This document shows positions 1-64,000 of a stretch of DNA of 64,000 nt, in pieces. The stretch lies in assembly GCA_963791045.1 (NCBI GenBank), contig CAWBQK010000006.1:256001-320000 (forward strand), read 5' to 3'. The position numbers were made by a program, and so were the translations under genes. This stretch comes from Candidatus Latescibacterota bacterium (GTDB lineage Bacteria > Krumholzibacteriota > Krumholzibacteriia > WVZY01). Each line of letters opens with the position of its first letter. Within the stretch, counting starts at the first letter, position 1. The notes below the pieces were generated by a model. That model did no database searches, was not told the DNA's origin, and saw only the letters and a program-made list of their open reading frames with translations.

Positions 1-1308
1 GGCGCGATTTTGTACGCGATCTTTCCTCGCTCGGACAAGTTCGAGCCGCCCTGGCCGAGACTTACCGCCGCCGATCAACCCCGATTGTTCGACAAGCTCC
101 TGGAGCTCGCCACCGCGACACGGCAAGAAATCCCAAAAGAAGTCTATCTCCTTCCCGATGTCAACGCATGGGTCATGGATCGCGGAGGGAGAATGGGAAT
201 CGGTTCGCGCCGCGTGATGGGAATCGGCCTGCCGCTTCTCCAGGTGCTCAACATTTCCGAACTCGACGCGGTGCTCGCACACGAATTCGGTCACTACTAT
301 GCGGGAGATACAAAGCTCGGTCCCTGGATCTACAAGACACGTATGACAATCGGGTTCACCCTGGAAACGCTCGAGAGAACAAACCGATTTCTCAAAGTTC
401 CGTTTACGCTCTACGGCAAGATGTACCTTCGAACGACACAGGCGGTTTCCCGGCGGCAGGAAATTCTCGCGGACGAATTCGCCGCGCGAACGGCCGGCGC
501 GGAGAATTTGTCCAACGCGTTAAAGAAGATTCATGGGCATGCCCAGGGGCACGTCTACTATTGGAACGAGTACGTTGCTCCCGTCCTGGGCGCCAAGTAC
601 CGCCCGCACATTTCGGAGGGATACGCCAGGTTCATCGCGTCGACCCCAACGGCGGACATGGTGGCGAGGGTGATCCAGCAGGAACTGACCGACGGAGAGC
701 GAAACCCGTACGGTTCCCACCCGACACTTCGTGAACGCGTCGATGCGATAGAGATGGTCCCGGTGGAGAGCGGGGACGATGATAGCCCGGCGATCACGCT
801 CCTGGACGACATTGATGCGCTCGAAGAGCAGCTGATCCACACGACGACGACCGAAGAGGTCACACATTCGCTCGAGCCGATCGAATGGGAGAACATCGGC
901 GCCGAGGTTTTTATCCCGACGTGGAAGCGCTGGTACGATGTCAACAAGACGGCGGTCGAGGGTTGGACGCCGAAGACTCTCCCGCAAGCCGCCGACCGGC
1001 TCGGAGAACTCGCGCGCCGCCTGAAGTCGCCTAATGGGCAGAGGATTCCGCCCGAGCACGGGCCTCCAGCCGCGGCGTATTCGCTCAGTGTCGGGTTTGC
1101 GATGGCTCTGCTTGAGAACGGGTGGGAACTGATGTCGTGTCCGGGTGAGGGTATTTACTTTTTCAAGGGCACCTTCAAGCTTGATCCCTTCTCGCTGGTA
1201 AAGGCGATCTCGGCATCGGCCACCGTCGATCCGTCGGAGTGGAACAAGCAGTGCGTCGAGATGGACATCCAGGATATCGATTTCGGCGGAAAAACGGAGA
1301 GTCCTTGA
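1..1308 (+). CDS. M48 family zinc metallopeptidase, 5'-truncated by window edge
   Basis: Frame open from base 1; VNAWV, VLAHEFGH (HExxH), EILADEFAA and SHPTLRERV motifs typical of M48/HtpX. Confidence 0.85.
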   Translation, partial: GAILYAIFPRSDKFEPPWPRLTAADQPRLFDKLLELATATRQEIPKEVYLLPDVNAWVMDRGGRMGIGSRRVMGIGLPLLQVLNISELDAVLAHEFGHYYAGDTKLGPWIYKTRMTIGFTLETLERTNRFLKVPFTLYGKMYLRTTQAVSRRQEILADEFAARTAGAENLSNALKKIHGHAQGHVYYWNEYVAPVLGAKYRPHISEGYARFIASTPTADMVARVIQQELTDGERNPYGSHPTLRERVDAIEMVPVESGDDDSPAITLLDDIDALEEQLIHTTTTEEVTHSLEPIEWENIGAEVFIPTWKRWYDVNKTAVEGWTPKTLPQAADRLGELARRLKSPNGQRIPPEHGPPAAAYSLSVGFAMALLENGWELMSCPGEGIYFFKGTFKLDPFSLVKAISASATVDPSEWNKQCVEMDIQDIDFGGKTESP

Positions 1309-1348
1309 TCCGCCTCGCATTGGAAGTCGTCTCTCGTCAGCGACGGGC

Positions 1349-1388
1349 AAAAAAAGCAAGGGGCGCCTCTTCTGAGGCGCCACTTGTT
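1349..1388 (-). terminator. Intrinsic terminator of the LVIVD gene
   Basis: GGCGCCTC-ttct-GAGGCGCC stem with an A-run on its left (U-tract on the minus strand). Confidence 0.6.
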
Positions 1389-1466
1389 GCGTGCTGTCCA
1401 GGCACACGTTCGGGCAGAGTAGGATGCCCCGCACGGTCCGGGCTCGTCGTTATCGTAGGAGGCGAT

Positions 1467-3875
1467 TTATTTGACGAGCACCATTTTTTGCGTGAGCAGC
1501 TGCTTGCCCGCATTCAAACGACAGAAATAAACACCCGATCCTACCGCTACGCCGAGGCCGTCGCGGCCGTCCCACGTAAACGACTTGAACCCGCCGTCCA
1601 TTTCACCATCGGCGATCTGACGGACGAGCTTGCCCTGCGCGTCGAAGACCGAGAGAGCGACGTGTCCGCGCTCGGGCAGAACGAACGAGATGGTCGTCGT
1701 CGGGTTGAAGGGGTTCGGGTAGTTCGGATTGAGAACCAGCGACATCGCGTTCACGGTGACCGAAACCGGCTGCGACATTACTTCCGACCCGTCATCGAGA
1801 ACGACGGAGAGCGTATAAAGATACTCGGCGCCGGGATCGACCGACGTGTCTTTGTATCCGGCCGCACTCAACGGAATGAGCGCCGAAGAATTGACGACGG
1901 TTCTGCCCGTGCCCGCGTCACGGTAAATTCGAATTCCGTCGACGGCGTCGTCCGAAGCAATGTCCCAGGTCAACTCGACGGCCCCGTCAGCGGCGCGGGC
2001 GTCGAACATCGTGATGAATGTTGGTGTCGGCGGCGGATAGAACTGGAGCATGGTGAAGCCCGCCTCTTCGTCCGCCACGTAAACGTGATCGGTCTCGGAC
2101 TGGATTCCCCATGCCTTTCCGCCCGTGTCGAAGAAGCCCACATAGAGCGGATTCGAAGGATCGGCGGCGTAATAGGCTTTGACGCCGTCCTCGGCCAGGG
2201 CGGCGAAAATATAGTTGCCGGTCACGGTGACGTCATACACATTGTCAGGGCCCGTGAACTCGCCGACAAAAGATTCGCCCCACGGATCGACAATCACGAG
2301 TCCTCCATATCCGTCCGCAATGGCGACATTCCCGTCGAGAAATTCCGCGTCCACAGACCATCCACTCGTGTCGTAAAACCACGTCTCGGTGGGGCTGGAT
2401 GGGGTCGATACATCAATCACACGGAGACCCGCATCGCCGTCGGCGACAAACACATAGTCCTCCGCAAACTCGACGCCACGCGCGTCGCCCGGCGTGTCGT
2501 AAAATCCAACTTCAACGGGCGCCGTAGGCGTCGATATGTCGATGACACGAAGGCCGGCCGAGCCGTCTGCGACAAACACGTAATCTCCCGATGCCGCGGC
2601 GTCGTATGCGGCGCCTGGCGTGTCGTATCTTCCGATCTCACTCGGCGTCGTTGGATCCGACGCATCGATGATCGCCAGGCCCTGATAGCGGTCCGAGACG
2701 AGTACAAAGTTTTCGCCCCACATCACCGCCTCGACATGGCCGATTGTGTCGTAAGTGCCGATCGATACGGGGTTGGCTGGGTCCTCGATGCTCAAGAACC
2801 GGATTCCGCCATTGTGCTGCGCGAGCACGGCGACTTCATCTTTGACGTCGACGTCATAGGTGAAGTCCACCGCGGGGATGCCTCCGAGCCAGGTTGGCAT
2901 TGTAGGCATCGTCAAAGTGAGCGCATAGACACCGTCTTTCCTCATCCCACAATAAAGCATGTCGGCTTCTTTGACGAGCGCGGCAGTGGCGAGTCCCGTT
3001 GTGAACTCACCGGCGTAGGTCGGGCTCGACGGCGTTGAAATGTCGACGACAATCATGCCGTCTCCCGGGGTCGCGAGATAAGCGTAATCGCCTTCGACCT
3101 GGACATCGTACGCAGTGATCGAGCCGGCGCCGTAGTTGCCCACTTCGGTTGGTTTCCCAATTGCAGGGATCTCGATGATGACGAGACCGTTACTGCCGTC
3201 TGCCACGAAAGCATGGATGCCCTGAACGTCAACGTCGTAAGCCACATTGCCGGTGTCATAGAAACCGATTTCCGTGGGAGTCGCCGGATTGGAGACATCA
3301 ATAATTCTAAGGCCGCTATAGCCATCCGCGACATAAGCAACGTCGCCCTCGACGTACACGCCGTTCGATGCGCTCGGTGTATTGTAGGAGCCCACTTCTT
3401 TGGGACTCGCGGGGTTTTTTAAATCGATAATACGAAGTCCGTCTTCGGCGTTGGCGATATAGGCATAGCCATCGTCGGAATAAACCCCGCGGGATTCCTT
3501 CGCCATGAAATATGAGCCAACGACACTTGGACTACCCGGGGCCGATACATCCACGACCACAAGTCCGTCATAAACGCATGCGACGCAGGCGTAGTCGCCC
3601 TCCACCGACACGCCCCTCACGGGTGACGAGAGGGTGATGTTGGCGAGTTCGCTCGGGGTCGACGGTTTGAAATAATTCTGGATGCTTAAACACGCGCCAT
3701 CGCCCGCAAACACAGTGGTGCCGACAGCGTCGACCGCGATACAGGGACCGTGGGCCCAGCGTCCCAATTCGCGCAAGTTCCAGTAGTCACCGGTTTCCGC
3801 CGCCGATGTGGTCGGCATGATCGTAAAAGCCGAAGCAACAATTAACAGAGAAACAATCCAGTAGCGCAGAGCCAT
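1467..3875 (-). CDS. Secreted LVIVD-repeat beta-propeller protein with C-terminal FlgD-Ig/T9SS-type sorting-like domain
   Basis: Signal peptide MALRYW...; many YVADGxxGLRIIDVSxP repeats; C-terminal NYPNPFNPTTTISF...SGVYFCRL...KMVLVK; purine-rich RBS before ATG 3875. Confidence 0.85.
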   Translation of the reverse strand: MALRYWIVSLLIVASAFTIMPTTSAAETGDYWNLRELGRWAHGPCIAVDAVGTTVFAGDGACLSIQNYFKPSTPSELANITLSSPVRGVSVEGDYACVACVYDGLVVVDVSAPGSPSVVGSYFMAKESRGVYSDDGYAYIANAEDGLRIIDLKNPASPKEVGSYNTPSASNGVYVEGDVAYVADGYSGLRIIDVSNPATPTEIGFYDTGNVAYDVDVQGIHAFVADGSNGLVIIEIPAIGKPTEVGNYGAGSITAYDVQVEGDYAYLATPGDGMIVVDISTPSSPTYAGEFTTGLATAALVKEADMLYCGMRKDGVYALTLTMPTMPTWLGGIPAVDFTYDVDVKDEVAVLAQHNGGIRFLSIEDPANPVSIGTYDTIGHVEAVMWGENFVLVSDRYQGLAIIDASDPTTPSEIGRYDTPGAAYDAAASGDYVFVADGSAGLRVIDISTPTAPVEVGFYDTPGDARGVEFAEDYVFVADGDAGLRVIDVSTPSSPTETWFYDTSGWSVDAEFLDGNVAIADGYGGLVIVDPWGESFVGEFTGPDNVYDVTVTGNYIFAALAEDGVKAYYAADPSNPLYVGFFDTGGKAWGIQSETDHVYVADEEAGFTMLQFYPPPTPTFITMFDARAADGAVELTWDIASDDAVDGIRIYRDAGTGRTVVNSSALIPLSAAGYKDTSVDPGAEYLYTLSVVLDDGSEVMSQPVSVTVNAMSLVLNPNYPNPFNPTTTISFVLPERGHVALSVFDAQGKLVRQIADGEMDGGFKSFTWDGRDGLGVAVGSGVYFCRLNAGKQLLTQKMVLVK

Positions 3876-4240
3876 GCTGCTCCCCCCTTGGGTTGTTGAT
3901 ACACAGCGAGGTATAAAGCCGGCGCGTAGCAAGGTGTGAACTGGTACAAGTGTGGGCTCAGCCATTCCGGGTCCGACCGCCGCTTCGGTTGGACACCGCT
4001 CCGCGATATGGCACTACAGCCGACGCCGTTTTGAAAGCAGTTGATCGATTGGAGATCGGGAAGAGCCTATCATATAACAAGTTGCAAGTCAACGTGCAGT
4101 TTGCCGCTCGCCGTCCAAATAAATCAAAAAAACACGTGACAAAATATGAATAGATGGTGTTTTGTTTTGTCTATGGTTGCAGCATCCGAGGCTCGGCACC
4201 TGGGATAGAACATAATCACTTGAAAAGAAGGTGGTATCAC

Positions 4241-5257
4241 ATGCGCAGAGCTTTTGCGTTCGCGCTGGTTTTTGTGGCGGTGGCCGTGCTTGTTGCGGGC
4301 CCCGTCCTCGCCGGTTGCGGCAAAGACTGCAAGTGTTGTAGTTGCAAGGTAAAGTGTGACAAGGAAATTACGGAATTTATCTATGACGTGACTTTCCCCT
4401 GGCCATTCCGCCAGAAGGTGAAGGATATGGACGGAGACGGCGTCCCCGACAAACTCGATAAATGTCCCGGAACGCCCCTGGGCGCCAAAGTGGACGAATA
4501 CGGTTGTCCGATGGACTCCGACGGTGACGGAATTTTTGACGGATTGGATAAATGCCCCGACACACCGAAGGGCGCCAAAGTAGACAAGTTCGGTTGTTCG
4601 ACGGACAGCGACGGCGACGGTGTGTCCGATGGCATAGACAAATGCCCGGATACGCCCAAAGGTGTTATGGTCGACACGGTTGGTTGCCCGATTGACAGTG
4701 ACGGCGACGGTGTATTCGATGGTTTGGACAAATGCCCCGACACGCCCAAGGGCGCCAAAGTCGATGGCTACGGTTGCCCGATTGACACCGACGGCGACGG
4801 CGTGCCCGACGGCATCGACCGCTGTCCGAATACGCCGAGTGGAATCACCGTCGACGCGTACGGATGCACCGCGGCGGAGACCCAGTTCCTCGACACCGGG
4901 TTGTTTACGACTTCCGACGTTAAGTTCGCTTCGAGCAAGGCCGACATCAACCCCGCGTCGTACCCGGTTCTTGACCGGATCGCCGAGGCGCTCGTGCAGT
5001 GGCCGCAGTTAAGGATCGAGATTGGCGGTCATACCGATTCCTCGGGTTCGGCTGAGTTTAACCAGAAGCTGTCCGAGCAGCGGGCGCAGGCCGTTCTCGA
5101 TTATATGGCGAAGAACTCGGACATCGAGAAGGGCCAGTTCACGTCGAAGGGTTATGGCGAGGCCGCGCCGATTGTGTCGAACGATACAACGGAAGGCCGT
5201 GCGAAGAACCGGCGTGTGGAATTCAAGATTCTCAACAAAGAGGTTTTGAAGAAGTAA
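4241..5257 (+). CDS. OmpA-C domain lipoprotein with thrombospondin type-3-like Ca-binding repeats
   Basis: Lipobox LAG-C; five DxDGDGVxDxxDKCP repeats; GHTDS...NQKLSEQRA...NRRVE peptidoglycan-binding motif. Confidence 0.88.
   Translation: MRRAFAFALVFVAVAVLVAGPVLAGCGKDCKCCSCKVKCDKEITEFIYDVTFPWPFRQKVKDMDGDGVPDKLDKCPGTPLGAKVDEYGCPMDSDGDGIFDGLDKCPDTPKGAKVDKFGCSTDSDGDGVSDGIDKCPDTPKGVMVDTVGCPIDSDGDGVFDGLDKCPDTPKGAKVDGYGCPIDTDGDGVPDGIDRCPNTPSGITVDAYGCTAAETQFLDTGLFTTSDVKFASSKADINPASYPVLDRIAEALVQWPQLRIEIGGHTDSSGSAEFNQKLSEQRAQAVLDYMAKNSDIEKGQFTSKGYGEAAPIVSNDTTEGRAKNRRVEFKILNKEVLKK
4424..4873 (+). repeat. Five intragenic 90-bp (30-aa) TSP3-like tandem repeats
   Basis: 30-aa periodicity DSDGDG..DKCPDTPKGAKVD..GC in the translation. 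Confidence 0.85.
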
Positions 5258-5313
5258 GACCGAGTGAAGCAAGTTAACCGGTTTTTTCCATCGAGGCCCA
5301 AGCGATGGACCGG

Positions 5314-5350
5314 AAGGGGCGCCCCATAGCGGGGGGCGCCCCTTTTCTTT
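5314..5350 (+). terminator. Intrinsic terminator between convergent genes
   Basis: AAGGGGCGCCCC...GGGGCGCCCCTT stem followed by TTCTTT. Confidence 0.75.
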
Positions 5351-5374
5351 GAGTATTGACGAGCCCGGGGGGGG

Positions 5375-7282
5375 CTATTTCGCCGCCATTTGTTTCTCGA
5401 GGATTTCCATCGTCTGTTTGGGGTTGATGACGAGGATCGATTTTTCCTCGGTCCCACGGCTCTCAGAGCCCTTTTTCATCAACTCGATTACATCTGCCGG
5501 CGCGAGCGACGGGTTGCGGGCGATAAGTTTTGCCGCAAGATTTGTCACGTTGGGGGCGGCCATCGACGTTCCGGACATTTTGATCCGGTTGCCGCCGGGC
5601 ACGTAACTCTCCACCTCAAAACCGTTCGAGTACAGTGCGACAGTCTTCCCGGAACTGGTAAAACTCGTCGGATCACCCGCCTGGTCGACGGCTCCGGCTA
5701 TCACCAGGTTGGGAAGCTCGAATGCCGGGGGGACAAAAAGATCGAACTCTACGTCATTGTCGGAATTGCCCGCGCCGCCGACAAACAGAATATCCGGCGC
5801 GCTGGTAATCGCGGCCAGGAGGTCGTCCCTGCCGATCTCAAATAGCTCGCGGGCCAACTCTCCTCGCTCCTCCGCCGATTCTCCGATGCCGTTGGCCTCG
5901 AGGTTGTATTCGATTTCACGCAGACCCAGCACCCAGCTCATGTTGACCACACGAACACCGTTGGCTTTGTAATAATCGATCGCGCTCTGGAACGATTTGC
6001 CAAACGCCACCATGAGTTCTTTGGTGTACGGCCTGGGAATGATGTGATGGTCGAACGCGATCCGCGCGACGAGAATCCGCGCGTACGGATTGCCCTCCAC
6101 TGCGATGCCCGCCACGTGGGTTCCGTGTGAATAATTCGCATAGAGGGTGAGATCTTCCACAAACGCGGTAACATCATCGGGCTCGAGCGTGCCCATCGCC
6201 TCGCGCACTTCCAGAGCTTCGGGGCTTTCAACCGACGCGGTGATGTCGGTGAAGCCCTTGATTCTGTCCTCGAGCAGTTGACGATCTTTTTCGCGTTCGC
6301 CGAGCGCGTAAAGCAACTCGGGCGTCGGATTTGCGTCGAGGTCGAATGCGATGCCGTTGACATCGTCGACAAAACCGTTGCCGTCGGTGTCTTTGCCGTC
6401 TTTCTTTTCCTTCGGGTTGACGAAGAGCCGGCCCTCGAACACCTCGACATCCACGCCGGCGTCCCAGATCGCCACGACGACGTTTTTATAATCATCATTC
6501 TCCGGGAGCGCGATGTCACGTGCAGCCCAGATGTCTTCTTTGACCACCTTGTGCGCGGCGATTTGCTCGCCAATCACCAACTGGATCTCGTCCCTGTAGG
6601 GAAGTATGTGGTGCATCGCCGAGCGAAACATGATGATTTGCGACGCCTGATCACCGCTCATGTGCCCCGCCGCTTCGACCGCCGGGTCGATATGACCCTG
6701 GATCACGCCGATGAGCAGGTTCTCGGTGAGGATTTGCATCTGACCGTTCATCGCTTCGAACGTGTCCCGGACGTCATCCCAGGGCATCGCAGCGATACGC
6801 GCCCTCATGTTCTCGAGCATTACCTTCTTGAACGCGTCGCTTGAGGGATCATTCTCCACTTGCAGCGCGTCGATATATGAAAGCCCAACGAGCCCCATGG
6901 CGATTTTCTGTGCTTCCTTCTCTTCGAGTTCGCGGGACATTTCGAGATATTTTACAGAGTTCTCGTAATCACACTCGAGGAAGTAGAGGATTTGAAGTGT
7001 GTCATAGTATCGCTGGAGCGCCGTAGTATCCTCGATGTCGCACGTCTCCAGGTCGACGAGCGCGTTGTGTTTAACCTGTTCGGCGAGTTGTTTGAACTCC
7101 TCTTCAGATGTGACAATCTCCGATGGCTTCGCCGTTACCTCATAGGTGTGACGGGGAAGATCGTCAATCGTTGCCACCTTGGTTTTTTCCCCCGCGGTTG
7201 CCGTCGACAACGGCACAAAAACCAAACAGAACACAACGAAAAGGAAGAAACACGGAACGATCGGTCGGCGGTAGGATAGCAT
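5375..7282 (-). CDS. Secreted S8 (subtilisin-like) serine peptidase
   Basis: Signal peptide; triad motifs VAIWDAGVD, HGTHVAGI, GTSMAAP; oxyanion AGN. Confidence 0.9.
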   Translation of the reverse strand: MLSYRRPIVPCFFLFVVFCLVFVPLSTATAGEKTKVATIDDLPRHTYEVTAKPSEIVTSEEEFKQLAEQVKHNALVDLETCDIEDTTALQRYYDTLQILYFLECDYENSVKYLEMSRELEEKEAQKIAMGLVGLSYIDALQVENDPSSDAFKKVMLENMRARIAAMPWDDVRDTFEAMNGQMQILTENLLIGVIQGHIDPAVEAAGHMSGDQASQIIMFRSAMHHILPYRDEIQLVIGEQIAAHKVVKEDIWAARDIALPENDDYKNVVVAIWDAGVDVEVFEGRLFVNPKEKKDGKDTDGNGFVDDVNGIAFDLDANPTPELLYALGEREKDRQLLEDRIKGFTDITASVESPEALEVREAMGTLEPDDVTAFVEDLTLYANYSHGTHVAGIAVEGNPYARILVARIAFDHHIIPRPYTKELMVAFGKSFQSAIDYYKANGVRVVNMSWVLGLREIEYNLEANGIGESAEERGELARELFEIGRDDLLAAITSAPDILFVGGAGNSDNDVEFDLFVPPAFELPNLVIAGAVDQAGDPTSFTSSGKTVALYSNGFEVESYVPGGNRIKMSGTSMAAPNVTNLAAKLIARNPSLAPADVIELMKKGSESRGTEEKSILVINPKQTMEILEKQMAAK

Positions 7283-7303
7283 TGTGGTCCTCCGGGCTGT
7301 GAG

Positions 7304-9718
7304 CTATCGCAGCGGTGAATATTCGATGTTAATTTCATTCAAAAGTTCTTTAAAGCGGGGATTGTCCGCGATGGGCGCGAACGAACAATCCCGGTTCAGC
7401 GAAGACGTCTGATTCGCCTTCTGGTCGATCGCTCGTTCGAGCCATACGACCGCCGAATCGGCCTCACCGATCAACGCAAAAGAGCCGGCGATACCTATCG
7501 GTGACCCGTGCTTTTCGCTGTAGGCTTTTTTTAGCTGATCCAGCAGCAAGCGCTGGTACGCTTCGAAACCACCGGTTTCGAGCGCCTCGGCCAGCGCGCG
7601 AACATCATCTCTCTGCTCGGTGGTGGCCGCGACGAGTTCTCCATAACGGATGCCGCTTCTCGCTGCCTCTTCCAACTGTCCCGTACACAAGAGGGCAAAT
7701 TGCTTGGTGTAGTGCAGCGGCGGAAAGAGCGGCGACTCCGCGGCGACTTCGTCGAATTCGGCGAACCCGGCATCGATCTCGCCGTTGCGTACCAGGATCA
7801 AGCCTGCGACGACTCGGATGATGGGCGACAGCGGGTCGAGCTCCATCGCGATTCGGATTCGTGCGACGGCCTCGTCGAGGCGGCCAGTCGAAGACAGGAA
7901 CTCCGAGTACCACTGGTGCGCCGTCGCATAGTTCGGGCTGAGTTCGATCGCCCGCAAGAAATGCCGCTCCGCCGCATCCCAATCAAAATCGTATTCGTTG
8001 GCCACCGCGCCGAGCACCGCGTGAGCGGGCGCCAGTTTTTCGTCCAGTTCGATGGCCTTCTCGGCCATCTCCCGGGCTTTGGGATAATACCCCTCCACCC
8101 CGATATTTGTTCCCCACGTATTCAACACGGTGAACGTTTCGGCCAGCCCCGCGTAAGCCAGCGCGTAGCCGGGATCGATTTCGATGGCTTTCTCGAAAAG
8201 GTCGACCGCTTTGTACAGCGACTCCTCGGTACGTTTGTTCCAATTGAAACGCCCCTGCAAATAGAGCTCGTATGCCTCCCTGTCAACGACGGGGGAATCG
8301 GAGAGGCGCGTTTCATCATACTCTGTGAGTTCGACTTCGATCTGAGTGGCGACATCCATCGCGACACGGCGCTGAAGACCGAGCACATCAACCACTTCGC
8401 TCTGGTAGCTGTTGGCCCAAATATGCTCATCCGTCTTGCCATCGACCAGCTGGACCGTAATCCGAACCTGGTCGCCGGCCCACAAAACGGCCCCTTCGAT
8501 CACCTTCGCCACGCCGAGTTCATCGGCGATGGCCGTCATCGTCTTGTCCGAGTCTTTGTAGCGCATCACGGATGTTCGTGAAATCACCTTGAGCGCCTTT
8601 ATCTGCGCGAGCTGAGTGATGAGTTCCTCGGTCATGCCGTCGACAAAAAACTCGTTCCCCGGATCCTTTGAAAGATTTGTGAGGGGGAGCACCGCGATAG
8701 AGTTGTCGCGGGCCTCGGCAAGGGTTTTCGGCGTCGTCCGGTTCGTCGCCGGGTTGGGGCCGTTTTTTTGGGTCGTTTTTGGCCACAGCCAGACAATGAT
8801 TGCCGCGATAATGATGACAAGCGCAATTCCGACGCCGCGGCCGATTCTGTTGCGCCGTGGCTCGGTTACATCGATCGTGACGCTCGTCGGTGTCTCACTC
8901 GCGCCCTGGACCCCCAGGAAAACCTCGAGATCGGCCTGGAACGCGTCGACGTTCTGATAGCGGTCTTCGCGGTTCTTGGCGAGAGCCTTGTTTACGGCCC
9001 GTTCGAGTTTTTCGGGTACGTTCGGGTGTGCTTTAGATATGGGTTCGGGGTCTTCGTTGATGATCGAATAGATAACGGCCGCTTCGTGCTCGGCGACGAA
9101 AGGCGGACGGCCTGTGAGCATCTGATAGAGCACTACCCCGAGTGACCAGACATCGGAGCGTTGATCTGCTTTCTCCCCGCGAATCTGCTCGGGCGACATG
9201 TACGTCGCTGTTCCCACGGTCTTGCCCACTCTTGAAATCTTGGATTGGCTTCGAAGTTTGGCCAGCCCGAAATCAAGAAGCACCGGGCGGCCCTTTTCCG
9301 ACATCATGATGTTTGCCGGCTTGATGTCGCGATGGATGATGTCTTGCGAATGGGCTTCTTTGACGGCGCCGCAAAGCTCCATGGCTATGGCGGCGGCTCT
9401 GTTGGGTTCGAGCGGCTTGCCATCGAGGTGCTTTTCAAGATCGACGCCGGGGATGTACTCCATCGATATGAATGTCTGATCGTCCGCCGAATTAATCTCG
9501 TAAATCGTGCAGATATTGGGATGGTTTAGCGCGGCGGCCGTCTGCGCTTCATTGATAAACCGTTCCTTCTCGTCGTCCGACGCGAGAAGCTGCAGCGGGA
9601 GGAATTTGAGCGCGACGGTGCGCTTGAGCTTGGTGTCTTCGGCTTTGAAGACAATGCCCATTCCGCCTTCGCCGAGCTGCTCGACGATTTTGTAATGAGA
9701 TACGGTTCTTCCAATCAT
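7304..9718 (-). CDS. Hanks-type Ser/Thr kinase with TM helix, TolB-N-like domain and TPRs
   Basis: GEGGMG, VALK, HRDIKPAN, DFGLAK, YMSPE; TM GVGIALVIIIAAIIVWLW; SIAVLPLTNLS; TPR repeats. Confidence 0.92.
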   Translation of the reverse strand: MIGRTVSHYKIVEQLGEGGMGIVFKAEDTKLKRTVALKFLPLQLLASDDEKERFINEAQTAAALNHPNICTIYEINSADDQTFISMEYIPGVDLEKHLDGKPLEPNRAAAIAMELCGAVKEAHSQDIIHRDIKPANIMMSEKGRPVLLDFGLAKLRSQSKISRVGKTVGTATYMSPEQIRGEKADQRSDVWSLGVVLYQMLTGRPPFVAEHEAAVIYSIINEDPEPISKAHPNVPEKLERAVNKALAKNREDRYQNVDAFQADLEVFLGVQGASETPTSVTIDVTEPRRNRIGRGVGIALVIIIAAIIVWLWPKTTQKNGPNPATNRTTPKTLAEARDNSIAVLPLTNLSKDPGNEFFVDGMTEELITQLAQIKALKVISRTSVMRYKDSDKTMTAIADELGVAKVIEGAVLWAGDQVRITVQLVDGKTDEHIWANSYQSEVVDVLGLQRRVAMDVATQIEVELTEYDETRLSDSPVVDREAYELYLQGRFNWNKRTEESLYKAVDLFEKAIEIDPGYALAYAGLAETFTVLNTWGTNIGVEGYYPKAREMAEKAIELDEKLAPAHAVLGAVANEYDFDWDAAERHFLRAIELSPNYATAHQWYSEFLSSTGRLDEAVARIRIAMELDPLSPIIRVVAGLILVRNGEIDAGFAEFDEVAAESPLFPPLHYTKQFALLCTGQLEEAARSGIRYGELVAATTEQRDDVRALAEALETGGFEAYQRLLLDQLKKAYSEKHGSPIGIAGSFALIGEADSAVVWLERAIDQKANQTSSLNRDCSFAPIADNPRFKELLNEINIEYSPLR

Positions 9719-9779
9719 TGTATCAAGATAGGCTGTGGGGCAATGGTTTGACAATACAAGAATTACGAAGCGCGGCGGG

Positions 9780-10772
9780 CTAGAGTTTCGACAGGTCAGG
9801 GCTTTTTTCCTGGAGGAGTTTCAACCAGGCCTGGAGCCCTTCCTTTTCGGCGTAACGCTTAACGCGGCGAAAGCCCTCCCCGTAGATCGGGTCGGGGTCC
9901 TTGAGCATGTTGTCGATAACGAAGTCCGCATTTTCGCCGCCCAGTGTGCGAAGAACGAGATACGCGGCGAAATTGCAGCTGCCCTCCGAAACCGCAGGGT
10001 CCTGGTCGAGCCGGCCGTTCTGGAACTGCCAGACGTGGGCGAGCTCGTGGGCGGCGGTGCTCGTCATCTGAGTCCGCGGCATTCCGTTTAGCAGATACAC
10101 TTTGATCGATTCGCTTTTCACCTGTCCGAAAATGTTCTTTTTGACCAGATAGTCGCTGAATCCCTTGGTGTCGTGCGAACTCGACGAGGCGACACGTTTG
10201 AGTTCATCTGTGCCCACGAGTAGGATTTCGACCTGCGAGATATCGACCTCCATCCCGTTCGAAGCGAGGACTTCCGCGACTTTGGCGAGGATGAGACGAA
10301 CCTTTCCGGTCGAGGTAATCGAAGATGGTGCGCATTTACCACACAAACGGCGGTCGTCGGGAAGTCTGACCATCCCATCGAGAAGCTCTCCGTATATGAA
10401 TCTCTGGCAGAAATCACACTGAGACACGACCCCCTTGTGCGACTTGTGGTACGCATCGCCCCAGTAATCGATGAGATAATCGCCCTGGATGATCCCGCCG
10501 CACACAACGCATCTGAGCGCCACATGGTCCTCAAAACACTGCTTGTGATAATTCTCGTTTTTGTAAACGAGGAAAGCATCCTTTATCGGTTCACCGCAGT
10601 GCGCGCAGGTGAAGCAATTCGGATGATAGAAGTGACTGCCCGTCTCGAAATATGAACCGGAAATTTCTCCGCCGCATTCGTGGCAGATTTTCTGGTCGTT
10701 CGCGCTCGTACCGTGCGAACCGAGCGCCAACAATGACAAGCACGCGAGCGAAATCAGTATGATGTGTTTCAT
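9780..10772 (-). CDS. LIM + LIM-like zinc finger, DA1-like zinc metallopeptidase with signal peptide
   Basis: C-x2-C-x16-H-x2-C-x2-C-x2-C-x16-H-x2-C LIM pattern; further CxxC pairs; AHELAH, EGSCN, YGEGFR; N-terminal hydrophobic leader MKHIILISLACLSLLAL. Confidence 0.8.
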   Translation of the reverse strand: MKHIILISLACLSLLALGSHGTSANDQKICHECGGEISGSYFETGSHFYHPNCFTCAHCGEPIKDAFLVYKNENYHKQCFEDHVALRCVVCGGIIQGDYLIDYWGDAYHKSHKGVVSQCDFCQRFIYGELLDGMVRLPDDRRLCGKCAPSSITSTGKVRLILAKVAEVLASNGMEVDISQVEILLVGTDELKRVASSSSHDTKGFSDYLVKKNIFGQVKSESIKVYLLNGMPRTQMTSTAAHELAHVWQFQNGRLDQDPAVSEGSCNFAAYLVLRTLGGENADFVIDNMLKDPDPIYGEGFRRVKRYAEKEGLQAWLKLLQEKSPDLSKL

Positions 10773-11157
10773 GTCGTCATTTTCGTGGTGAATGATCTGG
10801 TGATGTCGAATCCGACTCAAACATAATATCCGAGCAAAAACCAGTCCACTGTGGTGATTTCAAACCGTTTGGAGGTCCGCCGTCGTCGCGACCATGGGGA
10901 GCCCTCTTGAAAGTATGGGAAATCTCGGCATAACTGCCGAATTTCACCCATTTTAGCCCGGTTTGGAAACCCGGACGGCCGGCAATCGTACATAGTGGAG
11001 ACCGCCACGAGGCCGCGTCAGGGGGCATACGCTAATCGGATCCGCATCACCTTGTTTGACGCGCGTGCGAATTCCCTGATAGACTTGCCTCGAACACAGC
11101 TGCGCCAAACCGCCAAACACACATTGAATATTTTTCACAGGAACGAGTAGAGAAGAC

Positions 11158-14136
11158 ATGATCGGCAAAAAAGTCCTCCACTACAAAATCACCGAAAAGC
11201 TCGGTCAGGGCGGCATGGGCGCCGTCTATATGGCCGAGGACACCAAATTGAAGCGTACGGTGGCGCTCAAGTTCCTGCCGCCCCAGGCTCTCGCCGACGA
11301 GACCGACAAGGCGCGGTTTGTTCACGAAGCTCAGGCCGCCGCCGCGCTCCACCATCCGAATATTTGCACCGTTTTCGAAATCAACGAAGCCGACGAGCAG
11401 GTCTTCATCTCCATGGCGTATCTCCCGGGCGACAGCCTCAAAGAGAAGATTGAGGCGGGCCCCATCAAGGACGTGGATGTTCTCAAGATTGCCACGCAAA
11501 TTGCCCGTGGTCTCGGAGCCGCCCATGTTAAACAGATCGTTCATCGGGATATCAAACCCACCAATATTATGTTCTCCGAGAGCGGCGCCGCGACCGTGCT
11601 GGACTTTGGCCTGGCCAAATCCAAACACCAGACCCATGTCACTAAAATGGGCACCACGATGGGGACGATCGCCTATATGTCGCCCGAACAATCGCGCGGC
11701 GTGGACGTCGACCATCGGACGGACATCTGGTCGCTTGGCGTAATGATGTACGAGATGGTTACGGGACAAAGACCATTTATTGGTGACTACGACGAGGCTG
11801 TGATCTATTCGATTTTGAACGAGCCGGCCAAACCTATTGAGGAGCTGGGGAAGGACGTCAATCCGGATCTCATCTACATCATCAATAAAGCGATGGCGAA
11901 GAGCCCCGACGACAGGTATCAATCCGCGGAAGAGATGCTCGCCGACATGAACCCGTTGCTCGATGCATTAAGAACAGGTTCGAGCAGTTCGTTTTCCACG
12001 CGGTCACGCATCGGTATCACCGGGACGCACGCGGCGGCGAGCGGACTGTTCCGTCCGAAGGTGTTGTTTCCCGTGGCGGCAGTGGTCCTTGTGGTCGCCG
12101 TTGCGTTGATTCTAATGGTGACCGGCGACAAGGGTGGAGTGACCGAGACAGTTGCCGTTGTTGACGAGGAAGGTCAGACGATTGAACGCGTCGTTCCGAA
12201 GAGCGAGTTTCGAAAGAATTTCGCCTTGTATCCGTTCGAAAACAAGACAGGCGACGCAGCCAACGACTGGGTGGAGGCGGCGAGTGTTGTTCTGCTGGAG
12301 ATAGACCTGCTTCAGGATCAGATCCTGAACGTCCGAAGTGCAAACGATCAGTTCGCCATGCGAAAACTTCAGAGGGCGGGATTTAGAAAATGGTCGGAGG
12401 CCCCCTGGAATCTCAAACGCAGGATCGCCAAGGAATCTCAGTATGATTTCATCGTGACGGGGACGTTTACAATTGAAAACGGCGATTATGTCTTCAGCCG
12501 CTCGCTTCACAACACGGCCACAGGCAGGATGGTCACCCAGAAGGAGTACCGCGGCAAGGACGTGTTCGCGATCATCGATGACATATCGGTTGATCTGAAA
12601 ACCGACCTGGAGGTGCCGGAAGCATATCTCGAAAACCTCAAGGATCTTCCCGTCGCGGAGATGATGACGACATCCGACGAAGCCCTCAAGGATTTTGGGA
12701 TTGGAGTCCAGGCGTTGACGGTTGATCAGGATTGGACGACAGCCGTTGAATCCCTTCTGAAGGCTGTCGAAGTGGATTCGACCTTCGCGTTTGCCCATTG
12801 GCAGCTCCTGATCATGGGGCTCAACACCAACCAGAGCCAGATTATGGCAACGTCGTCCCAGAAGGTTATACAGTATGTTTACAAGCTGCCCGAGCGAGTT
12901 CAATTTATCGTCAAATCGGTGTATTACCAGCTCAAAAAAGATACGAACAAGCAGGTGGCCGTTCTCAAGATGATGAACGAGCTTTACCCCGAAGACACTA
13001 TCGGTTTGAGCATGCTCGCCCAGCAGTACGCCACGGAAAAAAGAACCGACGAAGCCATCGCCGTGTACGAGAGAATCCTCGAAATCGATCCGAGCCGGTC
13101 CGAGACACTGCGGACGATCGGACAGTTGTACCGGAACGAGGGTGAATTCGACAGAGCGCTCGAGTATTTCAATCAGTACGCGAGCCTTTATCCAAACCAG
13201 GTCAATTCGTTTACGCCGATTGCAGTCATATACAGAGACATGGGTGAGTATGACAAGTCGACGGAATATTACGACAAAGCGCTTCTCATCGAGCCCGGTA
13301 ACGTCTCGGTAATCTGCCAGCTTGGACAGATCGACGCCCGCCTCGGCAATTACGAGCAGGCTCTCACAAAGTATAACGAGGCGTTGGGCCTGGCCAAGGC
13401 GCCCAGGGACCGGCTGGAAATCTATTCCTCCCTTGCTACGTTCTATCGCGATCGTGGCGAGATGCAAAAGTCTTTTGAGTACATGATACTCGAGTGGGCG
13501 GAAGAGGGAGTTGTCACGTCACCGGTTCAATCGCTTCTCTCGGAGCTCATGGAAGCCCACTATTATGTCAAGGCTGGGGAGCGCGACAAGGCTTTTGAGA
13601 TTGTCGAATCGGTCGGCGCAAAGATCCAAGCGCCGTATGATGAAGCGGTTCCCCTGGGTTACGTGTATCTCTATCTCGAGGTCGAGGAGCCGGACAGCGC
13701 CGAGGTGGCGGCCGAGCGGTTGATGGCGTTTATCGAGGGATACAAGCTCGAAACTCTCCGCGGCCGCGTGTTCGATATACAGGGCCGAGTCGCTGAGCTT
13801 CGGGGTCGGTACGAGGAGGCGATCGGTCACTTCGAGAAAAGACTCGAGCATTCACCGCGGGCCGTCGATGCTTACTGGCGAATTGGACGGTGTTATCACA
13901 AACTCGGTGATCTCGATAGCGCCGAATTGAACCTGCAAAAAAATCTCAAGATATTTCCGGTGGATCCGGAATGCCTCTTTGATCTCGCCCTCGTTCAGGC
14001 GGACAAAGGCGAGCGCGAGAACGCGCGTGCAACTCTCGACAAAGTCCTCGAAATCTGGGCAAACGCCGACCCCGAGTTCGAGCCTGCCAGAAAAGCCCGC
14101 GAAAAGCTTGTCGAATGGCAGAGCTGGGAATCCTGA
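11158..14136 (+). CDS. Hanks-type Ser/Thr kinase with TM helix and long TPR array
   Basis: GQGGMG, VALK, HRDIKPTN, DFGLAK, YMSPE; TM VAAVVLVVAVALILMV; multiple TPRs. Confidence 0.92.
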   Translation: MIGKKVLHYKITEKLGQGGMGAVYMAEDTKLKRTVALKFLPPQALADETDKARFVHEAQAAAALHHPNICTVFEINEADEQVFISMAYLPGDSLKEKIEAGPIKDVDVLKIATQIARGLGAAHVKQIVHRDIKPTNIMFSESGAATVLDFGLAKSKHQTHVTKMGTTMGTIAYMSPEQSRGVDVDHRTDIWSLGVMMYEMVTGQRPFIGDYDEAVIYSILNEPAKPIEELGKDVNPDLIYIINKAMAKSPDDRYQSAEEMLADMNPLLDALRTGSSSSFSTRSRIGITGTHAAASGLFRPKVLFPVAAVVLVVAVALILMVTGDKGGVTETVAVVDEEGQTIERVVPKSEFRKNFALYPFENKTGDAANDWVEAASVVLLEIDLLQDQILNVRSANDQFAMRKLQRAGFRKWSEAPWNLKRRIAKESQYDFIVTGTFTIENGDYVFSRSLHNTATGRMVTQKEYRGKDVFAIIDDISVDLKTDLEVPEAYLENLKDLPVAEMMTTSDEALKDFGIGVQALTVDQDWTTAVESLLKAVEVDSTFAFAHWQLLIMGLNTNQSQIMATSSQKVIQYVYKLPERVQFIVKSVYYQLKKDTNKQVAVLKMMNELYPEDTIGLSMLAQQYATEKRTDEAIAVYERILEIDPSRSETLRTIGQLYRNEGEFDRALEYFNQYASLYPNQVNSFTPIAVIYRDMGEYDKSTEYYDKALLIEPGNVSVICQLGQIDARLGNYEQALTKYNEALGLAKAPRDRLEIYSSLATFYRDRGEMQKSFEYMILEWAEEGVVTSPVQSLLSELMEAHYYVKAGERDKAFEIVESVGAKIQAPYDEAVPLGYVYLYLEVEEPDSAEVAAERLMAFIEGYKLETLRGRVFDIQGRVAELRGRYEEAIGHFEKRLEHSPRAVDAYWRIGRCYHKLGDLDSAELNLQKNLKIFPVDPECLFDLALVQADKGERENARATLDKVLEIWANADPEFEPARKAREKLVEWQSWES

Positions 14137-14303
14137 TTGGGATTGCGAGCGCGGATCTCATTTTGCTTCTCGGGCTTGAAAAGCGTTCTTGCCACGTATC
14201 AAGGTTGATTACGCGTGATTAAACGCGTATCATGACAAGACCAACACGACTGCTCCATTTGATTCATAATCGCAACATCAACGAGATACCCCAGGAGGCC
14301 AAT

Positions 14304-15203
14304 ATGAAGATCGCCGTCAACACTCCGACAGGAAACATCGGCCGCGTTGTAACGGACCAGCTCCTCGACGCCGGTGTGAATGTGGTTTTACTTGCCCGAA
14401 ATCCGGACAAGGTAAAGCAGTTTGTCGAACGCGGCGCGACGGTTTTTGAGGGCAATCTCGATGACGCCGATTTCGTGGTTAGTGCCACAAAGGATGTTGA
14501 CGCACTTTTCTGGCTAACGCCGGCCGATATTGCGGCCGAGGATTTTCGCGGTTATCAGAGAAAACTCGGAAAGGTCGTCGCGCAAGCGATAACCGAGAAC
14601 AAGATCCCGCGCGTTGTCAACCTGTCGAGTATCGGAGCGCACGTGCCTACCGGGACCGGTCCGATCGCGGGTCTCTACGATGTCGAGAAGAAAATCGACA
14701 AAACGGGCGTGAGTGTTACACATCTCCGGGCCGGTTTCTTTATGGAAAACTTTTTTATGTCGGTCGAGTCAATGGCCGGACAGGGTGCGATATTTCTCCC
14801 CATCCAGGGAAGCGCGAGAATGCCGATGATTGCAACGGCGGACATCGGCCGGTCGGCGGCGGACAGGCTGCTCGACAGCAGTTGGGTGGGGCGTTCGGTG
14901 ATCGAGCTCATTGGCCCCGACAATCTGTCGTTCGACGGAGCGGCGAAGATTCTCGGCAACGCAATCGGAAAAGACATCCGATTCATGCCGACTTCGCACG
15001 ATCAGACGCGAGAGGCCTTTGTCGGAATGGGAGTTTCTCCTTCGGTTGCCGATGGGTTCCTCGAAATGTACGGCGCGTTTGATGCCGGTACGATTAGTCC
15101 GGAATCTCCGAAAAAAGCGCGGACGGCAACGACGACGCTCGACACTTTTGCAAAGAATGTTTTTCGGCCGGGTTTTGAAGCCATGACCGGATCTAAAGAA
15201 TAG
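14304..15203 (+). CDS. NmrA-like / atypical SDR NAD(P)-binding protein
   Basis: N-terminal TGNIG Rossmann motif, LSSIGA, LRAGFFMEN; RBS AGGAGG. Confidence 0.85.
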   Translation: MKIAVNTPTGNIGRVVTDQLLDAGVNVVLLARNPDKVKQFVERGATVFEGNLDDADFVVSATKDVDALFWLTPADIAAEDFRGYQRKLGKVVAQAITENKIPRVVNLSSIGAHVPTGTGPIAGLYDVEKKIDKTGVSVTHLRAGFFMENFFMSVESMAGQGAIFLPIQGSARMPMIATADIGRSAADRLLDSSWVGRSVIELIGPDNLSFDGAAKILGNAIGKDIRFMPTSHDQTREAFVGMGVSPSVADGFLEMYGAFDAGTISPESPKKARTATTTLDTFAKNVFRPGFEAMTGSKE

Positions 15204-15375
15204 AACGTTTTGGCCGCCCCTGATCGGCGGGAAAACGTGCGGTTCCGCTTCGGCAGAGCCGCACGTTTTTTATTTCTCCGACACAAAACCCAAGATCCAC
15301 AAGAATGTCTTGCAAGAAATCCGCGGGCGCGTATCCAAGTGTAGGGGAGTTGGCCAGCAATAACGAGGTTTTGGA

Positions 15376-15941
15376 TTGCAAGAAGACGCCGGCACACAGT
15401 CGTTCGACGATATCTATGCGGCCTATGCGGAGAGGGTCTTGAACCTTGCGTACCGGTTTACGGCGAACGACGAAAGCGCCCGGGATCTGACACAAGAAAT
15501 CTTTATAAAGGTTTACCAGAAACTCGATTCGTTCGAAGAACGTTCTCAAATCTACACGTGGATCTACCGTATCGCCGTCAACCACATCACGAATTACCTC
15601 AAGAAAGAACGCACGGCGCCGCTGGGTCAATCTTCTCGACCGCACGGTATCCGATGTGGTCCACGATGAAGGGGTTGATCCATCGTACACCGACCGGGTG
15701 ACGGCCCCCCGCGCCGATCAAAAAATAGAGGATAGCGAGCGCGCGCGGATTGTGTGGGCGGCCGTTCGGTCACTTTCAATCAAATACCGTGTGCCGCTGG
15801 TGCTTTTTCATTATGAGGGACTTTCCTACAATGAAATCGCGGAGAGCATGGGGCTGAGTCTGAGCGCGGTCGAAACCCGGATCCACCGGGCGAAAAAACA
15901 ATTGATCAAGAAACTCGAACCGTGGGCTGGAGAAAATCTAG
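15376..15941 (+). CDS. ECF sigma-70 factor, split by apparent 1-bp insertions near 15613 and 15926
   Basis: Region 2 DLTQEIFIKVY...TWIYRIAVN in one frame; region 4 EGLSYNEIA...VETRIHRAKK in the next; removing one base rejoins them. Confidence 0.8.
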
Positions 15942-16095
15942 GCGGGGTGTCATGGCTTATACAAAATATTATGCAAGAAAGCATCCCGCCGCGCTGTCCA
16001 AAATTACAGAAGAGCAAAGGAAGACGTTCCCGCCCTCTTCGGAGACTTCGAGCAAACAGACTGATAGAACATAACTTACAACCTTGGAGGACATT

Positions 16096-16824
16096 ATGAA
16101 ATACGCCATTCTCGTTGGAATCATCGGAATACTCGTGGCGGGGTTTGCCGTCCCGGCAGCTTTGTCGGCGGATAACGACACGGCCTCGGGCGCGGCAGCG
16201 GTCAGTCCGCAGGAAACACCGCCGCCTCAGGCACCGCAAGGCGTCAGCGGCGCCACGCCGGACATCCGCCCGCCGGCTGCGGATGGCTGGGTGTGTCCGA
16301 AGTGTGGAGCGGAAGGCCCTTACCAGAAACGTTACAAAAAACGGACGGGTAGGCCTCAGTTTAACGCTCAGGATCAGGGTCGCCGAGGACAGCGGAGCGA
16401 CCGCGGGGACCGTTATTGCGGACCTCGGAAGGGTCGTAGTCGGGGTCAGGGTCAGGGTCGCGGTGCGGGCCATGGGGTCCAGAGAGGTGTCGCAGCGGAC
16501 CGGATGCTCCGCCATGCGAACACACTCCAGTTGACCGATGACCAGATCGCAAGTCTCGAAATGCTTTCGTATGAAGCCAAGAAAAAAATGATCGACCTTC
16601 GCTCGAGCATCGAGAAGGAACAGCTCGAACTCAAGAACCGGATCCGGTCCGACGCCGAAGACATGACGCAGATCAAGAGGCATCTGAGCGCGATATCGAG
16701 TGCGAAGGTCGGGATCCAGGAAGTCAAGATTTCAAACATGTTCGCCGCGAGAAAGATTCTCACCGACGAACAGAAAGAAATCGTCAAAGAAAAACATCCC
16801 AGGATGGGTATGAACCTCGACTAG
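16096..16824 (+). CDS. Spy/CpxP-family periplasmic protein with Gly/Arg-rich linker
   Basis: Signal peptide; LQLTDDQ and ILTDEQ (LTxxQ) motifs; RBS GGAGG. Confidence 0.75.
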   Translation: MKYAILVGIIGILVAGFAVPAALSADNDTASGAAAVSPQETPPPQAPQGVSGATPDIRPPAADGWVCPKCGAEGPYQKRYKKRTGRPQFNAQDQGRRGQRSDRGDRYCGPRKGRSRGQGQGRGAGHGVQRGVAADRMLRHANTLQLTDDQIASLEMLSYEAKKKMIDLRSSIEKEQLELKNRIRSDAEDMTQIKRHLSAISSAKVGIQEVKISNMFAARKILTDEQKEIVKEKHPRMGMNLD

Positions 16825-16835
16825 CGAATAGACTG

Positions 16836-17291
16836 ATGAAAACCAATCACGTCATAGAATCATATCAGTCCTGGGATGACGATCGTGTCACAGCGGAGGA
16901 GCGGCGGACGATTCAGCAGCATCTCGAAGAATGTCCCAAGTGCCGGCGTTACTACGAGAACATGTCAAGCTTGCTGGAGCAACCGGATCCGTCGCTTCTC
17001 CCGCGTCTCGAACCGGATCCTTTTCTTCCCACCAGGATTCGAGCGGAGGCCGAGGCGAAGAGCCGGCGCCCCGCGCTGCGAAGAGCGTCGAGTTGGGCCC
17101 GGTTGTCGGCTGCGGGAGTGATGGTGGTCGTAGCAGCCACGTTTGGAGTCTACCTTGGCAATGGGTTGTCGACAGCCACCCAATCCGACGACAATACCGA
17201 GATGATCAATGCTTACTACGAGGCGTTTTCGCCGACGAGCATCGTGGATGACTGGGCGAGTCTTCTGGAAAACGGCGAGGACGAGGGATGA
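16836..17291 (+). CDS. zf-HC2 (ZAS) transmembrane anti-sigma factor
   Basis: HLEECPKC (HxxxCxxC), single TM helix, in the ECF sigma cluster. Confidence 0.8.
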   Translation: MKTNHVIESYQSWDDDRVTAEERRTIQQHLEECPKCRRYYENMSSLLEQPDPSLLPRLEPDPFLPTRIRAEAEAKSRRPALRRASSWARLSAAGVMVVVAATFGVYLGNGLSTATQSDDNTEMINAYYEAFSPTSIVDDWASLLENGEDEG

Positions 17292-17328
17292 TCCCGCGTC
17301 GCGCTGAGAACCTGCAAAGGGAAATCAC

Positions 17329-17865
17329 ATGAAGATCAAGTTTCTTGTCGGTGCCCTCGTTTTGCTCATCATCGTCAATATCGCGGTGATCGGGACGTTT
17401 GTCATGATGCGCGCACGCAGACTTCCGATGCCCGAAAGAACGGGAATAAGGGCCGTGGCGCCCGACGGAGAATTGCGATCGCGGAGGTCTCGAATCCCAA
17501 GAGAACACAGGGAAGAACTGATGGTTCAGCTCCACGACCTGCAAGAGGAAACGGAACCGTACAGGGAGCGGATCGCGACTCTCGAGGGTCAGGTGTTCGA
17601 AGCCCTCCAGGCGGAGCCGGTATCCGAGGCGGTTGTCGATTCGCTGCTCGGTGAGATTTCACATGTGAAATTCGAGATGAGCAAGGTGGCGACCAGAAAA
17701 CTCATCGAAGCAAAGGAATTCCTGCCTCCCGAGCAGCAGGAGAGGTTTTTCCGCGCGATGATGAGTGCTCGCAAGGGACGCGAGGGAATGATGGGATCTC
17801 GCGGAGACGGCCGGTCCGGCGGGAGACGCGGACGACGGATGAACCCCGACTCGCTGTCTCGTTAG
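17329..17865 (+). CDS. Periplasmic heavy-metal-sensor/Spy-like protein
   Basis: N-terminal anchor LIIVNIAVIGTF, helical body, LPPEQQERF motif. Confidence 0.7.
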   Translation: MKIKFLVGALVLLIIVNIAVIGTFVMMRARRLPMPERTGIRAVAPDGELRSRRSRIPREHREELMVQLHDLQEETEPYRERIATLEGQVFEALQAEPVSEAVVDSLLGEISHVKFEMSKVATRKLIEAKEFLPPEQQERFFRAMMSARKGREGMMGSRGDGRSGGRRGRRMNPDSLSR

Positions 17866-17903
17866 TCGCATACACAATCCGGTAATTCATAAAGGAATCA
17901 GTA

Positions 17904-18762
17904 ATGAGGTCGATTGTAAATCGTCATAGCGTCCCGTTAATTGTCACGATATTCGCGGTGATTTCCATGTCCCTGCTCGTGGGGGGGTGCGGCGGCGAAG
18001 AATTCGGCAGCTGCTGGCGCCAGACGGAAATCACCGTCGACGGCGATAACTCCGAATGGCAGGAATGTATAACCTATTTCGAGGATGAAAAGTTTGCAGT
18101 CGGTGATGATGAATGACTCCGAGTACCTCTATGTTGCATTGTTCACCGCGGATCGAAGTGTGCAGAGACAGGTTATGATGTCGGGGATGACTGTGTGGCT
18201 CGACGTGACGAATTCCGAGGAGAAATCGTTTGGAGTTCGTTTCCCGATGGGGTTCCATGGCAAAGACATGCCGCGGTTGGGCCGGCCCGGGCAAGACGGA
18301 ACCGATCCGGCGGAACGCCAGAAACAGATCGATGACATGATTGCCGGCATGGACGAATTTGAAATCATCGGACCGGCGGAGGGAAGCGACCGTCTTGTCA
18401 AGATGGGCGAAATCGACGATGTGAAGGTCGCTGTGAGGCAAGACAAGGGCTCATTCATTTATGAACTAAGAGTTCCTCTGACAATCGCGGGCTCCGGAAA
18501 CTTCTACGGGCTTGGGACGAATCCCGGCGACATGATTGGAATGGCGATCGAGTCCCCCAAAATCAAAAGAGATGCGACGCGTGACCCTGAGATGGCTTTG
18601 GGTGGGACAGGCCGTGGCGGTCGAGGTGGAGGAGGCCGTGGCGACGGCATGGGTGGCGGTGGAAAGAGAGGGCAACGATCCGGCGAAGGAATGGATCCAC
18701 CGGAACCGTTCGACGTGTGGTCAAAGGTCCAACTTTCCGCGAAGGAATCCGGCTCAAAATAA
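17904..18762 (+). CDS. Hypothetical lipoprotein, frameshift near 18104
   Basis: Lipobox VGG-C; EITVDGDNSEW in the first ORF continues as NDSEYLYVAL in the overlapping ORF; Gly-rich tail. Confidence 0.6.
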
Positions 18763-18812
18763 TTTCAGAGTGACCGTGGTCAATGTTTGTATCAGTAGAC
18801 CCCACCCTGCCC

Positions 18813-18845
18813 AGTGCGCCTGTCCCCGACGGGCGCATTTCTGTT
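18813..18845. terminator. Hairpin between convergent genes
   Basis: GTGCGCCTGTC-ccc-GACGGGCGCAT stem followed by TTCTGTT. Confidence 0.5.
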
Positions 18846-18859
18846 GGTGTGGAGACGAC

Positions 18860-20395
18860 TTACCGGATAAGCAGTGGGATCACAATCGCGTACGTGAGGA
18901 TGGCGACGAGGACGATGCCGATCAAATTGAGCCAAAGACCGGCGCGGGCCATCTGGTTGATCCGCACATAGCCCGACCCGAAGACGATCGCGTTCGGCGG
19001 TGTCGCAACCGGCAGCATAAACGCGCAGCTTGCGGCGATCGCCGCCGGGACGATTAGCATGTACGGGCTCAAGCCCAGCCCGGGCGCTACCGCAGCGAGG
19101 ATGGGGATGAGGGTCGCCGTCGTAGCGGTGTTGCTCGTAAGCTCCGTCAGAAAAATCATCATCGCGGTGACGACCACCACAAGAACCAAACCCGGCAGTA
19201 CGCCCAGTGCGGCAACTTGATTTCCAATAAACTCGCCGACGCCGTTGGAGCTTATAGCGGCGGCAAGGCTTAAGCCCCCGCCGAAAAGAACAAGTATTCC
19301 CCAAGGCAACCGAATCGCCGTCTGCCAGTCCATCGCGAAAACACGTTTGCGCGCATCGACCGGGATCACAAACAGAGCGAGTGCTGCGATCATCGCAATA
19401 CCCGGGTCGGTGAGCCCTCCGAATATCTGGACATCCGAGATGACGATCTTTTTCAAGAGTGGCCGGAGTATCCATGCCGAGGCAGCGACAACAAAAACAA
19501 AAAGCGTCGTCCATTCGCCGCGTTTCATTGGGCCCAGCTTGCTGTATCCTTTGCCGATCAGCATCGAACTGCCTTCGATGGTGTTAATGCGTATCGGATA
19601 GAGAACTCGCGTGATAAGCGCCCAAACGATGGGGAGAAACACGATGACGAGCGGGACACCGATTCCCATCCAGCGGACGAAACTGATTTCACGTCCAAGA
19701 TGAGTCTCGATGTATGAGGCGAGAAACAAATTCGGCGGAGTCCCGATCAACGTGCCGATCCCGCCGATGGACGCCGCGTAGGCGATCCCCAACAAAAGGC
19801 ACAACGCAAAATTGTGGCCTTCGCCCTCCGAAAAACTCCCGGTTTCATCGATGGTTTTGCCGCCCGCCTGCCGGAGAACGAGATCGATCACGCTCAGCGC
19901 GATGGGAAGCATCATGATTGTTGTTGCGGTGTTCGACACCCACATGCTCATGAACGCCGTCGCCGCCATGAACCCGAATACAACACGGTGCGGGTTTGTC
20001 CCGACGAGCCGGAGCGCGCCGAACGCGAAACGCCTGTGAAGTCCCCATCGTTCCATCGACAGCGCGATGAGGAAGCCTCCCATAAAAAGATATATCAGCT
20101 CGTGCGCGTAGGGTGCGGCCGTTTCTCGGATCGTAAACGCGCCAAAAAGCGGCAGAACGGCGAGCGGGAGGAGCGATGTCGCGTAAATGGGGATCGCCTC
20201 GGTCATCCACCATACGGCCATCCACACCGCCGCTCCGGTCGTTACGCGGCCGGCGTGTGTGAACTCGGCGATCTCGCCCGCGCCGTTTTGATACGTGGAT
20301 GGGAGGAGCGTGTAAACGATAAGCGCGAGGAATGGTCCCGCGATGAGACCGATCCACTGGACGGGCGAGTGTGCGTAACGGGTGCTTCTAGACAT
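18860..20395 (-). CDS. DASS/SLC13 sodium:dicarboxylate/sulfate symporter
   Basis: SMWVSNTAT, GTPPN, TELTSNTAT, FMLPVATPPNAIVF motifs; many TMs. Confidence 0.92.
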   Translation of the reverse strand: MSRSTRYAHSPVQWIGLIAGPFLALIVYTLLPSTYQNGAGEIAEFTHAGRVTTGAAVWMAVWWMTEAIPIYATSLLPLAVLPLFGAFTIRETAAPYAHELIYLFMGGFLIALSMERWGLHRRFAFGALRLVGTNPHRVVFGFMAATAFMSMWVSNTATTIMMLPIALSVIDLVLRQAGGKTIDETGSFSEGEGHNFALCLLLGIAYAASIGGIGTLIGTPPNLFLASYIETHLGREISFVRWMGIGVPLVIVFLPIVWALITRVLYPIRINTIEGSSMLIGKGYSKLGPMKRGEWTTLFVFVVAASAWILRPLLKKIVISDVQIFGGLTDPGIAMIAALALFVIPVDARKRVFAMDWQTAIRLPWGILVLFGGGLSLAAAISSNGVGEFIGNQVAALGVLPGLVLVVVVTAMMIFLTELTSNTATTATLIPILAAVAPGLGLSPYMLIVPAAIAASCAFMLPVATPPNAIVFGSGYVRINQMARAGLWLNLIGIVLVAILTYAIVIPLLIR

Positions 20396-20548
20396 TGCCT
20401 TCGCGACGGTTAAAGAAACGAGCCTTTTCCGTGTAAGGAATTCTGGAGTATTGGACGAATGATTAAAAGACTTTTTTGCCCCGCGATGGGAAAAGAATTC
20501 GAAATCGGGGTATGGATAAGTGGCGGGGAATCCGCGCGATTCGCCTAT

Positions 20549-20589
20549 AAAAAACCACCGGCACGCTTTCTCTGTCGAAAGTGTGCCGG
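20549..20589 (-). terminator. Intrinsic terminator
   Basis: CCGGCACGCTTTC / GAAAGTGTGCCGG stem preceded by an A-run. Confidence 0.6.
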
Positions 20590-20639
20590 CAGCCCGACTT
20601 CAGCGGTTTTCGCGAGCGCTGAGGAGTAACTCTTGCCTG

Positions 20640-21164
20640 CTAGAGGTTTCCTTTGACGAGCCGGATGTCATCGATCCAGGCGGTGCCCGTTCCGTCGATG
20701 ACAAGATTCAGCCTGACATTGTCCGGATTCTCGCCTCTCTTGAGCAGAAACGGTGTTTCCTGGGACGACCAATCGACGGTACCCGAGATCGGCGTGTGGA
20801 GGGCTCGCGAGAAATACTCGCCGCGCCCTTCGAACTGACACCACATTTCGAGGTACACCTGTCCGTCGACGTTCTCTGTTTTGATTTTTGCTTCGTATGT
20901 GATCCGCGCGTTTTCTATGTCGAGATCGCCTGTTTCGTACAACCGGAATGTTGTGGGTTCGGTAGCGGTTAACTTGAGTGACCCGTAACCGTCGCTCGAC
21001 GTGGCCTTGTCTGTTTCCACGCCGGAGCGGGTGAGCACTCCTTCGGTTGAATCCACCGGGTATCCGACTATATTTGTTACCTCGGATTGCTCATTCTGGC
21101 AACCGCAGTACAGCAGTGCGGCCAGAACGATGAGGCAGAGTATGACTTTCAAATTGATTTTCAT
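20640..21164 (-). CDS. Hypothetical lipoprotein, probable galactose-binding-like beta-sandwich
   Basis: Lipobox-like YCG-C; GTVDW...GTGTAWIDDIRL resembles CBM-like folds. Confidence 0.6.
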   Translation of the reverse strand: MKINLKVILCLIVLAALLYCGCQNEQSEVTNIVGYPVDSTEGVLTRSGVETDKATSSDGYGSLKLTATEPTTFRLYETGDLDIENARITYEAKIKTENVDGQVYLEMWCQFEGRGEYFSRALHTPISGTVDWSSQETPFLLKRGENPDNVRLNLVIDGTGTAWIDDIRLVKGNL

Positions 21165-21331
21165 TGTGGCTATTTCCTTGTCACTTTGAAGGGGACGAAA
21201 TACCACATTGCAAGGGGTATACCAGTCCGGAAATCAGATTGTGATATCGGACTGATTATTTAAACTTTTGTAATATAACAAGTTGTACCGTATCCGGAGG
21301 AGGATGTGGTAGCTGGTCGAGTGATTCCGTT

Positions 21332-21712
21332 CTAGTCACGAGGACGCGTGTACATGACTTCCACTCGGCCGCGCGGGCCGATGAACCAGGAGGCGAACCA
21401 GCTTGTGAGACCCACGATGATCGATCCAAAGAACGCGGGGAAGAAACCGCCCAGCGAAAATCCCCCAAGAAGTCCGGCGACTAGGGAGAGCATCGTCGCG
21501 TTGATTATGAGGAGAAAAATACCAAATGACAGAATCGTTATCGGGAGTGTTAGAAATACAAAAATCGGACGAATCACCGCATTGACAAAACCGAGGAGAA
21601 ACGCCGCGCCGAGAAGTGTCCAAAAGCCGGAGAAATGAATGCTCGGGATAAGAATCGATGCAACCCACAGACCCGCCGCCGTAATCAGAAGACGTAGGGC
21701 AAAACCTCTCAT
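21332..21712 (-). CDS. YvlD/DUF360 (holin-superfamily IV) membrane protein
   Basis: LGFVNAVIRP...LTLPITILSFGIFLLIINA signature; 4 TMs. Confidence 0.85.
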   Translation of the reverse strand: MRGFALRLLITAAGLWVASILIPSIHFSGFWTLLGAAFLLGFVNAVIRPIFVFLTLPITILSFGIFLLIINATMLSLVAGLLGGFSLGGFFPAFFGSIIVGLTSWFASWFIGPRGRVEVMYTRPRD

Positions 21713-21801
21713 CGTGACAATCCTTGTCGCTAATGTTGCGCCGCCGCCGTGTCACCGCGGTGTTGATGCCACCCTCACCCGGTCCACGCGAATAAACTGG
21801 C

Positions 21802-22521
21802 CTACGGCTTTGATTGCCTCGCCATGCGCTCGATTTCACCGCGAATTTCCGTGGCCGTGAAGAAGGGCCGCTCGAAAACAAAATACAAAATATCCTCATC
21901 CGCGCGGACGTGAAAACCCTCGGGATCGGCTGCGATCATCTGAGCGTATTTGGGTTGCGTCTCATGGAAGTAGCGGCACATGTCAATGAGCTCGGCGCTG
22001 TGATTCTTGTTGATATCTTTGGCTATGTCGGCCTCGTCGTTTTTCCAATTCGCAGGCGGAAGAAGCCATCCTTCTTTTGATAGCCAGTGGATGCGACCGA
22101 ACCCCGATACGTACCGCGCCTTGTGGGGCTCGATCCAGTAAAACTGGAAATCCGGGTTGCTTTCATTCTTGCGGCTTCCCGGGAAAAACGAAAAATAACG
22201 TTCCGCCAGAAGGGCATGCTCGGTGTCGGGAATCGGTTCTGCATTCCCCATGATACTCACCTTGCTGGTCGCCTGTTTGTCCTTCTCCTCCGGGTCGTAA
22301 ACGGTCAGGCACAGGCGCGAATCGGCCAGTATGTTCCGTGTGTGTTGAGCGAGTTCGCTCGTGTATATGACCGGCCGGCCTTCGTGCGAGGCGACAAAAG
22401 GAGTGAGCGATCCGAACGGATATCCTTCGATTTCCACCGAGTGCGTGGAAAGCACGCCCGCGTCCAACCGCCGGATGAGCGCGCGCGCGGCATCGGCCAG
22501 AGTGATTTTTCCTTGTTCCAC
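21802..22521 (-). CDS. HugZ-like split-barrel (PNPOx-like) protein with DUF2470 tail
   Basis: GVLSTHS..GYPFGS, LAQHTRNI, GFGRIHW. Confidence 0.82.
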   Translation of the reverse strand: MEQGKITLADAARALIRRLDAGVLSTHSVEIEGYPFGSLTPFVASHEGRPVIYTSELAQHTRNILADSRLCLTVYDPEEKDKQATSKVSIMGNAEPIPDTEHALLAERYFSFFPGSRKNESNPDFQFYWIEPHKARYVSGFGRIHWLSKEGWLLPPANWKNDEADIAKDINKNHSAELIDMCRYFHETQPKYAQMIAADPEGFHVRADEDILYFVFERPFFTATEIRGEIERMARQSKP

Positions 22522-22560
22522 ACCCCCCCCGTTTCGTTAAGTTGTGGCGTGGTGGATCCG

Positions 22561-22842
22561 TCAGTCGTTTCGGCTAAGTATCTCGATCAGGTGAAAACCG
22601 AACTGCGTTTTCACCGGTCCGTGGGCCTTGCCGATTTCTTCGGTGAATACGATGTCGTCGAATTCTTTGACCATACGTCCCTGATCGAACTCTCCCAGGT
22701 CGCCACCCTCCTGTCCCGAAGGGCACTGGGAGTGCTGCTTTGCGATCTCGGCAAAGTCGGCGCCGCCCTCTATCTGTTTCTTGAGGTCCTCGCAGGTCGC
22801 TTCAGAGTTGACCAGGATGTGTCTTGCATGTGCTTTGGGCAT
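22561..22842 (-). CDS. ppiC: Parvulin peptidyl-prolyl isomerase
   Basis: ARHILV, HSQCPSGQEGGDLGEF, GPVKTQFGFHLI; 93 aa. Confidence 0.92.
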   Translation of the reverse strand: MPKAHARHILVNSEATCEDLKKQIEGGADFAEIAKQHSQCPSGQEGGDLGEFDQGRMVKEFDDIVFTEEIGKAHGPVKTQFGFHLIEILSRND

Positions 22843-23036
22843 TAACCGGCTCCTTTTCCGTTGTTGGTTTCTCCTTTTAATAATAATTCGCTTATGGAGT
22901 CCTGTCGAGCCCCCAATTAGTAAACCGCATAAATTATTATAGAAGAGCGGGTAACGCCGTTTTGAGGGTTGATGCGCGGCCAGTTTGCGCTCGACAGGCC
23001 CACGGAATTGATTACCTTTCATAAAACGGAGGAAAA

Positions 23037-23855
23037 ATGTACGGAAGACAGATCAAATCCAGGTTTTCGGCGAGCGTGGCGTTGGCGGTCGTATTTACCG
23101 CCGCCGCGGCGATCCTTCTTGCACCGTGGGCGCCGGCTCGCGGGGAAAATACGGATGCAAATGCGCTTTTCACGGGGATGCTCGCCGATTACGTCGGTGA
23201 CGGACGGGTTGACTATGCTGCACTGTGTGGGGATGAGAGGCTCGGCGCGTATCTCGAGCGATTTTCGTCGACGGACCCTTCCAAGATCGAGAACCACAAC
23301 GACCGCTTCGCATTCTGGATCAATGCGTACAATGTTTTCACCTTGAAAATCGTCTGCGAAAATTACCCGCTCGAAAGCATAAACGATCTCCATCTCGGCG
23401 GTCTGGTTGTGGGGACGGTGCTGAATAAAACCGTGTGGGACAAGAAGTTTGTTGAAATCAATGGCAAGAAAATGAGTCTCAACCACATCGAGCACGAGAT
23501 CCTGCGAAAAGAATTCAAGGACCCCAGGCTTCATTTCGCCATTGTGTGCGCGTCGAAGTCGTGCCCGGCGCTTCGGTCGGAAGCGTATTCGGGAAGTCGG
23601 CTTGATTCACAACTCGACGACCAGGCGAGGATTTTCTTTGCCGATCCGGAGAAGAACACATTCGATGTGAGTGAGAAGAAAGCATATCTCTCGAAAATCC
23701 TCGATTGGTTCTCGAAAGACTTTGGCGACAATGACGAGGAGATTCTTATGTTCGTCAGCCGTTTTGTCGCCGCCGACCTGGCAGTCGAGATACGAAGCGA
23801 TCTCGACGAGTGGGACATCAAACACCAAGAATACGATTGGAGTTTGAACGACTGA
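23037..23855 (+). CDS. DUF547 domain secreted protein
   Basis: AFWINAYN, SLNHIEHEILR, DPRLHFAIVCASKSCP, YDWSLN. Confidence 0.9.
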   Translation: MYGRQIKSRFSASVALAVVFTAAAAILLAPWAPARGENTDANALFTGMLADYVGDGRVDYAALCGDERLGAYLERFSSTDPSKIENHNDRFAFWINAYNVFTLKIVCENYPLESINDLHLGGLVVGTVLNKTVWDKKFVEINGKKMSLNHIEHEILRKEFKDPRLHFAIVCASKSCPALRSEAYSGSRLDSQLDDQARIFFADPEKNTFDVSEKKAYLSKILDWFSKDFGDNDEEILMFVSRFVAADLAVEIRSDLDEWDIKHQEYDWSLND

Positions 23856-23888
23856 CGACTGTGGGTCGGGTGCGTGCTCGGGAGTGAC

Positions 23889-23924
23889 AAAAAAGAAGGG
23901 GCGATTTCTCGCCCCTTCTTCTTT
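23889..23924. terminator. Bidirectional intrinsic terminator
   Basis: AAGAAGGGGCGA-tttc-TCGCCCCTTCTT with A-run left and T-run right, between convergent genes. Confidence 0.85.
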
Positions 23925-23948
23925 AGATACCCGAAAGCAACGGAGAGA

Positions 23949-26948
23949 CTATTTTTTGCCCCCGCGGCCTTTGGATTCCATGTCCTTCAGGTCGCGGCCT
24001 GTCGGAGGATGGATCTGGAAGTTGCCACCGTCGATGTAACCGGATACTTCGTACATCACCGGGTAGCTGTCATCCGGACCTTCATAGATTCTGATCCGGT
24101 AGAAGTCCGGGCATTCGCAGTCGGCAAGCTCGGTGCCGCTGTTGCGGCCGAAACCGTCGACATCGCAGATCTCCGAGGGCGGATCTACTTTGCCGGCTTT
24201 TCCGGGTTCGCCGAGATCATCAATGTTGACCTCGAACCAGTGCATGCTTTCACCGACGACGATATAGTTTTCGAGCGATGGAGGCAGGCCCTTGGTGTTC
24301 TTGAACGTGCCAACACCGGCGAAGTCGAGCTGTTTGGCGGGAGCTGGGCGTGCCTGTTTGCACCATCCCGGATCCATGCACTCAATCCAGTCGATTTCGG
24401 TTCCCGGAGGCGCGCTTGCCGTTCCGGCGTGGAACGTAAACGAACCGGCTGGGCCGCGCTTCTGGGTGTGAGTCCACTCGCCGTACGGCTGAGGCTGACT
24501 GGCGATAGGCGCACCGGCCTGGCCGCCACACGTATGGACGTTGGTACCCTCTCCGCGGTCGGGATGGACTTCTGGTGACGTGTCATTGGCGCCACCGGTC
24601 ATCCGGCAGCCGATGAACACCTGTGGCTCAAACATACCGGCATCCCACGTCGGATCGTGTTCGCCGGGGTCGAGGGTCGTGCATGCCGCGACACCCGAAG
24701 TTTCATCGGCATCGCTGTCGAGCGCGTCGTCGGCGCCCTGATCCTGCGGGCTGAAGACGAGGCCCGGAACAAGCGCGAACTGGACGAAGTAATCGCCCGG
24801 CATCAGGTCGTCGAACAGGTAGTACCCGTTGACATCGGTCGTCGTGGTGAAGAGCGGCGTAGACTCTCCACACCTGAAGAGGTGTACGGTCGCGCCCTGG
24901 ATTCCCATTTCACCGGAGTCCTGAATGCCGTCTTCGTTGTCGTCGTACCAGACGAAGTCACCGATTGAGGCGAGAGGAATGTACATACCCGCATCCCACG
25001 TGAGGTCGGTCTCACCGGGGGAGAGGGTTGTACAAATCGTCATTCCGGTCGTCTCATCCGCGTCGCTGTCGAGAGCGTCGTCGGCGCCCTGATCTTGCGG
25101 GCTGAAGACGTGATCGGCAAGCGGCGTGAATTTGACGAAGTAATCGCCCGGCTGGAGGTTGTCGAACAGATAGTAACCGGAGGCGTTAGTCACCATCGAC
25201 GCCATCGGCGTGGTCGCTCCACACGCGAACAATTCAACCGTCACACCGGGAATCCCGTTTTCGCCGGAATCCTGGATGCCGTCCTCGTTCATGTCATACC
25301 AGACGTAGTCGCCAATTGCGGCGAGAGGAATGTACATGCCCGCATCCCACGTGAGGTCGGTCTCATTCGGATCGAGGGTTGTACAAATCGTCATTCCGGT
25401 CGTCTCATCCGCGTCGCTGTCCTTCGCGTCGTCGGCGCCCTGATCTTGCGGGCTGAAGACGTGATCGGCAAGCGGCGTGAACTTAACGAAGTAATCTCCT
25501 GGCTGGAGATCGTCAAAGAGATAGTAACCGGTCGCGTTGGTCACCATTGAAGCCATCGCGGTCGTCTGACCGCACTGGAACAATTCGACCGTCACGCCGG
25601 GGATCCCGTTCTCGCCGGAATCCTGGATGCCGTCCTCGTTCATGTCATACCAGACGTAGTCGCCAATTGCGGCGAGAGGCAGGTACATGCCCGCGTCCCA
25701 TGTCATGTCATTTTCACCCGGATCGAGGGTCGTGCAGATCGTCCGGCCCGTGGCCTGATCCGCGTCGCTGTCGAGCGCGTCGTCGCCACCCTGATCCTGC
25801 GGGCTGAAGACATATCCACTCGGAAGAATGAATTCGACGAAGTAATCGCCGGGCATCAGATCGTCAAACAGGTAGAGTCCGCTGGCGTCGGTGAGCATTG
25901 TCGCCATCGCAGTGGTTTCTCCGCACACGTACAGGTTGACGGTGACGCCGGGGATTCCCGGTTCGCCGGAATCCTGGATGCCGTCCTGATTTAGGTCGTG
26001 CCATACAAAGTCGCCCAGTGAGGCGAGCTCGATGGGGACCGAGAGCCCCGCGCAGATCCACGCCAGCGAGGCGGGATTGGCATTGGGGTAGGCGCTCGAT
26101 GCATCCGCTTCGGAGAGACACTGAACGGTGAGTTCGGTAGCGCCTGCCGGGATCGTTACGTCGAACCGGTCCGCGTCGAAATCGCGGCCATCGTTATCGG
26201 CAAACGGATCGACGATTCTGGTGGTAACCGCGCCGACCGTTACTTCGACCACGTTGGGTCGCTCCTCCTGAACGCTGCTCGCAAACATGGCGAGCTGAGC
26301 GTTACGTGCAACGGTAGCCGGCAAGAACGTAAACGTCTGCGGCTCGGTCGTGTCGAGCGGTGGAGCAAAGTTCCAGTACGCCAGATCGTTTCCGTCGTTG
26401 ACGAACAGTTCGGTGGCGCCTGAGCCGTCGTCATAAATGACGAGCATGCCCGCACCGTTATTTTTTTCGAAATCCATGCCGCCGACCGAGATGTTATTGT
26501 TCCCGGCGGTGACAAGGCCAAGGCTCGTGATGTCGGCCCGATAGGACGAGCTGTATGCTTCGTTGAAGAACAGCGTCGGACCGCCGATAAGCGTGCCCGA
26601 AACCGGGTTGCCGCCGACAGTTATCTGGGCGTCGCCGGTTGCGGTTGGGTTGTGGCCTTCCCAGTAGACGATGACCTGCTCGACGCTGGCGCCGGCGGGA
26701 ACGTCGACTGTAATGGTGCCCGGCTGGCCGGTGCCTTCGGCACGCAGGCCCACGCCGCCAACCGCGAAGCCGGTGCCGTCGGCGATCGGTATCGTCGCCG
26801 GACCGAGGTCCTCGCTTCCGTCTAGAGCTGACATCAGGAGGCCGGTCTGTGAGGACGGCGCCTGAATCAGGTCTGGTTCTTCGCTACAGCCAAAGGCCAC
26901 AAGGCCCAGGACCACAACGAGAGCCACATATCTCGTGATGAATTTCAC
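23949..26948 (-). CDS. Surface lipoprotein with four SdrD B-like domains
   Basis: Lipobox AFG-C; four GDxVWxDxNxDGIQD...WDAG repeats; Cys-containing C-terminal domain. Confidence 0.85.
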   Translation of the reverse strand: MKFITRYVALVVVLGLVAFGCSEEPDLIQAPSSQTGLLMSALDGSEDLGPATIPIADGTGFAVGGVGLRAEGTGQPGTITVDVPAGASVEQVIVYWEGHNPTATGDAQITVGGNPVSGTLIGGPTLFFNEAYSSSYRADITSLGLVTAGNNNISVGGMDFEKNNGAGMLVIYDDGSGATELFVNDGNDLAYWNFAPPLDTTEPQTFTFLPATVARNAQLAMFASSVQEERPNVVEVTVGAVTTRIVDPFADNDGRDFDADRFDVTIPAGATELTVQCLSEADASSAYPNANPASLAWICAGLSVPIELASLGDFVWHDLNQDGIQDSGEPGIPGVTVNLYVCGETTAMATMLTDASGLYLFDDLMPGDYFVEFILPSGYVFSPQDQGGDDALDSDADQATGRTICTTLDPGENDMTWDAGMYLPLAAIGDYVWYDMNEDGIQDSGENGIPGVTVELFQCGQTTAMASMVTNATGYYLFDDLQPGDYFVKFTPLADHVFSPQDQGADDAKDSDADETTGMTICTTLDPNETDLTWDAGMYIPLAAIGDYVWYDMNEDGIQDSGENGIPGVTVELFACGATTPMASMVTNASGYYLFDNLQPGDYFVKFTPLADHVFSPQDQGADDALDSDADETTGMTICTTLSPGETDLTWDAGMYIPLASIGDFVWYDDNEDGIQDSGEMGIQGATVHLFRCGESTPLFTTTTDVNGYYLFDDLMPGDYFVQFALVPGLVFSPQDQGADDALDSDADETSGVAACTTLDPGEHDPTWDAGMFEPQVFIGCRMTGGANDTSPEVHPDRGEGTNVHTCGGQAGAPIASQPQPYGEWTHTQKRGPAGSFTFHAGTASAPPGTEIDWIECMDPGWCKQARPAPAKQLDFAGVGTFKNTKGLPPSLENYIVVGESMHWFEVNIDDLGEPGKAGKVDPPSEICDVDGFGRNSGTELADCECPDFYRIRIYEGPDDSYPVMYEVSGYIDGGNFQIHPPTGRDLKDMESKGRGGKK
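24624..26027 (-). repeat. Four 351-bp (117-aa) intragenic tandem repeats
   Basis: Anchor GCGAG recurs at 24970, 25321, 25672 and 26023 (period 351). Confidence 0.9.
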
Positions 26949-27176
26949 GGAGAAACCCCCTTTTTGGAGATAATTAAAACTTGCCCTGAAGTTGCCGCTT
27001 AAGGGCGCGAAGGCAGCGATATCGCTACTGCACCGGAGACGATCATACCACAGAAAACCCGCATTCGTATAGGCTAAAATGCCTGTCGTTAAACTTCATA
27101 CACCATACCAACACTATTTGTCGTATACTTTCGCCGACGTTTTATAAAGCCGAAACCTTCTACACAGGAGAATCCG

Positions 27177-28780
27177 ATGGCTGATTTTACGTATGAGCCA
27201 ATGTTTCGCATGGGAGAGGACAAAACCGAGTACAAGCTGCTTTCAAAAGAAGGGGTTTCGACCGCTTCGTTCGAGGGCAAGGATGTGCTCAAGGTTGAGG
27301 CGGAGGCGCTCTCCGAGCTGGCCCGTCAGGGTTTCAGCGACATCAATTATCTCTTCCGGACCGAGCATCTCCAGTCGCTCCGGAATATCATTGAGGACCC
27401 CGAGGCGTCGGATAACGACCGTTATGTGGCGCTGACGCTCCTTCAGAACGCCGTGGTTTCGTCGGCGCGAACTCTTCCCAGCTGTCAGGACACCGGAACG
27501 GCGATTGTGTTCGCAAAAAAGGGTCAGAGGGTGTGGACGGACTTCGATGACGAGGAGGCACTTGAGCCGGGGAATATTCAAGACGTATACCGGCGAGTAT
27601 CTCCGGTATTCACAGAATGCCGCGCTCAGTATGTACGAAGAGAAGAACACGGGGACGAACCTTCCCGCCCAGATTGACATTCTTGCCGACACGGGGAATG
27701 AATACAAATTGCTATTCGTTGCCAAGGGCGGCGGGTCGGCCAACAAGATGTTTCTCTTCCAGGAGACCAAGGCCATTCTCAATCCCACACGTCTCCCCGA
27801 ATATATTGGTGAAAAGCTCCGGCTTCTCGGAACAGCGGCGTGCCCGCCATATCACCTTGCCGTTGTTATCGGCGGAACATCAGCGGAGACGACGATGAAA
27901 ACGCTCAAGCTGGCGTCAGCGCATTACTATGATGAGCTGCCGACGCAGTGGCAACGAGTTCGGATCCGCCTTCCGGGATCCCGGACTCGAGGCCAGGTTC
28001 TGAACAGGCGTCGCAGCTTGGGATCGGCGCTCAGTTCGGCGGCAAGTATTTTGCGCACGATGTGCGTGTGATTCGTCTGCCCCGCCATGGGGCTTCGCTT
28101 CCCGTGGGATTGGGTGTGAGCTGCAGCGCGGACCGCAGCCCGAGCGAAAATCACACGCGACGGTGTTTTTATCGAAAAACTCGAAACCGATCCCGCGCGG
28201 TTTCTTCCCGATCCAAAATTCATCAACGAAGGCGATGCCGTCAAGGTGGATCTCAACAAACCGATGAACGAGATTCGTGCGAACTATCAAGTACCCGATC
28301 AAGACACGAGTGAGTCTCACCGGCAAGCTGATCGTCGCCCGCGACATGGCCCACGCTCGTTTCAAAGAGATGCTCGACCGCGGCAAGGAACTTCCACAGT
28401 ACTTCAAGGATCATCCCGTTTACTATGCCGGTCCGGCGAAAAACCCGAAGGGATTGCCATCGGGGAGCTTCGGCCCGACGACAGCGGCGCGGATGGATCC
28501 TTACGTGGACGAATTCCAGAAACAGGGCGCGTCGATGATGATGCTTGGCGAAAGGGAACCGTTCGAAGGGAGTAACGGACGCGTGCAATGCCAACGGCGG
28601 ATTCTATCTCGGTTCGATTGGCGGACCGGCGGCGATTCTCGCGCACGTGAACATTAAGGATGTGCGTGTGTTGGACTTTGAGGATCTCGGAATGGAAGCG
28701 GTGTGGGAGATCACGGTGGAGGATTTCCCAGCGTTCATCGTTGTCGATGACAAGGGCAACGACTTCTACGCGCAGATCTA
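27177..28780 (+). CDS. fumA: Class I (Fe-S) fumarate hydratase, multiple frameshifts
   Basis: [70 protein letters not shown] spread over at least five overlapping ORFs. Confidence 0.85.
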
Positions 28781-28820
28781 GCGCGGGTCGTCCGGTGCAG
28801 TCATTCGAAAAGAGAAGGTA

Positions 28821-29134
28821 CGGGTGGCCGTTCACGATCTGGGTAGTTGAAGCGTCTGAGCTTAACAACCCACACTCGCTTCGCTCGCCGGCGGGGCCCC
28901 CGAGGCGGCGCAGCGTCGCGGAGTGCGGGTGGCGTGCACGGTGCTCTTGTCGACGAACCAGTGGTCGTGTCGTGACCGGAGCTACTATCAGCGAATAAGC
29001 GATCCGCACGAAGCTTAAGCGAGCACGCCCGGGCTAGCCATTCAAGCTATCGAAGCTTCCGAGGCAAGCACCCCGCACGTCGCTTCGCTCCGGGTGGCCG
29101 ATGACAGGACCCGTACCGGGCCGGAGAAAGACCC
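28821..29134. repeat. Dispersed structured intergenic repeat, module B copy 1
   Basis: Close match to 40975-41227 plus an internal insert of about 60 nt; several hairpins; between convergent genes. Confidence 0.9.
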
Positions 29135-29141
29135 CACCGCG

Positions 29142-29957
29142 CTACCAGTATTTTTCCAGGTGGATATTGCCGGGGGATTTCTTTGTGTGTTCCTTGAAGC
29201 CCTCTGCTTCGAGGACCGGCAGCATGTGCTGGATCATCAGCGGGTTGCCGCAGAGGAAGATGTGTGTGTGGTCCGGGGCCGGCCGCATTCCCCATGGGTC
29301 GTCAAGGGGCCGCTCCCGCCAGTAGTCCTGCAAAAACCCCGTCGGGCCCGTCCAGTCTTCTTTTTCATCTTCAGGTTCGCTGACAATTGCCGAGTAGGCG
29401 AAGTTCTTGTGTGTTTTCGTGGATGCAACGAGTTCTTCGCGGTACCCGAGGTCCCACGTGTGTCGGGCGCCGTGGAGTACTGCAAATTTCCGCGCTTCGG
29501 ACGCGCCGAGATGTGTGCGGAGCATGCTCATGTAGGGTGCGATTCCCGTTCCCGTCGCGACGAACACGATATTTTGATCCGTGGGAACGTGGTCGAGGGT
29601 GAACATCCCCTTGAATTTCGGAGACATCCACAACTCGTCTCCCGGTTGCAGTGCGAACAGCCGCGGCGTGAGCGCTCCCGATGGCACAAGCGCGACGTAG
29701 AATTCGACATACTCTTTTGCCACCGAAGAAGACGCGATCGAGTACGCGCGTTTTATGAGCTTACCCGTTCCTTCTGTCTCTTCACCGGAATCGGCGCCTT
29801 CAATACGCGTCGCATTCGGTGGAAGACCGAGCGCGGCAAACTGTCCGGGGATAAAATCAGGAAGTTCCCACCCGTTGGGCGCCACGCGAAAAATCGCGAG
29901 GCTGGGCGAAACGTCGGAGCGATGGGTAATAACCGAGTTAAGAATGACAGTGCTCAT
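29142..29957 (-). CDS. fpr: Ferredoxin-NADP+ reductase (bacterial type)
   Basis: RAYSIAS, GALTPRL, ATGTGIAPY, CGNPLMI, C-terminal EKYW. Confidence 0.88.
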   Translation of the reverse strand: MSTVILNSVITHRSDVSPSLAIFRVAPNGWELPDFIPGQFAALGLPPNATRIEGADSGEETEGTGKLIKRAYSIASSSVAKEYVEFYVALVPSGALTPRLFALQPGDELWMSPKFKGMFTLDHVPTDQNIVFVATGTGIAPYMSMLRTHLGASEARKFAVLHGARHTWDLGYREELVASTKTHKNFAYSAIVSEPEDEKEDWTGPTGFLQDYWRERPLDDPWGMRPAPDHTHIFLCGNPLMIQHMLPVLEAEGFKEHTKKSPGNIHLEKYW

Positions 29958-29972
29958 GATTCACGGCGAAGC

Positions 29973-30434
29973 CTACCATGAGGTGTACGGATTGACAATC
30001 AGATTCACATTCAGATAGCGTGAATCTCCCGTTACCTCCTCTCCAACCCAATCCGGTCTCGAAAATTCCTGTTCTTCGCTCTCGAGTTCAATCTCCGCGA
30101 CAATGAGTCCATCGTTGTCTCCGTGAAATTCATCGATCTCCCAGGTCATGCCATCGTGTTCCAACCGGTGCCTCGTTTTTTCGATGATGGGTTTGAGACA
30201 CATCAAGTCGAGTAGTTCATCGGCTTCACCCATCGGGATTTCATACTCGAACTCCAATCGGGTGATTCCCGTACTCATCCCTTTGATGGTGAGGAAAGCT
30301 TTTTCGGGTGTGGTTCGAACCCGGACCGATCGTTGTTCCGCCCGGCTGAGATAACCCTGGCGGTATTTCTTTCCGGGCGCGGATCGCCAATGGTCATTGG
30401 TAACCAGAAATTTTCTTTCAATTTCTTTTGGCAT
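29973..30434 (-). CDS. CYTH domain protein
   Basis: EIERKFL, EFEYEIP, IEKTR, EIEL. Confidence 0.9.
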   Translation of the reverse strand: MPKEIERKFLVTNDHWRSAPGKKYRQGYLSRAEQRSVRVRTTPEKAFLTIKGMSTGITRLEFEYEIPMGEADELLDLMCLKPIIEKTRHRLEHDGMTWEIDEFHGDNDGLIVAEIELESEEQEFSRPDWVGEEVTGDSRYLNVNLIVNPYTSW

Positions 30435-30444
30435 GTCGATCCGA

Positions 30445-31266
30445 TTATCCCAGGGCAACGTCGAGGGTCATCATAACAATAAAACCGAGGATGGAGCCCA
30501 TCGTGGCGGCATCCGCGTGGCCGCTGTCCTGGGCTTCGGGGATGACTTCTTCGATCACGACAAAAATCATCGCGCCCGCGGCGAACGCAAGTGCGTAGGG
30601 GAGAATAGGCCGCCACGAGAGCACGGCGGCGGCGCCGATGACGCCGGCAATGGGTTCAACCATTCCCGACAGCTGCCCGAACCAGAAGCTCTTTACTTTG
30701 GAGACGCCTTCCCGGGCCAGAGGCATCGATACGGCGGATCCCTCGGGGAGATTCTGAATTCCGATACCAAGCGCGAGCGCGACCGCTCCGGCCACCGTCG
30801 CGGAATCAATTCCGTGCGCCGCCGCGCCGAACGCGACACCGACGGCAAGCCCTTCCGGGATATTATGAAGCGTTATGGCCAGAACGAGGAGCGTCGTGCG
30901 CCGCCATCCCGTCTGGATACCTTCGGCTTCCTCTATCGGTTTGAAAACATGAAGGTGAGGAATCAATCTGTCCGCCAACCGCAGGAAAATAGCGCCGAGT
31001 CCGAAACCTACCGCTGCGGGAAACCACTCGGGAAATCTGCCCCCCTGGCTCATCTCGATGGCCGGCGCAAGGAGGGACCAGAAACTCGCCGCGATCATCA
31101 CACCGGCGGCAAAACCGAGCATGATATCGAGCACCCGGCGGTTCTCGCGATGGACAAAGAAAACGAGGCCGGCACCGATCGCCGTCATCCCCCATGTGAA
31201 CAGTGTTGCCAGGAGCGCCTGGACGACGGGATTCATGTGGGTCAGATTTGCAACCAGGTTGTCCAT
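30445..31266 (-). CDS. ZIP (GufA-like) metal transporter
   Basis: ITLHNIPEGLAVGV, IQNLPEG motifs. Confidence 0.92.
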   Translation of the reverse strand: MDNLVANLTHMNPVVQALLATLFTWGMTAIGAGLVFFVHRENRRVLDIMLGFAAGVMIAASFWSLLAPAIEMSQGGRFPEWFPAAVGFGLGAIFLRLADRLIPHLHVFKPIEEAEGIQTGWRRTTLLVLAITLHNIPEGLAVGVAFGAAAHGIDSATVAGAVALALGIGIQNLPEGSAVSMPLAREGVSKVKSFWFGQLSGMVEPIAGVIGAAAVLSWRPILPYALAFAAGAMIFVVIEEVIPEAQDSGHADAATMGSILGFIVMMTLDVALG

Positions 31267-31342
31267 TCGGTCCGCACCCCTTTACCGACGTGTTTCCACT
31301 CGTCGTTTTGCGATCGGCTTGCCTGAAGTTGGACGATCTTGA

Positions 31343-31798
31343 TTAATAGTCGAGTATTTTGTCCGCCGCGAGCAAGAGATCGACAACCTCGTCCTGGGTT
31401 CCGATTCTCGCCCCTTTGCGAAGATCGTTTGCCTCCATGCCCGCCGCCATCGCGCAGTGCGGGCAAACAAGGACGCTTCCACCTGCGTTGATATACGATT
31501 CCAGATACGTCGTCAACTCTTTTGAGTGACCCCACTTCATATCGAGCGGTGTATTGAGATCGACGAGCCGAACCCCTTCGAGGTTGACAAACATCGTTAC
31601 GTCGGCCCCCTTTTCCTGAAGGGCGCCGGCGAGCTTGACCGCCATGAACGCGGCGTGGAGATCGTCTGTGTAATGTTTGAGATGCACGACGATTTTTTGC
31701 GGATCATCCGCGGAGGGTGCGCCCACGATTACGCCGGCGATGAGCGCCGCGAGACCTGCGATCGCCAAGAATCTTGACGCGTTCTTTCCAATAAGCAT
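31343..31798 (-). CDS. DsrE-family exported protein
   Basis: Signal peptide; FVNLEGV, VCPHC, ADKILDY. Confidence 0.78.
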   Translation of the reverse strand: MLIGKNASRFLAIAGLAALIAGVIVGAPSADDPQKIVVHLKHYTDDLHAAFMAVKLAGALQEKGADVTMFVNLEGVRLVDLNTPLDMKWGHSKELTTYLESYINAGGSVLVCPHCAMAAGMEANDLRKGARIGTQDEVVDLLLAADKILDY

Positions 31799-31824
31799 GG
31801 ATCCGTCCTTCCCGGTTGACGTGG

Positions 31825-32793
31825 TCAGTTTTTGAGACGGTACACAATAAACGTCAGGTCATCGAGCTTCGACGGGTTGCCGTTGCCCGGGTTGTGCATT
31901 CGCCTGTGGGCTCTTTCGGAAAGCGCTTTCAGCGATCCGTCGAGCGGCCCTTTCCGTATGGCGTCGACTATTTCCTGTGTGTTGAGATTGTCCGAGAGGC
32001 CGTCCGTGGCGAGTATCACGCTGTCGCGGGCGGCCAGTTCGATCGTTGGCCCGATTTCGATGTGCATGTCCGCCGCGCCGATCATGTTTGAAATCAGATG
32101 CCGGTCTTCGTGGAACATCGCCGTAGCTTCGTCAAGGAAACCACCCTCGACGGCATATCCGACCGGGGAATGCGCGACTGTTTGAGTTTTGATTTTTCCC
32201 CTCTGGCCGACAACGATAATTGTCGAATCGCCAACGTGATACGGACGGACACGGTTTCCCTGGATCTCAAGGGCGGCGAGGGTCGTTGCCGCCCCGATTC
32301 CCATTTCCAGGACGTGTTTGTTCGCCTGTTCGAAGCCGTTCAATATGCCGTAACGGAGGTCGCGTTCTTCTTTGAGTGCGTCGGTGATGGATTTCTCGAG
32401 GAGTGTTATCGCGATTCCTGATGCCTGCTGGCCGCCTCGAAGCCCGCCGCAGCCATCGGCAACGGCAAGTACGGCGGTGTTTTCCCCGAGCCGCAAAACC
32501 GCGGCGGAATCCTCATTTGAGTCCCCGTTGCGGTTGCGGTCGGGAGATCGCGCCGAGTATATCGCCGCGTTACCCGATTCGAGGGAAACGATCTCTCCCT
32601 CCTGCAGATCCTGGTTGATGAAAAGGCGTGATTCCAGCGTGGCCTCCCCAAAAATCCGCAAAGCAACGGCCTTTTCAGGAGTACAACGGGTTGGAGATTT
32701 TTTGGCAAGGGAAATGTCAGGTGTTTTTGAGGCGCATTTTGAGGGCGGCAAGTACGGCGCCGAGATCTTTGTTGTCGCCGCCGGGCTTTTCAT
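31825..32793 (-). CDS. PP2C-family Ser/Thr phosphatase (start uncertain)
   Basis: NEDS, VADGCGG, HVGDS, LATDGLSD, DDLT motifs. Confidence 0.85.
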   Translation of the reverse strand: MKSPAATTKISAPYLPPSKCASKTPDISLAKKSPTRCTPEKAVALRIFGEATLESRLFINQDLQEGEIVSLESGNAAIYSARSPDRNRNGDSNEDSAAVLRLGENTAVLAVADGCGGLRGGQQASGIAITLLEKSITDALKEERDLRYGILNGFEQANKHVLEMGIGAATTLAALEIQGNRVRPYHVGDSTIIVVGQRGKIKTQTVAHSPVGYAVEGGFLDEATAMFHEDRHLISNMIGAADMHIEIGPTIELAARDSVILATDGLSDNLNTQEIVDAIRKGPLDGSLKALSERAHRRMHNPGNGNPSKLDDLTFIVYRLKN

Positions 32794-32883
32794 TGGTTTT
32801 TCGCGGCCGTGACGATATGATAAACAGCTACTTAGATGCAATCGACAGACACTCCGCGGGTTCGATCTTCAACGAGGAGCAAG

Positions 32884-33664
32884 ATGAAATCGATTTTGTT
32901 TTTGGGTATCGTCACGTTGGTTGTGTCGATTCTGATGGCGAGCTGCCCCGTGCGGGCTCAGGTGAATATCGAAAAGCTCCGCGACGAGCCTCCCGAGGGC
33001 GAATTGGAGGGTAATTTTGCCCTACTGTTCTCCTCCCGGTCGGGTAACGTCGATATCACCCAGTTCAGTGGAAACCTTAGGATGGATTACGCCTCGAAAA
33101 GCTGGAAGTCGTTCCTAATCGTAAGGGGCGTATATGGCTGGCTCTCGGGCGAGCCTTTCTCCAACGAGGGACTGGTTCATCTTCGTTATGTCTACCGCGC
33201 CCGCGGGTGGATTCACCCCGAAACGTATGGCCAGATAGACTACGACGAGGCGCGAAAACTCGATTTTCGCTCGCTCTTCGGCGCGGGATTTCGTTTTAAC
33301 CTCGTTGAGCGCGAGAACTTGAAATTGTCCTGGGGAACCGGGTACATGTACGAATACGAAAGGTTCAATCTCGCGCCCGAGGATCTTCACTCGGAAGAAC
33401 GAGACCAGCCACCGATGGTCCAACTATCTCTCGCTCAAGATCCCTCTTTCCGAGACGTCTGCGATCGTGTGGACGGCCTACGTCCAGCCGCGTTTCGACG
33501 ATTTCCAGGATTTAAAGACATTGAGCGAGGGGGGTGTTGAAACGAAACTCACGAGCGTGCTTACGTTGACAGTTGTCGCGCAGCTAAGATACGATAGTGC
33601 TCCGCCCGACGGAGTGGTTAAACGAGACACGCTTCTTTTGGCCGGTATCGGGATTCAATTTTGA
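32884..33664 (+). CDS. DUF481-type outer-membrane beta-barrel, frameshift near 33405
   Basis: Signal peptide, SGNVD, alternating beta strands; the shifted frame reads HRWSNYLSL...YDSAPP...GIQF. Confidence 0.7.
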
Positions 33665-33717
33665 CGAATCGCCGGGGGCTTCTTGATGTGCGCCCCCGGG
33701 AAATGGGAGGACGACGA

Positions 33718-34119
33718 ATGGAAATCACAGTCAGCTTGCGCGAAGGCAAGAAAGTATCGGCAAGGATCAAGGAATTCGACATTGTAACCGATCAATCAAA
33801 AAAAGGTGGGGGCGAGGGTTCGGCGCCCGCGCCGTTTGATTTGTTTCTCGCTTCGATAGCGACATGTGCGGGGTTTTATGTACTCGATTTTTGTCGCACC
33901 AGGAAAATCTCCACCGATCAAGTTCAGTTGGTGATGCGCCCGCGCCGCGATAACGAGATCAAGATGATAGACAAAATCTCGATCGAGGTGCAGCTTCCCG
34001 CTGATTTCCCGGAGAAATATAAGCCCGCTATCATCAGGGCCGTCGACCTTTGTACAGTGAAAAAACACATCGTTCAGGCGCCGGAGTTCGAGACGTATAC
34101 AGCGGTTGCCGGCGAATAG
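33718..34119 (+). CDS. OsmC family protein
   Basis: TDQ..GGEGSAPAPFDLFLASIATC ... CTVKK. Confidence 0.88.
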   Translation: MEITVSLREGKKVSARIKEFDIVTDQSKKGGGEGSAPAPFDLFLASIATCAGFYVLDFCRTRKISTDQVQLVMRPRRDNEIKMIDKISIEVQLPADFPEKYKPAIIRAVDLCTVKKHIVQAPEFETYTAVAGE

Positions 34120-34154
34120 ATCGCGGGATTTGAAGAAATTATAAAGGAGCCGGG

Positions 34155-34934
34155 ATGATCGCCGTCAAAGACCTTTGGAAAACGTTCAAGCTGTCGCGCC
34201 AGCAAAAAAAGGAACTCAAGAACACGCCCGACGAGCCAAAAAACGGCACTGTGGACGCTGTGGCCGGCGTGAGTTTTGAGTGCCGCCCAGGGCGTATTTT
34301 TTCGCTCCTGGGGCCCAACGGGGCGGGAAAGACCACGACGCTACGGATGATAGCCACGCTTTTGAAGCCGTCCGCCGGATCGATCGTGGTCGGAGGTGTC
34401 GATGTGGAGAAAGATCCCCAGGAGGTCAGGCGGAGGCTTGGTTTCCTGACGGGAACGACAAAACTCTACGACCGGTTGACGCCGAATGAGCTTGTGAAAT
34501 ACTACGCGGATCTGCACCGGATGGACGGGGCGGTGTTCGAGAAGCGGCGGGACGAGCTGTTTGAGCTTCTCGATATGAAAGGATTTGCCGGGCGGAGGAT
34601 CGGCAAACTCTCCGGCGGAATGCGTCAAAAAGTCTCTATCGTCCGCACGATGATTCACGATCCGGATGTTGTTGTATTCGACGAGCCGACCGTCGGTCTC
34701 GACGTGATCACTGCGAAAAACATTATCGAGTTGATACGGAACTGCCGGGAGCAGGGAAAGACGGTTATCTTCTCTACTCATATTATGGGAGAAGTGAATC
34801 TTTTGAGCGATGACATGGCGATCATCCATAAGGGAAAACTTGCATTCAACGGCACCAAAGAGGATTTTATGGCACAAATGCAAAGCGAATCGCTCGAAGA
34901 AGAATTCATCCGTTTGGTAGAGGGGGTGAAGTGA
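34155..34934 (+). CDS. natA: NatA-like ABC exporter ATPase
   Basis: GPNGAGKTT, LSGGMRQK, FDEPT, STH. Confidence 0.8.
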   Translation: MIAVKDLWKTFKLSRQQKKELKNTPDEPKNGTVDAVAGVSFECRPGRIFSLLGPNGAGKTTTLRMIATLLKPSAGSIVVGGVDVEKDPQEVRRRLGFLTGTTKLYDRLTPNELVKYYADLHRMDGAVFEKRRDELFELLDMKGFAGRRIGKLSGGMRQKVSIVRTMIHDPDVVVFDEPTVGLDVITAKNIIELIRNCREQGKTVIFSTHIMGEVNLLSDDMAIIHKGKLAFNGTKEDFMAQMQSESLEEEFIRLVEGVK

Positions 34935-36130
34935 TGAGGACGATCACCACGATTTTCAAGAAAGAGCTCGTCGATTCGATTCGCGACCGTCGCACACTTA
35001 TGGCGATGATTGTGGTTCCGCTTTTGCTTTATCCGTTCCTGATAAGTGTCTCGTCGAGCATGATGATTTCACAGGCGAGAAAGGCGCAGGAGAAAACGCT
35101 GAAGATCGCGCTGATTGCGAACGGTAACGTAGCGTCGTTCCGTGAGATGCTTCTCGAGCGCGACGATCTTCTCGTTGCCGAAAATATGCCTCTCGAAGAG
35201 GCGAAAGAACTCGTTCGTATCGACTCGCTCGATGTAGTGCTCGTCGTCGACGCCGACTTCGACAAACGCGTCGGCGAACTCGGAGCGGGCGGAATGATGC
35301 TGTATCACAAATCGACAGAGAGCAGTGAGATAGAGGTCCGACGGGTCCGTCGGATGGTCGAGAGCTACGGAGATGACCTCCGAGACGAACGTTTTGCCCG
35401 ACTCGATCTCGATGTATCGATGATAGAAACAATCGAGATAAACGACGAAAACCTCGCGTCGGCAAAGGAGAGAATTGCCGAGGAGGTCGGCGGTTTTCTC
35501 CCGTACTTGATAATTATTTTCTGTTTTATGGGAAGCATGTACCCGGCGATCGACCTGGCGGCGGGCGAAAAAGAGCGGGGCACGCTGGAGACTTTGTTGA
35601 CGTCCCCGGCAGGTCGTCTCGAAATTCTCCTGGGAAAGTTCGGGGTGGTCGTTCTGACGGGAATCGTCACGGCGGGCGTTTCGATTTTCGGGATGTATCT
35701 CGGAATCCGAACGAGCAAGGAAATCCCGCAGGAGCTTCTCCAGGTGATTATGAACATGCTCGAGTGGGATTCTATCGCGCTAACCCTGTCTTTGTTATTA
35801 CCGCTCACCGTGTTCTTTGCCGCGTTCTTGCTGTCGATATCAATATTCGCCAAATCGTTCAAGGAAGCCCAGAGTGTGATTTCTCCGTTGTTCGTCGTGA
35901 TTATTATTCCCGCGTTCATCGGTCTTATGCCCGGGATGACTCTGAATACGAAGACGGCGTTGATCCCGATTCTGAACGTGTCGCTTGCCACCAAGGCGAT
36001 CATCGCCGACACAATTACACCGATGATATTCGTGGAGGTTTATCTGTCGCTCATTGCACTTGCTCTCGTGAGTTTGTGGGTCTGTGCATGGTTCTTTGGG
36101 CGCGAGAGTACGATCTTTCGTGGATCGTGA
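34931..36130 (+). CDS. natB: NatB-like ABC-2 permease
   Basis: KKEL..RDRRT, AGEKERGTLETLL, AKSFKEAQS. Confidence 0.8.
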   Translation: MMRTITTIFKKELVDSIRDRRTLMAMIVVPLLLYPFLISVSSSMMISQARKAQEKTLKIALIANGNVASFREMLLERDDLLVAENMPLEEAKELVRIDSLDVVLVVDADFDKRVGELGAGGMMLYHKSTESSEIEVRRVRRMVESYGDDLRDERFARLDLDVSMIETIEINDENLASAKERIAEEVGGFLPYLIIIFCFMGSMYPAIDLAAGEKERGTLETLLTSPAGRLEILLGKFGVVVLTGIVTAGVSIFGMYLGIRTSKEIPQELLQVIMNMLEWDSIALTLSLLLPLTVFFAAFLLSISIFAKSFKEAQSVISPLFVVIIIPAFIGLMPGMTLNTKTALIPILNVSLATKAIIADTITPMIFVEVYLSLIALALVSLWVCAWFFGRESTIFRGS

Positions 36131-36190
36131 TCCGGCCCGGTTCGTTCAAGTGTTGCGTCCGCAAAGCGCTGATCAGTGTGAGGTGTCCGA

Positions 36191-37021
36191 TTGATCGAAC
36201 ATGATCTCCTGGGGATTCGATATTTCTCATACGATATTTTCGAGCCCTACCAGAATTTGACGAGCGTAGTAACGACGCGCCGGCGGGGCCGGAGCAAGGC
36301 GCCTTATGATTCGCTAAACCTGGGGCTTCACGTTGGCGATGATCCGGATGCCGTTCTCGAGAACAGGGCGATCGCCGGGCAGATTTTCGGGTTTGAGCCC
36401 GAGACGTTCACGGTGGCGCGCCAGGTTCACGGGGCAAATGTCCTCGCCGTTGGATCGGCCGACGAGGGTAGAGGCGCGATCGTTGAAGACGATGCGTTGC
36501 CCGATGCCGACGCCATGATTTCCAGAGCGCCGGGTTTTCCACTCGCCGTTCTCGTCGCTGATTGCGTTGCTCTTTCGTTTTTTGATCCAGTCAAGATCGC
36601 GGTTGGTGTCGCGCACGCGGGTTGGAAGGGAACACTCGGGAGAATCGCCGAAGCCACGGTTGGCGCGATGACGACAGAATATGGTACGTCGCCGTCGGAC
36701 CTCCGTGTCGGTGTGAGTCCTTCGATCGGGAAATGTCACTACGAAATCGATGGGGATGTCGCCGGATTATTCCGGGACGAATTTGGGGAAAACGCCTCTG
36801 TCTTTCTCAGCGAAGATTCGGACAAGCTCCATCTCGACCTTTGGGAAGCCAACCGTCTCCAACTCGTCGGCGCCGGTGTGCCAGCGGATCGAATCGAGAT
36901 CGCGGCGAAGTGCACCGCCTGCGAATCGAACATGTTCTACTCCCACCGCGGGGACAAAGGTTCAACCGGTCGCTTTGCCGCCATCGTCATGCTCCATTAC
37001 TCCGGTAGCCGAACCTACTAA
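36191..37021 (+). CDS. pgeF: YfiH/PgeF family protein
   Basis: SLNLGLHVGD, QVHG, ADC, HAGWKG, CT..FYSHR. Confidence 0.88.
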   Translation: MIEHDLLGIRYFSYDIFEPYQNLTSVVTTRRRGRSKAPYDSLNLGLHVGDDPDAVLENRAIAGQIFGFEPETFTVARQVHGANVLAVGSADEGRGAIVEDDALPDADAMISRAPGFPLAVLVADCVALSFFDPVKIAVGVAHAGWKGTLGRIAEATVGAMTTEYGTSPSDLRVGVSPSIGKCHYEIDGDVAGLFRDEFGENASVFLSEDSDKLHLDLWEANRLQLVGAGVPADRIEIAAKCTACESNMFYSHRGDKGSTGRFAAIVMLHYSGSRTY

Positions 37022-37219
37022 TCCACTTCCAGGCTGCCCCCTTCCTTCCTGTGCCCGTTCCGATCCGTCCCCCACGCAACTTAGCCTGCGGCAAATACGT
37101 AGTAATTATCAGCGTCAGACGGTTCATTTATAATCTTGACACAAAGACGGGTATCGGGCATATAAGAATAAGAATTCGTGTTCTGGTATCTGGCTTTTCT
37201 GTCTGAAAGGGTGAGCAGG

Positions 37220-37915
37220 TTGTCAAACACCAGAATCGGGATATTGATCGTGGCGGGCGTTCTTCTGGCCGTGAGTGCTTTGATGCCGTCCCCCAGTGTG
37301 GCCGGCTGGAAACACGACAACGAAAGAGTTAAGGGGTCCGGCCACGTCGTCGAAAAAGTGCTGGATCTGGACGGGTTTGACCGGGTTCGAATCAACGCGG
37401 TGGCGGACGTCGACATAAAGATCGGTCGAAAATTCAGTGTGGTGCTTGAGGCCGAAGATAATATCATCGATCTCGTCGAGGTCGACGTGGTTGGCGGGAA
37501 ACTCGTAATCGATATGGATAACGACTACAGCATCGATACAGACGAGGACATTCATTTTGAGATAACGATGCCCGAACTCGAAGGTCTTGATTTTCGGGGG
37601 GTCGGCGACGTCCGCGTAACGGACCTTGACGCCGAGGAACTCGAGATCGAATGCCCGGGAGTGGGTAAGTTGTATTGTGAGGGGAAGGCGAAGCGCCTCG
37701 ACATTGATTTCTCCGGCGTCGGTTCGATGGATCTGGGTGACCTGGTGGCCGCCCGCGCAAGAGTTCGGGTCGACGGCGTCGGGAATGTGACCGTGAACGT
37801 GCAAGACGATCTCGACGTGAATGTCAACGGGATGGGAAAGGTCAAATATTACGGAGATCCCGACAAGGTGCGGTCGAGCATAAATGGTTGGGGAAAGATA
37901 TCGCGCGCAAAGTGA
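37220..37915 (+). CDS. DUF2807/GIN-domain beta-helix exported protein
   Basis: Signal peptide; VKGSG; repeated GVGxV turns; YYGDP. Confidence 0.82.
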   Translation: MSNTRIGILIVAGVLLAVSALMPSPSVAGWKHDNERVKGSGHVVEKVLDLDGFDRVRINAVADVDIKIGRKFSVVLEAEDNIIDLVEVDVVGGKLVIDMDNDYSIDTDEDIHFEITMPELEGLDFRGVGDVRVTDLDAEELEIECPGVGKLYCEGKAKRLDIDFSGVGSMDLGDLVAARARVRVDGVGNVTVNVQDDLDVNVNGMGKVKYYGDPDKVRSSINGWGKISRAK

Positions 37916-37986
37916 TGCGGTATTTGTTGTTATAACAGAACCCGAATACTAGTTCGTAATTGTGGTGCTCTGACACCCAGGATTCG

Positions 37987-38643
37987 ATGATGAACCATCT
38001 GCGTCCTCCAAAACAACGCCGGAGTCGTGAAACGCTCCAGAAGTTTCTCGACGCCACGAGAGAGCTTCTCGAGGAGAAGAGCTTCGACGATATCTCCGTG
38101 GCCGAAATAACGCGTAAAGCGGGCGCGTCGGTCGGGGCTTTTTACGCCCGTTTCGATGACAAAGAGGGGTTGCTCGAATACCTCAACGGCCTGTTCGATG
38201 CCGAGATCACCGGAGACGTTCGCCGGACTATCGATTCAAAAAATTGGAATGAAGCCCCTTTGGAATCAGTGGTAACTGAACTACTCCAGGTTCTGGTTCG
38301 AAGCCACCGTCACCACCGAGGGACATTGAGGGCCCTGGTTCTTCGGACCCTGGCCGGTGGCGGTGGGGCGGAGCGGCCGAACGACATGCCCGAGGGGCTT
38401 TCGCCGGCGAAGCCCCTCGTCGACGAGATCCTCAGACGCCGGAATCTCATCAACCACCCCAATCCGGATGTTGCGGTTCACCTCGGTCTGGCTATGGCGG
38501 CGAGCGCGGTGCGCGACAGGGTTCTCTACCCCGAGCTTGGGGCTGACACCCGCCCGCGGACCCCGATTACCGATGCCGTTTTTGTCGAGGAACTCACCCG
38601 TGTTTTTCTTGCCTTTCTCGGCTTTAGTCCCGACAATCGATAG
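37987..38643 (+). CDS. TetR/AcrR family regulator
   Basis: KQRRSRET...ISVAEITRKAGASVGAFYARFDDKEGL HTH. Confidence 0.9.
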   Translation: MMNHLRPPKQRRSRETLQKFLDATRELLEEKSFDDISVAEITRKAGASVGAFYARFDDKEGLLEYLNGLFDAEITGDVRRTIDSKNWNEAPLESVVTELLQVLVRSHRHHRGTLRALVLRTLAGGGGAERPNDMPEGLSPAKPLVDEILRRRNLINHPNPDVAVHLGLAMAASAVRDRVLYPELGADTRPRTPITDAVFVEELTRVFLAFLGFSPDNR

Positions 38644-38667
38644 TCGGGCAGCGGGAGGGCCCCCACA

Positions 38668-39195
38668 ATGCGGCGTAATTCCGACGCGATATTCTTCGAA
38701 GAACAGCCCCTTAGAGATAACAAGTTTTTCTATCTGGTTCTCGTTGGCGGGATCGGCATGATTGGTTTCTTCGCTTACGCGATGTATGTCCAGCTTGTCG
38801 AAGGCAAGCCCTACGGCGACAGGCCGATGGGGGATACGGGTCTTGCGATAATGGGGACCTTGTATATCTTGTTGGGCGTCGCGATGTTGTATTTCTTCTT
38901 CAAGGGCCGTTTGACCACCGAGGTGCGCCCGTCGGGTCTGTTTGTCAGGTATTTTCCGTTTCACATGCGGTACCAACAGATAGCGCTGGATGGTATTGAA
39001 ACGTGCAGTGCACGTACGTACCGCCCGATAAGGGAGTATGGTGGGTGGGGAATACGGAGCGGGCCGGGAAAGAAGGCGTACAATGTAGCGGGAAACAGCG
39101 GCGTCGAGATTGTGTACGAAAACGGCAAGACCCTTCTGATCGGCTCCAGGAAATCGGGGCAGCTCGAAAGCGCAATAGACTCGATCCGGAGATAG
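38668..39195 (+). CDS. Conserved membrane protein (DUF6141-like)
   Basis: FEEQ, two TMs, EYGGWGIR, AYNVAG, LLIGS. Confidence 0.7.
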   Translation: MRRNSDAIFFEEQPLRDNKFFYLVLVGGIGMIGFFAYAMYVQLVEGKPYGDRPMGDTGLAIMGTLYILLGVAMLYFFFKGRLTTEVRPSGLFVRYFPFHMRYQQIALDGIETCSARTYRPIREYGGWGIRSGPGKKAYNVAGNSGVEIVYENGKTLLIGSRKSGQLESAIDSIRR

Positions 39196-39211
39196 CCGTG
39201 CGATCATTAAG

Positions 39212-40117
39212 ATGAAAATTGAAATTCCCGATCCCCACAAAAAACATCTCAGGCTCGGTACCTGCTCATGGAAGTATGATTCCTGGAAGGGCCTCTACTA
39301 CGATTCCGCACGCAAATACCGCGCGGACGATTACCTGGCTGATTACTCGTACTGGTTGAATTCGGTCGAGGTTGATCAGTGGTTCTGGAGCCTGTTCCCC
39401 GGCGGGGTCAGACTCCCCGAGCCAACGACGGTTAAAACGTATGCCGAAAGCGTGCCCGATGATTTCGTGTTTACGGTCAAGGCGCCAAACTCGATTACGT
39501 TGACGCATTATTATTCGCGACAGCCGAAAAACTACAAGGAATTTGCGGGACGACAAAACGAGCACTTTTTGGACAACGGATTGTTGGAAAGATTTCTCGA
39601 ACTACTCGCTCCTTTTGGGAAAAAACTGGGGCCGGTGATGTTTCAGTTCGAGTATTTGAACAAGAACAAGATGCCGTCCAGGGAAGTGTTCCTCGAAAGA
39701 TTTGGCGAGTTTATTGATCGGGCTCCCGCCGGTTTCGAGTATGCGCTCGAGTGCCGGAACCCCAACTATTTTTCGCCGGCTCTGTTTGAATTTATGGGGA
39801 ATCACAAGATTGGCTTTGTATATTTGGAGGGGTACTACATGCCTCCGATCGGCGACGTTTTCGAAAAGTACCGTCCCGCGACGTCGGATAGCTGTGTGAT
39901 CCGACTTCACGGGGGCGACAGATCCGAGATCGAAAAAGAAACAGGCGAGGTCTGGAGCCGGATCGTTGCTCCGAAGCCAGAAGGGATCGAAGCGGCGGCA
40001 AAGATTGTTGCGGAAAACACGGAGAAGGGAACCCGGACGTTTCTGAATGTCAACAATCACTACGAGGGAAGCGCCCCGCTCACGATCGAGCGGTTTCTTG
40101 AGGTGCTTGCCCGTTAA
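39212..40117 (+). CDS. DUF72 family protein
   Basis: GTCSWKY, FTVKA..ITL, LGPVMFQF, RLHG, NNHYEG. Confidence 0.88.
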   Translation: MKIEIPDPHKKHLRLGTCSWKYDSWKGLYYDSARKYRADDYLADYSYWLNSVEVDQWFWSLFPGGVRLPEPTTVKTYAESVPDDFVFTVKAPNSITLTHYYSRQPKNYKEFAGRQNEHFLDNGLLERFLELLAPFGKKLGPVMFQFEYLNKNKMPSREVFLERFGEFIDRAPAGFEYALECRNPNYFSPALFEFMGNHKIGFVYLEGYYMPPIGDVFEKYRPATSDSCVIRLHGGDRSEIEKETGEVWSRIVAPKPEGIEAAAKIVAENTEKGTRTFLNVNNHYEGSAPLTIERFLEVLAR

Positions 40118-40129
40118 GCGCAGGACGAC

Positions 40130-40822
40130 ATGATCGATTTCAATCGTCATAGAATTCTCACTTTCGATTGTTTTGGGACGCTGATCGATTGGGAGGGCGG
40201 AATCCTCGGCGCGGTGCGGCCGGTGCTCGCGCGATGCGGGGTGGAAGCCGATGATCGCACGATCCTCGAGACATACGCGGAAATCGAGGCCAAACACGAA
40301 GAGGGCGACTTCGTTGATTACAGGTTCGTGCTTCGTTTTGTGATGACCGAGATGAGTCTGCGGTTCGGTTTCGATGCGGAACCGTCGGAACTGGATTGTC
40401 TGTCGAAATCAATAGGCGGCTGGGAACCGTTCCCCGACACGATTGACTCTCTGCGTCAACTGAGGAACCGGTTCAAGCTGGCGATCGTGTCGAACATCGA
40501 CGACGAGTTGTTTGCCGATACAGCAAGACGGCTCGAAATTCCATTCGACTGGATCATCACCGCCCAGCAGGCCCGCGCCTACAAGCCGTCGCCTCGAATG
40601 TTTGAATATGCGTTGCGAGAGATTGGACGACCACGCGAAGAAATCATCCACGTCGCACAGAGTATTTACCACGACATAGTCCCGGCCCGCGCGCTCGGGC
40701 TTGCCACGGTGTGGGTGAACCGCCGCGCCGGCAGGGAAGGATACGGTGCGACCCCGGCGGCCGCCGCGACGCCCGATCTCGAAATCCCCGACCTCGCCAC
40801 CCTTGTCAAGCTTATCGACTGA
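40130..40822 (+). CDS. HAD hydrolase, haloacid dehalogenase type II-like
   Basis: FDCFGTLIDWE, SNID, YKPS, HVAQSIYHD. Confidence 0.88.
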   Translation: MIDFNRHRILTFDCFGTLIDWEGGILGAVRPVLARCGVEADDRTILETYAEIEAKHEEGDFVDYRFVLRFVMTEMSLRFGFDAEPSELDCLSKSIGGWEPFPDTIDSLRQLRNRFKLAIVSNIDDELFADTARRLEIPFDWIITAQQARAYKPSPRMFEYALREIGRPREEIIHVAQSIYHDIVPARALGLATVWVNRRAGREGYGATPAAAATPDLEIPDLATLVKLID

Positions 40823-40837
40823 TCACAATCCGGCGCG

Positions 40838-40958
40838 GGTCGGACGGTGCGATCTTTCTCTGGCCCTCGCTCCGCTTCGCTCGACTAACCGTCGGCTGCG
40901 CCGACGGTGGATTCTCGCTCGCTCCCGCGGAAGGGCCTTTCGAAAGACCGCACCGACC
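40838..40958. repeat. Dispersed structured repeat, module A copy
   Basis: Reverse complement of 56068-56211; imperfect terminal inverted repeats CGGTGCGATCTTTC / GAAAGACCGCACCG. Confidence 0.88.
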
Positions 40959-40974
40959 TTTTAAGGTGTAGGCG

Positions 40975-41227
40975 CGGGTGGCCGTTCACGATCTGGGTAG
41001 TTGAAGCGTTTGAGCTTAACAACCCACACTCGCTTCGCTCGCCGGTGGGGCCCCCAGGACGGCGGAGCGTCGCGGAGTGCGGGTGGCGTGCACGGCGCTT
41101 TTGTCGACGAATTAGTGGTCGTGTCGTGACCGGTGCTACTATCGGCGAATCAGTAAGCCGCACGAAGCGTAAGCGAGCACGCCTGGGGTGGCCGATGACA
41201 GGACCCGTGCCGGGCCAGAAGGAACCC
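40975..41227. repeat. Dispersed structured repeat, module B copy 2
   Basis: Close match to 28821-29134. Confidence 0.9.
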
Positions 41228-41249
41228 TTGCAGGACAACCAGCAGGGAG

Positions 41250-42959
41250 CTAGTAGCCGGCGGCGTGGCCGTCTTTGCGTGACTCCGATGCGGCGAAATA
41301 GACCTTGTTGACGGGGTCGTAGAGGATCGCCTGATATCCCCCGAAGCCGCCTTCGCTGTGCGCCACACGGTGACCCATCTTCTGGAGATCGCGGATCACT
41401 TCCTGCGAGAATCCGCTTTCGAGATACACTGTGCCTCCGGTCGTCATTCGTTGCCCCGTGGGCTGCGACGATCCGCCGTGGCGGATGCGCGGCGCGTCAC
41501 CCGCTTCCTGCAGAGACATTCCAAAGTCGATCAGATTGACGATGATTTGCGCGTGACCCTGCGGCTGCATCGATCCGCCCATCACGCCGAAGCTCATCAA
41601 CGGTTTGCCGTCCTTCGTCACGAAGGCGGGGATGATTGTGTGAAACGGCCGCTTCTTGGGTTCGTACGTGTTGAACCGTCCCGGCTCAAGGTCGAAGAGT
41701 TCGCCGCGGTCCTGAAAAATAAAGCCCAGGTTGTCGGGGGACAAACCGCAGCCCATGCCGCGGTAGTTGCTCTGGATGAGCGAGACCATGTTGCCATCCT
41801 TGTCGGCGACGGTCAGATAAATTGTGTCTCCGGCGTCGAGGGCGGGGTTTCCCGCATCGTAGCGTCTTGCCGCACGATCGGGTGAGATGAGTTTTCGGCG
41901 CTCGGCCGCGTAAGGTTTGGAGACGAGTGCATCAACGGGGATGTTGTTGAATTCGGGGTCCGCATAAAACTTCGCCCTGTCTTCGAAGGCAAGTTTCTTG
42001 GCCTCGACAAACGCGTGTACATATTCGAGCGACCCGAAACCCATCGACGCGACGTCATATCCTTCCAGAATATTCAGGATCTGAAGCGCCGCGATTCCCT
42101 GCCCGTTTGGCGGAAGCTCCCAGACATCGTGACCGCGGTAGTTTGCCGACACCGGTTCGACCCATGTGGACGTGTGGGAAGCAAGGTCTTCGTACGAGAG
42201 ATACCCGCCCTGCTCTTTCATAAACCGGTCGATTGTCTTTGCGATGCGGCCCTTGTAAAACACGTCGCGCCCCTCTTTGGCGAGAGCTTCGTACGTGTCC
42301 GCGAGCTTGGGGTTCTTGAAGATTTCGCCTTTTTGCGGCGCTCGCCCGCCGGGCATGAACGTTTCCTTGAACCCGGCATACTCTTCGAGAAGCGGAACGC
42401 TCAGTCCCCAGTAATACGCAATGAGTTCCGTCACCGGAAAACCATCCCGCGCATAACCAATCGCGGGTTCGAGCACGTCCTTCATGGGCAGGCTGCCGAA
42501 ACGGTCATGAAGCTCGAACCACCCGTCAACACAACCCGGCACGGTGACGGGGAGTGGGCCGCGCGGGGGAATCCTGTCGAGTCCCGCATCTTTGAACACA
42601 TCGAGTGTTAGCGATGCCGGCGATCGCCCGCTGGCATTGAGGCCGTAGAGTTTTTTCGTCTTCGAATCCCAGACGATGGCGAACAGGTCGCCGCCGATCC
42701 CGGAGCCTGTTGGTTCCATCAGTCCGAGCGCCGCGTTGGCCGCGATCGCCGCGTCGACGGCATTTCCGCCGTGTTTGAGTACGCTTATCGCTATCTGTGT
42801 GGCGAGCGGATGGCTCGTGGCCGCCGCCCCGTGTGGGGCTATCACTTCGGATCTTGTCGCAAAAGCGCGGCCCGTCAACCGGTCCTGCGCCGCCGCGGAC
42901 ACCGCAACCATTAGCAGAATAACAAGAAGCATCGTCATTTGACGCGGGTGCGAGATCAT
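41250..42959 (-). CDS. ggt: Gamma-glutamyltransferase
   Basis: GGNAVDAAIA, GIGGDLF, DTIYL nucleophile Thr, KRPFHTIIP, GVMGG..QPQG. Confidence 0.93.
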   Translation of the reverse strand: MISHPRQMTMLLVILLMVAVSAAAQDRLTGRAFATRSEVIAPHGAAATSHPLATQIAISVLKHGGNAVDAAIAANAALGLMEPTGSGIGGDLFAIVWDSKTKKLYGLNASGRSPASLTLDVFKDAGLDRIPPRGPLPVTVPGCVDGWFELHDRFGSLPMKDVLEPAIGYARDGFPVTELIAYYWGLSVPLLEEYAGFKETFMPGGRAPQKGEIFKNPKLADTYEALAKEGRDVFYKGRIAKTIDRFMKEQGGYLSYEDLASHTSTWVEPVSANYRGHDVWELPPNGQGIAALQILNILEGYDVASMGFGSLEYVHAFVEAKKLAFEDRAKFYADPEFNNIPVDALVSKPYAAERRKLISPDRAARRYDAGNPALDAGDTIYLTVADKDGNMVSLIQSNYRGMGCGLSPDNLGFIFQDRGELFDLEPGRFNTYEPKKRPFHTIIPAFVTKDGKPLMSFGVMGGSMQPQGHAQIIVNLIDFGMSLQEAGDAPRIRHGGSSQPTGQRMTTGGTVYLESGFSQEVIRDLQKMGHRVAHSEGGFGGYQAILYDPVNKVYFAASESRKDGHAAGY

Positions 42960-43320
42960 AGTGTCCTCCGTGGCTTGGGCAACTGGCGGTTAAGGCTTGT
43001 CATTGAGTCATTAATTGTATAGACTACAGTTAGGTGCAACGCATTCTAGATTACGGAAAATCTCATGTCAACGCCCGTGCCAGAGGGCTCCTGTGACGGG
43101 ATTTTAGTGATCGTTGGGGGGATCGCCTGCTCTCATAAGTGATGTCGAGTCACGACGTGTGTCTATTTTGCATACGTTCCAGCCGTGTATTGTTAGCAGG
43201 TGCGAGGATATCCCCATTTGCATAGCGTAGTAAAGCCACGACTTGGACTAATTTTGGCGATGTCGTGCGGGTGAGCCATCCATCATGGCGGCCTGCGTAA
43301 TCATGGAGAGGAGAGTCCAC

Positions 43321-44217
43321 ATGGCCGAATATGCGGATTCCCAAGTGCTCGTGTCCACAAATTGGGTCGAGGAAAACAGGAACGATCCGAATGTCACGAT
43401 CGTTGAAATCGACGAAACCGTGGAAGTCTACAACGAAGGCCACATCCCAGGCGCGATTTCATGGAATTGGCAGGTAGACCTGGCGGACAGGACACGGCGG
43501 GATATTCTTGGGCCATCGGATCTGGAAGAACTCCTGTCGAGGTGCGGGATTTCCAACACCACAACCGTGGTGCTTTACGGGGATCGGAGCAACTGGTACG
43601 CAGCATGGGGTTTCTGGCAGCTCAAAATTTATGGACACAGGGATGTTCGTATTCTCAACGGCGGACGCGAAAAGTGGATCGCGGAAGGTCGCAAACTCGT
43701 GCGGGCCATTCCGGAACCGGAGCCGACGACATACCGCTCGAGGACGCTCAACCAGGAACTGCGGGCGTTTCTCCCACACGTGAAACTGGCCGTCAAGGGG
43801 TCGGGTTTTGCGATCGTCGACGTCCGGTCGCCCGATGAGTTTACGGGACGGCTCGTAGTCCCGCGTGAAACGCCGCAGATCGCCCAGCGAAAGGGGCACA
43901 TTCCCGGGGCAAAAAGCATCCCCTGGGATGATGTCTGCGAACGCGACGGGACGTTCAAAGAGCCGAGGGAATTGCGGGAGCTGTTCGAATCAAAAAGCGT
44001 TACCGCCGACAAAGAGGTTATCGTCTACAGCCGGATCGGCGAGCGATCGAGTCACACCTGGTTTGTGCTCAAACACCTTCTCGGATATCCCGTCGTCAAG
44101 AACTACGACGGATCATGGGCCGAATGGGGAAATCTCGTGGGTGTGGCGATTGAGATGGGTGACGAGAAACCACCGCGTTTTGCCAGGATCGGAAGCGACG
44201 CCCTGGGTCACAAATAG
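43321..44217 (+). CDS. Tandem rhodanese sulfurtransferase (CysA/SseA-like), active-site Cys replaced by Ser
   Basis: GHIPGA twice, DVRSPDEF, YDGSWAEWG; loop reads YSRIGERSS. Confidence 0.85.
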   Translation: MAEYADSQVLVSTNWVEENRNDPNVTIVEIDETVEVYNEGHIPGAISWNWQVDLADRTRRDILGPSDLEELLSRCGISNTTTVVLYGDRSNWYAAWGFWQLKIYGHRDVRILNGGREKWIAEGRKLVRAIPEPEPTTYRSRTLNQELRAFLPHVKLAVKGSGFAIVDVRSPDEFTGRLVVPRETPQIAQRKGHIPGAKSIPWDDVCERDGTFKEPRELRELFESKSVTADKEVIVYSRIGERSSHTWFVLKHLLGYPVVKNYDGSWAEWGNLVGVAIEMGDEKPPRFARIGSDALGHK

Positions 44218-44301
44218 CCGCGGCGGAGCCGCAGCCAATATGTCGATCTGGAGAATTTGTCGGCGTACGCCCTTTACCATAATTGGATATTGATACGTTA
44301 C

Positions 44302-44331
44302 GGCCGGGAGTTCGAACTCCGGTCTTTTTTT
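44302..44331 (+). terminator. Intrinsic terminator
   Basis: GGCCGGGAGT-tcga-ACTCCGGTC followed by T7. Confidence 0.65.
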
Positions 44332-44485
44332 GTGTCGTAACCCCGGCCGGTCGGGTGCATCTCGCTATTGATTGGGCGGGCCGGATGGTGGATACTCTTG
44401 GCCCCGCAGTCGCGGCGAGGTTCGAGCCTGCGGTTTGATCGCCGGAGTTTCCTGGGGAACGGTAATCCAAAAAAGGGGAAATAAC

Positions 44486-46498
44486 TTGGCTTCACTGGTC
44501 GACCAGAAGTGTATCAACACGATCCGGTTTCTTGCGGTCGATGCGATTGAAAAGGCCCGTTCGGGGCATCCGGGGATGCCGCTCGGCGCGGCGCCGATGG
44601 CGTATACGGTGTGGGACCGATTTCTAAACCACAATCCCGCGAATCCCGATTGGTTCGACAGGGATCGTTTTGTTCTATCGGCGGGACATGGCTCGGCGCT
44701 TCTTTATGCGCTGCTTCATTTGTACGGGTACGATGTTTCGCTCGATGACATCAAAAACTTTCGCCAGTGGCAAAGCAAGACTCCCGGGCATCCGGAATAT
44801 GGGCTGACACCAGGTGTTGAAGTGACGACGGGTCCATTGGGGCAGGGTTTCGCGATGGGTGTGGGAATGGCGGTTGCCGAACGGCGTCTCGCGGGTCTCT
44901 ATAATCCGCCGAATGACGATGCCTCGCGGGTCGTGGATCATTTTACCTATGCGATCGTTTCGGACGGCGATCTCATGGAGGGTGTCGCGTCGGAGGCCGC
45001 GTCGCTCTCTGGTCACCTCGGATTGGGCAAACTCATATATCTTTATGACGACAATCAAATCACGATCGACGGTGGAACCGACCTTTCGTTTACCGAAGAT
45101 GTCGGCGCCAGGTTTTCCGCCTACGGCTGGCAAGTGCAAACCGTTGATGACGGGAATGACATCGACGGGATTGAAGCGGCCATTCGCAACGCCAAGGCAG
45201 ACACCGCCCGCCCCTCACTGATCTGTGTGAAGACGCACATCGGGTACGGAAGTCCGAAGCAGGACTCATCGTCCGCCCACGGCGAACCTCTGGGTAAGGA
45301 AGCCTGTTTGGAGACAAAGAAAACGCTCGGGTGGCCGACGGATGGGTCGTTTCTCGTCCCGGAAGAAGCGGCGGATCATTTTGGTTGCGCCGGCGCCCGC
45401 GGTAGGGATCTCGAGGCGGAATGGTCGAAGCGGCTCTCCAGTTATCGTGAGCAACATTCCGAAAAAGCACACGAGTTTGAACGCGCAATTCGCGGAGAGC
45501 TCCCCGAAGGGTGGGAGCGCGCCCTCCCCGTGTTTGAAGCCGATTCGCCGGCGATGGCAACCCGCGCCGCTTCGGGCAAGGTGTTGGGCGCGCTTTCGAA
45601 AGTGATTCCTGGTCTCGTCGGCGGATCGGCCGACCTGGCGCCGTCGAACAAGACGTTTCTCAGCGATTATCCGGTGTTTTCAAGGGTGGAGGCGACCGGA
45701 CGTAATTTCCATTTCGGCGTCCGCGAGCACGCGATGGCCGCGCTAGTCAATGGAATAGCTATCCACGGCGGAATGATTCCTTATTGCGGGACATTTCTTG
45801 TTTTCTCGGATTACATGAGACCCTCCATAAGACTTGCCGCGCTCATGCAATCACCGTCGATTTTTGTCTTTACTCATGATAGTCTTGCCGTTGGGGAGGA
45901 CGGTCCGACGCATCAGCCCGTCGAACAACTTATGAGTCTCCGGTTGATCCCGGGGCTCACCGTGATTCGGCCGGCCGACGCAAACGAGACCGCCGCCGCC
46001 TGGCGGGTGGCGATCGAATCTCGCGGACCTGTGGCGCTGGTGTTTACGCGCCAGAACCTGTCCGTCCTTGACCCCGAACTGTACGATTCGGCGGCCGGCA
46101 CGGCCTGCGGGGCGTATGTTCTTTCCGACCCCCAAAAAGGCCGCGCAGGTGTTATACTGATCGCCAGTGGTTCAGAGGTATCACTGGCGCTCGACGCCAG
46201 TCGAGTACTCGGCGAGAAGGGAATTGACGCGCGAGTCGTGTCGATGCCTTCATGGGAATTATTTGCGGAACAACCCCGTGATTACCGGGAGGGCGTTCTT
46301 CCCGCGGACATCCCAAAACTCGCAATCGAAGCGGGATCAACACTGGGGTGGCGTGATCATGTAGGGGACAGTGGTGATGTGGTTGGGCTGGACCGGTTTG
46401 GCGCTTCGGCGCCCGGCCCGGTTGCGATGAAGAATCTTGGGTTCGATGTCGACCGCGTCGTTGACAAAGCGTCGAACCTGGTATACAAAAAACGCTGA
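44486..46498 (+). CDS. tkt: Transketolase
   Basis: [37 protein letters not shown]. Confidence 0.95.
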
Positions 46499-46561
46499 GA
46501 TTTCGGAGATCCGAAGCTGCATCAAGAGGCGAAGTAACAGTCCGAAAGAAAGGATTTCTTG

Positions 46562-47665
46562 ATGAACCCCCTCAAACGACTCTACGAAGAGGGTCAATCG
46601 GTATGGCTCGATTTTATTCGAAGAAACTTGATCACGAGCGGAGATCTCAACCGTCTGATCGATGAAGACGGTGTCCGGGGGATGACGAGCAATCCGACGA
46701 TATTTCAGAAAGCTATCGCCGGCAGCGCCGATTATGATGAAAGCCTCGAAAAGGCCCTGGCGGCGAACCCGAACACTGAAATTAAGGACCTTTACGAGAC
46801 GCTGGCGATCGAAGATATCAAAAGCGCGGCGGATGTTCTGCGTCCAATCTACGATGAAAGCAAAGGGGCCGACGGTTATGTAAGCCTCGAAGTATCGCCG
46901 ACGCTGGCCGATGATACCGAGGGAACGATCGAGGAAGCGATCCGGCTTTGGAAAACCGTGGACTGCCCGAACGTCATGATCAAAGTACCGGCGACAGAAG
47001 CCGGGGTGCCGGCGCTCGAAGCGCTCATCGCAAAAGGCGTCAATGTGAACGCCACTCTCATGTTTTCGATGAAACACTACGAGGCAATTGCGCAGGCATA
47101 CGTAAGAGGCCTCAAGCAGTGCGAGCAGCCCGACCGCGTGGCTTCGGTCGCATCGTTCTTTGTGAGCCGTGTCGACAATGCCGTCGACAAGACACTCAAT
47201 GAAATCGGTTCGCCCGAGGCCCTTGAACTTCGCGGGAAGGCGGCGATTGCAAATACAAAACTTACCTACAAACGGTTCTCCGAAATTTTCGGGAGCGATG
47301 AGTTCAAAGCGCTGGCCGCGCGAGGGGCTCGTGTTCAGCGACCGCTTTGGGCGAGCACGTCCACCAAAAATCCCGACTACCGGGATGTCCTCTACGTCGA
47401 AGACCTGATTGGCCCCGATACCGTCAATACCCTTCCGCCGGCGACGATGGACGCGTTCCGCGATCACGGGATTGTTGATTCCACTCTCACCAGGGATGTC
47501 GAAGCCGCCGAGGATTGCCTCGCAAAGCTCGGCAACCTCGGGATTGATCTGATTGCGGTGACGGATAAGCTGCAGGTGGACGGTGTGATTTCTTTTGCCA
47601 AGTCATTCGATGAGCTTCTGGAAGCGCTCGCGCAAAAGAAAACGGGACTTTCTTCGGACGCGTGA
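46562..47665 (+). CDS. tal: Transaldolase
   Basis: GQSVWLD, TSNPTIF, SLEV, MIKVPAT, ASFFVSR, LWASTSTK. Confidence 0.93.
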   Translation: MNPLKRLYEEGQSVWLDFIRRNLITSGDLNRLIDEDGVRGMTSNPTIFQKAIAGSADYDESLEKALAANPNTEIKDLYETLAIEDIKSAADVLRPIYDESKGADGYVSLEVSPTLADDTEGTIEEAIRLWKTVDCPNVMIKVPATEAGVPALEALIAKGVNVNATLMFSMKHYEAIAQAYVRGLKQCEQPDRVASVASFFVSRVDNAVDKTLNEIGSPEALELRGKAAIANTKLTYKRFSEIFGSDEFKALAARGARVQRPLWASTSTKNPDYRDVLYVEDLIGPDTVNTLPPATMDAFRDHGIVDSTLTRDVEAAEDCLAKLGNLGIDLIAVTDKLQVDGVISFAKSFDELLEALAQKKTGLSSDA

Positions 47666-47791
47666 CACGACTGGATAAACGCAGGCCCGACCCGGCCGGA
47701 GATTTTATCGACAATAACTGGTCCAAAAAGACCGCAGCCAACTCAAAACAGTGGAAAAGAGTCATCCTTTCAATTCTTACAGGAGGCAAAA

Positions 47792-48715
47792 ATGACAGAC
47801 ACCGTTCAGAAAATCCTCAGTCACTATCAATCCGACAACCCGGGAACCCGCGCCAATCTCGTTCGGTTGCTTACGCACGGCCGACTTGCCGGTACGGGCA
47901 AGCTTGTCATCCTCCCCGTCGACCAGGGATTCGAACATGGACCGGCGAGAAGTTTTGCGGTAAACCCGGCCGGGTACGATCCGTTCTATCACGCCGAACT
48001 CGCTATCGATGCGGGTTGTAATGCCTACGCGGCGCCGCTTGGTTTTCTCGAAGCAGTTGCGGCCCGGTACGCCGGCGAGCTTCCGTTGATTCTCAAACTG
48101 AACAACCATGACAGCCTGAGCGCCGAGGATGATCCGATTCCGGCGCAAACAGGATCGGTCGCGGATGCGCTTCGTTTGGGTTGTGTGGGGATCGGCTTCA
48201 CGATTTACCCGGGTTCGGCGGCCTGGCGTGAAATGTACGAGCAGCTTCGCGAACTGGCGGAAGAGGCGAAAGCCTGCGGGCTGGCCGTCATCGTGTGGTC
48301 GTACCCGAGGGGAACGTCGTTGAGCAAGGAAGGCGAAACGGCGATCGATGTCGCAACCTACGCCGCGCAGATCGCCTGTCAAATGGGCGCCCACGTGGTT
48401 AAGGTTAAGCTCCCCAGCGATTACGTCGAACTTGGCGCCGCCAAAAAGGTTTACGAGTCGGAAAAAATTCCTGTCTCGACGCTCACCGAACGTGTGAAGC
48501 ACGTAATCCAGAGCGCGTTTGACGGACAAAGAATCGTGATCTTCTCGGGCGGAAGCAAGCAGTCCGACGAAGCGGTGTTTGACGAGATCCGCGCGATTCG
48601 TGACGGTGGCGGTTTTGGTTCGATCATCGGCCGGAACTCTTTCCAGCGCCCGCGTGATCATGCAATCAAGTTCCTCCACACCGTGATGGACATCTATTCG
48701 GGAGCCATCGACTAA
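47792..48715 (+). CDS. fbaB: Class I fructose-bisphosphate aldolase
   Basis: ILPVDQGFEHGP, WSYPRG, VVKVK, IIGRNSFQR. Confidence 0.9.
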   Translation: MTDTVQKILSHYQSDNPGTRANLVRLLTHGRLAGTGKLVILPVDQGFEHGPARSFAVNPAGYDPFYHAELAIDAGCNAYAAPLGFLEAVAARYAGELPLILKLNNHDSLSAEDDPIPAQTGSVADALRLGCVGIGFTIYPGSAAWREMYEQLRELAEEAKACGLAVIVWSYPRGTSLSKEGETAIDVATYAAQIACQMGAHVVKVKLPSDYVELGAAKKVYESEKIPVSTLTERVKHVIQSAFDGQRIVIFSGGSKQSDEAVFDEIRAIRDGGGFGSIIGRNSFQRPRDHAIKFLHTVMDIYSGAID

Positions 48716-48753
48716 CGGTTGAGCTCCCCGGTTGTGCGGGTGTGATTCTTCTT

Positions 48754-48821
48754 AAGCCCTCTCCGCAAGTTCTTGCGTCCAGCTCTCCAGCGGACGGCGG
48801 GAATGCGGAGAGGGCTTTTTG
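48754..48821 (+). terminator. Long hairpin terminator after tkt-tal-fbaB
   Basis: AAGCCCTCTCCGCA ... TGCGGAGAGGGCTT plus TTT, with an imperfectly paired interior. Confidence 0.65.
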
Positions 48822-49007
48822 TATTGCCGCGGGGACCGGAATCGCCCCGTCGATATCACTCAAACCGCTCCCCATGAAACCCTGCTTGACAGGCGTGGCA
48901 CTCAATATCTAATGTCTTGCCATAACTAAACATACACATCATTGAATATGGGAACGCCTGGGCGGGTAGTATTTTGACATACGCCCTCGGGCGAAAAGGA
49001 GACTTTC

Positions 49008-49409
49008 TTGAACTGCCCTTCATGTCACGAGCCGATGGTTGTCCTCGAGGTGGAACGCATCGAGATCGATCACTGTCTGTCGTGCAAAGGCGTGTGGCTG
49101 GACGGCGGAGAGCTTGAACTCATGCTTGAAACAGCGGCGAACAAAAATGAACTCATCGCCACGCTCGATGCCGCGGTGGAGGGCAAGGAAAAGAAGATCC
49201 GCTGCCCGATCTGCCGCAAGAAAATGGAAAAAACCAGTTTTGGGGTCGAAAACAAAATCATCCTCGATAAATGTCCTCGCAATGACGGGATTTGGTTCGA
49301 CGCCGGCGAGCTGAGTCGCGCGATGAGGATGGCGGAGTTCGAAGGCCGTCCCGTCTACGAGATTCTCAATGAAATATTTGGCGACAGGCAAAGAAACGAT
49401 TCAGAGTGA
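49008..49409 (+). CDS. Double zf-TFIIB zinc-ribbon protein
   Basis: CPSC..IDHCLSCKGVWLDGGEL; CPIC..DKCP..GIWFDAGEL. Confidence 0.85.
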   Translation: MNCPSCHEPMVVLEVERIEIDHCLSCKGVWLDGGELELMLETAANKNELIATLDAAVEGKEKKIRCPICRKKMEKTSFGVENKIILDKCPRNDGIWFDAGELSRAMRMAEFEGRPVYEILNEIFGDRQRNDSE

Positions 49410-49451
49410 TAAACAGGTAACGTACGGCCCGGGAAAAAAAGGAGGCCCAGA

Positions 49452-50009
49452 ATGTTTGGATGGTTTTTGCTGATAGTGATCGTGGTGGCGGTCGCGTACT
49501 TTGTAGGAATCTACAACGCGCTCGTCCGGTTTGCGGAACCAGGTGAAGAATGCCTGGTCGCAGATCGACGTGCAGCTCAAGCGGCGGCACGATCTGATCC
49601 CCAATCTGGTCGAAACGGCCAAGGGGTACATGCAGCATGAGCGTGAGACGTTCGAAGAGATCACAAAGGCGAGAAGCCAGCGCGATGGGTGCCGGCACCG
49701 TCGGCGAAAAGGCGCAGGCAGAGGCGGGCTTGAGTGGGGCTCTCGGCCGCTTCATGCTTGTCGTGGAGAACTACCCGGACTTGAAGGCCAATGAGAACTT
49801 TCTGGCGCTGCAGGAAGAGCTTGACCTCGCACGGAGAACAAGATCGCGTTTTCACGCCAGAGCTACAACGACTCGGTGTCTGTTCTTCAACAACAAGATC
49901 CAGATGTTCCCGTCGAACATCATCGCGAACACATTCAACTTCACGGCAGGAAGAATTCTTCGAAATCGAAGAGCCGACCGAAAGGGAAACACCCAAAGTG
50001 AGTTTTTAG
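49452..50009 (+). CDS. lemA: LemA family protein, frameshifted
   Basis: [47 protein letters not shown] across overlapping frames. Confidence 0.85.
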
Positions 50010-50036
50010 ACAAGTAGTGAACAGGGGCGCACAGCC

Positions 50037-51497
50037 ATGATGTGGGAACTGATAAGCGCGAATCGAAAGAAGTCGCTGATTCTCTTTGCGGGGATGGCGC
50101 TGTTTCTTTCCGTTCTTGGCTATATGTCGGAACCGTTTTCATCGGTAGTGAAAACGGCGGCCTTTTCGGTCTCGCCATCGCGATAGGGATATGGCTGATG
50201 CTGACATTATCAGTGTGAGTTCGGGAGACGACATCATTCTCAAGATAAGCCGCGCGAGGGAATCACAAGGGACGTGAACCCCCAGTTGTTCAATGTGGTC
50301 GAAGAGATGAAGATCGCCGCCGCGCTTCCCGCGATGCCAAAGGTCTACATCATCGATGAAGCGTCTCCAAATGCTTTCGCCATCGGGATCAAACCGGAGA
50401 AAAGCGCCATCGCGGTTACCGCGGGCCTGCTGTCAAAGCTGAACCGCGACGAGCTGCAAGGGAGTTGATCGCCCACGAGATTTCCCATATATGAACCGGG
50501 ATTCGCAATTGATGACTGTTGCGGGGATCATGCTGGGAAGCATCGTTTTGCTTTCGCATTTTTTCCTGCGGAGCATGTGGTTCATGCCCTCATCGGCCGG
50601 CGGTACAGAAAGGGTGGGGACGGGGGCAGATCCTCAGCTCCAACTGGTGATGATCGTGATGACGATTCTCCTCGCGATTCTCGCCCCGATCTTCGCTCGT
50701 TTGATCTATCTGGCCGTTTCGAGAAAACGTGAATATCTTGCCGACGCAACCGCAGCTCAGCTTACGCGTTACCCGGAAGGGCTCGCGTCGGCGCTGGAGA
50801 AGATTTCGCATCGGCGGGAATCCCCCTGGAATCGGCCAACAAGGTTACGGCGCCGATGTTCATCGTCAGTCCGTTTCATGCAGAAAGAGATGAAGCTCTC
50901 CAGCATGAGCAGCACGCATCCGTCGGCACAAGAGCGTATCAAGATCCTCAGAAATATGGCCGGCCGCGCCGATTATCGGAGCTATCAGCGAGCGTTCGCC
51001 AAGATAAAAGGCACGCCCGCAGCGATGATCCCTTCGTCGGGGATTCGGGAAACCAAACGGGTGGATGCGCGCGGTACCGTAGGCCGGCGATCCGCACAAG
51101 GAGCAGGAAACAAGTCCGCGCGTGACGTCATGGATCTGATGCGCGCGGTGAACGGTTACGCGTTTCTCGTCTGTGCTTGCGGGCTCAAAATCAAGGTCCC
51201 GCCGGATTTCGACAAGAAATCATTGGAATGCCCCAAATGTGGGCGGGAGAACGAGATGCCCGTGGCCGAAATGGCCGCGATGGGCGCCGTCGCTGATGCC
51301 GTCGCGGGCGCCGAAGAAGGGGCCCGGAAGGGCGGGGCGGCAGCGAAAGATCTCCGCCGGGCGCTATGAGTACATCCGCAAAGGCACCGGATGGGAGTCG
51401 TTCGCATGTCCGTGCGGCAATCTCCTCCAACTCTCGCCGGCTTTTAGGGACGGTGCTTGCCTGCCGGCACTGCCGGCGGATCACCACAATAAAATAG
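50037..51497 (+). CDS. HtpX-like M48 protease with C-terminal zinc ribbons, multiple frameshifts
   Basis: MWELISANRKKS start; PNAFA, AHEISH (50471), SRKREYLADA, STHP; CACG..CPKC and CPCG. Confidence 0.75.
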
Positions 51498-51581
51498 TAG
51501 ACGCCCCCCTCGATTCGCTTAACTAGTACTGTCGATCGAACAAATCGTCCACGACAACCCAGACAAAAGGAGGGAGCGAAC

Positions 51582-52049
51582 GTGTTTCGTACCTTGGTCA
51601 TTGGATATTGGCATTAATGGTCATCGCGGGAAGCGCCGCGGCGCAGGGCAATTTCGGTTTGGGAATTATTGTAGGAGAGCCCACCGGTTGTCCGGCAAAC
51701 TCTGGGTGTCCGAGAGAACGGCAATTCGATGGCGCAGCGGCCTGGTCGTTTAGCGATGAGGCGGCCCTTCACCTCCACGCGGATTATCTCTTTCACGATT
51801 TTGGCTTGATCGATGTCGAAAAGGGAAAGCTCCCCGTGTATTTCGGTATTGGCGCGCCGGGTGAAATTCGAGAGTAAAAGCAAATTTGGCGTGAGGGTCC
51901 CAGTGGGTCTCGCGTACGTGCTGCAGGACGCGCCCATCGATTTCTTTTTTGAACTGGTGCCTTTGCTCGATCTGATACCCGATACCGATTTTGCGTTCAA
52001 CGCGGCAATCGGCGCCCGTTATTTCTTTGGAGGCGGCGGATCGGAGTAG
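51582..52049 (+). CDS. Small outer-membrane beta-barrel (DUF3996-like), frameshifted
   Basis: FGLGIIVGEPTG, LHLHADYL, GVRVPVG, GARYFF; RBS AGGAGGG. Confidence 0.7.
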
Positions 52050-52224
52050 CCGACCCGCGGTGGTTTCCGGGTACGCATTCGCGGCGGCCCGCCGGGACGA
52101 CTATTGCCCCAAATAGTCTCCGGGAGCGCGGCAAACTTTTTGGCATTTAAAGCGGATTTGGTGTATTATTCTCTCTCCCGAGTTCTCAGCTCGGGCGAGT
52201 TTTTTCTATTTGGGAGGTCCGCGG

Positions 52225-53907
52225 ATGAGATTGGTCGAATGCGTACCGAATTTTAGCGAAGGTCAAAATCAGACTATTATAGACGCCATTGCGGCGGCGA
52301 TCAGTGATTCGGACGGCGCGCACCTGCTCGATGTCGATCCGGGGAAAGACACGAACAGAACCGTTGTGACATTTGTCGCTGATTATGACGAGGTTGTCCA
52401 GGCTGCTTTCAACGCGATCCAAACAGCGTCACGTCTTATCGACATGAGTAAGCACACGGGGGCGCACGCACGAATGGGCGCCACGGATGTTTGTCCCTTC
52501 GTTCCAGTGAGCGGCGTCACAATGGAAGACTGCGTCACTCTGGCCAATGAACTGGGACGACGGGTCGGTGAAGAACTGGGAATACCTGTTTATCTCTACG
52601 AACACGCGGCCAAAACCGAGGAGCGGAGAAACCTCGCCACGGTCAGGTCCGGCGAGTATGAAGGGCTTGCCGACAAGCTGGCCGATCCCCATTGGAAACC
52701 GGATTACGGCCCCGCCGAGTTCAACCCGAGGACCGGGGCCACGGCTATCAGCGCGCGCGAATTCCTGATTGCTTACAACGTCAACCTGAATACGCGCGAT
52801 CCAAAGCTTGCCAACGATATCGCGCTTTCGATCCGCGAGGCGGGCCGCAACAAGCGCGACGAAAATGGAAAATTTGTGCGCGACGAAAATGGAGTTCCGA
52901 TCAAGGCGCCCGGCACGCTCAAGGCCTGCAAGGCGGTGGGATGGTACATCGAGGAGTATAAACAGGCCCAGATATCGATAAACCTCGTGAACTACAATAT
53001 TACGTCGCCGCACGCGGCTTTTGACGAAGCCAAACGTCAGGCGGAAGAGCGCGGGATGCGTGTGACGGGGAGCGAACTCGTAGGGCTCCTTCCGCTCGAC
53101 GCGATGCTGCAGGCGGGGGAACACTACTTGAAACTTCAGGGCCGATCGACGGGGGTACCGGAGAAGGATCTCATCCGGACTGCGATCCAGTCGCTGGGTC
53201 TCGAGGACATAACCCCGTTTGATCCCCAGCAAAAAATTATCGAGTACCGGGTCGCCGGCGAGACGGTGCTTGCTGACAGCACCATCCGCGATTTCCTCGA
53301 CGAGACGTCGATCGACTCTCCGGTCCCGGGTGGAGGCAGCGTCGCGGCGCTCATGGGTTCGCTCGCCTGTGCGCTCGGAGCCATGGTGGCAAACCTCACC
53401 GTGGGCAAAAAAGGGTACAAGGATGTCAGCGAGGAAATGAAATCCGTAGCCGCCGCCGCGCAGAAGCTCAAAGACAAGTTTCTCAAGGCCGTGGACGATG
53501 ATTCCAATGCTTTCGACAATGTGATGGCGGCGTTCAAGCTCCCCAAAAGTAGCGAGGCGGAGGGCCGTCACCGCGACGAGATGATAGAGGCGGCGACCCG
53601 GGGAGCCGTGGACGTGCCGATGTCGGTTCTCAAGTGGTGCGACGAGTCGCTTGACCTGATAGAAGCGGTTGCCAAAAAGGGGAACGAGAACTCGTTGAGT
53701 GACGCCGGAGTGGCCGCCCTGGCCGTCAGGGCGGGTGCGGCGGGTGCGGCGCTGAACGTTCTGATCAACCTGCCGGGCTTGTCGGACGCGGCTTATGTCA
53801 AGACGGCCAGAAAAGAGGCGTCGGAACTGTGCGATCGGGTTACGGAGCGCAGCAACGCCATTTATCAGCATGTGCTCGATCATCTTGAGAAGAGCTTCGA
53901 AGGGTAG
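52225..53907 (+). CDS. ftcD: Glutamate formiminotransferase / formiminotetrahydrofolate cyclodeaminase (fused)
   Basis: LVECVPNFSEG, HARMGATDVCPF, GSELVGL, PGGGSVAA, NVLINL. Confidence 0.92.
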   Translation: MRLVECVPNFSEGQNQTIIDAIAAAISDSDGAHLLDVDPGKDTNRTVVTFVADYDEVVQAAFNAIQTASRLIDMSKHTGAHARMGATDVCPFVPVSGVTMEDCVTLANELGRRVGEELGIPVYLYEHAAKTEERRNLATVRSGEYEGLADKLADPHWKPDYGPAEFNPRTGATAISAREFLIAYNVNLNTRDPKLANDIALSIREAGRNKRDENGKFVRDENGVPIKAPGTLKACKAVGWYIEEYKQAQISINLVNYNITSPHAAFDEAKRQAEERGMRVTGSELVGLLPLDAMLQAGEHYLKLQGRSTGVPEKDLIRTAIQSLGLEDITPFDPQQKIIEYRVAGETVLADSTIRDFLDETSIDSPVPGGGSVAALMGSLACALGAMVANLTVGKKGYKDVSEEMKSVAAAAQKLKDKFLKAVDDDSNAFDNVMAAFKLPKSSEAEGRHRDEMIEAATRGAVDVPMSVLKWCDESLDLIEAVAKKGNENSLSDAGVAALAVRAGAAGAALNVLINLPGLSDAAYVKTARKEASELCDRVTERSNAIYQHVLDHLEKSFEG

Positions 53908-54030
53908 GGGGGCGGCCCCGTCTTTGTGAACCAGGGGGCGCATAGGTAGTTGCATCGGTGTCCGAATTGCTGTATTTTTACCCGGAACATCGAGCACATG
54001 TCAATCAACCAACAAAAAAAAGGAGGAAGC

Positions 54031-54303
54031 ATGAGCGGTGATAACTTCAGGGGAATCCTCGAATCCTGGGTTGGAAGCCAGGTAACCGTTGTTAACCCAG
54101 AAAGCTTCAAATCGACAGCACTCGGACAGGGACTGTCTTTTCAATCATACGCAGCCCAGGTCGTCGTTGTTGGCGACGATTACGTCAAGCTGTCTTTCGC
54201 GGCGGTCAAGAAGGATGCTCAGACCGATGTGGAGCAGATCATTCCCGTCTATCTGATCAAGAGGGTTTCTATCTGGGGTGAGGAAAAACTCATTCACCTG
54301 TAG
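54031..54303 (+). CDS. Small hypothetical protein, possible Sm-like/SH3 barrel
   Basis: Strong RBS AGGAGG; 90 aa; VGSQVTV...VGDDYVKL...IIP..IKRV. Confidence 0.65.
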   Translation: MSGDNFRGILESWVGSQVTVVNPESFKSTALGQGLSFQSYAAQVVVVGDDYVKLSFAAVKKDAQTDVEQIIPVYLIKRVSIWGEEKLIHL

Positions 54304-54883
54304 ACGCCTGGATTGAACACTCGATACCGGGCCACTTCGCACGGGGTGGTTCCGGTTTGAGCTGTTCAAGCGCCTTTTCGAAATAAGCGATGTAGTTTCT
54401 TAAGCCCGTTTTTCTCATATCGACCGCACGCCTTGCGATGGAATGGACCAGCATGGCGCACTCCGGTCGGATCCCCCCACCAGTAGTGTGATATTCCACG
54501 GGCAGCCGGACATAGTATGGCGGAGAGTCGATCAATGTCCAGTGTCTGGCCAGCGCAAAGACGTCACAACTTCTTTCTCCCGCGGGAACCCCGTGGGCGC
54601 CCTGAAGAAGATGGACGAATTCGTGCGTAAGCGAGTGGTACGATGTCTGCGCCGGGTTGATCCACAGTTCGTCGCCGCCCGGCACCGCCATCCCGGCGGC
54701 GGCGCGTGTCAGCCCAACCTTCAATGTCTTTCCATCCAGTTCGGGAAAAAACCGTCTTACATAGTGGAGTTTTCGGATGAGACCGTTGAGGTAGCGATGC
54801 CTCAACAGCGGACGCGTAAATACGAATCCGCTTTCGTTCTCGTCAAAAGAGAGGGAGAGTTGACTGGATGGTTTTTTTGCCAC
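54290..54883 (-). CDS. Hypothetical HExxH zinc-metalloprotease-like protein
   Basis: LTHEFVHLLQ, ERSCD; directly downstream of the aminopeptidase. Confidence 0.6.
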   Translation of the reverse strand: MAKKPSSQLSLSFDENESGFVFTRPLLRHRYLNGLIRKLHYVRRFFPELDGKTLKVGLTRAAAGMAVPGGDELWINPAQTSYHSLTHEFVHLLQGAHGVPAGERSCDVFALARHWTLIDSPPYYVRLPVEYHTTGGGIRPECAMLVHSIARRAVDMRKTGLRNYIAYFEKALEQLKPEPPRAKWPGIECSIQASTGE

Positions 54884-54887
54884 GGCA

Positions 54888-55850
54888 CTAAATCGTGAGC
54901 TTGCCGTTCTTCATTATCGTCTTGCCATCCAGCGTGATCGTGGGTTTGAACACGATCGTATCGATATGAAGCGTACTGGGATTCTTGCCGCCAGGATAAC
55001 TCGTGTTATCCCCGAAGGCGACGTGACACGTGCCGTAGACCTTTTCATCTTCGAGAATAAGCCCGGTTACCTTCGCGCTCTTATTGGTGCCGATTGCGAA
55101 CTCGGCGACAAAAGACGCGCCGTCATGGCCGTCCCTCTTCGACGCGTTTTCGACGAGCCGTTTGAACCGCCGCCCCGATGGATTCCCATCGTACTTGACG
55201 ATGTGGCCGTTTTTAAGTTCGAGTACGGTGGGTTCGGTGATCCATTCGCCGCATCGGTCGACGACAAGTATGCCTTTTGCCGTTTTTGGCGCCAGTTCGG
55301 TCTCGCCGGTCGGAAGGTTCGTGCACATTCCTTTTTTCTGGAGGTTGCCGTCGCTGACGACCGCCCTATTCCGGATATCGAGAACCAGTTCGGTGCCCGA
55401 TTTCGATGTCACGTGCGCGACTTTGGCTTTGTCGAGATAGCCATGGACCTTTTTGGTCAGTTTCTGAATCTCCTCGTAATCCGCGCTAAGCCCGCGGACA
55501 AAAAAGTCTTCCGAAATACCGGGCATCGTCGCCATGCGGGCCCCGGCTCTGCAGGCGCGTTTTCTTGCCGCGGTATGTGTAATGCTCATGATCGTCGGGG
55601 CGACGATAACGTCGGATTTGGCCATGGCATCCGCCACGAGGGGGGGCGGTTCCTCGCCGTTCATTTCGCCGGTCGGGTAATATACAAGGGCGGCCTGGGC
55701 GCCGAGCTTGACCCCTTCGTTGTACAGGGCTTCGCCGATCCGCTGATTCTCGGGGTTGGTCACGATGAGAAGTTTTTCGTTATGTTGGACCGCAAGACAC
55801 TGCGTAAGCGCCGTTCGAGCCGCGCGGGCCATCTTTTTATCGGTGATCAT
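54888..55850 (-). CDS. M29 (aminopeptidase T-like) metallopeptidase
   Basis: NLPTGE, AEFAIGTN, LEDEKVYGTCHVAFG, HID. Confidence 0.88.
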   Translation of the reverse strand: MITDKKMARAARTALTQCLAVQHNEKLLIVTNPENQRIGEALYNEGVKLGAQAALVYYPTGEMNGEEPPPLVADAMAKSDVIVAPTIMSITHTAARKRACRAGARMATMPGISEDFFVRGLSADYEEIQKLTKKVHGYLDKAKVAHVTSKSGTELVLDIRNRAVVSDGNLQKKGMCTNLPTGETELAPKTAKGILVVDRCGEWITEPTVLELKNGHIVKYDGNPSGRRFKRLVENASKRDGHDGASFVAEFAIGTNKSAKVTGLILEDEKVYGTCHVAFGDNTSYPGGKNPSTLHIDTIVFKPTITLDGKTIMKNGKLTI

Positions 55851-56060
55851 CCCGCTCTCCTTTTTTTGGGTTTATAAAAGTCGCCGGGCGAGGGCGCGAG
55901 AACAAAATCGGCCGGTAGGAATAAACTCTTGTATGCAAAGCGAATAGTGGCATTTCCAGGTGGATTCCATTTTTTTACAGGTGTATTACTACCAGAGTTA
56001 CATTAGCGTAAGTCCGCGTCAACTGGTTTTTTGCGCCGTTTATCCCCAGACACGACGCGA

Positions 56061-56215
56061 CTGGCACGGGTCCGTCCGGTGCGGCCTTTCGAAAGGCCCT
56101 TTCGCGGGAGCGAGCGAGGCCGAAGGTCCGGCTCATCCGGAACCACTGTCGGCGTAGCCGACAGTTAGCCGAGCGAAGCGGAGCGAGGGCCGGAGAATGA
56201 TCGCACCGTCGCCAG
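56061..56215. repeat. Dispersed structured repeat, module A copy in inverted orientation
   Basis: Reverse complement of 40838-40958 plus an extra segment of about 20 nt. Confidence 0.88.
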
Positions 56216-56320
56216 AAGGCAGCTGTTCCGAACCGAAATATATCGTTGAAGGCGAAGTATTCTGTTGCGGAAACGCCGCGGGAACGTTAATATCTTCACA
56301 ATCTACTTGTGCATAGTTTG

Positions 56321-56411
56321 ATCCTTTTAATCTGGTCCGGGAGGCCAGGAAAGGGCAGAGGAGATGGTTGAACTTCACCCCCGACATTAGACGCGGCGGG
56401 TGATTTTTTTT
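56321..56411 (+). promoter_or_regulatory. PyrR-binding attenuator leader with terminator
   Basis: CCTTTTAA-TCTGGTCCGGGAGGCCAGG-AAAGG resembles the PyrR binding loop; followed by TCACCC..GGGTGA-T8; directly upstream of pyrR. Confidence 0.78.
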
Positions 56412-56465
56412 GCCCTCATCGACCTTCCGTATTTTGATCAGATCTCCCAAACCGGAGGAACCACA

Positions 56466-57023
56466 TTGGGATTCAAGGCAAAAGCCACAATCATGGACGA
56501 GGACCAGATACGCCGTGCGATCAAACGGATTTCACATGAAATCGTCGAGCGCAACCGGGGTATCGAAGAGGTTGTTGTCGTCGGGATTCGCAGGCGAGGA
56601 GTGTTTCTCGCGCAACGGATAGCCGAATATCTTCAGAAAATCGAGGGCGCCGAAGTTCCCTTTGGCGCGCTGGACATCACGCTCTACCGGGATGATTTCC
56701 AGGTCACTCGCAATATCCAGACGAGACCGGTGGTTGGCACTACCGAGATCAAGACTCAGATTACCGAAAAAGTAATCGTCCTCGTCGATGACGTGCTTTT
56801 TACGGGGAGGACCATCCGGGCGGCGCTCGATGAACTTATCGATTTCGGCCGGCCAAAACAGATACAGCTCGCTGTTCTCGTTGATCGGGGACACAGGGAG
56901 TTTCCAATTAAAGCGGACTATGTCGGTCGCAATGTTCCGACTTCTGAAAACCAACTCGTCGAGGTCCGGCTTGCTGAACTCGACGGAGTGGACGAAGTCC
57001 TTCTTGGGGAGATGGCAGAATGA
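56466..57023 (+). CDS. pyrR: Pyrimidine regulator / uracil phosphoribosyltransferase
   Basis: [38 protein letters not shown]. Confidence 0.95.
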
Positions 57024-58006
57024 GTCGACTTTTCCAGAAAGACCTGCTGGGTCTAGAGGGGGTTACCACCGAAGAACTCGGATTGATTCTCGATACGGCC
57101 GCTTCTTTCAAGGAGATATCGGAGAGACCTGTGAAGAAGGTTCCGGCGCTCCGCGGCAAGACGATCGTCAATCTGTTCTTCGAGGCGAGCACGAGGACAC
57201 GCGCGAGTTTTGAGCTTGCGGAAAAGCGTTTGAGCGCCGACACCGTGAACATCTCAAAATCGGGCAGCAGTGTCGCCAAAGGTGAGACGCTGCGCGACAC
57301 CGCCGAAAATCTTGAGGCGATGAAAATTGATTTGATCGTCATCCGCCACGGTGCTTCCGGCGCGCCGCACCTGCTCGCATCGCTGCTCGACGCGTCGGTC
57401 GTAAACGCCGGCGATGGAACTCATGAACATCCCACACAGGGACTTCTCGACATTTTCACCCTGCGTGAAAAATGGGGAAGCCTCGAAGGGAAAAACATCA
57501 CCATCATCGGTGATATCACTCACAGCCGGGTGGCCCGGTCGAATATTTTCGGCCTGGTGACGCTTGGGGCGAATGTGACGGTATGTGGACCGCCGACAAT
57601 GATCCCGCCGCAGATCGAAGAACTTGGCGTTACCGTGCAGACGAATCTCGAGAAGGCGATAGTAGACGCCGACGCGGTGAACGTCCTTCGAATCCAGCTA
57701 GAACGGCAAAACGTCAGCCTCTTCCCGAGTTCCGCCGAGTACGCGTCGGTGTACGGGATAAACCGCAAACGACTCTCAATGATGAGGCCGGAATGCATCA
57801 TTATGCACCCGGGCCCGATGAACCGCGGTGTCGAAATTAGCCAGAATGTCGCCGACGGCGACCGCGCGGTGATTCTCGAACAAGTTACCAACGGTGTCGC
57901 GGTCCGAATGGCCGTTCTTTACCTGCTCTGCGAAGGGGCGCAGAAGGGGAAAGCATTTTCCGAAGTCAAAGTCGAAGAGGCGAAAGCGGACTCGACGGCG
58001 GTGTGA
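57020..58006 (+). CDS. pyrB: Aspartate carbamoyltransferase
   Basis: [22 protein letters not shown]. Confidence 0.95.
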
Positions 58007-58025
58007 CTCACTTCAAGGGGGATCG

Positions 58026-59354
58026 ATGCAAGATCTATCAAAATGGCAGGGTGAAACAGAATATGTCGTAGCGAATGTCACCGTCGTAGATCCCGAGCGG
58101 GGCAGTGTCCAGTCCGGTCACGTCGGCGTGCGAGACGGTAAGATCGTGTTCGTGGGAGGCGGCGATCCCGAGGTGACGACGATGCCCGTGTTCGACGGCG
58201 GCGGATTGCACCTGGCCCCGGGTTTTGTCGATATTCACGTGCATCTTCGCGAACCGGGGTTCGAATACAAAGAGACCATCCTCACCGGTGCGATGGCGGC
58301 GGCCGCGGGCGGGTTTACGTCGGTGGCGTGTATGCCAAACACAAACCCCGCGATCGACGAGAAAAGTGTCGTCGAATTTATTATACGCAAAGCAAAGATA
58401 GCCGGATTTGCGAAAGTATATCCCGTCGCCGCGGCGACGGTGGGGCGAAAAGGCGAGACGCTTTGCGAATACAGCGAACTGGTCGAAGCGGGCGCCGTTG
58501 CGGTGAGCGACGATGGCTCGCCGGTGTCCTCGGCTCAGATGGCGCGGCGCGTTCTCGAGTACTCGTCGAAATACGACATTCCTTTCATGGAGCACTGCGA
58601 AGACAAATCGGCGAGCGCTGGCGGAGTAATGCACGAGGGGTACTATTCCACAAAACTTGGGCTCCGCGGCGACCCCGCTTATAGCGAAGAGATTTGTCTG
58701 GCGCGCGACCTGTTGATCTTGAAGACGATTCCAGCAAAATACCACGCGCAACATCTTTCCTCGGGCGGATCGATAGAGCTCGTCCGCGACGCAAAAAAAC
58801 GGGGACTTCCGGTGACCGCTGAAACGGCGCCTCATTACCTCTGTCTTGAGGACAAGGATCTCGAAACGTACAATACGTCGCTCAAGATCAACCCGCCGAT
58901 TCGGGCCGCATCGGACCGGGAAGCCCTGATTGAAGGACTCAAGGATGGCACGATAGACTGTATCGCGTCGGATCATGCGCCGCATGCCGCCCATGAAAAA
59001 CAGGTGGAATTCGACGTGGCGCCTCCCGGCGGTATTGGCCTCGAGACCACTTTTTCGGTTATAATGACCCATCTCGTGAAGCCGGGCCACCTGGGTCTGG
59101 CCGACGCGCTTGCGCTTATAACACACCGGCCGGCGAGGATCATCGGTATCCCAGCCGGAACTCTCGACACGGACGCGCCGGCGGATTTAACGTTGTTCGA
59201 TCCAGACGAGGAATGGACTGTCGAGGCGGGCTGCTTTCACTCGAAATCCAAAAATTCGCCGTACATCGGACACAAGATGGTCGGCAAGGTCAAACACACG
59301 ATTGTTGACGGGCGGGTTGTCACCTCGTTGCTTCAGAAAGACGAAGCGGTCTGA
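58026..59354 (+). CDS. pyrC: Dihydroorotase
   Basis: DIHVHLREPG, MPNT, KINPP, ASDHAPH. Confidence 0.93.
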   Translation: MQDLSKWQGETEYVVANVTVVDPERGSVQSGHVGVRDGKIVFVGGGDPEVTTMPVFDGGGLHLAPGFVDIHVHLREPGFEYKETILTGAMAAAAGGFTSVACMPNTNPAIDEKSVVEFIIRKAKIAGFAKVYPVAAATVGRKGETLCEYSELVEAGAVAVSDDGSPVSSAQMARRVLEYSSKYDIPFMEHCEDKSASAGGVMHEGYYSTKLGLRGDPAYSEEICLARDLLILKTIPAKYHAQHLSSGGSIELVRDAKKRGLPVTAETAPHYLCLEDKDLETYNTSLKINPPIRAASDREALIEGLKDGTIDCIASDHAPHAAHEKQVEFDVAPPGGIGLETTFSVIMTHLVKPGHLGLADALALITHRPARIIGIPAGTLDTDAPADLTLFDPDEEWTVEAGCFHSKSKNSPYIGHKMVGKVKHTIVDGRVVTSLLQKDEAV

Positions 59355-59390
59355 TCTCGTTTGTGCGTGATCGAAGATACGGAAATTGTC

Positions 59391-60827
59391 ATGAAGACTA
59401 ATCGTCATACACTTTTGGTTTATGGCCTGGCCGGCGTCCTTGTGCTCGCCGTCGTGATCGGCGGAATGGGGTGCGCGTACTACAATACGTTCTACAACGC
59501 CAAGCGGCTTTACGGGGAAGCCCAGGAGACGCCCAGGGCAAAAGATGGGACGGTGAGCCGGGCGGTCCAGGACAAGTATGACGAGGTGATCAAGAAATGC
59601 GAACAACTGCTGGAAACCTACCCGAATAGCAAACATGTAGATGATGCGATTCTTCTGATCGGCAAATGTTTGTATGAAGTGGAGGAATACGACGACGCCC
59701 TGGTCAGGTTTGCCGAACTAGATGAAAACTTTCCCGACAGCAAGCTGAATAATGAAGCCAAGCTCTTCGTGGCGAAATGTTACATCGCCAAAGGAGATGA
59801 TGACCTCGCCGTTCCCGTTCTTGAAGCGGCGGTTGGAGACAAACCCAAAAAGGCCTCCGATGAGATGCTGTATCTCTTGGGAACCTCTCTTTTGAGGGCG
59901 GACAGGGATGATGATGCGGTGCAGTACTTCGAGATACTCGCCGACAAATATCCCAACAGTCCCTACCGCGTCGACGCGGACCTCGAGGCGTCGAACGTGT
60001 ACTCCGAACGCGGCGAGTATGACAAAAGCCTCGTGATATACGAGAAGTTGAGAAAGGTCAGATTAAAGGAGCCCGAACACATCCGTTTTCTCTCGAGCCT
60101 GGCGGAACTGTACGTCAACATGGGCCAGTACGAAAACGCCCTCGTCGTGTTCGAGGAATTGGAGGGCTTTGTTATCGATCCGACGGTCAAAGCGGGGAAC
60201 TCGCTGATTCTCGGGAGGGCGCAGGCGGGAATGGATTCGGTCGCGACCGCGATCGGCACGTATACGATGATTACGACGAGCTATCCGCGGTCAAAGTTCA
60301 GCGCGGAGGCGTATTTTCGCCTGGGAGAACTGTACCAGGATAGCCTCGACAGTCTCCAGGTTGCGCAGCAGAAATTCGACAATGTTCCCCGGCAGTACGC
60401 GAGTTCCGAGTTCGCCGATGAGGCGGTGTCGCGGAGCGTGAGTATCTCGAAACTCCTCAGGCTGCGCGCGTCGATGGAGTCCGGCGAGGGCGAGAACAAT
60501 GCCGCGGTTCAGTTCGATCTTGCCGAGATACAATTGTTTCAGCTCAAGGATTACAACAAAGCGCTCGAAGGTTACACCAAGGTGCTGAACGATTTCCCCG
60601 ATGACGAACTCGCTCCGAAAGCGGCCTACGCCATAGCGTTTATATACGAAACTTATCTGAAGGATGAGATAAAGGCCCAGGAGGCGTACGAGGTCTTGTT
60701 GATCCGGTATCCGGACTCGCAGCAGGCCGGTTTTGCAAGGTCGGCGCTGGCTCAGATACGAGGCGAGGTTCAATTTGATCCTCAAAGCGAGGAACAACAA
60801 GAGATTCAAAGTCAGGAACCAGAATGA
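59391..60827 (+). CDS. TPR lipoprotein (BamD/SprE-PorW-like)
   Basis: Lipobox GMG-C, YYNTFYNA, repeated YPxS TPR caps. Confidence 0.75.
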   Translation: MKTNRHTLLVYGLAGVLVLAVVIGGMGCAYYNTFYNAKRLYGEAQETPRAKDGTVSRAVQDKYDEVIKKCEQLLETYPNSKHVDDAILLIGKCLYEVEEYDDALVRFAELDENFPDSKLNNEAKLFVAKCYIAKGDDDLAVPVLEAAVGDKPKKASDEMLYLLGTSLLRADRDDDAVQYFEILADKYPNSPYRVDADLEASNVYSERGEYDKSLVIYEKLRKVRLKEPEHIRFLSSLAELYVNMGQYENALVVFEELEGFVIDPTVKAGNSLILGRAQAGMDSVATAIGTYTMITTSYPRSKFSAEAYFRLGELYQDSLDSLQVAQQKFDNVPRQYASSEFADEAVSRSVSISKLLRLRASMESGEGENNAAVQFDLAEIQLFQLKDYNKALEGYTKVLNDFPDDELAPKAAYAIAFIYETYLKDEIKAQEAYEVLLIRYPDSQQAGFARSALAQIRGEVQFDPQSEEQQEIQSQEPE

Positions 60828-61666
60828 GCGACCACCCCATAACGAACCGGGTCCTCCCCCATCGTTATACTTCTTCGATAATAGACAAAAAAGAATTGAG
60901 CGCGCGGTATTACCTCGTGGTTCTTGATCGGCCGCGGGGTTTTCCTGATCCGGGCGCGGGAACATTCATTCATTTGCTGCTCCCCAACCCGCGCGAAGAC
61001 GGCGCGGCGGGCAGGTTTTTTCTCAGACGGCCGTTCAGTATCCTGGACTGTGACGGCAGGACGTTGTCGCTTCTCATTGTCGAGAAGGGGGCGGGTACAC
61101 ACCTTCTTCGCCAGATCCCTTGCGGAACAAAACTCGATTTTATCGGTCCATTGGGGAGCGTGTTTCCCGAACTACCCGGGCGGAAGGTGCTTGCCGTCGG
61201 CGGAGGTGTCGGTCTGGCGCCGTTGTATTTCTATGGAGCGGCGTGGACGACGGCGGTGTGCGATGAGTATCGGTTGATTTACGGTGCGCGGACACGGAAC
61301 GATCTTTTTCTCGATGCGTTTGACTGGCGTGTCGATGGGGTGAAATTTTCGACGGATGACGGAAGTTTCGGAATGAAGGGCGACGTTGCCCAGCTGGCCG
61401 CGGAAGAGATCGAGGGCTCGAAGTATGACGCGATTTTCTCATGCGGACCGACTCCGATGCTGAAGTCAGTGGACGAGGTTGCCCGTTCGAACGGGATCAC
61501 TCATTATGTGTCTTTGGAAAACAGAATGGCGTGTGGTGTTGGGGCGTGCCGGTCCTGCGTCGTGTTATGGAAGGGCGGAGGGCTGGAAGAATACAAGACT
61601 GTGTGTCATGACGGGCCCGTGTTCAACGCGGATGACCTCGTCTGGGATAAACTCCCGGAAATTTGA
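60824..61666 (+). CDS. pyrK: Dihydroorotate dehydrogenase electron-transfer subunit
   Basis: RRPFS, GGGVGLAP, CGPTPM, MACGVGACRSC..C. Confidence 0.92.
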   Translation: MSDHPITNRVLPHRYTSSIIDKKELSARYYLVVLDRPRGFPDPGAGTFIHLLLPNPREDGAAGRFFLRRPFSILDCDGRTLSLLIVEKGAGTHLLRQIPCGTKLDFIGPLGSVFPELPGRKVLAVGGGVGLAPLYFYGAAWTTAVCDEYRLIYGARTRNDLFLDAFDWRVDGVKFSTDDGSFGMKGDVAQLAAEEIEGSKYDAIFSCGPTPMLKSVDEVARSNGITHYVSLENRMACGVGACRSCVVLWKGGGLEEYKTVCHDGPVFNADDLVWDKLPEI

Positions 61667-61677
61667 GGGTAAAGAAA

Positions 61678-62580
61678 GTGAAACAAGATAACGCAAACGA
61701 TCTCGAACTCCGCATCGGTCCGGTGAGCTTCCGCAACCCCGTGTTTCTCGCGTCCGGTATCTGTGGGTATGGAGAGGAATATTCGTCACTCATCGATATC
61801 GAGGCGATCGGCGGCGTTGTTACCAAGACGATAACGATCCGCCCGCGGATGGGAAATCCTCCGCCGCGGATCCACGAACTCCCCGCGGGTGCGCTCAACA
61901 GTATCGGCCTCGAGAACGTCGGACTCGACGTCTATGTGGCGGAGAAACTCCCGGCGCTAAATAACAAGAACGTCGATGTGATCGTCAGTGTCGCCGCCGA
62001 ACACGTTGAAGAGTTCGAGCAAATTGCCGAAGCGTTCGCCGGCGTCGATGGGTACAAGGGAATCGAACTCAATCTGAGCTGTCCTAATGTCGAAGAGAAA
62101 TCTCTCGATCACGGCCGAAATCCTGAATTTGTCAAACGCATCACGAGCATTGTAAAAAAACGGATTCCCCACCGTGCGCTTCTTGTCAAGATAACGCCCA
62201 ACGTAACCGACATCGGCAGCGTCGCGCTGGCCGCGCAGGAAGGCGGCGCCGACGGGATCTCGGCGATAAACACGCTCATCGGAGTTGATTTCAACCTCGA
62301 GACGGGAAAACCGATTTTCTTCCGCGGTAGCGGCGGTTATTCCGGCCCCGGGATCCTTCCGATCGCGCTCCAAAAAGTGTTAGAGGTGTCACGGGCCGTG
62401 ACGATTCCAATTATGGGGATGGGTGGAATCAGTTCCGTAGATGACGCGAGAAAGTTTTTTATCGCCGGGGCTTCGGCCGTGCAGATAGGCACGTCGCTGT
62501 GGCAGGACCCGGATCTTCCCGCGCGGATCATCGAGACGTTCTCAGCACATCCCGAATACATGAGGAAAGGACCGTACTAA
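61678..62580 (+). CDS. pyrD: Dihydroorotate dehydrogenase family 1B
   Basis: LNSIGLEN, ELNLSCPN, KITPN, INT, GGYSG. Confidence 0.93.
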   Translation: MKQDNANDLELRIGPVSFRNPVFLASGICGYGEEYSSLIDIEAIGGVVTKTITIRPRMGNPPPRIHELPAGALNSIGLENVGLDVYVAEKLPALNNKNVDVIVSVAAEHVEEFEQIAEAFAGVDGYKGIELNLSCPNVEEKSLDHGRNPEFVKRITSIVKKRIPHRALLVKITPNVTDIGSVALAAQEGGADGISAINTLIGVDFNLETGKPIFFRGSGGYSGPGILPIALQKVLEVSRAVTIPIMGMGGISSVDDARKFFIAGASAVQIGTSLWQDPDLPARIIETFSAHPEYMRKGPY

Positions 62581-62582
62581 TC

Positions 62583-63293
62583 GTGATCAGTGAAGCCGGC
62601 AAAAAGCTCATCGTTGCGATCGATGTCAAAAGCTATGACGAGGCGGCTGCGCTCGTCGAATCGCTTACCGGACTCGTGGGGTGGTTTAAAATCGGGAGTG
62701 TTCTTTTTACGCGCGAAGGGCCAAGAATTTGCCGGCTGGTAAAGGAGTCGGGCGCGGGGCTTTTTCTCGACTTGAAATACCACGATATTCCGAATACTGT
62801 ATCCGGAGCCGTGCGGGCGGCGTGCGATATTGGCGCCGATATGCTCACGGTTCACCTTTCCGGCGGAGAGGCGATGCTCGAAGCGGCGGTCAAGGCGAAG
62901 AACGACGCCGGCCGTGACGAGATGATGATAGTCGGGGTGACCGTATTGACCCATTTGACTTTCGACGATTTTCATTCGCTTTTTGTGAGCGACCGCCCGA
63001 AGAACGAGACGGTCCTTGCATTTTCCAAACTCGCGGGACGCGCCGGCCTCGAAGGGGTCGTGGCGTCGGCGCTGGAGCTTCCGCTCATTCGGCGGCACAT
63101 GGGTCCCGACTTTACCGTGGTTACGCCAGGCATTCGTATGGCGGATGCCGCGAAGGATGACCAGGTCCGCATCGTGACACCGGGTAAGGCGATCGCGACG
63201 GGAGCCAGTTATATCGTTGTGGGGCGGCCGATTATCGCGGCGGATGATCCCCGCCTGGCCGCTCGCAAGATCGTTGAAGATATGACCGTTTGA
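62583..63293 (+). CDS. pyrF: Orotidine-5'-phosphate decarboxylase
   Basis: FLDLKYHDIPNT, VTPGIR, VVGRPI. Confidence 0.95.
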   Translation: MISEAGKKLIVAIDVKSYDEAAALVESLTGLVGWFKIGSVLFTREGPRICRLVKESGAGLFLDLKYHDIPNTVSGAVRAACDIGADMLTVHLSGGEAMLEAAVKAKNDAGRDEMMIVGVTVLTHLTFDDFHSLFVSDRPKNETVLAFSKLAGRAGLEGVVASALELPLIRRHMGPDFTVVTPGIRMADAAKDDQVRIVTPGKAIATGASYIVVGRPIIAADDPRLAARKIVEDMTV

Positions 63294-63435
63294 ATACGGG
63301 CAAAATCCGCGGTTGGATTCCTTGGAGTTCCTCTCGTTCCAGAACCACAGCCATCGCCGTAGCGATCGCGATACTTCTCGCGTCGATGTTTTTCTATTTT
63401 GTTTAGTGAGAGACGATGTGGAGGAAGTTTGTAAA

Positions 63436-64000
63436 ATGAAGTTGAAATCATTAATTACTACCTGGGCATGTCTAATCTGCATGGGTATAACGCTGAATTC
63501 GTGCGGCCAAGGATCTAACGCGTCGCTGAACACGAAGGATCCGGGTGTACAACCTGGATGGGTTACGCAAGGCGACCCGGAAAACATGAACCATTTTCTC
63601 GATGTGTGGTTCATCGATGGAATGACGGGTATGGCGATCGGATCGAATGGAATGATCCTCCGGACCGCCGATGGTGGGGAGACGTGGGATGATATTGACA
63701 GTGGGACGACCGAACAGCTTTCGGCAGTGACTTTCTTTGATGATATGAACGGAGTTGTTGTGGGGAGCCGAGGTCTCATCCTTCGCACCAAGGACGGCGG
63801 TTTATCCTGGAGCCAGGAGAGCAGTGGGACGGATAAACTCTTATGGGATATCGATTATCGAGATAATAAAATTGCGACGGCCGTTGGGATTCTCGGCACG
63901 GTGACCCAAACGAAAAACGGGGGCAAAGATTGGGACGTCTGTTACAGTGCCAGTCAAGAAGCTCTTATGGGGGTTTGTTTTGTAGACTCGAAAAAGGGTG
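63436..64000 (+). CDS. YCF48/BNR-repeat lipoprotein, 3'-truncated by window edge
   Basis: Read from sequence (absent from the ORF track): MKLKSL...LNS-C; repeats ILRTADGGETW, ILRTKDGGLSW, TKNGGKDW. Confidence 0.8.
   Translation, partial: MKLKSLITTWACLICMGITLNSCGQGSNASLNTKDPGVQPGWVTQGDPENMNHFLDVWFIDGMTGMAIGSNGMILRTADGGETWDDIDSGTTEQLSAVTFFDDMNGVVVGSRGLILRTKDGGLSWSQESSGTDKLLWDIDYRDNKIATAVGILGTVTQTKNGGKDWDVCYSASQEALMGVCFVDSKKG

What the first reader, a model, noticed from the sequence alone, without database searches (positions are those of the whole stretch)
9780..10772. Bacterial exported LIM-domain / plant DA1-type zinc peptidase
Seen: a complete LIM spacing (CHEC-x16-HPNC-FT-CAHC-x16-HKQC), then a LIM-like module (CVVC...YHKSH...CDFC...LCGKC), then a peptidase domain (AHELAH, EGSCN, YGEGFR). 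Known: LIM + LIM-like + HExxH (HEMMH) is the architecture of Arabidopsis DA1/DAR ubiquitin-activated peptidases, and LIM domains are generally regarded as eukaryotic. Here a Sec-type leader sits where DA1 has its UIMs. Inference: a prokaryotic DA1 relative with a non-ubiquitin activation mechanism, either ancestral or transferred. Multiple Cys/His zinc fingers in an exported protein are unusual.
Basis: partly seen in the sequence, partly recalled or inferred. Interest (0 to 1): 0.8.

Follow-up and report, generated by a model that had tools for sequence, protein, structure and literature searches.

The report
Exported bacterial LIM DA1-type zinc peptidase
This is a real bacterial gene for a zinc protease that carries two LIM-type zinc-finger modules and a secretion leader. 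It is related end to end to the plant growth regulator DA1, but it belongs to a large bacterial family that is already catalogued and has never been studied at the bench.

Summary
Window 9780..10772 (minus strand) encodes a 330-aa protein with four parts: an N-terminal Sec-type leader, a canonical LIM domain, a second LIM-like module, and an HExxH...E peptidase. Pfam LIM scores 38.5 bits and DA1-like 40.7 bits, both above their cut-offs. The protein aligns collinearly with the LIM-peptidase module of a plant DAR4 (hhalign probability 99.5%).

All 16 zinc-ligand positions and the four catalytic residues are invariant as Cys/His or His/Glu in 115 of 115 full-length homologues. Cys and His swap at two ligand positions, which fits metal binding rather than disulfides. 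The leader is conserved in 113 of 115.

The predicted peptidase domain has a gluzincin (thermolysin/M1-like) fold. The gene is near-universal in one order of its phylum (33 of 35 genomes) and absent from the other 172. It also occurs in Zixibacteria, Ignavibacteriota, Cloacimonadota, Spirochaetes and Chloroflexota.

The novelty claim does not hold. The family has at least 500 clusters at 50% identity, NCBI already names members 'protein DA1', and the literature noted prokaryotic LIM-peptidases in 2011 and 2017. This scan has found the family four times before on other DNA.

The substrate and the activation mechanism are unknown. The only unusual feature is that the zinc fingers sit outside the cytoplasm.

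The parts
9780..10772 (-). Complete CDS, 330 aa plus stop: leader, LIM, LIM-like module and DA1-like peptidase
   Evidence: ORF list and translation. Pfam LIM and DA1-like both score above their cut-offs. It is the only copy in the 3.66-Mb, 81%-complete assembly.
10701..10772 (-). Sec-type signal peptide, about residues 1-24 (MKH, then hydrophobic core IILISLACLSLLAL, then GSHGTSA). The cleavage site is inferred, not predicted by a dedicated program
   Evidence: A hydrophobic leader precedes the first ligand Cys in 113 of 115 full-length homologues. K/R lies before it in 103 of 115, and a small-x-small motif in 112 of 115. Cys11 is not conserved (10 of 115), so there is no lipobox. P0001 has no RR. 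AF2 models residues 2-16 as a helix and 19-24 at pLDDT below 50.
10527..10685 (-). Canonical LIM domain, residues 30-82. Ligands C30 C33 H50 C53 / C56 C59 H76 C79
   Evidence: Pfam PF00412 covers residues 30-82 at 38.5 bits. The family profile hits PINCH and paxillin LIM chains at E 1.8e-9. All ligand columns are Cys/His in 115 of 115, and position 53 is C in 79 and H in 36.
10332..10511 (-). LIM-like second double zinc finger, residues 88-147. Ligands C88 C91 H109 H112 / C119 C122 C144 C147. The spacer between its two fingers is 6 residues instead of 2
   Evidence: All ligand columns are Cys/His in 115 of 115, and position 109 is H in 94 and C in 21. The model of residues 26-149 superposes on tandem LIM structures: Foldseek 7d2t_D E 3.8e-6, VIA 2xqn_T Z 10.0 with 104 residues aligned. 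It aligns to the LIM-like module of plant DAR4.
9783..10316 (-). DA1-like (MEROPS M102-type) gluzincin peptidase domain, residues 153-330
   Evidence: Pfam PF12315 matches in two stretches. VIA-align gives 1z1w_A (M1 family) Z 11.6, rmsd 2.9, 153 residues aligned; thermolysin gives Z 9.0. It aligns with the plant DAR4 peptidase.
10035..10049 (-). HELAH zinc-binding and catalytic motif (H242, E243, H246)
   Evidence: Read directly from the DNA. Invariant in 115 of 115 homologues. Aligns to HEMMH of plant DAR4.
9984..9986 (-). E263, the inferred third zinc ligand, in the SEGSCN motif
   Evidence: Invariant in 115 of 115. Aligns to the second E of the plant 'EEG' motif. The bioRxiv paper 2022.06.21.497003 names that motif as part of the DAR4 active site (passage).

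Best explanation
The gene encodes a zinc metallopeptidase of the DA1 (MEROPS M102-type) family. The protein is made with a Sec signal peptide and works outside the cytoplasm, either soluble in the periplasm or tethered to the membrane.

The mature protein has two tandem LIM-type double zinc fingers, inferred to bind four structural zinc ions. These are followed by a gluzincin catalytic domain in which H242, H246 and E263 hold the catalytic zinc and E243 is the general base.

By analogy with eukaryotic LIM domains, which bind extended peptides, and with plant DA1, where the LIM-like module is needed for activity, the zinc fingers most likely recruit or position protein substrates, or gate the active site. 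The enzyme would then carry out limited cleavage of envelope or periplasmic proteins. It has no ubiquitin-binding motifs, so any activation must work some other way.

Shown here: the gene, its domain architecture, homology to plant DA1-family proteins, strict conservation of ligands and catalytic residues, the conserved leader, and lineage-wide vertical retention.

Inferred: export, zinc occupancy, endopeptidase activity, and the role of the LIM modules. The substrate is unknown.
For: Architecture and family:
- Pfam LIM scores 38.5 bits and DA1-like 40.7 bits, both above cut-off. All 34 of 34 homologues match both.
- The protein aligns collinearly with Camelina DAR4 residues 1258-1600 (BLASTP E 2e-18). 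The family profile aligns with probability 99.5% and E 4e-22 over 283 columns.
- A prokaryote-only profile retrieved that plant protein at E 9.8e-37 from 5.8 billion sequences.

Selection:
- The 16 ligand positions are Cys/His in 115 of 115 full-length homologues. C and H interchange at positions 53 (79/36) and 109 (21/94).
- H242, E243, H246 and E263 are invariant in 115 of 115.

Fold:
- The AF2 model has pLDDT 87.9.
- Residues 26-149 match tandem LIM structures.
- Residues 153-330 match gluzincin catalytic domains: M1 at Z 11.6, M3 at 11.1, M30 at 10.2, thermolysin at 9.0.

Export:
- The leader is conserved in 113 of 115 homologues.
- It is also present in Zixibacteria, Ignavibacteriota and Cloacimonadota members.
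- The phylum lacks DsbB (0 of 208 genomes) and almost lacks VKOR (4 of 208), so no known oxidase would be expected to oxidise exported thiolates.

Retention:
- The gene is present in 11 of 12 and 22 of 23 genomes of the two families of its order, mostly as one match per genome.
Against: - No dedicated signal-peptide predictor was available. The export call rests on my own hydrophobicity and motif rules.
- Twelve cysteine thiolates holding zinc outside the cytoplasm is unusual. One carrier genome, G204, does have a VKOR homologue.
- The absence of Dsb oxidases is phylum-wide, so it does not track the gene specifically.
- The Pfam DA1-like match is partial: two stretches covering profile positions 78-131 and 172-210 of 213.
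- The gluzincin structural matches (Z 9-11.6) are generic, and the model is only a prediction.
- No gene neighbour is conserved beyond close kin, so context says nothing about the substrate.
- No activity, zinc content or localisation has been measured for any bacterial member, as far as my searches show.
Confidence: 0.8

Rival explanations
1. The leader is an uncleaved signal anchor. The enzyme is then a membrane-tethered protease whose LIM and peptidase domains face the periplasm.
For: The uncharged N-terminal run has a median of 21 residues in homologues, long enough to span a membrane. As I recall it, the abstract of Burroughs et al. 2011 speaks of prokaryotic LIM domains as partners of 'membrane-associated peptidases'. 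That paper was not held.
Against: A small-x-small motif lies within 14 residues of the first Cys in 112 of 115 homologues, and 26 of 115 have Gln just after it. From recall, that pattern is typical of cleaved signal peptides in the FCB group. AF2 gives residues 19-24 pLDDT below 50, like a flexible linker.
Confidence: 0.15
2. The cysteines form disulfide bonds in an exported cysteine-rich domain that only resembles LIM, and no structural zinc is bound.
For: The protein appears to be exported, and exported cysteine-rich domains are usually disulfide-bonded (general knowledge).
Against: Four ligand positions are invariant His. Two positions swap Cys and His freely (79/36 and 21/94 among 115), which a disulfide cannot tolerate. 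DsbB is in 0 of 208 and VKOR in 4 of 208 genomes of the phylum. Leaderless relatives keep the same ligand pattern.
Confidence: 0.04
3. The gene is a recent transfer from plants or another eukaryote into this bacterium.
For: The architecture is best known from land plants, and the Pfam models for it are dominated by eukaryotic sequences.
Against: Identity to plant DAR4 is only 22%. The gene is near-universal in one bacterial order, in 33 of 35 genomes. Relatives are spread over many phyla, with 500 representatives at E<=1e-30. In both trees the plant sequence sits beside leaderless bacterial forms (Anaerolineaceae, Magnetococcus), not beside this clade.
Confidence: 0.01
4. The protein is a catalytically dead binding protein or decoy, like the integrated LIM-peptidase domain of plant DAR4, and not an active protease.
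For: No activity has been shown for any bacterial member. Plant DAR4 uses the same module as an integrated sensor domain (abstract in the listing and passages, bioRxiv 2022.06.21.497003).
Against: H242, E243, H246 and E263 are invariant in 115 of 115 homologues. That is expected only if catalysis is under selection.
Confidence: 0.05

Closest known systems
Plant DA1 / DAR family (MEROPS M102, Pfam PF12315 plus PF00412); here compared with Camelina sativa DAR4 (P0278)
   Same: Both have the same three-module order: LIM, LIM-like, then HExxH...E peptidase. They are collinear over about 280 residues. Every zinc ligand is in register, as are HELAH/HEMMH, SEGSCN/EEGLCQ and YGEGFRRV/YGDGFKKV.
   Different: This protein has no UIMs and no ubiquitin system to activate it. 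It has a Sec leader instead of the cytosolic N-terminal region. It is 330 aa, shorter than the plant proteins, and only 22% identical. It lacks the long insert that plant DAR4 carries between the Glu-ligand helix and the YGDGF motif.
Leaderless bacterial LIM-DA1 proteins, such as the Anaerolineaceae and Magnetococcus 'protein DA1' entries and the Roseiflexus homologues cited by Dong et al. 2017 after Burroughs et al. 2011
   Same: They belong to the same family and share the same catalytic and ligand motifs. These are the prokaryotic LIM-peptidases already noted in print (passages).
   Different: They start directly at the first CxxC with no leader, and often have three LIM modules. They score far higher on the Pfam models (P0272: LIM 105.7 bits, DA1-like 93 bits). 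They lie nearer the plant sequence in my trees.
Gluzincin peptidases of clan MA(E): M1 aminopeptidases, thermolysin (M4), M3 and M30
   Same: The predicted catalytic domain has the same layout: a beta-sheet subdomain, the HExxH helix, and a Glu-bearing helix. VIA-align gives Z 9.0-11.6 with 150-183 residues aligned.
   Different: No sequence-level relationship was detected. The domain is much smaller than these enzymes and is fused to zinc fingers.
Eukaryotic LIM-domain adaptor proteins (PINCH, paxillin, LMO, FHL, Zasp)
   Same: They share the C2HC-C2HC binuclear zinc-finger pattern and predicted fold. The family profile hits animal Zasp proteins at about E 1e-13.
   Different: Those are cytosolic or nuclear scaffolds with no enzyme domain. 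Here the LIM domains are fused to a protease and appear to be exported.

Membership tests
DA1-like peptidase (Pfam PF12315 / MEROPS M102) | Match to the family profile above the curated cut-off | tested here: met
   The score is 40.7 bits against a cut-off of 25, in two stretches. All 34 of 34 homologues match. The MEROPS number M102 for DA1 peptidase comes from a passage in PMC8643629.
DA1-like peptidase (Pfam PF12315 / MEROPS M102) | HExxH motif plus a downstream Glu ligand (the 'EE(G)' motif in plants) | tested here: met
   H242-E-L-A-H246 and E263 are invariant in 115 of 115. They align to HEMMH and EEG of DAR4. The plant motif is described in passages of bioRxiv 2022.06.21.497003.
DA1-like peptidase (Pfam PF12315 / MEROPS M102) | LIM and LIM-like modules directly N-terminal to the peptidase, collinear with a plant member | tested here: met
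   BLASTP of residues 29-306 against DAR4 1258-1600 gives E 2e-18. hhalign gives probability 99.5% over 283 columns.
DA1-like peptidase (Pfam PF12315 / MEROPS M102) | Zinc-dependent endopeptidase activity | not testable with these tools
   This needs an enzyme assay with an E243A control.
Ubiquitin-activated DA1/DAR1/DAR2 subgroup of plants | N-terminal ubiquitin-interaction motifs and activation by ubiquitylation | tested here: not met
   The Pfam scan lists no UIM family at E up to 1. The only sequence before the LIM domain is the 29-residue leader region.
LIM domain (Pfam PF00412) | Profile match above cut-off with the C2HC-C2HC eight-ligand spacing | tested here: met
   The score is 38.5 bits against a cut-off of 22.9, over residues 30-82. 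Ligand columns are 100% Cys/His in 115 of 115.
LIM domain (Pfam PF00412) | Binuclear treble-clef LIM fold | tested here: met
   This rests on a predicted model only. Foldseek gives 7d2t_D E 3.8e-6 over 134 columns. VIA gives 2xqn_T Z 10.0 and 2d8z Z 8.6.
LIM domain (Pfam PF00412) | Two zinc ions bound per domain | not testable with these tools
   This needs metal analysis. The Cys/His swaps at ligand positions are indirect support.
Sec (signal peptidase I) secretory proteins | Tripartite leader: basic n-region, hydrophobic h-region, small-x-small c-region | tested here: met
   This rests on my own rules, not a trained predictor. Of 115 homologues, 113 have the hydrophobic core, 103 have K/R before it, and 112 have the small-x-small motif. 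Sequences were also inspected by eye.
Sec (signal peptidase I) secretory proteins | Actual export and cleavage | not testable with these tools
   This needs reporter fusions or N-terminal sequencing.
Gluzincins, clan MA(E) | Thermolysin-like catalytic fold with a Glu as the third ligand | tested here: met
   This rests on a predicted model. 1z1w_A gives Z 11.6, rmsd 2.9 and 153 residues aligned. Thermolysin 5a3y_A gives Z 9.0.

The most novel reading that the evidence does not exclude
In this exported clade the two LIM-type modules work as zinc-thiolate switches outside the cytoplasm. Loss of zinc or oxidation of the thiolates (oxygen exposure, metal stress) would unfold the LIM-like module and so switch the attached peptidase on or off. 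In these largely Dsb-less bacteria, that would take the place of the ubiquitin-dependent activation seen in plant DA1. It would make this a stress-gated envelope protease built on a domain otherwise known only from the cytosol and nucleus.
Probability: 0.1. Interest if true: 0.65.

Novelty: new member of a known kind. Interest (0 to 1): 0.3.

Why it matters
DA1 peptidases control organ and seed size in crops, yet their catalytic mechanism, structure and evolutionary origin are poorly understood. No solved structure matched the peptidase domain by sequence.

Compact bacterial homologues of about 300 residues, with the same LIM, LIM-like and peptidase core and no ubiquitin dependence, could be tractable models for structure and mechanism. 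A homologue lies on a metagenome-assembled contig labelled Melioribacter roseus. From recall, that species is cultured, which would allow genetics.

The exported subgroup raises a small but real question: how do Cys-rich zinc fingers stay metallated outside the cytoplasm? None of this makes the present gene surprising. It is a typical member of a large family that is already catalogued.

Tried and rejected
Literature
- Burroughs, Iyer & Aravind 2011 (PMC5938088), the key paper on prokaryotic LIM domains, is not held. What I say of its content is recalled from its abstract, or taken from how Dong et al. 2017 and a reviewer comment in PMC4506424 cite it. I could not check whether it already notes the signal peptide.
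- These searches gave no paper that characterises a bacterial member:
  - 'prokaryotic LIM': 1 irrelevant paper.
  - 'DA1-like' + LIM + prokaryotes: 0 papers.
  - 'membrane-associated peptidases' + LIM: 9 irrelevant papers.
  - DA1 + LIM + Roseiflexus: 4 held, 3 listed, only Dong et al. relevant.
  - 'LIM-peptidase': 7 plant papers.
- PMC7159879 has no mention of LIM or DA1.

Family and structure searches
- NCBIfam gave nothing near its cut-offs.
- PDB sequence searches, with the single protein and with the profile, found only LIM chains and none for the peptidase domain.
- A 'longer' search with alignment A1 found no fused bacterial forms and no plant proteins. It returned 5 animal Zasp LIM proteins and one 613-aa metagenomic protein. 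The tool warns that this is weak evidence.

Genomic context
- No neighbour family is conserved across the 29 loci plus the window.
- The flanking Ser/Thr kinase genes recur only beside the closest relatives (L005, L008, L016, L017). I therefore rejected a functional kinase-protease pair.
- The promoter and terminator scan was uninformative: 3 sites of each kind, against 1.0 and 2.1 expected.

Export route
- Lipoprotein reading rejected: Cys11 is present in only 10 of 115 homologues.
- Tat export rejected for this protein: it has no RR. RR occurs in 10 of 115 homologues.

Disulfide-oxidase idea
- I tested whether carriers specifically lack disulfide oxidases. DsbB and VKOR are each absent from the 21 other carrier genomes, and from the window's genome and 5 good relatives.
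- They are just as absent from non-carriers of the phylum: DsbB 0 of 208, VKOR 4 of 208. One carrier, G204, has VKOR.
- So the absence is a permissive background, not a correlate.
- In the window's genome alone, Pfam DSBA and Thioredoxin_4 also gave no match. Thioredoxin_4 matched 1 of 5 relatives. That assembly is 81% complete.

Expression
- No RNA holder is listed.

Other
- The Heimdallarchaeote homologue matches no Pfam family at E<=0.001.
- It has no supported position in either tree.
Full report
**The gene**

Window 9780..10772 on the minus strand is an open frame of 330 codons, starting MKHIILISLACLSLLALGSHGTSANDQKICHEC. The frame stays open upstream to a TTG at 10820. Homologues, including one that is 92% identical, begin at the position of the ATG at 10772, so I take that as the start.

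The gene sits between two genes for Ser/Thr kinases with TPR repeats. One is at 7304..9754 on the same strand, 25 bases downstream. The other is at 11158..14136 and is divergent.

**Observation check**

- A LIM pattern: C30-x2-C33-x16-H50-x2-C53-x2-C56-x2-C59-x16-H76-x2-C79.
- A second eight-ligand module: C88, C91, H109, H112, C119, C122, C144, C147.
- HELAH at 242-246, SEGSCN with E263, and YGEGFR at 297-302.

Pfam gives LIM at 38.5 bits (cut-off 22.9, residues 30-82) and DA1-like at 40.7 bits (cut-off 25, two stretches). It also gives a marginal DUF6782 metallopeptidase match. All 34 of 34 aligned homologues match both LIM and DA1-like. NCBIfam has nothing near its cut-offs.

**Homology to plant DA1 proteins**

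A profile built only from prokaryotic members retrieved Camelina sativa 'protein DA1-related 4' at E 9.8e-37. The window's protein aligns with the C-terminal LIM-peptidase module of that protein from residue 29 to 306. BLASTP gives E 2e-18 and 22% identity. The family profile aligns over 283 columns with probability 99.5%.

The eight LIM ligands, the eight LIM-like ligands, HELAH/HEMMH, SEGSCN/EEGLCQ and YGEGFRRV/YGDGFKKV are all in register. The plant motifs AHEMMHA and EE are described as the DAR4 active site in bioRxiv 2022.06.21.497003 (passages). PMC8643629 gives the MEROPS family of DA1 as M102 (passage). The whole three-module core is therefore homologous, not just a motif resemblance.

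**Conservation**

115 of the 121 proteins are at least 300 aa long; the six shorter ones were dropped as truncated. Among these 115, all 16 ligand columns are Cys or His in 115 of 115.
- Position 53 is Cys in 79 and His in 36.
- Position 109 is His in 94 and Cys in 21.
- H242, E243, H246 and E263 are each invariant in 115 of 115.

Free Cys/His exchange at ligand positions fits metal binding and does not fit disulfides. The invariant catalytic set argues for an active enzyme.

**Predicted structure**

AlphaFold2 with the 34-sequence alignment gives mean pLDDT 87.9 and pTM 0.76. Residues 2-16 form a helix and residues 19-24 fall below pLDDT 50.

Foldseek against the PDB ranks tandem LIM structures first. 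PINCH1 LIM4-5 (7d2t_D) gives E 3.8e-6 over 134 columns, followed by Lhx3, Isl1 and LMO chains. Both zinc modules are therefore modelled as LIM domains.

A Foldseek-independent search aligns residues 153-330 to gluzincin catalytic domains:
- Tricorn-interacting factor F3, family M1: Z 11.6, rmsd 2.9, 153 residues aligned.
- Puromycin-sensitive aminopeptidase: Z 11.1.
- Oligoendopeptidase F: Z 11.1.
- Lugdulysin, family M30: Z 10.2.
- Thermolysin: Z 9.0.

These matches are generic fold matches on a predicted model. No solved structure matches the peptidase domain by sequence.

**The leader**

By my own simple rules, 113 of 115 full-length homologues have a strongly hydrophobic ten-residue window in the 40 residues before the first ligand Cys. 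Of the 115, 103 have Lys/Arg before it and 112 have a small-x-small motif within 14 residues of that Cys. Ten have RR. The median length before the first Cys is 29 residues (sequences inspected).

Cys11 of this protein is not conserved (10 of 115), so a lipobox is unlikely. The protein has no RR, so Tat export is unlikely. No trained predictor was available, and cleavage versus anchoring cannot be decided here.

The leader is also present in members from Zixibacteria, Ignavibacteriota (Melioribacter), Cloacimonadota and GN15. Three Spirochaetales members (239-286 aa) lack it; two of these have only the LIM-like module and one has one more CxxC pair. A Heimdallarchaeote member also lacks it.

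Among 149 representatives of the wider family, 110 have a hydrophobic N-terminus by a cruder rule. Many of the other 39 begin directly at the first CxxC. On my 45-row tree the leader state changes at least 5 times. That count rests on those crude labels, and some leaderless rows may be truncated gene calls.

**Distribution**

The gene matches once in the window's assembly, which is 3.66 Mb in 21 contigs and 81% complete.

In 208 genomes of the phylum, the family profile matches 34, counting the window's own. Leaving the window's genome out, it matches 11 of 12 and 22 of 23 genomes in the two families of the window's order, and 0 of 172 in the seven other families. That looks like vertical retention as a core gene of one order.

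Across one genome per species of bacteria and archaea, 36 loci were confirmed.

In a library of 1.84 billion representatives at 50% identity, 500 match at E<=1e-30, 3054 at E<=1e-10 and 7909 at E<=1e-3. The weaker tiers surely include LIM-only proteins.

**Is it already known?**

Database names already include 'protein DA1' and 'LIM domain-containing protein' for Latescibacterota, Krumholzibacteria, Anaerolineaceae and Magnetococcus entries.

Dong et al. 2017 (PMC5322733) state that the DA1 LIM-like region is highly similar to predicted proteins of Roseiflexus, and cite Burroughs et al. [quoted passage not shown] I could not read the 2011 paper. From recall, its abstract reports prokaryotic radiations of LIM domains as partners of membrane-associated peptidases.

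This scan has reported the same family four times before on other DNA, and those follow-ups reached the same verdict. I checked the lead to MEROPS M102 in one of those notes.

**Relation to plants**

I had only one plant sequence.
- In a FastTree of 97 rows it falls in a 13-row set (local support 99) that is otherwise made of bacterial forms, 11 of the 12 leaderless.
- In an IQ-TREE mixture-model tree of 45 rows it is sister to those same 12 rows, with SH-aLRT 85 and no star.

Two of those rows are named Anaerolineaceae and Magnetococcus. An Anaerolineaceae member scores 105.7 bits on LIM and 93 bits on DA1-like, far above the window's protein.

The window's protein lies in a starred (99) ten-row clade of leader-bearing Latescibacterota-type proteins. 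The plant branch is very long (3.1 changes per column), and the trees are unrooted. I therefore claim only that this exported clade is not the closest bacterial relative of plant DA1. I make no claim about donor or direction.

**Context and function**

No neighbour is conserved beyond close kin, so the gene seems to act alone and context gives no substrate.

Nearby genes suggest an envelope theme, but this is not evidence of linkage:
- An LVIVD-repeat protein with a type IX secretion tail.
- An OmpA/TSP3 protein.
- A subtilase.
- An anti-sigma zf-HC2 protein.
- A Metal_resist protein.

I asked whether exported zinc fingers go with a lack of disulfide oxidases. DsbB and VKOR are absent from the window's genome and from five good relatives. 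They are also absent from 21 other carrier genomes. However, the whole phylum lacks them: DsbB in 0 of 208 and VKOR in 4 of 208. One carrier, G204, has VKOR. The absence is thus permissive background, not a specific correlate.

**Verdict**

It is an exported, or at least leader-bearing, member of the bacterial LIM-DA1 peptidase family.

My best reading, at confidence 0.8, is a zinc-dependent gluzincin endopeptidase that acts on envelope or periplasmic proteins. Its LIM modules would bind substrates or gate the active site without ubiquitin.

What remains mildly unusual is that LIM zinc fingers appear to work outside the cytoplasm. The boldest reading the evidence allows is that they act as a zinc or redox switch for the protease, with probability about 0.1.

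Noticed in passing
L044:7611-8855 (+), contig labelled Candidatus Heimdallarchaeota: This is a leaderless 414-aa homologue (P0122) with 16 CxxC/CxxH motifs, followed by HELAH, REGFCEW and YGLGF. It matches the window's protein at about 27% identity over residues 30-319. It matches no Pfam family at E<=0.001 and sits on a very long, unsupported branch. An Asgard LIM-like peptidase could bear on the origin of the eukaryotic module, but MAG contamination was not excluded.
   Followed up: partly
window 7304..9754 (-) and 11158..14136 (+): Two large Ser/Thr protein kinases with C-terminal TPR arrays flank the gene. A kinase lies next to the LIM-peptidase only in the closest relatives (L005, L008, L016, L017), not in the sister family of the order.
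   Followed up: yes
whole phylum of G000 (208 genomes): DsbB is found in 0 of 208 genomes and VKOR in 4 of 208. The phylum seems to lack the usual periplasmic disulfide-oxidation machinery. Many of these assemblies are incomplete.
   Followed up: partly
L029:7974-8834, L034:64-789, L035:7983-8702 (Spirochaetales MAGs): These are short leaderless forms of 239-286 aa. L034 and L035 start right at the LIM-like module and lack the first LIM domain. L029 keeps one more CxxC pair. The motif is HELMH, and L035 matches DA1-like at 53.4 bits.
   Followed up: partly
L043:8049-8826 (Melioribacteraceae MAG): Here the homologue is split into two overlapping ORFs of 156 and 108 aa. This may be a frameshift, a pseudogene or an assembly error.
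   Followed up: no
window 9783..9800 (C-terminus of the protein) and homologues: The last residues are conserved in type. Most homologues end in ...P-x-G-Y and the window's subclade ends in ...L-S/T-K/R-L/F, so the terminal residue is hydrophobic or aromatic. The meaning is unknown. It might be a tail that docks in the enzyme's own cleft or in a partner.
   Followed up: no
window 1467..3965 (-), 4154..5257 (+), 5375..7282 (-), 16836..17865 (+): The neighbourhood is rich in envelope proteins: an LVIVD-repeat protein with a type IX secretion C-terminal domain, an OmpA/thrombospondin-repeat protein, a subtilase, a zf-HC2 anti-sigma factor and a Metal_resist (periplasmic stress) protein. None is conserved next to the gene in other lineages.
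   Followed up: partly
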